64,000 nucleotides of DNA, taken from assembly GCA_051362555.1 (NCBI GenBank), contig CM120641.1, forward strand, positions 42,786,401-42,850,400. Reading direction: 5' to 3'. The notes under the pieces were generated by a model. The model was not told where the DNA came from and did no database searches. It saw nothing but the letters and a program-made list of their open reading frames with translations. Of this stretch, positions 1 to 64,000 are shown one piece after another. Every line of letters starts with the position of its first letter. Position 1 is the first letter of the stretch. This DNA is from Lingula anatina (Eukaryota; Animalia; Brachiopoda). The translations under genes and the position numbers were made by a program.

Positions 1-3000
1 TGGCCCTACAGATTGAACAGTTGCAGAAATTGCAGCAACAACAGCAACAAGAAGAGCAGCGACTACAGGAGGAAAAGTTAAAACAACAGCAGCAGTCCAT
101 GTTGCAGATGCAGTTACAACAGGTAAAAAAAAATACAGCAACAACTTGGCAGTAAGTTATATCATTTGCCATTACTGTCACTGTATGTACACCACAATGG
201 GTGCCAGTGGTCCGTGTTGGTAACATAAGAAATACTATGTTTGTGTTTACAGTAAAGAAATGTTTTTGTGGTTAAATTGTGGGTAAAAAGGTAAAGATTC
301 AGATTCACTTTTCATTGCATAACACCTTTATTATTTTGTGGTTAAGAGTAGTAGGTATAATGTAACAGTTTCAGTGTTAGAGTTGTTTAAGAAGCAGTTT
401 GTTTTTATCATAAATTTTAGGCAGAGATCCAAAAGCAGATACAACAACAACAGGAGCAGCAGCTTCTTGCTCAGCAGAAAGAGCTGATGGATCAGCAACT
501 GAGAGAACATCAACTTAAGATGGAGAGAATGCAACAACAGCTGGCTACCTCTCAGCTAGTAAGGAAAGCCGTTTGTAGATTATTTATCAGTACAATCAGA
601 ATCACAATGCACTTAAATCGAATAAAATAGTGTCATTTTATTTCTAAGCCTATCCAATTTACATGTTGGTGTATATTGCATTGTCATTTCACGTATCTAG
701 TATTTACTGATGTCTTGGAAGATTGGTCATGTTATATGACTGATCACATGACCATGATGAATGAGAATCTCTACTTTTGTGGAACTCCACATTTCAACCA
801 AATGTTCAGTAATCAATACTTAAGCTTAAAGTAGAAATTTGAAAAAGTTGAAGTACAGTTAGGGTCTCCACTTTCTTTATGCATTTTTCTTTCCTTTTTA
901 CTTATGCCCTTGCTGACTAGGATACAACAAAATTATTGTTCATTGATAAACCATTATACTTACAGTTGTATATATTTGTTAAGTTACAGACACCTCCCAA
1001 TATAATGCATGTCCCGGGCTCTCCATACACTCCTAGTCCTACCCAGGCCATGATGGGTACTCTGCAGGATCCACAGTCTCTTGCCAAACAGAAGGCTGAA
1101 CTTGAAACCATAGTGGCGGAATTAGAAACCAAGGTAAAATACTACTACTTTCAGTTACAGCAGCACTGTTAACTTTTACAGCTACTAATACTGCTACCTA
1201 TCTATACATACATTTTTTCACAAACCTGTAAAAGGATTTTGAAACTGAAAAGAGGTAAGTTTAGATATAATATCAACATTGATATATTTTGATTTTGATT
1301 TGTTGGCCTATGTCATATTTTTATTAAATATTCCAGCTGAAAAAACTTGAACTGGAGAAAGAACATCTTCAGTCGACAATTGAGAGCACAAAGAACCTGC
1401 ATCAGGAGGAGATGAAAACCATTGAATCAATTCACAAGTAAACACACATAACAGTTGCATCTTAGACGGCTTTCTCTCCATCTCATGTCTTGTACATAGT
1501 GATAACTAATACATGCAGAAAACTAAACTTAATTTACTTTCAGATAAGAATATGTTTTCCACTCTAAACAAAGAGTAAACTTGCTGTGCTATCAAAACTC
1601 AGCTTTTATTTTTTCATAGAATTATAGGTGATAATGTAATGATAACGAAGGTATCCATGAGGAGTGGTTTTCTTGGGATGTCAGAGATGTTTGAAGCTAT
1701 TCTTATGATTTGTTTATTTATTTTAACAGAGGCAGAATTCAGATGATTGAAGAATCCTACCAAAGAAGGGAAGCAAGGCAAGGATTTGTTAGAATTACTT
1801 TAATATTGGCAGTTATTGAAACTCAGCTTGAGATTATCAGCTTACCAAATACCCCATTTAAACACTCTCATATCAGTGATACTAAACATTATTTCTCACT
1901 GTTTCTGATATTTTCATTGTTTTTTTATATATTTGAAACTGTCCTTACATATATAATATCACATTACTGATATTAATTACTGTTATAGGCATTACATTTA
2001 AACACTGTCATATCAAAAATATTCGCCATGGTCAGAGTTTCTCATATTTCAAGCCTGTTTTCTGTTCCAGGTTAAAAGAGGATGTGGACCTGGCTGCAGC
2101 CCAGAATGCTCTGAAGATAAAACAGATGGAGATGGAGAGGGCAGACCTCATGTCTTCTCAGCAGAGGAAGTTACAGGAGTTGGAGAGAGAAAGAACAGAG
2201 GAACTGCAGCGGTTAAAAGAGCAGCACAGGTAACATACTAGTTCTTCTCACATTTTGTAGAATGCATACTTTCCCAGTGATTAGTATTAAATTCTATATT
2301 TGTATGGTATGGGTGGTTCATCTTGTTTTGTGCATAGTTTGATGTCCATAGTAATGAAAGTTGCCAAGTGCCCAGATTATGTGTAATATTTTGATTTTCA
2401 TATTTTGATGTAGCAGCCTTTTATCTTGTATTGATAATCTAAAAGTCTCTCATAAAAAACGAGAAATTTGGCTTTCCTCCACCCCTCAGTGAATTGATGA
2501 TGCTCTGGTGCTTAAAGAACTTTTCACACTTGTCCTGTATTTTAATTTTCAAAGATGATTTCTGGTATTTTGGCATTTACAGGTCTGCCATAACTGATAT
2601 ACAAAAGGAACATGAAGAAGCAATCCAGAGACTGAAAGCAATTAACCAACAAGAAGTGGAAGCAGTCAGCACTGCTACTTCACATAACAGGTATTCACAT
2701 ATAAGCTACTTCACATAACATGTATTCACATATAAGCTACTTCACATAATCTGCATCACATGACAGATATTGAACACAACAGGTAGCTACTTACACACTT
2801 AACTGTTAAACTTGCTTTTTATTGAGTGAATTGAGTGTAATGAAAAACAAAATGAAGATATAAAAGAATATTTCTATTTATTTCCAACTCAATTTCACAA
2901 ATAAGCAGTTTTTGAAAATAATTAACAAATAGGAAGTATGAACCTGTTTTTGTCTATTTTATCATGCAGCATTAGGAACTAAAAAAAATACACCAGAAAC

Positions 3001-6000
3001 TACAGCATCACTTTCATTTGTTTTTGTTCTTAAGGCTTATAATGATAATTTTATGAATAATGTTTCAGATCTCTGCAGTCAGTGGTAGATCGCATTCAGA
3101 GCAACACTCGCAGCTTGAGTGATCTCCAACATGTAGTGGAGACACACCACTTTGCCAATATCAATGATAGAGACATTGCTGCTACTGCAAGAGATGAACA
3201 CTTAAAACGTAGGTGCCAGTGATGTTGTTACATTTTCCTTTGTAAAGTGTTGGAACGGCATTTGCTAAAGACAAGCATCAGAAAAAAGTGTTTTGAAAAC
3301 ATTTCTCCTGCCAGCAACAAAGATGATAAGAAGTACTGTTTAAACAGTTTGGAAAACATTACTGCTGAAACTCATGAAACCTTACCGCTTGTTATTACCA
3401 TTCCACTGTCATCACAGAGATTATTCAACATAACAGAGGTTAGTTTCCAAATATTTAAACTCCATGTGTGATGATTCAGACCTTTTTACAGGTGCTTTGA
3501 ACAAAATAAATAAGTTTTTACATTTTGAACACTATCCCAGATATATTTCTCACTTCTCTTGGTGTGTCTAGTGCTCCAAGAAAGGCTGATAAAGCAGCAG
3601 GGGGACATGGACAAGGAGAGAGAAAGACTACAACAGCTGGTTGCAAAGATGGAGATTCAGCTTAGAGAACAAGGTAGACAGCTGGAGGAGGTAAGTAATG
3701 CCAACACATCAGGACTCAGTTTTAGTTGGAAACTTCAATGTTGGTCAATATTTTGACAGAAAACTTGTCTAACTCCTTTCAGCATAATTCTGTTATGTTC
3801 CACTAAAATAATGTTACTATCAGCAGTATAAAACAATAACCATTTCTTGTATTTATTTATTATTATTATTATTATCATTATTATTTTAATTTTCACTTAT
3901 TTATTTGTTTATTTTTGTAAGTAAGACCCAATGTTCTCATCTTGGTAAAATACCAATTTATTTATTTATTTATTGATTGATTTTTTAAAATAGACCAATG
4001 AGGAAGAATGGTACTTAGAAGTTAAATGTTCCTTGTAAGACAGACACCAGCTGTGTAATCTTGTGCTTATAGACTTTTGTTTGGGAAAAGAAGCCTAAAA
4101 CTTTTTCTTTAAACCATCCATGTAAAACACAAACATGAACACGTTGTTTTTATTGTGAATCCAGGAGAAATGGAAAGTTAAACAGGAACAGAACAAGCTG
4201 TCAGTTCTCCAGATATCTGTAGAAGAAGAAAGAAGAATGATAACAGATCAGTTGACCAGGGAAAGAAGTGAGCTACAGAGCTCAAAGGTGATGTTTACCT
4301 TTTTAATAATCATTGATAATCATCTAATACTGCAGTTTTCCTTGAGAAATATTGAATAATCTGTGAGACTGTGAGATCTAGGTTAAATTTGTGAGTCTCG
4401 CTGCAAATCCCAGAGTTGTAAGGTCTGAAATCTGAATAAAAGGCAAAACTTAACATTGAATATTCAGGATAAATGAACAGAAAGCTTTCAACTGTGGTAT
4501 TGTTCACACCAATTTGAAAGAATGATAACAGTGAATAGTTGTCAAAATATTTACTTTTTTTTCTTATCATTATCTTTTTATTTGTTGATTTACCTGGATA
4601 AATTAATGTAAATTAGTATATATAAGATGTCAGTTAGCCTAAGCAGATCACAGCACACAATGATGCTAAGGGGCCATGCCAGTAAACATTTAAAGGCAGA
4701 AGGAATGTTATGCATTAGAATTTGATTGAAATAAGTATTAAATGATGCATTAAACCATAGAAAGCACTATAAAGGCCAATATATTTTTATCATTTTCTCT
4801 GGTTTAAAATTAATTACAGGATGCCTTGTTGAAGGAACAGAAGACCATCTACTCCCAGCTATATGATGAGAGAAGAGCACTCTCAGAGGAGAGGGCTCAG
4901 TTTAATATGTTACAGAGTACACTTCTCAATAGGGAACAGAGGGACACTGTCCGTAATGTACAGGTTTGTACTAATTATATTGGATGGTTTCTAGAGTAAA
5001 TATTGTTATTGACCATATTGAAAATTGTTCCATTTAACATATTTTGTAAAATCATAAAGAATGAATTTACTTTAAAAATTTGGTTAATTTTTTTTATTTT
5101 GTTGAAAATGAATATAAAGAAATTAATTTTGTTGTTCTTGAGTAAAACCTACATAATACTTAAATTTGAACACTCCCTGCTATAGATTCATTGTTAAACC
5201 TTGAACTTTATTGCCATTTCTTTTCATTTCCCATGTACCAATATGAAACCTACAATTCTCATTTCTTTATTGAATAAGGGAAATGGAAAGCTCTCGAATA
5301 TGATATGGATGCTTGTGTTTTATATTAACCTACATACAATTCATACAAACAGGCAGAGGCTGACCTTGAAGGCACCATGAAAACCCTGAGCAATGAGAGG
5401 ATGAGGCTGCAGACCATGTCAGAGGAACTTCAGAAGGAACAACAAAGGATCAACACAGAGAAGCTGGCATTAGACCAACAGAAGGCGGCCCTGCAGATGG
5501 AGAAGGAGAAGCTGGATGAACTGGCCACACACATGAAGCTGAGATCTCAGGAAGTGGAAGAAATTAGCTTGGTGTGTTGTTTTTTATCATATGTTATTAT
5601 ATTAGAATTTGTGCACGTGTATATGGGGTGATAAGGACACTGTTTTGCTATACTATATCAGGGGCTTCTAAAAGAGTATGCAAAATTTAAGCATCAACAA
5701 TTTTGTTACAGGCTACTATTGCATCCTGTGGTCAGAGAGAACTGTTTTACATAGGCTGTTTTCATGTTACCAGTGTGCTTGACAAATTGTTTCCTGTTGT
5801 GGAATACCTTTCATTCATTCAGTTTTTTTTCTTGCTTTGTAGGAAGCATCTAAAGTGAGAGAAGGAGGTGATAGAATGTTAGCTGAGGCCAGAAAGGTCC
5901 AGGCTGAGCAGAGTAACAAGTTACAGAATATACAGATCCAGATTAGTGCCCTCAGAGAGAAGGAGAGGCAGATTGCTCAGGTAAGGACTACTGATTTCCA

Positions 6001-7227
6001 GTCTGTTTCAACATGCTTGTACTTATCCTGATAGTTTTCATGTCTTCATAAGTTTTTATGCGATCTTTATAATTAAACTATTTTATTTATATATACTTTA
6101 TTATTGATTGGTAGTTTTATTCCATTGCTTCATTGAACATGCTGCCATTCTTTAGGTTTAAGCAACTTGATAGATTTGTCTTAGCCAACACACACATGCA
6201 TGCACAGACAAAATTACACAATTCTTGTAAAGTCTTTATTGTATTGATTCAGGAGAGACTGGGTCTTGCCAAGGAGAAAAAGGAACTTGGTCACTTGAGA
6301 AATTCTTTCATTTGTATCAACTGTAGAACACCTGTGAAGGATGCCACACAACATGGTATGATTTGTGGAAGAATTTTTTAAAACATTTTATGAAAATCAG
6401 AAATTTGTTAGTTTGGCAATTGAGAATGTGTATAAAAGATGAAGAACAGGACACGTCAGTTGAAGTTGCTTACGCTAAAATATTAATTTTGAGTTAAATA
6501 GACCAGGCATGTCCTCTTGTCTCTTACAGGAAGTCCTATATTAGGGGCAGCCCTCAATATCCCAGGGAGTTCTGCCAATGCAAATGGGGCTGCCATTTCT
6601 TTACAAGGAAGTGGAACAGGTGAACCCTTTACCAGCCCAGTTCTCAACAGCATTAGCTCTAGCCTGGCAAAGGACAGAACTTTTAGAATGTGGAAAATGA
6701 ATGCAGAAAAGGTAAATAAGTGATAGTGTTATTATCTTTGAAAAGCAAGATATTACTTAAATATTGTGACTTCTTGCTCCAAATTGATATGGTAATGGAA
6801 CTAAGGATGCTGGTGTGAGATCAGATAGTGTGTTATAGTAAATAATGCCTTAAATATAACTATACGTGGTAGCTGGGTTCATTCAAATGTAAAATTTCTT
6901 TTAACCAAATAGGTGGAAATTTATAGAAAATCAGATCCAAATTGGTGATAGATCTGGCAAAAATAAGCAAACACTTCACATTTCCCAAGCCAAATTAGAA
7001 TGTGTTAAAATTTTTTCACAGTAGAAGTGCACTAAGGCAGATAATGATGCTGAGGTTTGAAATTAAATATATTTAAAAAACATTTTCATTTTTACAGGTT
7101 GTTATATTACTTAATGAACATCTCTTTTTTTTTTCAGGACCATGAGTTCCTGGAAGATGAAAGTTTATTTCTTGAGGCTCTTAAACATTCACCATACCAT
7201 ACCCCACCAACAGCTGTCAAAGACTAG
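1..7227 (+). CDS. FBF1: Fas-binding factor 1-like (centriolar distal appendage coiled-coil protein), 3' part, multi-exon
   Basis: Exons approx <1-122, 421-558, ~984-1133, 1337-1437, 1730-1777, 2071-2229, 2583-2690, 3069-3208, 3572-3690, 4165-4287, 4820-4963, 5353-5571, 5843-5980, 6253-6355, 6530-6711, 7138-7227 give a Q/E/K-rich coiled coil. GRIQMIEESYQRREARLKE and the C-terminal AEKDHEFLEDESLFLEALK resemble FBF1 as recalled. Confidence 0.8.
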
Positions 7228-9846
7228 AGCTTAATCAAAGACTGAGCCACACTTCTATTTTTGTATATATTTATTTTTTACATATTTTTTTCATGAGTGA
7301 CTTTACTTCTATAATATAAATAGGCCTCCGGCCATTTATCACAACTGGCATCAGTTTGTATTATAACTATAACATAATATATGCACATGAAACAATAAAT
7401 TACGTAACATTAAAGTATTTTGTAACTCTATGTCCATCTTCTACAGATATTTGTATAGACTAAGGTGCTATCTTGTCACATCATGATCTCACAATGACCA
7501 GCAATCTAGAACTTACGATTGTCACCCTGACTAGCAGTCTTTATTGACTAGAACCAGACTGCATTAAAATATGACTAACAGCTTTCAAAGGCTATATCTT
7601 GACTACATTAAATATGACTAGCACCTTACACTGGCCAGAACATGACACTGGGTTTTCCACAAAGGGCACCCTTCAGGAAATGCAAGTGTATAGTGTTGTG
7701 AAAGGAGTGTAACTAAACACATGGTTACACTCTATGCGGTTTATGGTCAGGTTTAATCTTGTTTACTTATTGCACTGTTGTTTATTTTTTTAATATGACC
7801 CTTTTTCTTTAATTACGAAAATTTTTGTCTGGCACGTGTGTGAGGCATGTTTTAGGAGGGGGATAATAAAGAACAACCAATCTTTGAACACAGAGACCTC
7901 TCCCGTTTTTTGAAGACGCTTTACACCATAATTTACTGCAGTCAGAACATCATGTTCTAGCCCCAAGAATAGCCTGAAATGTGTTATCAGCAAAGAGATC
8001 GAGAAAGAGAGAAAAAGTGATTTTGATATTGTTCGAGGGTAGGGCCTATTTACATGTGCAGTCATTGGAGTCGATGTGATTGTGATAAATCAATTCAAAC
8101 TATTGGATATTACTGCTTTAAATGACAGCACATAGTTTTCTTTCCGATCAAGGAAGTGCTTCTCAAGTTGATCAAACCATGCCAAGCACTGTATTCAACA
8201 TAATTAGCAAAAAAAAAAAAAAAAAAAAGAAAAAAACTAATGAAGCAGACGTCTTTATTGAACGTCCCTATACTATGGCATTGTGGTGACATAAGATAGT
8301 TAATCTGGTGCTCCTACTAAGTGCCAACCCATCCGCCCCCTTCACACGCACACTCAGTAAATATAACTTTGATCCAGTTAACGAGTTTATTTAATTACTA
8401 TAGACTATTTACTTTTGGGTTGTCCGTCTTGCGAGGTAACTACCAGTATATACGGTAATTCAGTAAAACAGATGATCGACTGGTGCATGTACATTTTGAT
8501 TGTCTGTCCAGTCTGTTTGGATGTCGTCTGCTTGAACGAACGAATGATTCTGTGTTGACAATCTATTGTTCGTCACATGCTTTCCAGGATCCAGTGGCAT
8601 GGTACACATGGGTGCCCTCTCATCTTTGAAACGTCAGCGTGAACCCCGCTTGGGTAACCTTAGAAACGACGGCTTGAAGTCGGCGGTTTCTGTCGGAATT
8701 GATAAAGAGGGAAAAATCGTAAATGTAATAAGGAAAGAACCAATATTTTAAATTCATCCCGTATGAGCTCTTCGTTAAATGAAAACAAACTGCCGAAAAC
8801 ACGGGTATGAGAAGGGGGGGGTCTGACAGCAAAAGTTTTACTGTATTTGAACAGGAAAAATTAACTAGTTTATCTTCACATGTCGGCTGTGGTTATAAGG
8901 TTTACACGTCACGAATTATGTTGCGTTCGCATACCCGGGCAAACAGCACAACTTACCCAATCAGTGTTATAGTGACGACGTCGACGAGTTAATTGGAGCT
9001 TTCAGATCTTTATTCACCGACTAATGTTTCACACAGATTCAATTTATGTGTGCATGAGAGGAGTCTCTGAGGCTAGTTTGCTGTCAACAATTTCGTAATT
9101 TCTTCAATATTACAGCAGAAATAGTTGTTAGTTGAAAATGTCATTTTATTGACATTTGTACTTTGATTAATACACAAAGTACGAATTCAAAATGTGGCTT
9201 TGACATCTTTTTCAAACATGAAAACAATTTCCACAGTTATTGGCTCGCAAAGAAATTAAACTTCCACTCATTAACTCCCAGGCTTTTACTATTTTCAAAG
9301 GGAATTACCTAAATACTACGGTGAAAATTATAGGAAAAAATCTTCAATTTTTATCTTAAGGGGTGGGGGGGAGGTAAAAACTTTTCCTTTTTTCTTGTCA
9401 GAGGTTGTACAGTTTACATGTTCAAAGCTTTACAATTTTCATGGTAAATTTTCTCATAGTTTTTAAATGAAAACATAAGTATGCAATTATCAATAAACTT
9501 TAAAAAAGTGTTGAGTGTTATGTTTGTAGATCCCCAAATATTAAAATCTCACGCGTGTGAAACTTTTAAAGGTTTAATTGAAATAAAATCAAAATAGACA
9601 GACCTTCACTTGCAACTGGCCCATTTTTTGCCTAAAATAAGATCACGCAATTCCTTTACCCATACTATTACACTTTACGCACAGCAAAGCATTACGCGCG
9701 TGGGTTTAGAAAAGTTGACTAGTGAATGCGTGCAATAGCAAGATAAAAGACGTTTGTGTCAGATAAGACGCACTTGACCGCAGAACCAGGCTTTAGGGAT
9801 GTTTATTTGTTTTTGATCACGTGCTTTTTTAGTGGTCAGTTTTTTG

Positions 9847-9960
9847 TATAAAGGTTTATAGATTCGTTCTAAGATTCAATGTACGTGACAGCCGGACTGG
9901 CAGTGGACACATATATCGTACGAATCTACCAGGGGACCTGCTCGCCTGAGTACTGAAACG
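9847..9960 (+). promoter_or_regulatory. Putative TATA box and non-coding first exon of the IgGFc/ZP gene
   Basis: TATAAAAG at 9847; strong donor ACG|GTAAGA at 9961; acceptor TTTTTCAG lies just before the ATG at 10680. Confidence 0.45.
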
Positions 9961-10679
9961 GTAAGATTTTAAGTTAATTTTTGTATGTATATATTTTGTA
10001 TGTATTTATGTATTAAGTCTGAGTTTTGTAAAAGTTTTCAAAAGCGTTGTTCTTGTTTTGGTGCCAATATAATATAGTCTTGAAACTTCATTTTTATTTT
10101 GTGAAATGTAGGCCCTAGGCAAAAGTTTTTTTTTTTTTTTTTTTTGTAAATAAAGTGGGTATTGGTATCTATACACATATTTAATAACTAAACTGCCATA
10201 GCACAAATATATTTCTTCTATTTTACCGGTTAGTTTTAGGGAGTGCAAACTGCATTTTGAAATACAAGAAATAAACGAATATTTGTGATCTGAACAAAGA
10301 AAACGTGAGATATAAGGGTTCGTTTATGTCAAAACGCAAAATCAACATAAAAGGAACGGAACAAAAATTATCTTTCTAACGTAAATTCGTTCGTTAATAT
10401 TCTTCCTAAGGTAAATGAACAATTATACATGTATCAATCGTTTTCATTAACTATAATACAGGTACATCTCTACAGCTTTTTACCAAATACGCTTTTACCT
10501 TAATCAACTACTCAATGATATGATAAATTCTGTATTTCGATAGACATGGAAAAAAGCACTGAATAAACTTTATGAGCCTGATGCATGTTTTGGCTTGATT
10601 TGCAAATAAATGAACGCCAATGAGTAGCGAGTTTTTAGTTAAAAAAGATTGACATATTTGCTAATTTTTTCAGATAAAT

Positions 10680-11119
10680 ATGGTGTCTGCAAAACCAAGA
10701 ATTTTTGCTGCTGCGCTGTGTGTTCTGATAGCAGTTCAAACCGCAGCCGGATCTGGTACTTAATCTGTAGTATAATTTAGTAGTAAACGATGATGCTTTA
10801 ACAATGGAACGCTTTAGAGACCATTCACAGACCATATCGTACTAACTTTGGCTCGAACCATCTCCAAGGGGATTCTCGCTTAATTGCAATTAACTTTAGC
10901 GGCTTAGACGTCTGCCACGCCTACTGAAGCTGATTGGGGGTAATTAACTATCGTTTAGCAGCTTTAATAGGCGTCCAAGACATCTAAGCCACTTAAGCTG
11001 AAAGCAATTAATTATTTAGCGATTAACCCCGTGGAGATGGACCTTGCTCGATCGATCTAGGGATGGGAACCCAGTCTTTGCAATGAAACATTTGGATCTT
11101 CCCTTGGAAAAATAACGCC

Positions 11120-11173
<54 letters not shown>

Positions 11174-14100
11174 ATGAAATAAAGGATGAATTAATCTTTA
11201 TCGACAATGTTGAGAGCGCGTCCGTAAATGTATCTCTATGTATTGTATGTGGAGGAAAGGTTGAGGCAGTTCTAAGCATGGCCATATTGAATGTTTCAGG
11301 CGTGCCAGACAACAAAGGGACCGAATTCGTCCTCGTTTTCATTCAGCAGCACAAAGCTCTGCTGACGAACGGGAGGAACTCGCTGTACGTCACCAGCGAT
11401 GAAGCAACTAATGTGACGATCGAAATACCCAGCATTGGTAAACTTTCTATAAGTTTTATTTCTTTAATTTAAAAAATGTATACGTGCATGTTTAGAGGAT
11501 TAGGCTGAAAAAAAAGAAAGAAAGCGCTTATTGTCACTTGAAAAATGGAAATCAGTTGATACAATAAATATCAGTAGGTACGATACAAACGAAGATGTTG
11601 ACTAAAATTCGTCAATTAATGATTTTTATCTATTAATTTGCAATTTAAAGTGCACGCAACAAGACCTGGATTGAATGCAAAATAGACGCGTTATCTTTTT
11701 TACTTTCTAGGCTTTCATGAAAATTACGAGATTGAAAAAAGAGAATTAATTTCACTTGACTTCGACGGAAGCATCCGGTTCCATAACGGGACCGAGCTTG
11801 CACACAAGGGGATAAGCATCCGTTCTAGTAACGAAATCTCGGTTTACGGCCTGAACAGCATCAAGTACACAACGGACGGGTTCCTTGGTCTTCCCATGGA
11901 CATACAAGCCTACGAATACGTGGTGCCTTGTTACACGCCGCAGGGTAACGCTCTGGTCGCAGTGGTGGCAAACGAAAATGATACCAACATCGCAATAAAA
12001 ATCAAAACCCCAAATGGTACGGTGACGTTTAACAACAAAATGTATGGTGACGGTGACTGGTTAAACGTGACTCTTAATCGACTCGATGCGTTCCAGCTTG
12101 CTCACTTTGAAGACTTAACAGGGACGCGCATATACACCGATAAACCGTTATCTGTGTTCTCGGGAGGGGACTGCTCCTATATTCCACCTGGTATCAAATT
12201 CTGTGACCATCTCGTGGAACAAATCCCCCCTATTAACAGCTGGGGTCGGCAATTTGTCACCATTCCTTTGGAAACGCGTCTTTCTGGCGACATTTTTAGA
12301 GTGTTGGCCGCTCACGACGATACCATCGTTCATTTTGGCCCGAACTTGAACGAGACCCTTCAGGAGGGAGAATTCTTAGAGGTAGACGTACCTTCTACGG
12401 TCTATCGGTACGTAACATGTTCTAACCCATGCCTCCTTTTACAATATTCCAAAGGCGGCAACGTAGACAACAATACCGATTCCGATCCCTTTATGCAAAT
12501 AATCCCTCCTATTGAACAGTACAGCGCCGAATATACTCTGTCAACCCCGGATGGGACGACGAGCACGAAGTTCCGAAGTTACATAGGTATAGTGATCGAA
12601 ACAAAGTATAGAAATGGACTCCGTCTAGATGGTCGACCATTAACTTTTGGACCGGGAGGCACGTGGACTCAAGTTGCGGGGACCAATCACTCGGCAAAAT
12701 CTGTGCGCATAAATCCTGGTACCCATACCATAGAGCATCAAGACCCCAGGGTCGTTTTCGCGGTGTATTTATACGGCTTTATGAAGGATGAATCTTATGG
12801 ATACCCAGGCGGTCTTCGGTTGGCCAATATTGCTGACGAATGCATTCCGAAAATTGGTCTTCCGGCGGACGGGATGGACAATGACTGTGATTACAGAATT
12901 GACGAGGAACTTGCTAATGGACTCGATGATGATGGAGACGGTGTCATAGATGAAGATCTTGCCGCTGCACCACCACGTCTAATAATCCCAGGTGACTACA
13001 GTGATCAAGTTTGTATCATAAACACCACGCCAGAGGAGACCGGGAGAGCTCGAGGTACAGTTGCACATAAATGTCAGCAAAGAGGAGTGACGTCCATTAC
13101 ATACACCGACACAGGCCTTTCGTCAACCGCGTGCGCGAAACGTTTGGTGAGGAAGTGGGAGTTGCGCGACGGGTGTGGCCACATAGTGAACGGCAACCAA
13201 ACCATAGAACAGCACATCAAGGAGCCGGTTATCCGATTTCCTCTCGACATAGACGTGTATATAAAATGTGACGAGTACCGTGCAGACTGGGAGAACAACG
13301 AAGTGCCCCAGGTGTTGGAGACATGCCCATATCACAACATCACCTTCCACAGAGATACGACAGCGGGTGTATGTGATGGTGAGAGAACAATGGTGCGACA
13401 CGTTAACTGGACGGCTACTGATCAATGTGGGAAGCGACAACACCACCTCCAAACGATTAACATCAACCCTCAAGGTTAGTGTAACATCAACATTCGTTAA
13501 TAAAACCTGTTCTTCTTCTTTGTAGAAAAATGTCAAATGTAGGCATCTAGTATGCATCATAAGATTATCCAGTATGAATTAGTAGTAAGAAATCTCGCCT
13601 TTTTTCAGTATGTTGTACACAGCTTTTAACGTTTTATGAAACCCGTTGGTGTCAAAATGTGGTGGTGCAATTTTCTTTGGTTTCTGCTCTCATGTGTTAG
13701 TTGAGCCAAGAGTGCGATTGTGTTTGGATGTGTTTTTTCAGCGTCAAACCAAATTATGGATGTGCAGTGTAATTCCGTACAATTGGAAGTGCAGGTGGAC
13801 GTGGCGAAATTAAATGCACAGTATGAGAACATAGATATGACGAGTTTAAGACTGCTAGACAGGGGATGCACTCCTTTTCGAAGCGGATCAAAGCTGATCT
13901 TCAACATACCACTGGGCGCATGCGGGACACAAAGGAAGGTAGGCCTACTCCTAATCTTTTTAATGAAAAATCAGAAGAAAGAATGTGCGTCTGGGTGTGT
14001 GTGTGGAAAAGAGTGTTCATTTAACATATGCAATGTTGTTGTACATATCTGAGTTTTCTGGTGCCCAACTTCTTTTACATCTGTAGGTTTCTCAAAAGCT

Positions 14101-16051
14101 TTTTTTTGCCTTTTTTTAGGAAACGGACAATGCCATTATGTACAGTAATAGGATACAGTCAGTTAGTTCCTCTAGTGAAAGACACAGACCTCCTTCCAGC
14201 ATAATTTCAAGAGGGCGGGCACTAATGCTGCCATTTGATTGCGTTTTGCACAAGCATGCAACAGTAGCCAGAGAATTTCAACGTAAAGGGCACAATGTGA
14301 TAGGACGAGTACATGTTGTGCATGGCAATTTCACCATACACATGAACATGTTCAAGGACAAGAATTACAGGTGCAGCCAGTGATGGGTATATTGAGAAAG
14401 AAACAGAGAGAGAAAGAGAGAAACAAAAGTGACAGATTCTGCTGTCACAATTTCTTTTCAATATTAGATAATTATGTATAAAAGTTATACACATTACAAC
14501 TTTCATTTGTCATTAAATTCATCATAAACCCAGACTACACAGTGCAGATCACTGAAAGTTATCAATATTCAAACTCTTTTCTTTATTTTCTTTTTAAGGA
14601 TTCCAATTGTGCAATTTCCATATTTTGTTGCTTTTGGGGATACCGTGTTTTGGTCAGTTAAACTAGCGACGTCAGATCAAAATCTGAAGCTCATAGTCCA
14701 GATGTGTGAAGCCACTCCTTTTCCTTCGAGGACGTACCCTACCAAATATTTTTTGGTCAAGGACAGGTAAGCATTTTGTCATCAAAAGAAGCTCAAAAGT
14801 TAATTGATACACCTTGGCTAACAACCATAAAAATGGCTGTTTTGAAGTTTCTAGACAGAAGAGACTTTGACTTCAAATTCTGGTGTTTCAAAACTAATAG
14901 CCGTTAACAACATCATGTGTAAATATAAAATATAATTTCCAAGTAAGTAACTGAAAAGAAAGTGTCATATAATCAAATAGGCCTATTGTCATTTTCAGGT
15001 GTCCTACCGATCCAACACTCCACATTCAGTCTGCCAGCCCCAAGGAAGTTAAACTGGACTTTGAGGTTTTTGAATTCATTCGTAAGATTGGCCTTGTTTA
15101 CGTGTACTGCGATGTCACAATTTGTACGTCCGAGGATACATCTCCACACTGCTCACAAGAATGTTCATCTACCAGTGGCGCACCACCAACAGAGGGCAGC
15201 AGTGGACATCAGCTAAAGCGACGTGAAGCAAACCATAAACACACTGCTCTCAATCACTATGATCTTTACACTGGACCACTTGTTTATCGGGAAAAAACTT
15301 CAAAGGGTAAGTTTTTTTGTGGAGACTGTGAGGCAATTTTGTAAACCATAATATATTATCATTTTGAATTGAATTGGGATTAATTAATATGTACAATACC
15401 AGTAATACGCGAGAACACTGTCCACATAATAGCTTCCCATTCCCATACCTAGATCGATCTAGCAGGATCTCCGAGGAGATTCTTGCTACATCGCATTGAG
15501 CTTAAGCAGCTGCGATGTCTGGTATTCCTACTGAAGCTGTTAGGGGGTAACTAAATATTGTTTAGCAGCTTCTGTAGGTGTGCAAGACATCTAAGCTGCT
15601 TAAGCTGAATGCAATTTAGCAAGAATCACCTCAGAGATGGGTCGATCCTGCTAGATTGATCTAGGTATGGGAAAGGGGTCTTAGTGTTTCTAACAAGTTA
15701 AGGCATAATAAGCAGTTAACGAGCTGTACAAAATCTCTAAATTCCATGCACATATAACTGCTATTGTGAGTGTGAGTGTGAATGCATGTAAGAGCACTGA
15801 AGGTTGATAACAGACAACTTTCAGGCTTCCATCGTACCAGTAATAAACTTCTCACTCTGTATAAACTACAATTCAGTTGCATTAATATTTTTCTAGTCGA
15901 TCCGCAGTCAAGCTCAAAATTGACTGTTGCCGCATCTAAACCAGAGAATGGTCTGGAGATACCTTGGCCTGCAGTGATCCTGGTGGCTATTGCCCTGGTG
16001 GCTCTTTTGGTGGCAGTGGCACTGCTTCTCTTCGTCAGTAAGAAAAAATAG
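10680..16051 (+). CDS. Type I membrane protein: signal peptide, IgGFc-binding N-terminal domain, acidic DDDGDG motif, two Cys/HYR-like modules, ZP domain, furin site, TM
   Basis: Exons 10680-10755 (MVSAKPRIFAAALCVLIAVQTAAGS), 11300-11437 (PDNKGTEF), 11711-13474 (CDHLVEQIPP, DPFMQIIPP, ESYGYPGG), 13742-13938, 14120-14370, 14599-14766, 14999-15306 (YVYCDVTIC..CSQEC..LKRR), 15897-16051 (TM, KKK). All GT-AG with matching phases. Confidence 0.85.
10855..11070. mobile_element. Palindromic MITE (family A, CTAGATCGATC-type), partly degenerate
   Basis: Self-complementary arms (CCATCTCCAAGGGG...CCCCGTGGAGATGG); core CCTACTGAAGCTG..GGGGGTAA shared with 15436-15678. Confidence 0.7.
11122..11173. repeat. 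(CT)n(CA)n microsatellite
   Basis: Direct reading. Confidence 0.95.
15436..15680. mobile_element. Palindromic MITE (family A), PIF/Harbinger-like
   Basis: TIR TTCCCATACCTAGATCGATCTAGCAGGATC ... GATCCTGCTAGATTGATCTAGGTATGGGAA; internal arms also complementary; TTA flank on the right. Confidence 0.8.
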
Positions 16052-17729
16052 ACCATGGATCATTTCCAGCAGAGATAGGGCAAGATACCAGTGAGCCACT
16101 CTCTTAGCAAGGTTAAATCTGAGGTACCTTTGTTAAAAACTTACACCAAAAGCGTGCATCAAAACAGGATTGTTTAGTCTACATTTGTAGCTTATATAGA
16201 CTGTGTACTGTTCTAGGATTTTTTCAATAGACAAAGGTTAGACAATGTTACTCTATTGGGTATAGCTCATTTAATCTGCCATAAACCTTTTGTTTCTATT
16301 GGGAAGATCAAAGAGACTCACTGGACCAGTTTCCACAAAGTCGACATTTTCAAACCATGTAGTACTTAGGTATCTTTCTTGCTACAACCATGGACCACAG
16401 AAATTGGATTGCTCCATTACAAAGGTGTCATCTAAGCCATTTTTTTTGCCTCGGGCAGTTTTGTCAGAGCTTGGATAATTTTTGAAGGCCATTGTATTTT
16501 ATGTTATTCCCAACACCTTTGCAGAGATGATTTTCACTCAATGAAGATTGCTGCAAACTAGTTTGTTGTAATCTTACATATTCAGCAAAAGAAATTAGTC
16601 TGTTGTGTTGGTATTCATACAGTTTCTCATCATTGCAAGCTCATAATTCTTTATCAGATTCATTTAGTGCACTGTGAAGTAACAAATACTTAGGTAGATT
16701 CATGTCGATTCATGTAGTTTATTACCCATTTTGTAGAATATTTCTTTTGTCTGTATATCTGTTGTGATTACACCAGTAAATCCCAATAATTCTCTATTTG
16801 TATTTCCATTAAGTTTACTTCATGCTTTGTTGCAGTATCATTTACTAATAGGTGTAGAAGCAAAGATTGTTGTTTGTATAACTGTACATACTGTAAAAAA
16901 CTTTGTCAAAATTTGAAATGCAATTTTTTCTCTAGTTTCAGATATTACTGAAGTAGATATTGATATTTGCTATTGGTATGCCTCTGCTATTTCCATTTTC
17001 TGAAAGTGGAGGTTAGCTTCTACTTATATCTTTGGGATGAAGAAAAAATCAAATTAATGGACAGTTTCAAAATGAAAGAAAACCCAAAGATCCGTATTTT
17101 AAGAGATATTCACTCTTAAACACTGCAAGCATGGCTCTTGAAATATATTTTTATTTGGAATTTTTCTATAGATATGTTGAAAGAAATTGCACTGTTGACA
17201 AGCTTTAAAGCCCACTGAACATTACACTTTCAGACTCTAAATGAATATATTACTATTACCATTACATAATCTCTGATATCTAGAGTGAGAAAATTGAATT
17301 ACCAGACAGTTTCCCAAAATTTAAGAAAGACTGATAATTGAACATTTAAAAAAAGCTCTAAAATCTGTAAATGAAGAAAAAATCTTTAAACACTGAAAAG
17401 TATAGTTAGTATAGTTTGTGTCTCTACTTGTAAATGATTTTTATAAACTGTAAAGTCATCAATAATTATGAAAGACCAATTCTCTCTCAATGAATGTAGC
17501 AAACAACAGTTATTGGAATGGACACTGGTAATTTCTAAGTACACATAAGATCAATGATGTTTGGTTACAAATGTTTTTAACATTTTCATTACATTAAATG
17601 ATTTTCATCTAAATATATTAAATGTTACAAATACTACCATTTTATAGAGATAAAAATAATATCACAGTCAACAGCCTCCTCACTATGAACTGTATGTGCT
17701 AATTAAAGGGACTGTTAAACATTTGAGTT

Positions 17730-20700
17730 CTACCTGGGCAACATGTCTTCCAAATCAGCTGTAACATAGGCCATCACAGCCCACACTGCAGAGCATAGAT
17801 CTAAACTATGGGAGTTCAAGACTGTCATTGTGTCACCTGAAACATGTTGAAAATTCAATGAACATTTTCTTGTAATCACTGGAGAATTTGGATGAAATGT
17901 AAATAAATACTGTTGATTATCAGTTATTTTATAGTAGGAGTGGCGCTGAAGTCCATATTTAGCTTGTATAGGATGTGTGATCTGCATGATATCCACAGAG
18001 ACTAAAGGAGAAAAAAATTCACGATAAAATTACATTTTTATAAAATTTCAAAAGGTGTACAAAACCTCAAATATTCTACTCTTTTTCATTACTAAAATCA
18101 CTGTGACAAAGCTGAATATGAAGCAATAAAGATGCAGATTCAAAGGTGAATCTACTTCAGAAATTACCTCTTTTTTAAACTCTTTCACTATATTACTTAT
18201 GATGCCTTACTTTCCCCTCACCAATTTTTCATATGTATCACTTGACAACCCAAATTTAGTAATTATGTAATTCATCATTAAACAATTTTATGCAACATTA
18301 AAAAATTGCAATCAAACTGACGAAAGATGATAGTGCATTACATTATACTATGACACCCCTGGCTTACCATTAGAATGATGAAAAAAGAAATATTTGTCAT
18401 TCTGTGTGTCAATGCTTGCGCCTGGAACATTGGACTGTGTCTGCCACTGGCTGACATCTCCACCATCAACTTTGTCTTTGAAGCGGGTTACCTTTGAGGC
18501 ATTGATGGGTTTCAGCAGGCTAGCCACCTTCTCCATTATTACTGCTGCAGAGTCACTGCCTACAATAATAATTATTCCAGTTTCTCATATACCCATTACT
18601 TGAAACAAATAATATCTTGAGATTCCCAAAAATGTGTGAAAATAGCTTACACTCTTGATACTGCAGTAATTTATCCAACTGAACCAGACAAATGTTAAAC
18701 AGTGATGCTGTCAAATCTATAACTGTGACATTGTTGTTCTTATCCATATATGAGCATTATATGTGCAGTCAGCCATGGCACCTCATAGTAGCATCCTAAT
18801 TAAAATGTGCTGGTATATTCAGCAAATGTTGAAAACACACAGACACACACACACACAAACACCAGTCATGTTAACATGTACATTACAGTCTTATTTTTAA
18901 GTGACTTAAAGATAGCTATGTAAAACAGAAATAAACATTCTTTCAGTAATGACAGCATATGAAGCAACACCATAAGACGGAAAATATTTCTTACCATGAA
19001 ACTGTATGCCAGTTGGGGTAAATGTGCCCAGGTCAGATTCCATTACAATATCATATTTGCTGGCATTGACCTGAAAGCCAGAGAGACTGGATAGAGAAAG
19101 AGTAATTTAGTCTAAAGAAAACTGTTCAATATGATTTTAAAATCAAAAGGGACAGGTATCAAAACAAAAATATGTGCTCAGAAGTTAAAAACGAATGACA
19201 TATTATAAACCAACCAACACATAGTCACCCAAAGTAACTGATGATATACACCTTGATTACAATATTGTATGAATACAATCTTTACATTAAATATAGCTGA
19301 ATGCCATCATATTAACGCGTGGTGTTGAGTAGAATAGAGACAAGGTGGTGATTATATGAGTACATTGGAAATAAGGGCTGTATTAATTAATTAATTAATT
19401 AATTAACTAAATAATCTGATTGCATTCAGTAAAAGTCCCTGTGGAGCTGGAATAATCTATGTAAATTACTAAAACATTAATTTCATAAAATCCTTGGGAA
19501 GGAGCCTTAAGACTATTTTTGTAACTGAATGTATGCCACATAAGTGTAGTGATATCCTAGAGATGAAACTCATCTTTCTATGAAGGTCCTTGTGTGTAAT
19601 TTGTGTATATTTGAGTTTTTCAGCTAAGGTTAAAATGAAACTTTGTAACACAAAGTCTGTGCCTGTCTCAGTGGAATTATGGTGAAAACCTGAATAGGAA
19701 CCTGTTCTCAAGAGTCTCACCTTGTGTGTGTTGTAGTAAGCTTGCCCTCCTATCACTCCTTCTTCCTAGAATTTATTATGAAAATGTTATAATTCAGTTA
19801 CTGCCATAGAAAAATTAGCAAATGTATGTAGATCATTCTAGGGTACCAGCTTTTGTCAATGTTAGTGAAGACTGTAAGCAGAAAATCAGGTTTTGGAAAC
19901 TGTATTCCATGCTGACATAATGCCATAGCGATCTGATCTGGATGGGTTCATGCCATTGGCCATTGCCAAAGTGTTATGGTTTGGGCAGGCATTAATAGCA
20001 ATTTTCAGATAGTACTCATGGTGATTGCAGTGACTGGTGGAAATGTGGAAAATGTGGACATCATATCATGGTTGTCTCATTTGGACAGGGGTCTTGCCAT
20101 TGACCACTGCCATGGGCACAATGTTATGGTTTGGGCAGGCATGAGTGGCAATTACCAGAAAGAACTCATGGTGATTGCAGTGACTGATGGAAATCTGACA
20201 GACTAGAGGTACAGAGATAAAGTCCTGAGGGTAGCTGTTATGCTAATGATTCATCAATACCCACATTGAACTGATATTTTGTACTTTCTTTATGTGTTAT
20301 ACGTATCTCTCAGCAGTTTCCATAACCTCATTTGAACAGCTATGCAATTGCTCATGCAAATTTCTTGTCCAAAAATTAACCCGTCTTCCCTCCAGTTTAA
20401 AAAGTCTTTTAAGTCAAGTAGCACTGCATGCACATAGTATAATCATCCCCCCCCCCCAATGTATTGATGTAATAGGAAAAGAGAGAATACCACAGGGATT
20501 ATGAAATTTATTAATTTCATTTATATCATATTTCCCTATCAGAAAAAAACAACACAATTTCAAAGTTCCTGGTTTAATTTTTCTGCCAAAATATCTTTTA
20601 AATATTATAATACTATTTTTCAAATATATACAAAAACACCCTTGTCAAAATTATGCCATTTTTGATTTAACATGCTACAAATATTTCAGTGTGCTTCTCT

Positions 20701-23700
20701 TAAGTTTCCACAAAGCTACTGAAAGAAGAGCATAAGCAGTAATGAGCAAACAGCTAACTGCCACCTTGTGAGCAATGACATCCAGCAAAAAGCATCAAAC
20801 ATTACAGATGGAATGCCAATAATATTACTCTATTCTGTAAATAGAGACAATAACCCTTCTCAAAATTATGCAGTTTTATATTTAACCTGCTGAAAATATT
20901 TTTTTATGCATCTCATTAGTTTCCACAAAACTATTGCAAGAAGAATATAACCAGTAATGCGCAAACAACCAACTGCCACTTTGTAAGCAATGACATCCAG
21001 TAGGAAGTACTGATACCAGTTTAAACTATAAGCTGCTTGGGAATGAAAGTGAAGAGGTCCATTGTGACGCATGGTGTAGTTGAGCCAAAATAAGAGTTCT
21101 TCCTGTCCTGACATAGGAGTGTCTCGCAAAATTAGTGAAATCTTCTTTGCATTTTCTTTGTAAGATTTCTTATTCAAGACCTTCCCAATGACATTTTCTA
21201 ACTTAGTTTCAGTAAGGGTTAGATAATCGAGGGGCACCCCAACTTGAACACGATCAGTCAATTTTCTAGCATGTTGGCGCTGATCCCAAAAGAGAGGAAC
21301 GGCCACCACAGGCACTGCATGGTACAGGGTCTCCCACATGCTGCTAACTCCACAGTGGGTGATGAACAGTTTAGTGGCTGGGTGGGCAAGAAGATCATTC
21401 TGTGGAAACCACTTTACCAGATAAGTATTGTTGCCTAGTGACTTTGGAGCTTTTCCATCATGGCGCCAAATTACCTTCTGGGGAAGCTTAGCAAAAACTC
21501 TGGCAAACACTTCTGCTTTTTCTTCTTCCAAATGTGGCACAATAGTTCCAAAGCTTAGTAGAATAACCCCATGAGTAGCAGTTGTAACAATGTCATTGAA
21601 AAACTTGGGCAGAGGTTTTGCTGGTGTCCAGAGGAGTCCAGAGATAGGTTTCACATGGGGCATGACTGGTCTGGGGTAATCTAAGGCAAAATGAACATTT
21701 GCAGCAATCATAAGAGAAACCCTCTCATATGCATGCTTCATGTGTGGAATATTTTCCTCTGGAAGATACTTTAATCTTAGGCCTTCTGCATAATCCATCT
21801 TATCATCCAGCCAACTTTTAATACTTTGTTCCACCTCATAATTGTGCAACCGTTCCCAAAAGTCCATATGGTCAGAGAGTCCAGTAGGAATGTTAGGGAT
21901 GAATGAATAAAACATTGGTTGATGAAAAATATTCCAAAAATTCCAAAAGCCATGATTCCAACTAGAGGATCAGAGAGGCGATACCGCCTCTGGATATTGT
22001 ACCACCAGCTGGAGTAAGCGCATTCGTATGGACCCCCCCCAAAAAAAAAAAAAAAAAAAAATGGACACCACCACCAGTCTTGTGCTTGACAAGCTCTATA
22101 AAATGCAATAAACAAGAGTTCTCAAAATATGAAAAAAAAAAATCAAAAAAACATAACAGTTAAAATGGTCCAATCAAGGAGATGTATTTTCCTAACACTG
22201 ATCACTCCTGTGATTTTCTAGACAATAGGCCTATTGGTTTTCCTTGAAATGCATTATCAGTAATGCATATACCGGAATGCTGACAAAAGAGAAAACCTAG
22301 GGACAACACTGGGCAGATCTCTGCTAGTTTTGAAGATATGAAGGGCAAGAAAATATGCAGAGTTCAGTTTGAGGTAAAAAAGTAGGTCAAAGGACAATTT
22401 CAAGGTCACAGTATATGACTTCCTATATAAGTTTAATAATAGCTATGGGCATTTCTTTGCCAATGTTGGAGATATGACGGCCAGGAAACATGCAAAGTGC
22501 AGTTCATCATAAAAAGTAGGTCAAAGGTCAATTTCAAGGTCACAGTAAAATTGCCAGTATATGACTTCCTATTCAAGTTCAATAGTCACTTTGGACCTAT
22601 CTCTGCCAGTTTTCGAGATATAAGGGATAGAAAATTTGCAAAGTTCAGTTCATGTTGAAAAGTAGGTCAAAGGTCAATTTTAAGGTCACAATAAGAATGC
22701 CAGTATATGACTTCCTATTCAAGTTCAACAGTAACTATGGGTGTATCTCTGCCAGTTTTGGAGATATAAAGGCTGGAAAATTTGCAAAGTTCAGTTCATG
22801 GTGAAAAGTATGTCAAAGGTCAATTTAAAGGTCACAGTTAGATTACCAGTATATAACTTCCTATTAAAGTTCAATAGTAACTATGGGTGTAACTCTGCCA
22901 GTTTTGGAGATATAAGGGCTAGAAAATTTGCAAAGTTCAGTTCATGGTGAAAAGTAGGTCAAAGGTCAATTTAAAGGTCACAGTTAGATTACTTGTATAT
23001 AACTTCCTATTCAAGTTCAATTGTAACTATGGGCATATCTCTGCCAGTTTTGGAATATTTAACATTTTCCCCACTGAATATTCATGTTGATTCACCGTAT
23101 AGATCTTGGTAATAATAGAAGTATAAATATTTTGATGCATCTAGAAAGATCTACATAATAGTTGTTGAATACAGTCCGAGCTTTCGGCCCCTGGGCCTTC
23201 TTCGGGGAATATGAACAAAAAGTAAAAAAACGTAAAAAAACAAACTCCATGGATACGTGACGTCGGTGATGTGTTGAAGACATGCGGTGGTCCAAAAGCG
23301 TGCTATACGTAAACAACGTCAAAATTACGTAACAAAGAAAAAAAATCAATACTCATTTAAAAAACCATTATCCCTATTGAGTCCATTATTCAAGGTGTTT
23401 AGTGTTCTTATAAATTTCTGTTCGGCGATCCGTCTTTGTCTAGTGTCGTTTAAGTTTCCTTTTAGAACGGTGACAGTGATGTCATTAACTGAGTGGTTCG
23501 GCGTGTTGAAGTGCTGTCCCACTGGTACGAAAAGGTTTTTGTTGTTAACAGTGCAGCGGTGGTGTCTAATTCTGTCTTTTAATTTCTGGCTTGTTTCTCC
23601 GACGTACATTTGATGGCATTTTTTACATCTTATCAAGTAGATGACGTTCTGAGAGTCGCAGGTGTATTTTCCCCTAGGGATGAGTGTCTTGCCTCCCGGA

Positions 23701-26700
23701 GTGATGATGGGGTTGTTAATAATACACGGGCAGAGAAGGCACCTTCTGTTGTTGCAAGGAAATGTGCCCGTAACGCCAAGGCTGTTATTGTTAACCAGGA
23801 GTTTTTTCAGATTAGGGGGCTGTCTGAAAGAGACGATAGGTGGAGAAGGAAAAATGTCTTTGAGCGTAGTGTCGGAGTCAAACATATGCTGCAAATCCCG
23901 CGCTATCCTTTTAAGGTGGTAAAGGGCGGGATTAAAGGTAACTACTAAAGGGACCCTTTCGTGGGTGTCCTTTCTTTGGTATTGGAGAAGATCTTTTCTT
24001 GGGATTCTATTAGCTTTACCCATGGTTTCTTTGATCATTTGTGTGTCATACTGCCGTCTTTCAAAAAGCTTTTGCAAATCTGTAAGCTGTTCACTCTTCT
24101 TTTCGGGTTCCGAGTTGATTCTATTATATCTTAAGGTCTGGCTAAACACAATGGATTTTTTGATGTGTGAAGGGTGAAAGCTGGTGGGATGTAGGTAGGC
24201 CGAGCGGTCCGTAGGTTTCCGATATACACATGTAGCCAGTCTATTGTTTTTTATAAAGACAGTTGTATCCAGAAAGTTTTGTTGTATGTTGGAATAGTTA
24301 AGAGTGAGGCGTATCGACGGGTTTTCATTATTAAAAAGCTCTACAAATTTTTTGAGGTCATCTTCTCCGTGTGTCCATATAAGGAAAATGTCGTCAATGT
24401 ATCGGACGTAGAATGTGGGTTGTTTTTGGGTCTTGCCTAGGACAGATTCTTCTAAGTTAGCCATAAACAGGTTTGCGTATTGAGGGGCCATTCTTGTGCC
24501 CATGGCCGTTCCTTTTACCTGCAAAAGAAACTCGTTTTCCTTGTCGAACTGGAAATAGTTGTGATTAAGTATGAAATCAGTAAGTTTTGTGATTGAATCA
24601 GGCTGAAGTTCGGTCTTATGTTTACTATTTCTTAAAGAATTTTCAAGTGCTTGGATACCATCTTGATGTGGTATGTTAGTATAAAGGGCTACTACGTCCA
24701 TGGTAACTAAAAGCGTATTATCGGGTAAATTTTCTACCATTTGGATCTTTCTTAGAAAGTCGGTAGTGTCCTGGATAAAACTCTTAGTATCCCTGACGAT
24801 AGGTTTAAGATCTCTATCAATTAACCCTGATATGCTTTCTGTAAGTGTGCCGATGCCAGAGATGATGGGTCGTCCGGGATTTCCTTCCTTATGGATTTTA
24901 GGCAAGATGTAAAAAATACCAGGTTTAGGATCAGTCGGTATCATTTTAGTCAGAAGCTGTTGGTCATTGTGTGGAAGCCCCTTAATGAGTTGATTCAGCT
25001 CTTTTTTGAAAGCGTTAGTAGGATCCGTATTGAGGTAGGAGTAGTACGCTTTGTCATTTAGTTGGCGGTATACTTCTGTGTTGTAGTCAGTTTTGTCCAT
25101 GATGACTGTAGCTCCGCCTTTGTCTGCTGGTTTGATGACGATATTTTTGTTTTCTTTGAGGGAGCGTATTGCCTGGCGTTCCTTGAAAGATAAGTTATAC
25201 AAGGACTTAAATTGTTTTCCCAGGATGTTGGACCTCATTCGGTGACGAAAACTTTCGATGTATCGATCCAGTTTACTGTTCCGGCCAGGTGGTGGAGTCC
25301 AGTTTGAAGTTTTCTGTTTCGTGGTGAGGTTCTGTATATCTTGATGGTTGTCTTCTTTATTGTGGAAATATTCTTTGAGGCGTAATCTTCTGAAGAAATC
25401 TTCCATGTCTCCGCAGGTTTGGATAAAATCAAGTTTTGTTGTCGGGCAAAAGGATAGACCCTTGTTAAGTACGGATAATTCTTCTGTTGAAGGTCTGTAT
25501 GTAGATAGGTTGACTACAGTGCTAGTAGACGGTACGCTCTCGTCTTCTGAGATTCCCAGCGAACGTAATTTTTTACGCTTATTTTGGAGGTGGCGTGCGA
25601 TCTCCTTGTTGTATAGCTCTTTAATTCTGGTTTCAAGAGGATCTTGGGAATTAGTAATCATAGACTCTACTAGGGTTTCTATTTCTTGTTTAATCTTATT
25701 CCTGGTGTTGTATAATACATGAGTGAGGTGGTTACGTAATCTTGCTGCCGTTTTTAGCATGAGTTTTTCAGAAAATGAGGTCTTATACGTGTTCTGAAGA
25801 GGGTTCTTGATCCTAAGACCTTTGGGTATAATATTGTTCTTTTTGCATTTGGAAAGGAAAAAGATATCAGAATCAAGTTTGGCCTTCTTACTTACGTATC
25901 GTAGAAGTTTGATGTGTTCCGGTGTGTTACGATGCTGGTTGTCACTTTGAGGATTCATGTTGATTCACCGTATAGATCTTGGTAATAATAGAAGTATAAA
26001 TATTTTGATGCATCTAGAAAGATCTACATAATAGTTGTTGAATACAGTCCGAGCTTTCGGCCCCTGGGCCTTCTTCGGGGAATATGAACAAAAAGTAAAA
26101 AAACGTAAAAAAACAAACTCCATGGATACGTGACGTCGGTGATGTTTATGGCTAACTTAGAAGAATCTGTCCTAGGCAAGACCCAAAAACAACCCACATT
26201 CTACGTCCGATACATTGACGACATTTTCCTTATATGGACACACGGAGAAGATGACCTCAAAAAATTTGTAGAGCTTTTTAATAATGAAAACCCGTCGATA
26301 CGCCTCACTCTTAACTATTCCAACATACAACAAAACTTTCTGGATACAACTGTCTTTATAAAAAACAATAGACTGGCTACATGTGTATATCGGAAACCTA
26401 CGGACCGCTCGGCCTACCTACATCCCACCAGCTTTCACCCTTCACACATCAAAAAATCCATTGTGTTTAGCCAGACCTTAAGATATAATAGAATCAACTC
26501 GGAACCCGAAAAGAAGAGTGAACAGCTTACAGATTTGCAAAAGCTTTTTGAAAGACGGCAGTATGACACACAAATGATCAAAGAAACCATGGGTAAAGCT
26601 AATAGAATCCCAAGAAAAGATCTTCTCCAATACCAAAGAAAGGACACCCACGAAAGGGTCCCTTTAGTAGTTACCTTTAATCCCGCCCTTTACCACCTTA

Positions 26701-29700
26701 AAAGGATAGCGCGGGATTTGCAGCATATATTTGACTCCGACACTACGCTCAAAGACATTTTTCCTTCTCCACCTATCGTCTCTTTCAGACAGCCCCCTAA
26801 TCTGAAAAAACTCCTGGTTAACAATAACAGCCTTGGCGTTACGGGCACATTTCCTTGCAACAACAGAAGGTGCCTTCTCTGCCCGTGTATTATTAACAAC
26901 CCCATCATCACTCCGGGAGGCAAGACACTCATCCCTAGGGGAAAATACACCTGCGACTCTCAGAACGTCATCTACTTGATAAGATGTAAAAAATGCCATC
27001 AAATGTACGTCGGAGAAACAAGCCAGAAATTAAAAGACAGAATTAGACACCACCGCTGCACTGTTAACAACAAAAACCTTTTCGTACCAGTGGGACAGCA
27101 CTTCAACACGCCGAACCACTCAGTTAATGACATCACTGTCACCGTTCTAAAAGGAAACTTAAACGACACTAGACAAAGACGGATCGCCGAACAGAAATTT
27201 ATAAGAACACTAAACACCTTGAATAATGGACTCAATAGGGATAATGGTTTTTTAAATGAGTATTGATTTTTTTTCTTTGTTACGTAATTTTGACGTTGTT
27301 TACGTATAGCACGCTTTTGGACCACCGCATGTCTTCAACACATCACCGACGTCACGTATCCATGGAGTTTGTTTTTTTACGTTTTTTTACTTTTTGTTCA
27401 TATTCCCCGAAGAAGGCCCAGGGGCCGAAAGCTCGGACTGTATTCAACAACTATTATGTAGACCCCACTGAATATTGCGATGTTGTAATTTTTGATATAG
27501 CGCAATGCCTAAACCATATCGAAAAACAAAAAAATGGACACCACCTCCAGTATTGCACTTGACAAGTTCTACAAAGTGCGATGAACAAAAGGTCTCTGGC
27601 ATTTACCATTCCAGAATAAAGGCAAGTTTTCAGTTTCGGTATCTAATGGCTGCTTCTCCCGTGGAAATGCACCGATTGACCCCAAACTCCCAAAGATGAA
27701 AGGAGTCCCCAATTGTAACCCCTCACTGTAACAGGAGAGCTTAGATCTGTGTAGTTTCCAAAAAATAGCATAAAACAAATATTTTTTTGCAGAAAATTCC
27801 CATTTTTAGAAAATTTTGGCTTGTTTGACCTTGAAAAAAAGGTCAAAAGTCAAATCAAAGGGCATATTTGGAATCTCCACATATGACTTTCGGTCAGACT
27901 TCTGTAGTAATTTTTCCCATAATTCCTTTGGTTTGGGAGATATTTAGCCTTGAATTTTCAAAAATTTTGACAAGGGTGCGTTTCAACAAGTGTCACGCCC
28001 AGGCCAATGCACCGACAGAGACAAAAAAACCAGGGTGTTCAAGTTGAGATTATATGTGACCTAAATCCAGGAGATGGGGACACAGGTCCTGGCGGTCTAG
28101 GAGGAGAAGCGGTAACGGTGACTTGTTTCCGGCGCCCGACTGCGGAGCCGCAGGAGCCGGCGGAGCTGCAGGAGCCGGCGGAGCCGGCGGAGCCGGCGGA
28201 GCTGTACGAGACGGGTCGGGACTAAAACCATGAGTACCGCCAGCGTATACGCTGGTGGTACTAATAACCAACTGATGGCACTTTCAAATACTCATTAAGA
28301 AGCGCACCTGCTGCTATATTAAGGGTATCAAAGAAAAAAAGGGAAAAGTTCGAGTTTCTGAATTGCATCAAAGTATCAATATCACTGAACAGTTCGTGGC
28401 AAAGTAGATCATCAAGATCCTCCAATTGTTTTAGAGCAAGAAATGGGTCACGGTCAATGATTTCAAAAGCAGTCTGAAGATCCATCACACCACCTTTGTT
28501 AAATTCAGTTTCATCAATGTGAAATCTGATCAGTTTCACATCATGTAGGTCAAGTTTTGGTTTGTAATGGTCTGCAACCAGCATGGTAACCTCATGCCCA
28601 CGGTCTCGCAGCAAGATGGCAATCTTTTCCATATTCAATGTTCTTGAATTGAATATGTGGGTAAATGGAAAAACTAATATCTTTGCACCCTCAGAAACAT
28701 TTGCCAAAATAGGCAACCACAGTAAGTAAAATGCAAGCATTTTAAAAGTTGTCTTGCTCAGCAGAGAGCCCCTTATCAAACAGTACATAATCTTGAGAAG
28801 TTTACAGCTTTATATTGAAAATGCAACTTTATCTATCATACGGTAATGTCCCGTGGCTTCTGTGCAGAAGAAATTTACTAAAATTAGGAAAAGATTGTTT
28901 TGGTAGAAATTCCTGAAAGGGGAGGTGCTCAAAACTTCCAGACATTCAAATTTTATGAAATTCTGTTATTTTGGACCAGAAGTTGTCTGTTCACTTGGGC
29001 CTATGCTACTTTTTCCATACACTATCTGTGTCAGTTACCATATTGTACAAAAGGTAAGTGTAGGTAATTCCGAAAACTGTACATGCTTTCACATAAGAGT
29101 GTGGTCCAAGGTGTGAGGTAATGACTGGTGGAGTTGGCTAGCAACACAAAACAGCATCGATCATCACCATTGGGGGGGGGGGGGGGGGGGTTCATTAAGA
29201 TAACAGAGCTGCACTGTCCTGCTGGCATACTTTGCCTAAGCATTCGATCTGAGATAACGGGAGCTCTGAAGTAAGTGTTTCCAAGTTTCCAAGTTTGTTT
29301 TTCAAATATAATACTGGTAACCAGAAACTTGTGTCGTTTTTCAAAAAAGAAACTTGGTAACCAGAAACTAGTAACCTCCACCATGAAAGATGGGTACGGT
29401 GTTATGAGAACTCCTTGCTCTCCTGCACTGAGACCAAGATGACTGCCAATGGATGATTATGGTGCATAGAAAGCTGGGCAGGGTATTTTGGTCTCTCTCT
29501 GATGTAGGGGAGGCAAAAACAACACCCAGTCAGTGTCTATGTGCATAGGTGTAGCCTTTACTTTAGAAGCTGGGCAGAATATTACGGTCTCTTTCTGCCA
29601 TAAGGGGAAGCTGTAACGACCTCAGATCAGTCTACTACCCACAGGTAGTCCTTATCTCAGAAGCCTAAAGCTTGGTATTATGGCTGGTTATTATGGTCCC

Positions 29701-32700
29701 TCCCCAGCATTTTCTGAGATGACCAACTGTTGTTGTCTACAATTAAATATAATAGGCCAGTGGGGGGATTTATTGCTCCAGGTTGTCTCACCTTACTGTA
29801 GGGTGAAGCAAGTTTGATTTTATTAAATTATTCAGTGGCAGTGAAACAACCAGCAGATCATTATTCAGGGTGTGTAGGTCGCCTTCACCATGGAAGTTGG
29901 CCTGGGTATAACAGTACATCTGCGCCATACATAAGTTTTTGAGACACGCTTCCATAAAATCATATTTTACCTCCTGTACCTACATTCCAACTTTCTCTAA
30001 AACAGCAAGAATAAGAGACAAGAAACATGTACCCAGATGTACATTATGGTCTTTTTTTTTCATAATTAACCACTCAAAAGACAAGAAAATTTCTGAGGTA
30101 TCAATATATGCGGTTCTGGCCCTTTGAGGTAATTAAGAATTGCACTACACATAGGCAGTCCCGGTCCATGTCAGGTTAATGAAACCTCCATAATGGTGAT
30201 GATGATGATGATGATGCTGTTTTGCATACCAAGCCGACTGTTATCTTGCACCTTGGGCCGCACAGGCAGTGCTCAGGTAAAGGTATGCTAGGGCAACATC
30301 GCTGACTGTTAGATTATTATTAACCTGAAAATAGCCCAATGGCCGACTTATCAAAATCCATGAAAGTCACAAATATTCAAAAAATATCCATGAAAGTCAC
30401 AAATATTCAAAAAATTTTATGGTCGAAATTCAAGGGAAAAAAAAAAAAAAAAAAAAAAAATGATTTTAAGATTGTTTGAGGTTTACAAACTGTTCAAAAT
30501 TTTTCACACATTACCATAGGTCATATGGGGTGAATAAGTGTGTCTATGACCTTAATGTCAAATTTTACCACCTGTGGAAAAGATAAAGGTCACTACCCGA
30601 AGCTAGAACTGATGAGAGATAAAACATAAACAGTCTGAGTTGTTGGCTTTGGCCTGTGGCTTTTGTCTACCTAAAGTGGCACCGAGCTATTAAAAAAGGT
30701 TTAATTTTACAAAGCACTAGCCTGAATGAGCTAGTAGTATTTTTTAGCCTATTTTAATGCAAAGCAAAATGTCAAAAAAATTAATCACCATATTCTCTCT
30801 GAAATAATTATATTCAGGCTAGTGTTTTTTGGTTTGGCCTAGTACATTTTTAGGCCTTGCTTGCCCCAAGGGTTAGTGGACAGTCTAAAAAGTTTTTAAC
30901 ACACACTGTGTATACGTCACAATAAAATTATTTTAAATTTGTTACCCTTTATCAATTACAGCATTACTTTTATCATAATAAAATACCTTTTCATACATTT
31001 ATTATTTCAAAAGGCCGCTTTTCAACTGCTTCTTAATGTTTACTTTCAATCTTTACTCACTTTAAGCAAATTAAGCCACTGAAATTGTCAAAGTTTGATA
31101 AAAGGGTCATAAATGTGAAAGAAATTAGGCAATGGTATATACTGCATGGAAACTTTCCAAAAAGAAATGGAGAAAATGCTGAAAAAAGTGAAAAAAAGCA
31201 TAACTTCCATAAAAATGGCCCGATCATGCTGATTTTCGAACTTGACCTGCATATTTTGAATATTCATCAGATCTGTAAGTTTTAAGCCATAGAAAAAATG
31301 ATTTTCCACTTATCTTGTTATCAATAAAAGTGCACGGCGACAGCCTCAGAGACAGTGACAGTGATGACAGACGCAGGTGACGGCTATATGTACAGACACA
31401 TCTGTGTCTGTACTAGTACATAAAAAAGGAAGAATCCAATCCCTGTATATTAAACCATCACAATAATAACAGATAATCAGGCAAACCAAAGAAATCCTCT
31501 GGTAATTTCTAAAGCTTATTTACATATCTCGTTCTCATAATCTGTTACCATATTCAAGGTAATACCTCAGCAGTCCACATCACGGCCCTCATGGTTCTTT
31601 TAGGCTCGAGTCCCATCTGACGTATGGTAGATAAGGCCTTAAACAGGAGAAAGTAGGATTTATCCATGTTGCCCAAGTCACTTAAATATATATCTTTCTG
31701 TTTCACTAAACACATTTCCGCAGTCTTATGTAACATATTTCTACAATTTAACAAAACACATTGTTGTCTAATCTAACAAACGCAACTGTCTCACCTGACA
31801 CATTGCAGCAGTTTTATGAAAACGCTTTCTTGTATCACCTTATACATTCCTCCTGTCTCATGTTACACATTTTGCTCATACCCAACTTATTTTCAAAGTC
31901 ACATTCAATGTTTTTACTAGCAGAAAATGGCATTTTCTTGATACTGACCCTACCTGCCATGATATAAAAGCTCCTCCTCCATCATCCATTGCACCTTGGC
32001 CAACATCCCAGCTGTCTAAATGGCCACTGACCAAAACAACCTTGGTATTTGAAATAATAATCGGTGAAATAAAAGAAGCATTATAATTCATATTTAGGTT
32101 TAACATCTGGCAATATTTGAAAGAAATTGGGATGATTGCCCATTAAAATTTGCATGTTTCTTTGCACCTTTGTATTTCAACTAACTGTACATCTTTTGAA
32201 CACTGAATGGATTTTTTATATGTAATATCAACAGTGACACTGTTATCAGTATAATCATTATCATCACCATTAGTCTTATTTATTTTTATGGTTCCTTTCG
32301 AAAATAGGAATGTTTTCAAAATACAAAAGTATTGTAAGTACTCAAGGAATTGATGACTATTCCTTCGATTTTTCTTAACATTGTCAGAAAAAATATTGTA
32401 TATGTATTATCATATTATAGTGCATACCTGTTCTGGGTATTTTGATCCTACAATTTCTGCCACAGTATTTCTTGACTTCACAGGGGTAAGATTCTTAGCA
32501 TCCATTTGCAAATGAACAACAATTTTTGTGCCTAAGCAAGAAAAATATGTTTTAAAAATGTTTTAAACCATACTATGGCTGTGTCCAGAATAGAAGTTAT
32601 CATACTAGCAGGATTGATCTATCTCAGCAAGGATTCTCGCTAAGGCACATCAATGTAATTTGCTTAATTGTCTGGTAGGTCCCCTTAAACTACTTGGGTA

Positions 32701-35700
32701 AAGTCAGTAAAACTTTGTGGTCCATGATGTTGTTCATGTTTCTTTGCAAGGGGGCATGCCAGGCAATTAAACTAATTATATTGACTGCAATTAAGAATTT
32801 AGCCAAGAATCCCTGTGATCACTATCCTCCAATGGAACCATCTCTCATGTCACTTCTACCACACCACTTCCACAAAGTCACGTCTTCCAAACTTATGCCA
32901 CATAACTAACACTTACATGTGTCACACTTTCCACAATTATCACTACTTGCATTCTAACACAGTTCAATGTCTGTACACACCTACCACTCTTACCTCTGTC
33001 TGCCATCCTGTTCATCATCTCTGCATCCTCTATAGTTATACATGCAGTTGGTATTTGTTTTGTTGTGTTACTATAGTCCTGAAGCAATGGAAAGTTGACA
33101 GCAATTTATACTCACAATTATTGTGTAAAAGCATTTGTATCCAGTACATGTAAATGCATTTCCCTGATTGTCAATTATGGATAAGGTTCAGGTGTGGCTG
33201 ATCTATTTTTAATGCCTACTGTACATTATCAAAATCTGAGACGTAACAGTGTAATTCCATTGTTCATATGGACGTTACAACACATACTCACTAATTGTAA
33301 TAATTATACAGGGATGAAGTTGGATGCATCTGTTTTCACCATCCCATAACAAAAAAGATCAGCGAAAACAATTAGTTTGTTAAAAACATGGAGATGACAA
33401 GAAGAATCACTTGTACAAGTACTGGCTATAGTAACCACACAACTACCAAGTATCTTTATCAATAAGTACGTATGTGTGTGTGTGTGTGTGTGGGTGTGTG
33501 TGTGTGTGTGTGTGTGTGATACTTAAAACATCAGGTGTGCCCATGCACACTCACCTGCCAGCCAGTGTGTGGGCTGTTGATAGAAAAGGGAGCAACAGAT
33601 CTTATCAGTGCTGCTATACCTCCAACCTTGGCTGCATTATCAGCCCCAAAGTCTCTGTAAGCAACTGAAGTACCATAGTCCACCCACTGCTGGTTGTACA
33701 CTATTATCTTGCCCTTTGCCTATAATAACACAAATATCAGTATCATAGTAACACACACACACATGCATGCACGCACATACGCACACACACACACACACAC
33801 AGATATATACATCTATTTATATTAGTATGACTATGTATAATGTTTTTACCAACATGTTAAAAGGTCAATATGATCTACTAATTTTGCTTTCAGTTTACTT
33901 TTTTTTTTTTAATTTCTGATTTGCTCTTTATTTCAAATTCAGTACAAGGTTGCCCGCTAAACTATCATGTACCCAGTATTGTGCATTTTCTATGAATATC
34001 TACTTGACAAGAAGTAAACTTTACCTCATCAGCTCTCTTCTTGAGTTCATCAAATGATTTCACAACTAAAACTTCAGCTTGTATTCCACCAGAGGGAGTA
34101 CCAACAGACGAGCCCAATCCCAACATTGCCATTTTGTATACTCTTGGGAGGAGCATAGTGGCAGACTCATTCCCTCTCACCCAATGTGGCACCAATAAAA
34201 AGAAATTAAAAAACTGGTACATGTAACTATCAATAAATAACAGCAACATTCATGAGCAATGTACCTATTATTACCACATATTGTTCATTGGTGACTACAT
34301 TTTATAACCTTTTAATATCTTTACCCATTCATATTGATTTGTTTCAATACTAAAACTATACACTTCACTGGTTTCAACAGAACTACTAACATTTCAGTGC
34401 ATATATATAATAGATAATGACATATGTGTTTCATGACTACATATGCTTCAAAGTTTGTCACACTTTATATGGACTCAACTATATTGTTACCAGGGGCAGA
34501 TTGAGGCCATCTCCTGGGTCTTTCAGAAGACGCTCAGATTTCCAAGTTTACATTGACGAGTATCTCATTTTTTTCTGTCGGAAGACCGTCAAAAATGGAG
34601 GATGGTCCAACAAAGATCATTTGGAAAACTGTCAGAAAATATCTCTGGATCAGCTCCTGGTTACAATATACTGGTTACAGTACTCTTATTTCACAGCATA
34701 TGTTCTAATACAAGTATCAATCTCACCATGACATCTTCTCCGTGAACATTCTGCAGACCATCCTTCTTTAACTGCTGTAGCATGTAGTCTGCAATTGCAA
34801 GGATAATATATGGCTCTGATCAAAACCCAGTTGATCTGCGGACTAACTGAGCCATGGATCAAATATGGCGCACACTTGAAAGCATGACACATAATCCCCC
34901 AATAGATTTCCCACCTCCCACACAGGCCCTCCCTGCAGGGGCAATATAACTGAGGCAAGCTTTCAAGTGGTTATTTCTTCACATTTCTTATTTCTTATTT
35001 ATTTTTCATGACACCTAGTGTGTCATGGGCAATCAGCCTTTGCACTAATATAGAGTGAAATTTTAACAAAAACTTCTGAATACTTTTAAAGAATTTATAC
35101 CTATAGCATTTTCTAAATTCTGGGATCCTGCAATCCGACTTCCAAATTTATCTGTAAAAGTAGCCAGTCTGTTATAGGTCTGTCCTTTTCCTTTGCCATT
35201 GACAGTGAAATCAATTATCTGTTTAGCAACATCTGTAAAAAAGTGAAAATGTTACATGTATGACATATAGTAATGTTTTATCAGTAAGATTCAATATAAG
35301 ATGTTGTACATGTAAAGGGAGTCCAGACAATAAATGTATGAATAGATGAAGTAGCTTTGTGGCTGATAACACAACTTAGATGTTCCAAATAACAAGGAAT
35401 TGCTAAAAGTAAAGCACTGGTATTCATAGATTAGAATGGCATTTGGAATGGCAAATGGGTTTACTTTTTTGTTGCCCAATGCTTTCTCACTCATTTAAAT
35501 AATTTAAAGTACTGTATACAAATTCCCTTTTTTTCCAAATCACTTCATGAACAATAGTGGTCCCCGCTATAATTTTCCCCAGTTATCTGCAATTTTATGC
35601 CTAAATACTAGTGCTTATCTCATTAATAACATAGTTCAGTTATTTCACAGGTGTACTATATGATAATTTTCCATAAAACAAATCTCCCTAGACCCTGAAA

Positions 35701-36496
35701 TGTCTCAACTTCTCATATTGGATAAAAGCTATAAAAAGTAAACAAAAAAATAAATCATTCAGATGAATCTACTTGAACCAATTGCCCTGATTTAAATTTC
35801 CTATTTATGTAAAAATTATGATAAGAGTTCAAAACCACTAGGTGTAAAAAGTGAAAGTTATATATATTCCATATAGCTAAAATATAACAACTGCCAAGAC
35901 AACCTACTACATTATTCTTTATGCTAATTCTTACATGGCAATTTGATGGTAATGACATATCTTTATGACATAGTATTAAGCAAGCACCTTGGTAGTTTTC
36001 CACTTCCTTGAAAACCCTGGATGTCTTCTTCCCCCAGGCTGCAGAATCTACAGGGTGAGAACTGACTAAAACTGAAGAGAAATGAAATTAATTCTTAAAC
36101 CAACCTTGAAATTTTTGAATCAATTTGAAACGGCAGGGGAAAAGTGTAGAGGTAAGTTTCAAGTTATCTCTGAAGCTCAGGGTGCAGTACAGATACGCCC
36201 GTACAGTTCGGACAAATCTGTACTGCGATTTTATTTTACACATTGCAATGAATCATCAGTCTTGTAAGCATTGTCAAGTTCAACGCGGTTACGCCATAAT
36301 TTTAAAGTATTCAATTGTTCATACCTCTGAAATACGTAATCAAAAAGAAATATTGGTAAAAAGCCATCGAGGAGCAAACATCCAATAAGCCTCGTTGACG
36401 GGGTAAATAACCGGATCGAGATTGCAGAGTGGAACAGCTCTACCGGTGCATGAAACAAACCCTGGCAAATTAAAAAAAAAAGGTTCTTCTGACCAT
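17730..36496 (-). CDS. CPQ: Carboxypeptidase Q (plasma glutamate carboxypeptidase, M28)
   Basis: Exons (-): ~36496-36461 (tentative), 36071-35988, 35232-35101, 34788-34727, 34192-34025, 33719-33555, 33078-32994, 32531-32428, 32040-31954 ([19 protein letters not shown]), 31637-31566 (WTAE), 19765-19721 (EEG), 19070-18995 (MESD), 18559-18368 (YFFFHH), 17836-17730 (GDTMTVL..DMLPR*). Confidence 0.93.
19950..20245 (+). mobile_element. Degenerate Tc1/mariner transposase fragment, internally duplicated
   Basis: Two copies of VMVWAG(I/M)..LMVIAVT; second followed by [13 protein letters not shown], resembling the Tc1 DDE region. Confidence 0.55.
20866..28740 (-). CDS. UDP-glycosyltransferase (UGT), nested in CPQ intron, split by a 6.3-kb Helentron-like insertion
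   Basis: 28740-28264 (signal peptide, AKILVFP, RGHEVT) and 21960-20866 ([23 protein letters not shown] signature, TM, KYKTA ER-retrieval tail) join in frame to 523 aa when the insertion is removed. May be a pseudogene if the insertion is not spliced. Confidence 0.88.
22315..23053. repeat. ~5-copy 146-bp tandem array inside the Helentron-like element
   Basis: AGTAGGTCAAAGG-like anchor at 22381, 22515, 22661, 22807, 22953 (spacings 134, 146, 146, 146). Confidence 0.9.
23175..23208 (-). ncRNA. Minimal hammerhead ribozyme-like motif in Penelope 3' pLTR
   Basis: TCC-CCGAAGA-A-GGCC-CAGG-GGCC-GAAA-GCTC-GGA; core has C in place of U4. Confidence 0.7.
23346..25958 (-). CDS. Penelope ORF, reverse transcriptase plus GIY-YIG endonuclease, 870 aa, intact
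   Basis: [47 protein letters not shown]; [18 protein letters not shown] endonuclease; GLN end. Confidence 0.97.
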   Translation of the reverse strand: MNPQSDNQHRNTPEHIKLLRYVSKKAKLDSDIFFLSKCKKNNIIPKGLRIKNPLQNTYKTSFSEKLMLKTAARLRNHLTHVLYNTRNKIKQEIETLVESMITNSQDPLETRIKELYNKEIARHLQNKRKKLRSLGISEDESVPSTSTVVNLSTYRPSTEELSVLNKGLSFCPTTKLDFIQTCGDMEDFFRRLRLKEYFHNKEDNHQDIQNLTTKQKTSNWTPPPGRNSKLDRYIESFRHRMRSNILGKQFKSLYNLSFKERQAIRSLKENKNIVIKPADKGGATVIMDKTDYNTEVYRQLNDKAYYSYLNTDPTNAFKKELNQLIKGLPHNDQQLLTKMIPTDPKPGIFYILPKIHKEGNPGRPIISGIGTLTESISGLIDRDLKPIVRDTKSFIQDTTDFLRKIQMVENLPDNTLLVTMDVVALYTNIPHQDGIQALENSLRNSKHKTELQPDSITKLTDFILNHNYFQFDKENEFLLQVKGTAMGTRMAPQYANLFMANLEESVLGKTQKQPTFYVRYIDDIFLIWTHGEDDLKKFVELFNNENPSIRLTLNYSNIQQNFLDTTVFIKNNRLATCVYRKPTDRSAYLHPTSFHPSHIKKSIVFSQTLRYNRINSEPEKKSEQLTDLQKLFERRQYDTQMIKETMGKANRIPRKDLLQYQRKDTHERVPLVVTFNPALYHLKRIARDLQHMFDSDTTLKDIFPSPPIVSFRQPPNLKKLLVNNNSLGVTGTFPCNNRRCLLCPCIINNPIITPGGKTLIPRGKYTCDSQNVIYLIRCKKCHQMYVGETSQKLKDRIRHHRCTVNNKNLFVPVGQHFNTPNHSVNDITVTVLKGNLNDTRQRRIAEQKFIRTLNTLNNGLNRDNGFLNEY
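26048..26081 (-). ncRNA. Minimal hammerhead ribozyme-like motif in Penelope 5' pLTR
   Basis: Identical to 23175-23208; about 90 nt upstream of the ORF ATG. Confidence 0.7.
26143..27266 (+). pseudogene. Inverted 5'-truncated copy of the Penelope ORF (C-terminal ~373 aa)
   Basis: Same protein as the C-terminal part of 23346-25958 except LQHIF vs LQHMF. Confidence 0.9.
27404..27437 (+). ncRNA. Minimal hammerhead ribozyme-like motif in the inverted Penelope copy
   Basis: Same sequence on the + strand. Confidence 0.7.
28140..28204. repeat. GC-rich 9-bp minisatellite (GCGGAGCCG-like, ~7 copies)
   Basis: Direct reading; sits near the Helentron 5' hairpin, where DINE-1-like elements carry short repeats. 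Confidence 0.85.
33473..33518. repeat. (TG)n microsatellite
   Basis: Direct reading. Confidence 0.95.
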
Positions 36497-37078
36497 TTGG
36501 TATAATCTGTACCAGTTATCATCATTACACTTTGTGTGATGGTTAAATCAGAATTTTCACAATAGAAAATAAAAAATGTGTAAATGACATCCAGTCAAAA
36601 AAAATCCATGTTGTCATGCCAGATTTTGGGAATTTCCCCGCTGAATGACGTAATACAGGTCTCGAATGTCTAATATATAAGTGAAAAAGGGGAAGGGGGT
36701 GGTGTCTTGCAAAGCAACGATATAACAAGTACAGTATGCAATATCATAAAGCAAAGCAACGAATAAACGATATTGTTGTTCATATAGGTCGACCAAGAGA
36801 AAAACTGAACACTGATAGAGAAGAATTTAACGTTTTGTCTGTGATGTTTTCTAGTTTGCTACGTACTTTATATATACATCATGAAGCAGTTAAATGAATA
36901 AAAGAGGGTTTATAAGTCATATATATTGAACAATTAGATAAACACAAGCTTTTACCGAAACTTATTTTACTGAAATATAATTAATTCTCTATGCTGTTGA
37001 ATACACCTGATGCAAATTTAACCCATCTCTCTCCCTCTCTGTCTAGCTCTCCCTCTCTCTCTATCACTCACTCACTCG

Positions 37079-37081
<3 letters not shown>

Positions 37082-37135
<54 letters not shown>
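37082..37135. repeat. (AC)n microsatellite between divergent CPQ and UBE2D copy 1
   Basis: Direct reading. Confidence 0.95.
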
Positions 37136-37137
<2 letters not shown>

Positions 37138-37488
37138 ATAGATTCTATATTAATAGACAATAACCTGTGTGACTTTCAGTAAATTTACCTCGAAAATACC
37201 TTTTTTTACTACCTGCGCTATTAGAAATAGATCCAATTTTGATTTGATTTTGAAAATAAAACGAGAATCCCAGACATAAATCATACTACTTTTAGCACGT
37301 TTAAGATGAAAATAATGTGCTATAAGTTTGTTTTTATATATTTGATATTTGTTTTAACACAAAGCGTATTAATATATTGCCACCTTCCCAACACCTCCGC
37401 CATATTGATAAAGTTGAGGGTACTTTCCAGAAAACAAATTTAACGACAGTTGAGCTTTCACCGCTATTTTGTCAAAAAGATATAAAAT

Positions 37489-40375
<2,887 letters not shown>

Positions 40376-42969
40376 GAAGAGACATGCAGTAGCCTATTCT
40401 TCTTCTCTTTGTCTTAGTGTTAATGTCCTTTTTTTTCTGTCAAGTCTGAGATCTAAAGATCATCTTGCAACAGATATGCTTAAATAAACATAAATGGATA
40501 CTGACACAGAATAAAACGTGATGATCATTGCTTGGGAAATTTTAACAAACGTTTTTACTTCATTGTGGAATGATGGGAGAGCGTGAGAAGAAGAAACATT
40601 TTTCTTTAGGAATTAGAACTGGCTTCTTGGTTCAATTTCTGCAGTGTACCAATGGGGAAGACTGGTTTATGTGCGTGGATTGAACTGTTTAGCAGTTGGT
40701 ACAGTCTCTACTTTAAATGCCAATATATATAAATAATCTTTCTGTCAATTATGAAGAGAACTAGATTCTTCTCATTGAACATCCAGTAAGTTGAACTGAA
40801 AACTTCAAATTGTAAAAGTTTGAAGATGGACAAGAGACCACAGCGAACAAAAAAGAAATTAGACCGAGAGAAATATGGGACATTTTTTTAATGTACAGAC
40901 ACAGTGTGTCTGTAACTATAGCCATCTATGCCTGCTATGAACATCATTGTGCACTTTTCTCTCTAAACACTTCTCATTCTCAAACTTACAAAAATGATTC
41001 TTAGGACTAAAGTACAGCATGACTTGAAAACAAGCCTGATTGGATTCTTTAAGTCATGCAAAATTTTTGTTTTACACATAATTTTTTTAGCACTTTTAAA
41101 ATGTGGCCTTGAACATCCATGGGCCTGAAGTTTGATGTCAGTCAAATTTTCTGAATATCCATCATGTTACTAGAAGTACATAATTAAAATTTGTGGTGAT
41201 AATGTAACAATGCATCAACATTGACAAAAGCCCTTTTTGTGTACTGTCATCATTATTTTTGCTTTATGTCTGTACATTTGCCAGCTTTGCTGCCTAGCTG
41301 TTTCATTTGGACATAGCAGTCCTTTCATGAGAATTTGATTAGTGGGATCTATACAGTTAACATCTTCCCTATAAGGAAGTTGCACGAAGGTAGCAATAAG
41401 TATCCCTGGGACTGACGCATGAGAATGTAACAAGACCAGTATTGTTACAATATCCATATATAGCAATGCCTGCCTTTGCTGACACGGGCCCGTTGCTCTT
41501 ATCAGATTTATTTAAAAATGATACTTCATACCTATTTATGAATTTACACTAGGATGTCTGCTAAAGCAGGATTTGCAACATTTTTAACAATGACTGTAAT
41601 TGTTCTCCATCTCCCATATTGAAAGAAATAAACATTTATTTCACCATTTCCTTTGTTGTTTTAGATTAAATCAGGACGTCAAGTTCCTGTTTTTTTTTGA
41701 AATATTCCTATTTTTTATTTTCTTGGAAAAACCCTACGATTTTCTATTTTTGGTCAAGATGTTATGTGTCAAATTATGTTGGTTATGGGAAAGTAAAATG
41801 TGGCTCCATATGTCAATATTGAACTATCTATAAAGGTTTGGAGAAATATGGCAAAGGTATTGTGTTTGGACCTACGTGCCCTGTTAAAATACAGTGCGAG
41901 AAGGTCAGAAGATACCCCAAAACTTAAGTTGACCTTAGACGTTTAGATTCCTACATATATGGAACTCGCTGAAATCCGTTGGCTTAGGATCAAACCTCGA
42001 CCTGCTGTTCAAGGTATTTTTGAACAGTGGGATACCAAATATGCGATTTCTCATCAAAATGCTGACTTATTATGAGATTGAAGAAAGCTCCAAAACATAT
42101 CCACTGCAAAAAAGGAACAGCTTCAACGACGGGTTCGCTGAAACAACGGAGATAACTACACTTTATTGCGGAAGAAAATAAATACTGAATGGCCAATTTC
42201 CCTATATTATTTATAGTATGTGAAATTTTGATTTTTTAGTGCAATTTATCTTTATATACTAAATAGTTTTCTAAGAAGGTGTAGGAAGGATAGAAACCTT
42301 TGCAAACTTTTATAAATGTTAACTTTCGTGCATAGGGCAATAAAATTGGTAGATTCGTGTAGTTGGTTTGTAAAGAATTTGATAATAGTCGTTCATCCCT
42401 TACTGCATTAAATAAGTAGTTCTACTGACTGAGGAAAAAACGGGAAGGGGGTTACCACCAGAATATCAATTTGTGGTTTGTTTATGAGCCTGTGCTTAAT
42501 AGAATAGCGTAAACCATAAAATCAGTGCCCACAGCAATTTTGTAGGCTAAATTTATGCTCAAACCCTTCCTTTGTTAGAATTCTAGTTTAATCAACAATG
42601 TCTCCAAAAACCCAACGCCTTTCATATTCCATTTCTTTATAAAGATTTCCTCCAATTTTAAATTTGTCATTGTATCATATAGGATCCAATGATTTTTCTA
42701 TCTTGTTAGCGTGTCATAACATCTTTCCAAAAGTGCTTACTGCAGTCATCAAGCTTATCTCAGTATTTCCAAAAACAAATATATTACTTATATATCGATT
42801 AAATATAGATTAGAGAAGTGGGGCGTATGTTATAATATAGCTTGGAGAATTGGGGCGCATGTGTTACCTGTCAGATAAGTTCTTCTAATTAAAGTAATAT
42901 GATAATGATGATATATTTATCCAGGAGATCATAACATCTTTCCAAAAGTACTTACTGCAGTCCTCAAGC

Positions 42970-42995
42970 CATGGACCTAACTAGTTAGGTCCATG
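42970..42995. mobile_element. 26-bp perfect palindromic insertion with 7-bp TSD
   Basis: CTCAAGC-CATGGACCTAACTAGTTAGGTCCATG-CTCAAGC; the paralogous site at 42748-42754 is empty. Confidence 0.8.
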
Positions 42996-43265
42996 CTCAA
43001 GCTTATCTAAGTAAGCATTTCCAAAAACAAATATATAACTTATTATATCCCGATTAAATATAGCTTGGAGAATTGGGGCGCATGTGTTACCTGTCAGATA
43101 AGTTCTTTTAATTAAAGAACTATGGTAATGATAATATATTTATTAAGTCTAAAATCCACAGAACTTTCAGTAGACTTAACCACGTGTAAAATGGATAAAT
43201 CTTTAAATCTAAAACGTATTTTAAGATGTCAGGGGATGTCTGAAGATTGGTGCTCTTATGTAAAA

Positions 43266-43296
<31 letters not shown>

Positions 43297-43475
43297 TAAA
43301 ATAAACATCCATGAAACTGGTAGTAACATCGCCATGATACGTTCATAACAAACACTCAAACAGTTCTTTCTCCATGTGTACCTTCTTTGGCCTGGATGTA
43401 CATGTAGCACTCTGAAATAGTCAATTGTACCAAGATTATTCATTATTTCAATAACTTTTTTTGCCCTGATTTAGG

Positions 43476-43540
43476 ATATAATATAATATAATATAATATA
43501 ATATAATATAATATAATATAATATAATATAATATAATATA
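43476..43540. repeat. (ATATA)n microsatellite
   Basis: Direct reading. Confidence 0.95.
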
Positions 43541-45706
43541 AAAATTGACGTAAATATTTGAATTAAGTACCGGGTCTAAAACATTATTAAAACCTCCACA
43601 GATAATAAAATATTCTTTATTAACGCTCAGATAGAAATCCCTTTTTGTGCGGCGTCTGTGCGAAGGCAGACGGTGACCGCAAGGAATTGTATGCAATGGA
43701 TTCACGGCCTCCGTAGCCTGTACGTATTGTACAGCAAAAAATTTTGACAAACTTTGAAAATCGTAAGCCCGTAGGCCGTGCGATAACATCGCACAGTTCC
43801 CGTACGGGCATCGTTCGGTGGACTTGATTATGGTCGAACCAGTTTCATTCCCTTCCAATATAAGTGGTTTCAGGAGACATTACGACAGGAAAAATGGCTT
43901 TGCGAAGTGTGCAAGTTAAAGAGGTGGGAGGTAAGATAAAGTTTGAGAGCTTCGGCATCACGTTCGGCCGCAACGGTGGATGCGCAAACTGGTTTTTACA
44001 CTTTTGGGGGTCTTTAGCATAGGCCTAACTAATCCGTAAAGAAGAGTGCATGTCTTTTACACATGAATTTCGCGCTAATGTAAGAGGCCCATATACATTG
44101 GCGCTTGCCAAACCCATATTCCGCATACAAACAAGATTACGACAAGGCAAAAAGTTATTTTATTTACCACGTTAATTCATGAGAATAAGAATAAAACATG
44201 TTAATTTGACTTTCGTACTCTGCTCGGGCTGCTGGTGGGCCAACGGCAGGCATTCCGTTAGGCCAACGTTGGCATCAGTGGTTGCCACCCTTTGCCACGA
44301 GCTACCTGCAAAGTATTGTAACGTGACTAGGGTACGATCAAATTAAAAATACCATGGGTTAGAAGAAAATCAAAGATAAAAACCTCAATCTTTATTCAAC
44401 GGAAAACTCAACTTAAAATAAAGTAAAACAATGGTTCAAAACAGAGTCTCTGTTTTACCATGGAATCAAGCCTTCAGCTTTGAATTATACGCAAATAGAA
44501 TAGTGATCCGATCTATAACGGTAAAACGAAAAGTACTATTCAACGTAGACCACTTTTTACTTAGGGGCCATTCAGAATGAGAAGAGCCAAATGTTAGCTG
44601 GTCCACGGCCTAAATATGGCGGACCTACATGCAAGGAAGACCGCTTAATCCTTGAATGGTCTTTCCACCTCTTTTACGCCTCCCACGGAATTTCAGCAGA
44701 TCAACTTTGGCGTGAAGGGGGCCAAAGTGATAGCTATCGGAAAATTTAACAAAAAATACATAACTTCAAGAAAGAATGGTCCGTGAAAAGTGCACAGCAA
44801 TGCGGTGGGTTTCAATGACAGACGCTGGTGATGGCTATATGCCCAGACACACAGTCTGTCCATAAAGAGCCAACAACGGAAAAATAATGAAAAATCTTTA
44901 TTTTTTGCAGTATGAGTGATGTTGAACAATCGCAGGAATTTTACACAAAAATAAATGGTGCAAATCCTGCTGTAACAGATATACAAGTGTGTAAAGTTAA
45001 GAAGTATATTTTTTTCTCTTTAAATAAACATGAAGAGCATTTGGCCTCCGATTTACAGTGTCAAGCACAAAAAAAAGGCATTGCAGAATCTATACATGCC
45101 TCTTTGTCACTGTCTAATGTTTATTGCTACCTTCATGCATTTTCCCTTTATCAAAGGCAGCACCTTTATAAATCTTTCAAATGAAAAGTTAATGAAACAA
45201 CGAATTATCATTTGGACAGTAAACGGCAATTATGACAAAACCATTTCCCCGTTTGTGTTGTTTCTTAGTGTTTGTAATTGCGTATCAAACTTAAAAAGCA
45301 TTTGCAATCATGTGTTTTCAGTTATTGCATGTTCCAAGACTAGAGGATAGATATCCTTCATAGCTCACACAATTTAATTACATTTTGGCATATAAGTGTA
45401 ATTTATACCAAAAGACAGTGAAATGTTATGACATGTTCATATTTGGCATTGTATCCTAATTTTTCCATTGCATACAAATGAATAAAGAAACTAATTCTTT
45501 TGTTTCAATTGTTCCTCCCCTCTCCTATCATTTTAGTGTAATTCAGTTCTTTGTCAAAATTTTGAAAGCAATGATGATGTCTATCCCTTTTCTCTGTCTG
45601 TATCCATCTTTGTATATAGTCGACTTTATCTGGCTTAAGATTTTCAAACATTAAGCCAGACATTAACGCTGAAAGAGTAGAAGGGTGGGTTGCTGTAAGT
45701 CTTTCC

Positions 45707-48585
<2,879 letters not shown>

Positions 48586-49385
48586 ATTTTCTATCTGTGT
48601 GGCAAAATATTATAGAAACCTCAGCTTTTCTCTGTTCAATTCCGCATAGGGAAAGTAGACATGTGCGCATGCGTAGCCCACCCGTGATTCATATTACCAG
48701 AGGTGTATGTCGGGGTCGGACCACAAGTTTGGGCCAAATGAAAGGATGAATACCATTGGGTACTTTTTCCGCTAGACGTCATAGCTGCTTAGACGATTTT
48801 TTAACGCGCGATATTTTTCGCTAGATGGAATGTAGATATCTCTGGCTAATTCGTGGCACGATTCTCTGCTGGAGAAAAGTGCACCCAATAAATCCGTTTC
48901 AGAAGCATAGCGGTGTTATAAATTTGTACAACACGTATTCACGAATGCGATTTGAATTGTTCGAGTTTTGTCGTAGACTAGTCGACTGACTAGTATGCGT
49001 CTTTTCTAATGTCGTTTTTTCTGGTTTTAGGTTCACTTAACCTACCAAGGAGACAGCCGAGCGTGGGTTTCCGTTTTCTTTCAACCTGTCTCATTACCGC
49101 GCCAGTCTTTCCCCACGTACTTCATTTTATAGTAACATTAGGCAGATTAGGGTATTAGAGTCTGATTTAGACTGTAGTAACTCATTCATGAATAACTTGC
49201 AACAAATTATGAGCACGCTGAACCATGGTCACAGATTGATTTTTTCACTAGACAGAATCTACAAATATTCGCAGTTATGTCTCTGGCGTGAGACCGCTTT
49301 CTGCGCTGTATTCAAACTTCTGATAGGCCTACTGTACATATTATGATAGATTTACATACATAGATGTAAAATTGAGTCAGCCGTG

Positions 49386-49386
<1 letters not shown>

Positions 49387-49434
<48 letters not shown>
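49387..49434. repeat. (TTA)n microsatellite
   Basis: Direct reading. Confidence 0.95.
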
Positions 49435-49875
49435 TGCATACACATATTTGCTTTCAAAAATTGAATGCAACTTCAAATTCATTCTATTTGTTTCTTTAGA
49501 CTTGTGACATTTCAGCTTATTATGAAATGCCACCTCTATATTGGAATTGAGTGTGCCCAGTCTCCCCCATCAGGACCCAGGAATTAATGTGGCAGAATTC
49601 AGTCTGTGTATGATTTTTCCATATTATATTGTTATTGGTTGGAGTTCATGATCGGATTGTGAGAAATCGAACCCAATTTCCTTTAATTTCTTGGAGTTGA
49701 CGGGCATGATGTCGTTTCTTTGTGACCAGAGGAAGACTGGTTATAAGTTATGGTCGCACCTAATATAATGTCTCCGGCTAACCGTAACCTGGCTGCATTG
49801 ACGCATGCGCGTGAGCTTTTTTCCTAACACGGATGTGATAAACCTTAAACAGTTGAGCTCTCTCAGATAAAGAAT

Positions 49876-54430
<4,555 letters not shown>

Positions 54431-56327
54431 GAAGAGAGACATGCAGCAACTCATCCTTCTTCTCTTTCTTTCATCACGTATGTCCCACTGTGCTGTCAGA
54501 CTCAATATTTGAAGATCATTTTGAGGCACATAATCTAGACTCTACAAGGAAGACTACTGACTGAGTAGGACGTGATTATCATTGCTTGGGATATTTTAAC
54601 AGAGGACTTACTTTATCATAAACTAGAATGAAGTGCTAACTTTGGGAGGGGGGGTATGTCACTTAGGGAACTAAAACTGGCTTCTTGTTTCATTTTCTTT
54701 GAAGCATAGACTGGGATACAATAACAGTTGGGAAGACATTGTTTGTCAAGTTTACTGTGTGGCCTCTGAGTTCATCTTTTTATGCCAATATTTATTTAAT
54801 TCTATTGTAAGTTATGAAAATAATCAGTCCTCTTGTCTTGGAACATGCAATGATTTCAACTTAAAATTGAGAATCTTTGAAATTTGAGTTGGCAAGCAAA
54901 CTCAAACATAAACATACAAAAAACATTTGTTTTATCATTGTTGTAATCCAAGTAGTAATCCTTTATTTCATGAACATTTGATGTGCAAGATCTATAAAGT
55001 TGCTGCCACTGCTAGGAGGATAGTGTTGGAAGGTAACAACTATAGTAGTTCCGAGATTCACGCATTCAATTGTGACATGACCAGCATTGTTACAACATTC
55101 ATATTTAGCAATGCCTGCTTTTGCTGACATTTCATATTGAAGGCCCATTTTGTTCCTTTTCAGGTTTACTTAAAAGGTAAAATATAATAATTCATACCCA
55201 TTTATGAAGTTGTGTACACATGGATGTCTACTAAAGCAGGGTTTGCACCATACTATATGTGTAAAGATGCCTGTAATTGTTCTTCATCACTCATATGACA
55301 AGAAATAAACATTTTCATTCTTTTTGTTGTTTTTGTTGTTCCAAAAACTATAAATGTGATGAAACCCATGAAGCACATGTATCACAATGTTAGTCTAAAA
55401 TATGCACAACTCCTGTTGGATCTTCAGCATCTTGGAATGTGCAAGTGTTACCTGGTACTTCTGGTGGGTTCATCAAAGTGGTGAAATAACAGTAATTGTT
55501 TCCAGTAATCTTCAGTTTTTTTCTGGAACTGATAAATTCTGCTTGTCTATTCCAAATATTTGCTGATCATTGGACTGGTTTTAAAAGGATAAGAAGGTGC
55601 ACATAAATATGCGAAATTTGAGTAGAATGTTCACTTGTCTGGGGTAGCTTATTCGGGCCCATAAGCAAAATATCAATAAAAGAAATTACAACAATTATCC
55701 GTTTGAATATATTTGGTGATTCGTGACACAAAATGTTACGCAGACATAAAATTACCGAGAAACTATCAAAGTGAAACGGGACGGGCGTTTGCCTTTATAT
55801 TGCTTGCATTAGTTGCGGTTCACAACTGACACAATATTATGTGCTTGGAATCATTTTCTAAAAATTATCTTATATTTCACACAAACTTTGTTACCACTTT
55901 TTACTGAATACATGTATTAAATATGATAAAACTTAAGAATAAAATCATCGATGTATTTGAATTTATCAAAAATATGAGAAGCAGGTTTCCTTCGAAACTA
56001 AATTACAATACTCAGGGTTAGCTAGCACTACGACTATTGAGATTCTGATTGACGCGACACGGATCCGTTGTAGCTATGGTTGTCGTTGTTTAACTTTAGT
56101 TATCCACCTTTGTGCTGGGTTATGTGATTATGGATTGAATAATTTCGACACCAGAACAACCTATAGACAGGATAAAGAAAGCAGCGGTTTTTGTTGAAGG
56201 AACAACCAGTTGAAATACTTCGATTAACGCAAAATATTCTCTCGACTAGTCCGACTGGTTCACTTTCAATATCGACGAAGAAACTGAATCGATGTCTGAA
56301 TCAGAATAATGAGCGTGGTAGAGGATT

Positions 56328-58140
56328 ATGACTTTCCTGATACATAAGGCGGTGTACTTCATCTGGCTGTGCCAGGTATGTATTATATGATAGGGCGTCT
56401 AACGAGCTAAAATAATGCACCTGGATTTTCACGAAATTCAGGCTATTTGACTATAAGGCTATTCACATTAGAACGTTAACCGCGGTCGAGTTTACTCTGA
56501 TTAAACCGCGGTCAACCTAACCGTGTCCAAACCGCGTTCACACTGACACTGGAAGCAGTAGAATCTCAGCAAGCGTACTTCCTCAGGGCTTGACACTAAC
56601 TTTTTTGGATACTGGCCCGAGATATTGGTAAATGTTGGAAGGATGATTTGACACATGACATTTTACTTGCTCTTTGGGCCAGTGACCCCAGCGATTCAAT
56701 GGCCCTAGCTTGGTTTTCAGTGGCCCAGGGCCAGTGGGCCACCCTTAATTTCAAGCCCTGGATTCCTGTCGACCATGTGCTCTTACTAGAATCTGTGAAA
56801 CATGACATGAGCTCAAATGATGATACACTTATGTGCGTGCGCTTCATATGTAGACATCCAGTCTTGACCGCTGTCAGGAGTTTACTCCGATTATACCCAC
56901 CTCCCAATCCGGGTTTATTTCGACCGCGCTCAGGGCTATGTCGTCCGTTCACATTAGAAAAGTTAACCGCGATAGGACCGAGGTCAGGCCTTGACCGCGG
57001 TTAAAAGTGCTAGTGTGAATTGGGTATATATTTCTATATTGTACAGATCACCTCAAACATATAGGTATGACACTCCCTTATCAGTTAAAGTAAAGAATAC
57101 ATACATATTTGTATCCATGATGTCATTCTAGTTTCCTTTGCGCTTGGCATTAGAATATGTTTCCTTTGTCATTGTTAGAGTTCTTGGAATATACATGTAG
57201 GACTTTGAGTCAACGAGTCAACACTGAAGTCAGGATGTCATAGTCCCCAGCTATATTTTTATTTGAAAGAGTTTGACTGATGGAACCTGGTACCTGAAAA
57301 ATAGTCAAGTATATATATACTTTTCAAGCATTAATTTTTCTCATTTCTTAATTATTAAGAGGGCACATTTTCTCTTCAGGTGATGTACAGCACAGGTGAT
57401 TCAAGTCCATGTATTTGTAATATACCAGTAAATTGCAGTGAGCCAGCTTATACTAAATTAGTCGAAATTTTGCGGGATTACCAGTCACTGTTCATTGAAT
57501 CCCCTCCAAATTTCTACAATGTCCCACAAGAATGTTCAGTGAACTGCTCTGGTAAGTGAAAACTTTCTGATATGTGAAACATGAGGATTTCTTTCAAAAA
57601 TTTTTAGAAGAAAAAAATGAAGTGTTTCCAGTTTATCCTATTTTTCAAGTTTTAAGGATAGATTGTTTTCAGGGAAAAGATATTTGAACATAATGTATGC
57701 ATCTTCAAGATCAATGCAATAAAGCGAGTACTTACTAGTATGTCGAAAATACTGGGTATATTGCTGCTAAATCCCAAATGTCAATATAGTATATAGTATT
57801 ATACTATAGCTTAAGAAATATCAGTTTGGTATTTTTTTAAAATAATATTTGCACAGATATTTTCTGCTTAATCTCTTTGCCTTGTAGACTAGAAGAAAAA
57901 AGTAGGTCAAATATCAATCAGGAATTTAAAGAAAGTTTAGTTTTAAAGAGATGAGATTCATTTTTTTTTTTTTTTTTTGGCATGTGCATTTTACTTATGT
58001 TTTGTAAGAAACTGGTTCAATAATTTATAAAAATTGCGATATATTTACTTTCTATTTCTATATATCTTTAAGAGGTAATTATGTAACTGTTCCTCTTTTA
58101 ATCATAAAATTAATATAGCAGTCATTTTATAAAATAACTC

Positions 58141-58206
<66 letters not shown>

Positions 58207-61200
58207 CTGATGAGGGGAGAGTGGTAACCAAGAAAACATTTTTTATAAAATCATATAACTTTAAGATGCATATTAAGAAAATAATGACTAAAAGAATTTG
58301 TATAAAAAGGAAAATACATAAAGTGGTAGAAAGTAACTAAAAACATTAGTTTTGTTGAAAACTTTACTTATTTGAGTGCTTTATCATAAATTTTGTATTT
58401 GATTAACCTTAAAGTCTTTATAAAGTTTGAAAAATTCACAGAAGTAGTAGCAGATTTTAATAATCTGATTCTGTGACATATGAAAAAATAAATTAGACAA
58501 TGCATATCAAGATCTGGGATATTTATTTCTTTTATGTATGTTGTTTTGCGGCAGTAATTAACTGTAATGTTTAGCACGTGACTATGAACCTGTCCTAAAT
58601 GAGAGAACAGTTGTGTCAATATTCACTTGGCTTATACTCACAAAGATCTGCATATGTACAAGTCATCAAATGTTCTTATAATGATAAACCTGAAAGCAGC
58701 AAGCTCATGGTGCCATTTTCAGTTCAATTGTTAAAAGTTGGAATTTGCTAAATCAAATTTTTGTGCGAACAGTAAGAGGAGAAATTGTTTGCAGTTTGAA
58801 CTCAAATTTCCTTCCTTGTTTATACAAATACATTCCCCCCACATACATAGTAGATTTGTTTACTAAATCACCTGTAGATAGTCAATAAAGGCATTATTGC
58901 CTAATAGCAATGGGGAAAGAATTGTTTTATATGTACCAAACATGCAGACTAGTTTAGTTGGCGGATGGAGAGGTGTTTTTTGAGTTGTAGTTTTATCTAA
59001 ATAATTGTATAAATGAAGTTTTTTGGTCCATTGACTTAATTAGAAGTAGGTTTTTGATCATTTTTCTGTTATATATTAAAAACAATAATGTCATAAGTAA
59101 TATCAGTTGATTTTGACACAAATGTTTTGCCCATTTGTTGAAACTTTACAAATTTGAGTGCTTTATCATAAATTGTGTATGATCAGTCACAAATCAATAT
59201 TCTAATAGGTGCTACTACTATTACCTTTCAGATTTTCATTTTTGACTCCCAATTTTTCCTTTTTAGATCACTGAATGTTAATTGAAGTTTTATCTGCCAC
59301 TTATTAGAAAAAACTGATTAGGAAAGAAAAAGTCAATTCAAATACTCTACTCTCCTGAAAATATCTTTTGACCTAGTTTAGTTTACTAAAGAGTTTTTTT
59401 TTTTTTTTTTTTTTTTGACAGCTATGATGGAGAAGCTGTCACAAAGGTTGCATATTTGAAAATGAAATTGCTGGTCAAAAGGACACCCTGTGCAGTGAAC
59501 TGTTTGTGGATGGATAGGTTTCATTGTTTTATGATGTCTCAGTCACAGGACAAATGCGAAAGTTTTATGCATGCATGTCATTTTGTAGGATGAAAGAGAA
59601 GTAGAATAAAATATTTATTATCTATCTTGTTTCACCAAAACATTAATTATGGATTTGCTTTGGAAATGTTTGAAACTGGATCGCGTTCAAAAATTTAAGG
59701 ATTGAGAATAAAATAGTTTTCAACTTGTGTTCAAAAGAATGTTAGATACTAAAGGAAGTTTGCATGCCAGCACATGCTTGCTATTATACTGGTGATTTTT
59801 GTGTGTATGTAAAAATTGACCAAACCTGACCAAACAAAATGATCAGGCATGTTTTTAACACTTCCTTATTTAGTTCAATAGAAGGTTGCATACAGACCAG
59901 GAAGTATAAACTCTACAATTTTTACATAATTGTATTTACCACCTGCTTAGTAGAGTGTGTGATACAACTGATGATAATACAGATGATAAAGGACATAGCC
60001 GTAGACACACCAGCTTGTTGAAAATACATGCTGTCAGGTGATGCCTGCACCCATCTAAATGACCACATCCATCTAAATGACAGTTCGTTGGGAAAAGCCT
60101 CTACTGTTCAAAATCAATGTTGTGAGTAAAAATCTGAGAATGATTGCATTATTGAGAGATTTTCACTTGTGACACACCCGAAAAGCTGTTCTACAATTTT
60201 AGCTTTTAAAAGTATGTAAACATTTAAAACTGAATGTACCTGAATTTAGAAATATAGGAAGCTCTAGCTGACTTCAGATGCTAAAATCAATGAAATGTGC
60301 AATAATGTCATACTTTTACTTAGCACCAGAATTGTACTGGTGATTATTGTGTGTATTTAAGGCCAAACAAAATGATCAGGTATATTTTAAACACTTCCTT
60401 ATGTTGTTCCGTAGAAGGTTGCATACAGACCAGGAAGTATAAACTCTGCACATTTAATGTCTACAATTTTTACATAATTGTATTTACCACCTGCTTAGTA
60501 GAGTATGTGATACAACTGATGATAATACAGCTGATAAAGGACATAGCCCTAGACACACCAGCTTGTTGAAAATACATGCCGTCAGGTGATGCCTGCACCC
60601 ATCTAAATGACCGCATCCATCAAATCTAAACAGTTCGTTGGGAAAAGCCTGTACTGTTCAAAATCAATGTTGTGAGTAAAAATCTGAGAATGACTGCATT
60701 ATTGGGAGATTTCCACCAAAGACACATCGGAAAAGCTGTTCTACAATTTTAGCTTTTAAAAGTATGTAAACATTTAAAACTGAATATACCTGAATTTAGA
60801 AATATAGGAAGCTCTAGCTGACTTCAGATGCTAAAATCAATGAAATGTGCAATAACGTCATACTTTTACTTAGCACTTGATTAAAAAATGTAAAACACAG
60901 TTGTAACTGTGTCCTTAAATGAATTTAAAACTGGGTTTAAAAAATTCAAATATTAAACCTTGAATTGTTCCTGTTTTTTTACCAAGCCTTAATTTGTCAC
61001 CACCACCAATTTTAACACAATTTTTTTTTGGGGGGGGGGGGTGGGGGGGGGCAAACACCTGGACAGAGCTGCATCTTTTAAAGTGTTTCAGTGGTGTGCC
61101 TATATGAATAATAACAGAATCTGCCTCTCTCCCACGGGAAGAAATATGGATTGATTTTTACAGCCCACTGATTGCAGCTATAGAAATTTTACCTTTGGAG

Positions 61201-63524
61201 AGACAGAATTTTTAGACACTAGTCTGTAAAAGATAACAATATATATCTCCTAGGGTGAAAATGAGGTTGCATCAAAATAACAAACTTGTAAACAGAAGTT
61301 CAACCAATATAAGTGTTTCATAGAAAAAAGTATATAAAAAGGCTTTAGCAGTATCACTTTATAGCTTGGTTTTAAGTTATTATTTCCATTGTGCTGACTT
61401 GGCACCATCTTAGAAAACAAATGGAGCAAAGCCTTTCAGTGTGCTTTGTGTACTGAAAGGTTAAAACAACAGCTGTAGCAAGTCTGACTGAATCATGCTT
61501 AGCAAGAACACATGTGCACTAGACCTGGCCATTCATATAAACTGTATCTTGGCAGTTGCTTTTTATCCTGAGATCCGATCCAACATAACATGTTATGATG
61601 GATCCTAGTTTTTATCTAAATTACATCTTGTAAAAACCATGTTATCTCATTCTCATGTTGGATTTGGAGATTAACACATGAAATTTGAGGAGGTCATGGA
61701 TGAAATATTGGGTACTTCATGATATTTATGGTGTTGTAGACTCCTGGGTGCTATCTTGGGGCAGTTATTGCCTTAGATCCAGGTCATTTTATTGCCTTAA
61801 AAAAACAAAATTAAATCAAAGAGAGAGGTGCGCTGTCCTAAATGTTCCTTTCAACATTGCTTTTATGCCAAAAAGAAGAACAAACTTATCAATTCTATAG
61901 TCTGCATTGTGTGTCAAAATAAAGGATGTGGTGTCAATTCTTTTTCCATTTTGACCAAAAAATTGAATGTTTGCCAGTACCTTTGCTGGACCCTTTATGC
62001 CATTTCTGTGTGCAATATTATTCAGGTACTAATATATATACTTGCTTTTTCAGTCTTGCCTACACCGAAGACATCAACAGATGGTAAGTCAAATTAAGAG
62101 AAAGTGAAAAAGATATTTTGAGTACTGTTAATATGTTTGGATATTTTAAATGAAAATTGTGTTAAATTATGCACTAAATTAATTTGCTGAAATTTTATGA
62201 TATATGCTATTTCTGTTTAACAATTCTGCTGACTGAAAATATTTCTTAGGAATGAAAATGCTTTATGGGCTGATTTGCTTTCCCTGAAAAAAATTCCTTT
62301 AAAATCTTCAGATATTTAAAAAAATTATTTCACAAAAAATTAAGCTTTTCAGAGAAAAGATTGCTCATTAATTATTATTATATTTTTTGTTGGGGGGGGG
62401 GGGAGAGTTTGATGAAAAAATATTTTGGAGTCAAATAGATGGATAGAGTCAATTTGTGCATCTGTTCAGTTGAAAGACATGCCATAAATTTCTTGCTTTC
62501 AAGCCACCTTTTTTCTAGGTCTTTTGATTGACTTCCGAGTTTTGCCAAATATATCACTAAGAGGTATGAACTTTAAATGAAGAAAGCTTTGGCATGGCAT
62601 GTATTCCCAATGTGATATACAAGCAGAAGATGTATAAGAAGCCTGCATATCAGTTTACTGTAGACATTACACTGATTATATTATTATTTTGCATCTTGTT
62701 ATAACAATATTTTATTATATTTATTTGTTAACGTATTATTTTTTCAGAAACATATATTTACCCCACTGACTTTGGTGCATAGCCTGATAATAACAGCATG
62801 ACATATATGTTCATGTTTTAGTTGATACTGACATTTGTGCATGTAATTTGGAATATAAGGAAGTCCAATATCATTTTAAAAAAAGATTGAACAGGGTTGT
62901 TTTTTTTCACATGTGATGTTTTTTTTTATTTGAATTTAGATGAACTGCTTCACCATAGCCCATAGTTGAAAGGTTATTGAAAAATGTCATTTGAGGCATT
63001 TCTTTTAAATGAAGTGATACAAACATGATTATTTTGAAAACCAGCTTCAGTGAAAAATATTTTCAAAAGGAAATTTGCTCTTGTAACTGCTGGTTCGCAA
63101 TATGTTATGGAACACGTTTAATGAACATTGAATTATCCATTCAGTACACAGGTACAGTGTAATGATATAACCCATGGTCATCGCTTCTGCCATCCTGTCT
63201 AAATCATTAATAAAATTGGGTCAATAAGTGATAATGACTGAGACCAAACAATACATATAGATATAGCAAAAGATTGTACATTGTTCTCTGTATTTAAGTA
63301 TTTTTGGACACAATGTGGTCCACAATGCTCATTACTCTGATAAGCACACTTAGGGACCATTCCCAATGAAACTACTGTTCTATGTTGATCAATCCAACAA
63401 CATGGACTCTCCCTGAATGCAGTCAGTTAAACAGATTAACACACTCCCTCTTGTTTCCAATGTACTTATGTAATCACCAGCTTTTCTGTATTCTACTCAG
63501 AGCCAAATGGAGCCATGTTTATCA
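56328..63524 (+). CDS. Putative unknown secreted protein gene, incomplete model with phase-1 micro-exons
   Basis: 56328-56375 (MTFLIHKAVYFIWLCQ) joins 57380-57551 (Cys-containing, open, G|GTAAGT). Candidate later exons: 60038-60121, 62054-62083, 62519-62563, 62748-62774, 63501-63524. No family recognised. Confidence 0.4.
56457..57024. mobile_element. Harbinger-like MITE with a nested hAT-like MITE
   Basis: TIR ATTCACATTAGAACGTTAACCGCGGTC ... GACCGCGGTTAAAAGTGCTAGTGTGAAT; nested CAGGGCTTGA...TCAAGCCCTG at 56584-56760. Confidence 0.75.
58144..58204. repeat. (AT)n microsatellite
   Basis: Direct reading. Confidence 0.95.
59787..60876. repeat. Tandem duplication, ~550 bp x 2
   Basis: 59787-60326 closely matches 60335-60876. 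Confidence 0.92.
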
Positions 63525-64000
63525 GTAAATCTGACTGCATTCAGCGAGAGTCCCTGCAGAGAGATCGATTTATGTAGAAGGATAGTTTCATTGGGAATGA
63601 GCCTGGAATGTTTGGATATATACTTTCTTCTCTTTTTATTTCCCAAGGAAGACCTATTTCACTGGATTGAATTCACTTTTGATATATATATTTAAGTCAA
63701 GTAAATTTTATTTTTCATTGGTTTGATTTATGTGTAAACAACAAAACATTAGCTTCATCTACCTTTGACCCAGTTTTCTATAAAACCAACAAGAAGCAAA
63801 GAAAAACAATGATTAAACATTATAGTGTTCAAAAACTCTTGATCATAGCAGTGCCTTGACTCAGGCTAGCATATTTTAGGCCTTATAAATGGATTAGGTA
63901 TTTTTTAACTTGAGCCTCATGTTTGTGAGCACAAATGCCTAAATTTATGACTCCAACCCTGAAATAAGTACTGCAACGTAAAATTACCTGCCACGTTAAG

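Follow-up and report, generated by a model that had tools for sequence, protein, structure and literature searches.

A UGT coding sequence of Lingula anatina interrupted by a non-autonomous Helentron with splice dinucleotides at its ends

Non-autonomous Helentrons of the HINE or DINE-1-like type have been described in detail (Thomas et al., 2014, PMC4067079), and an oyster family, Cg_HINE, is known (PMC7492417). By definition, HINE subTIRs are at least 11 nt long and are spaced 2-4 nt from the 5' terminus of the element and ~38-60 nt from its 3' terminus. Helitron-like ends are found in proto-Helentron-Pi.

Rolling-circle elements also occur among introners. In the available part of the survey by Gozashti et al. 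(2025, PMC12130899), four introner rows are classed as RC/Helitron (Suillus subalutaceus fam5 and fam6, Nemania serpens fam1, and Polarella glacialis fam15), with 4-49 copies annotated as introns; these hosts are fungi and a dinoflagellate, with no animal among them. Fam5 of the fungus S. subalutaceus is a Helitron2-like element of ~1.5 kb with GT-AG boundaries, reported to "carry both" splice sites; Helitron-type introners of this kind are already listed. The same portion of the survey, which requires 4 or more annotated copies per introner family, gives zero families for L. anatina (supplement file 7). In maize, Helitron insertions that lie in sense orientation behind a promoter provide a 3' splice site with their terminal CTAG; the donors are inside the element, and splicing was established by RACE (PMC10095026).

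The locus considered here is a UGT gene of L. anatina whose two coding halves are separated by a Helentron, as re-read from the junctions in a 64-kb stretch of DNA (the window). The features are as follows.

20866..21961, minus strand: 3' half of the UGT coding sequence, including the stop codon (PF00201, E 8.9e-86)
21962..28264, minus strand: non-autonomous Helentron (HINE-type), 5'-TT ... CTAG-3', assigned from junctions, paralogues, hairpins, subTIRs and family ends in RNA reads
21962..21965, minus strand: terminal CTAG, the proposed splice acceptor
21969..21995, minus strand: 3' hairpin, -8.1 kcal/mol, with a pyrimidine tract and a branch-like motif in its 3' arm
21999..22009, minus strand: 3' subTIR, perfect complement of the 5' subTIR, 37 nt from the end
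22409..23058, no strand: central tandem array, 146-bp unit, 4.5 copies, 87% matches
23083..27462, minus strand: nested Penelope-like retroelement, assigned from Pfam domains, repeats and target duplications
28096..28098, minus strand: rival acceptor-like AG (28097), pyrimidine score equal to that of the terminal AG
28142..28202, no strand: 9-bp minisatellite-like repeat, 6.8 copies, of variable length among family reads
28234..28244, minus strand: short inverted repeat pairing with the 5' subTIR (hairpin -11.4 kcal/mol, DNA parameters)
28251..28261, minus strand: 5' subTIR, 11 nt, beginning with the proposed donor GT
28262..28264, minus strand: first three bases of the element, which would be retained after GT-AG splicing as an added Tyr and which, with the next base, complete the TAG stop of unspliced RNA
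28265..28740, minus strand: 5' half of the UGT coding sequence, residues 1-159 (PF00201, E 1.7e-6)
28302..28310, minus strand: cryptic donor within the UGT exon (GT at 28307), 6/9 matches, stronger than the proposed one

The element measures 6303 nt including the nested Penelope and ~1.9 kb without it. Its 11-nt subTIRs complement each other perfectly; 3 nt separate the first from the 5' end of the element, and 37 nt separate the second from the 3' end. Like HINE and DINE-1-like elements, it has a 5' inverted repeat, a short repeat near the 5' end, a central tandem array, a 3' hairpin and a T-rich target, and it lacks a target duplication and coding capacity of its own. It differs from them in its ends, best placed as 5'-TT ... 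CTAG-3' between A and T as in proto-Helentron-Pi, and in the Penelope nested in this copy. The target lies between A and TT, and the flanks differ. In RNA reads, family 3' ends are mostly followed by TT and then by mixed T-rich flanks; these flanks, together with a family relic at 52914-52987 in the same window and the 146-bp array, identify an interspersed, multi-copy family with central tandem repeats. An exact 24-nt pattern of the 3' end gave no matches in metagenome contigs.

Removal of the element (28264..21962) yields, by conceptual translation, a 523-aa UGT with the junction G-Y-W-N. The empty site is known at the protein level, from paralogues: this reconstruction is supported because the two closest L. 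anatina paralogues also read G-Y-W-N there. The A at 28265 was considered as part of the element and rejected for this site, since the G-Y-W of the paralogues requires it. Unspliced RNA meets its TAG stop directly after residue 159, at the junction. The structural claims of the initial annotation are thus borne out, namely a Helentron insertion that later acquired a second transposon, the junctions with their coordinates and translations (523 aa by removal, 524 aa by splicing), and two UGT halves free of stops and frameshifts, both of which match Pfam UDPGT.

The nested element, which we take to be Penelope-like from its terminal direct repeat and inverted 5'-truncated copy, carries RT and GIY-YIG domains (profile search) in one intact 870-aa ORF (23346-25958). 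Its inverted 5' copy (26143-27462) differs at 1 of 1320 positions, and identical 14-bp target duplications flank it (27463-27476 and 23069-23082). It is very young, given the single mismatch and the identical duplications. The copy shares these features with known Penelope-like elements, has nothing unusual about it and dates activity at this site only; its age gives a lower bound for that of the Helentron insertion.

The initial annotation went further, proposing that the Helentron may act as an intron and that its family may generate introns; this part is unsupported, given a weak donor with stronger rivals, no matching full-length protein and zero introner families. The element does carry a GT and a terminal AG, as had been claimed. 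Splicing from GT (28261) to AG (21962) would remove 6300 nt and yield 524 aa with G-Y-Y-W-N, one Tyr more than the uninterrupted protein. The boundaries are canonical splice dinucleotides and the frame is kept, with three nucleotides left behind; these add Leu, Ile or Tyr according to phase and create a stop in none of the three. Given the CTAG end, an in-frame GT near the junction arises by chance in 16% (3 offsets) to 37% (8 offsets) of cases, so the frame fit exceeds chance expectation only modestly. The donor, GTACCA, had itself been flagged as weak, and rightly: donor strength, counted as matches to a general consensus rather than a Lingula model, is 3/9, and 57% of the 7205 GTs in the window score higher. 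Among the 20 GTs upstream in the UGT 5' exon, 10 match better, and three 7/9 donors sit within the Helentron. The predicted 5' subTIR hairpin would also cover the proposed donor. The acceptor is acceptable and was described correctly in its pyrimidine tract (top 2-3% of the 7284 AGs in the window), but this tract forms part of the 3' hairpin stem, and only 9 nt separate the branch-like A from the element end.

Most likely, the locus represents yet another transposon insertion in an exon of an expanded gene family. More specifically, a recent and likely null Helentron insertion in one UGT paralogue is the probable explanation. The interrupted gene is one of several close paralogues, with the element within a single coding stretch. 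Two L. anatina paralogues stand at 86-87% identity and would provide possible redundancy, judging from sequence; in the best 120 of the 1264 homologues no hit exceeds 90% identity, whereas a 99% L. anatina match exists for a neighbouring gene. Apart from the element, the 1572-nt coding sequence has no disabling change. The protein shows 6 departures at columns conserved at 85%, both close paralogues depart at all 6, and among the conserved columns compared none has lost its residue in this protein alone. N389H and P387R in the nucleotide-sugar motif were considered as signs of decay and rejected, since H or varied residues are found there in other Lingula paralogues too.

A recent insertion would leave both halves intact and is a better explanation than splicing, in line with a caveat raised at the outset. 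A dead coding sequence of 1572 nt would stay free of stops and frameshifts with a probability of 0.82-0.87 at 0.1% divergence and of 0.14-0.26 at 1%, under assumed indel rates; heterozygosity in L. anatina is given as 1.6% (PMC4595640). On this explanation, a member of a multi-copy L. anatina family would have entered the A^TT target by rolling-circle copying, too recently for the UGT halves to have decayed. Translation of most transcripts is predicted to end at residue 159, or the RNA to end inside the element. Otherwise, the terminal CTAG is predicted to be joined to stronger donors, at 28307 in the exon or at 25895, 24518 or 26674 in the Penelope. Each of these outcomes would produce a truncated protein. 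The terminal AG would then belong to the transposition end of the family, with the in-frame GT likely a coincidence. The weak donor, a frame fit near chance, the young Penelope, unspliced family reads, paralogue redundancy and zero introner families argue for a null insertion; the good acceptor, the maize CTAG acceptor, the absence of private residue loss and a perhaps tolerated extra Tyr argue against it.

The last-named points carry over to a leaky new intron at this locus only, by which a useful fraction of transcripts would be spliced from 28261 to 21962 to give a working 524-aa UGT. This is unlikely, although GT-AG is exact and in frame, the acceptor is good, both halves are intact and a Helitron CTAG works as an acceptor in maize (PMC10095026). 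In the structural model, the extra Tyr falls at a strand end adjoining a loop (pLDDT ~90 at the insertion point) and may be tolerated. However, 0 of the 120 best homologues have 11 residues over positions 152-161 (109 have exactly 10), and none of them is a matching full-length protein. The 3/9 donor sits within a predicted hairpin, the branch-like A is only at -9, and the stronger rival sites break the frame: 28307 joined to the terminal AG shifts it and gives 205 aa, and the inner donors are predicted to keep the premature stop. The 6.3-kb span also contains the intact Penelope ORF, on the same strand, and an AATAAA (25361). Finally, no 28262-21961 junction read, and none of the junction in its other form, occurs in 8 RNA runs, a search of low power owing to near-zero UGT coverage and to RNA donors that may lack the insertion. 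If spliced, the element would be an intron of the rolling-circle class caught at birth in an animal.

Quite improbable is a third reading, that this UGT copy was silent or dispensable before the insertion, which would then be neutral whether spliceable or not. The RNA runs were picked by species label, four per UGT half with the halves on different runs. Over the 8 runs both halves drew almost no reads, and of these few a good many show 3-10 differences, which would be expected from paralogues or distant alleles. The two close paralogues and a decayed partial duplicate of the UGT 3' end directly downstream (20601-20785) fit prior silence as well. Against it stand the otherwise undamaged 1572 nt and the nature of the runs, which are of unspecified tissue and of which 6-30% each was read.

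Beyond this locus, reads of family ends with mixed flanks are 94-99% in the sense of the element in five stranded RNA runs. The orientation bias that the initial annotation wished to see checked thus exists in RNA, but in copies with non-coding-looking flanks, T-rich on the sense strand. Hundreds of family reads cross both element ends unspliced. Poly(A) tails or oligo-dT capture are unlikely causes, since the sense strand is rich in T both in the flanks and in the long run of the element; a few dominant loci were rejected by simulation for the 3' end and less firmly for the 5' end. An introner family, in which splicing between the subTIR GT and the terminal AG would routinely remove sense exonic copies genome-wide and add one residue each time, is very improbable: the polarity, the single codon added in all three phases and the S. 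subalutaceus element with both sites fit it, but only one exonic copy is known, with no splicing seen, read flanks look non-coding with element ends kept, and the available part of PMC12130899, with its threshold of at least 4 annotated copies, has no L. anatina family, the resemblance to its Helitron-derived introners being the rolling-circle class and the terminal AG.

New here are the sense polarity and the ends that add exactly one codon in any phase. No description of strong sense polarity of HINE transcripts was found in the literature searched, nor of Helitron orientation bias in the available parts of PMC13286980, PMC4224331, PMC1181806 and PMC4778049. The polarity is the more testable lead. 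An orientation rule alone, by which the family inserts on the non-template strand of transcribed genes and faces with the host gene, has a chance approaching even. Its combination with splicing, in which exonic copies so oriented would be spliced and survive as an animal Helitron-type introner with a transcription-coupled orientation rule, is highly unlikely. Polarity that reflects insertion direction would reveal target finding by a single-strand transposase in a eukaryote; selection or RNA turnover as its source would mean that a strong filter acts on one orientation. Joints at 28119-28217, tried as GT-AG splices, are length variants of the 9-bp repeat in the 5' end of the element.

The UGT gene, whose start codon lies at 28740 on the minus strand, is divided into two halves (28265..28740 and 20866..21961), each an open frame matched by Pfam UDPGT. 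In translation, removal of 28264..21962 (6303 nt) yields 523 aa with G-Y-W-N at the join, excision of 28261..21962 as a GT-AG intron yields 524 aa with G-Y-Y-W-N, and unspliced RNA reaches a TAG directly after residue 159; the initial annotation described these junctions, coordinates and frames exactly. The closest matches are Lingula anatina UGTs (best 120 of 1264 matches, 200-637 aa), and a neighbouring gene is 99% identical to an L. anatina protein across 39% of the query; the window is therefore from L. anatina or something extremely close. The two nearest UGTs both carry G-Y-W-N and, being only 86-87% identical to the reconstructed protein, are likely paralogues of the interrupted gene; no nearer protein occurs in the best 120 of 1264 matches (200-637 aa). 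These comparisons hint that an annotated product of the interrupted gene may be absent, one more member of the cluster of P0002, a close L. anatina UGT paralogue, lying outside them. Directly downstream, a partial duplicate of the UGT 3' end (20601-20785, 79%) with an early stop is a remnant of tandem duplication.

The interrupting element is a genuine insertion of a non-autonomous Helentron (HINE), with a perfect pair of sub-terminal inverted repeats (subTIRs):

28261-28251, minus strand: 5' subTIR, 11 nt, perfect pair with the 3' subTIR
22009-21999, minus strand: 3' subTIR, 11 nt, perfect pair with the 5' subTIR

It also has a 5' inverted repeat, a 9-bp repeat, a 3' hairpin, a terminal CTAG and a 146-bp tandem array of 4.5 copies, with no target duplication at its ends. 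This set of features is diagnostic of HINEs (PMC4067079, excerpt) and of the oyster Cg_HINEs (PMC7492417, excerpt). The ends are best read as 5'-TT ... CTAG-3' at an A/T insertion point, as in proto-Helentron-Pi, whose like ends lie between A and T (PMC4067079, excerpt). A 75-nt direct repeat (84%) lies near either end (27522-27596 and 22049-22123). The literature searched, largely outside subscription journals, yielded neither an account of a Helentron in Lingula nor one of Helentron sense polarity like that described below; the word 'helitron' is missing from the main text, as excerpted, of the two Lingula genome papers.

The insertion is probably a recent null allele. The Helentron holds a Penelope-like retroelement (23083-27476) with an intact 870-aa RT/GIY-YIG ORF, whose insertion is dated as very recent by an inverted copy mismatching at 1/1320 positions and by identical 14-bp target duplications; this dating gives only a lower bound for Helentron age. 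With its 1320-nt inverted 5' copy, the Penelope is possibly active today. Recent insertion explains the intact UGT halves, as the initial annotation had cautioned: stop-making changes are 4.5% of substitutions in the CDS, and the chance that a dead CDS is still intact falls from 0.82-0.87 at 0.1% divergence through 0.14-0.26 (1%) to 0.02-0.07 (2%), values that depend on assumed indel rates. Heterozygosity in L. anatina is 1.6% (PMC4595640, excerpt). The reconstructed protein departs at six highly conserved columns, and because both close paralogues depart at all six, there is no sign of decay either.

Leaky, useful splicing at this locus is unlikely. Scored by matches at nine positions of a general consensus, not a Lingula-derived one, the proposed donor has 3/9; its weakness, already conceded in the initial annotation, is such that 57% of 7205 GTs in the window and 10/20 in the 5' exon match better. 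The best 5'-exon donor (28307, 46 nt upstream, 6/9) would shift the frame, and the Penelope holds three 7-of-9 donors. The acceptor signals claimed earlier stand in part: the terminal acceptor is in the top 2.3% of 7284 AGs by pyrimidine count, but its tract sits in the 3' hairpin stem and the branch-like A is only at -9. Two upstream acceptors (28097 and 23824) equal it. Given the CTAG end, the chance that some GT close to the 5' junction keeps the frame is 16% (3 offsets) to 37% (8 offsets). Two points favour the intron reading: the three bases left by splicing encode Leu, Ile or Tyr, with no stop, in 3/3 phases, and use of the CTAG as acceptor is proven for a maize Helitron, whose donors lie within the element (PMC10095026, excerpt). 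Positions 152-161 comprise exactly 10 residues in 109/120 homologues and 11 in none, the other 11 being gapped or misaligned there. In the predicted P0002 model (mean pLDDT 92.5), the Tyr site is the final residue of strand 120-124, adjoining a loop of variable length in mammalian UGTs, where the added residue may be tolerated.

Nine RNA-seq runs (X1-X9) were picked by species label and eight mapped, using 6-30% of reads per run. Depth over the 5' half (X1, X2, X4, X7; 95% likeness) is 0 at 28305-28579 in each run, with ~1 read farther upstream in X7. Over the 3' half (X5, X6, X8, X9; 90%) it is ≤5, many reads having 3-10 differences, and bin 21860-21909 holds no read in any of the four. Among read ends listed with at least three reads, none carries UGT sequence, at near-zero depth, with halves mapped separately and RNA donors that may lack the insertion, which counts neither for nor against splicing. 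That this UGT copy was already silent is improbable. A family-wide introner is very improbable. Its mechanism is of a known kind, since Helitron-type introners are on record from a dinoflagellate and from two fungi, with one entry labelled Helitron2-like and said to 'carry both' splice sites; for the intron-generating family proposed in the initial annotation, the same source gives a published negative, 0 introner families in L. anatina, from a screen needing annotated introns and at least 4 copies (PMC12130899, excerpt).

The main points of interest are the one-codon property of the ends and the strand polarity of reads from this multi-copy family. At the 3' end, 433, 391, 902 and 855 reads run past CTAG-TT into flanks with agreement of 0.40-0.42, a level that a rough simulation gives with at least ~20 loci if expression is even, or 50-200 if it is uneven. 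Reads at the 5' end part from the reference past 28265 or 28267 and enter mixed flanks, whose agreement of 0.43-0.56 corresponds to ~5-20 even loci in the simulation. If the departure coordinate is the last matched letter, this suggests a (T)TA^TT-like target. The flanks are T-rich on the element-sense strand and non-coding in appearance. Across five stranded runs, 94-99% of family-end reads, from many flanks, are element-sense (3' end, 526:15 in X5 and 547:35 in X6; near the 5' end, 245:2 in X1, 316:1 in X2 and 38.5:1.1 in X4); three runs behave as unstranded (644:676, 600:620, 64:67). UGT reads fix the direction as element-sense in X5 and X6; X4 belongs to the same study, and for X1 and X2 the direction is taken from the mapping tool's general note. 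Many sense copies are unspliced at both ends; spliced molecules of other loci are undetectable by this mapping. The one other family copy in the window, a degraded 5' relic at 52914-52987 (77%, 58/75), is intronic to a plus-strand gene (gene structure judged by eye) and shares that gene's orientation.

One candidate cause of this polarity is insertion into the single-stranded non-template strand; the Helitron transposase cuts single-stranded DNA only and prefers transcribed genes (PMC4778049, excerpt). Selection against antisense copies is another; donor-like sites with 6 of 9 matches number ten on the antisense strand of the host element and four on its sense strand, and AATAAA occurs twice on the former and not on the latter. 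A T-rich target with strand skew, and RNA turnover, are further candidates. An internal promoter could account for the 3' reads, though not for read-in from upstream flanks.

Two family variants (21993, 22015) occur in ~76-89% of X5 and X6 reads and are nearly missing in X8 and X9, which suggests that a single species label covers different populations or different subfamilies. A highly expressed subfamily has its own sequence at 28095-28200 and 27686 in X1, X2 and X4 (agreement 0.93-0.99). Elsewhere, a single exon at 11686-13479 encodes an IgGFc-binding domain of 597 aa, and the exons after it match an L. anatina protein with a ZP domain. The window also holds a tandem duplication of 548 bp (89%) at 59783-60876 and a MITE-like pair of 227-nt inverted repeats 1010 nt apart at 51042-52505. 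Three close ubiquitin-conjugating E2 paralogues, UBE2D-like, lie at 38170-40640 (+), 44870-47780 (-) and 52580-55330 (+), with alike exons and partly alike 3' regions.
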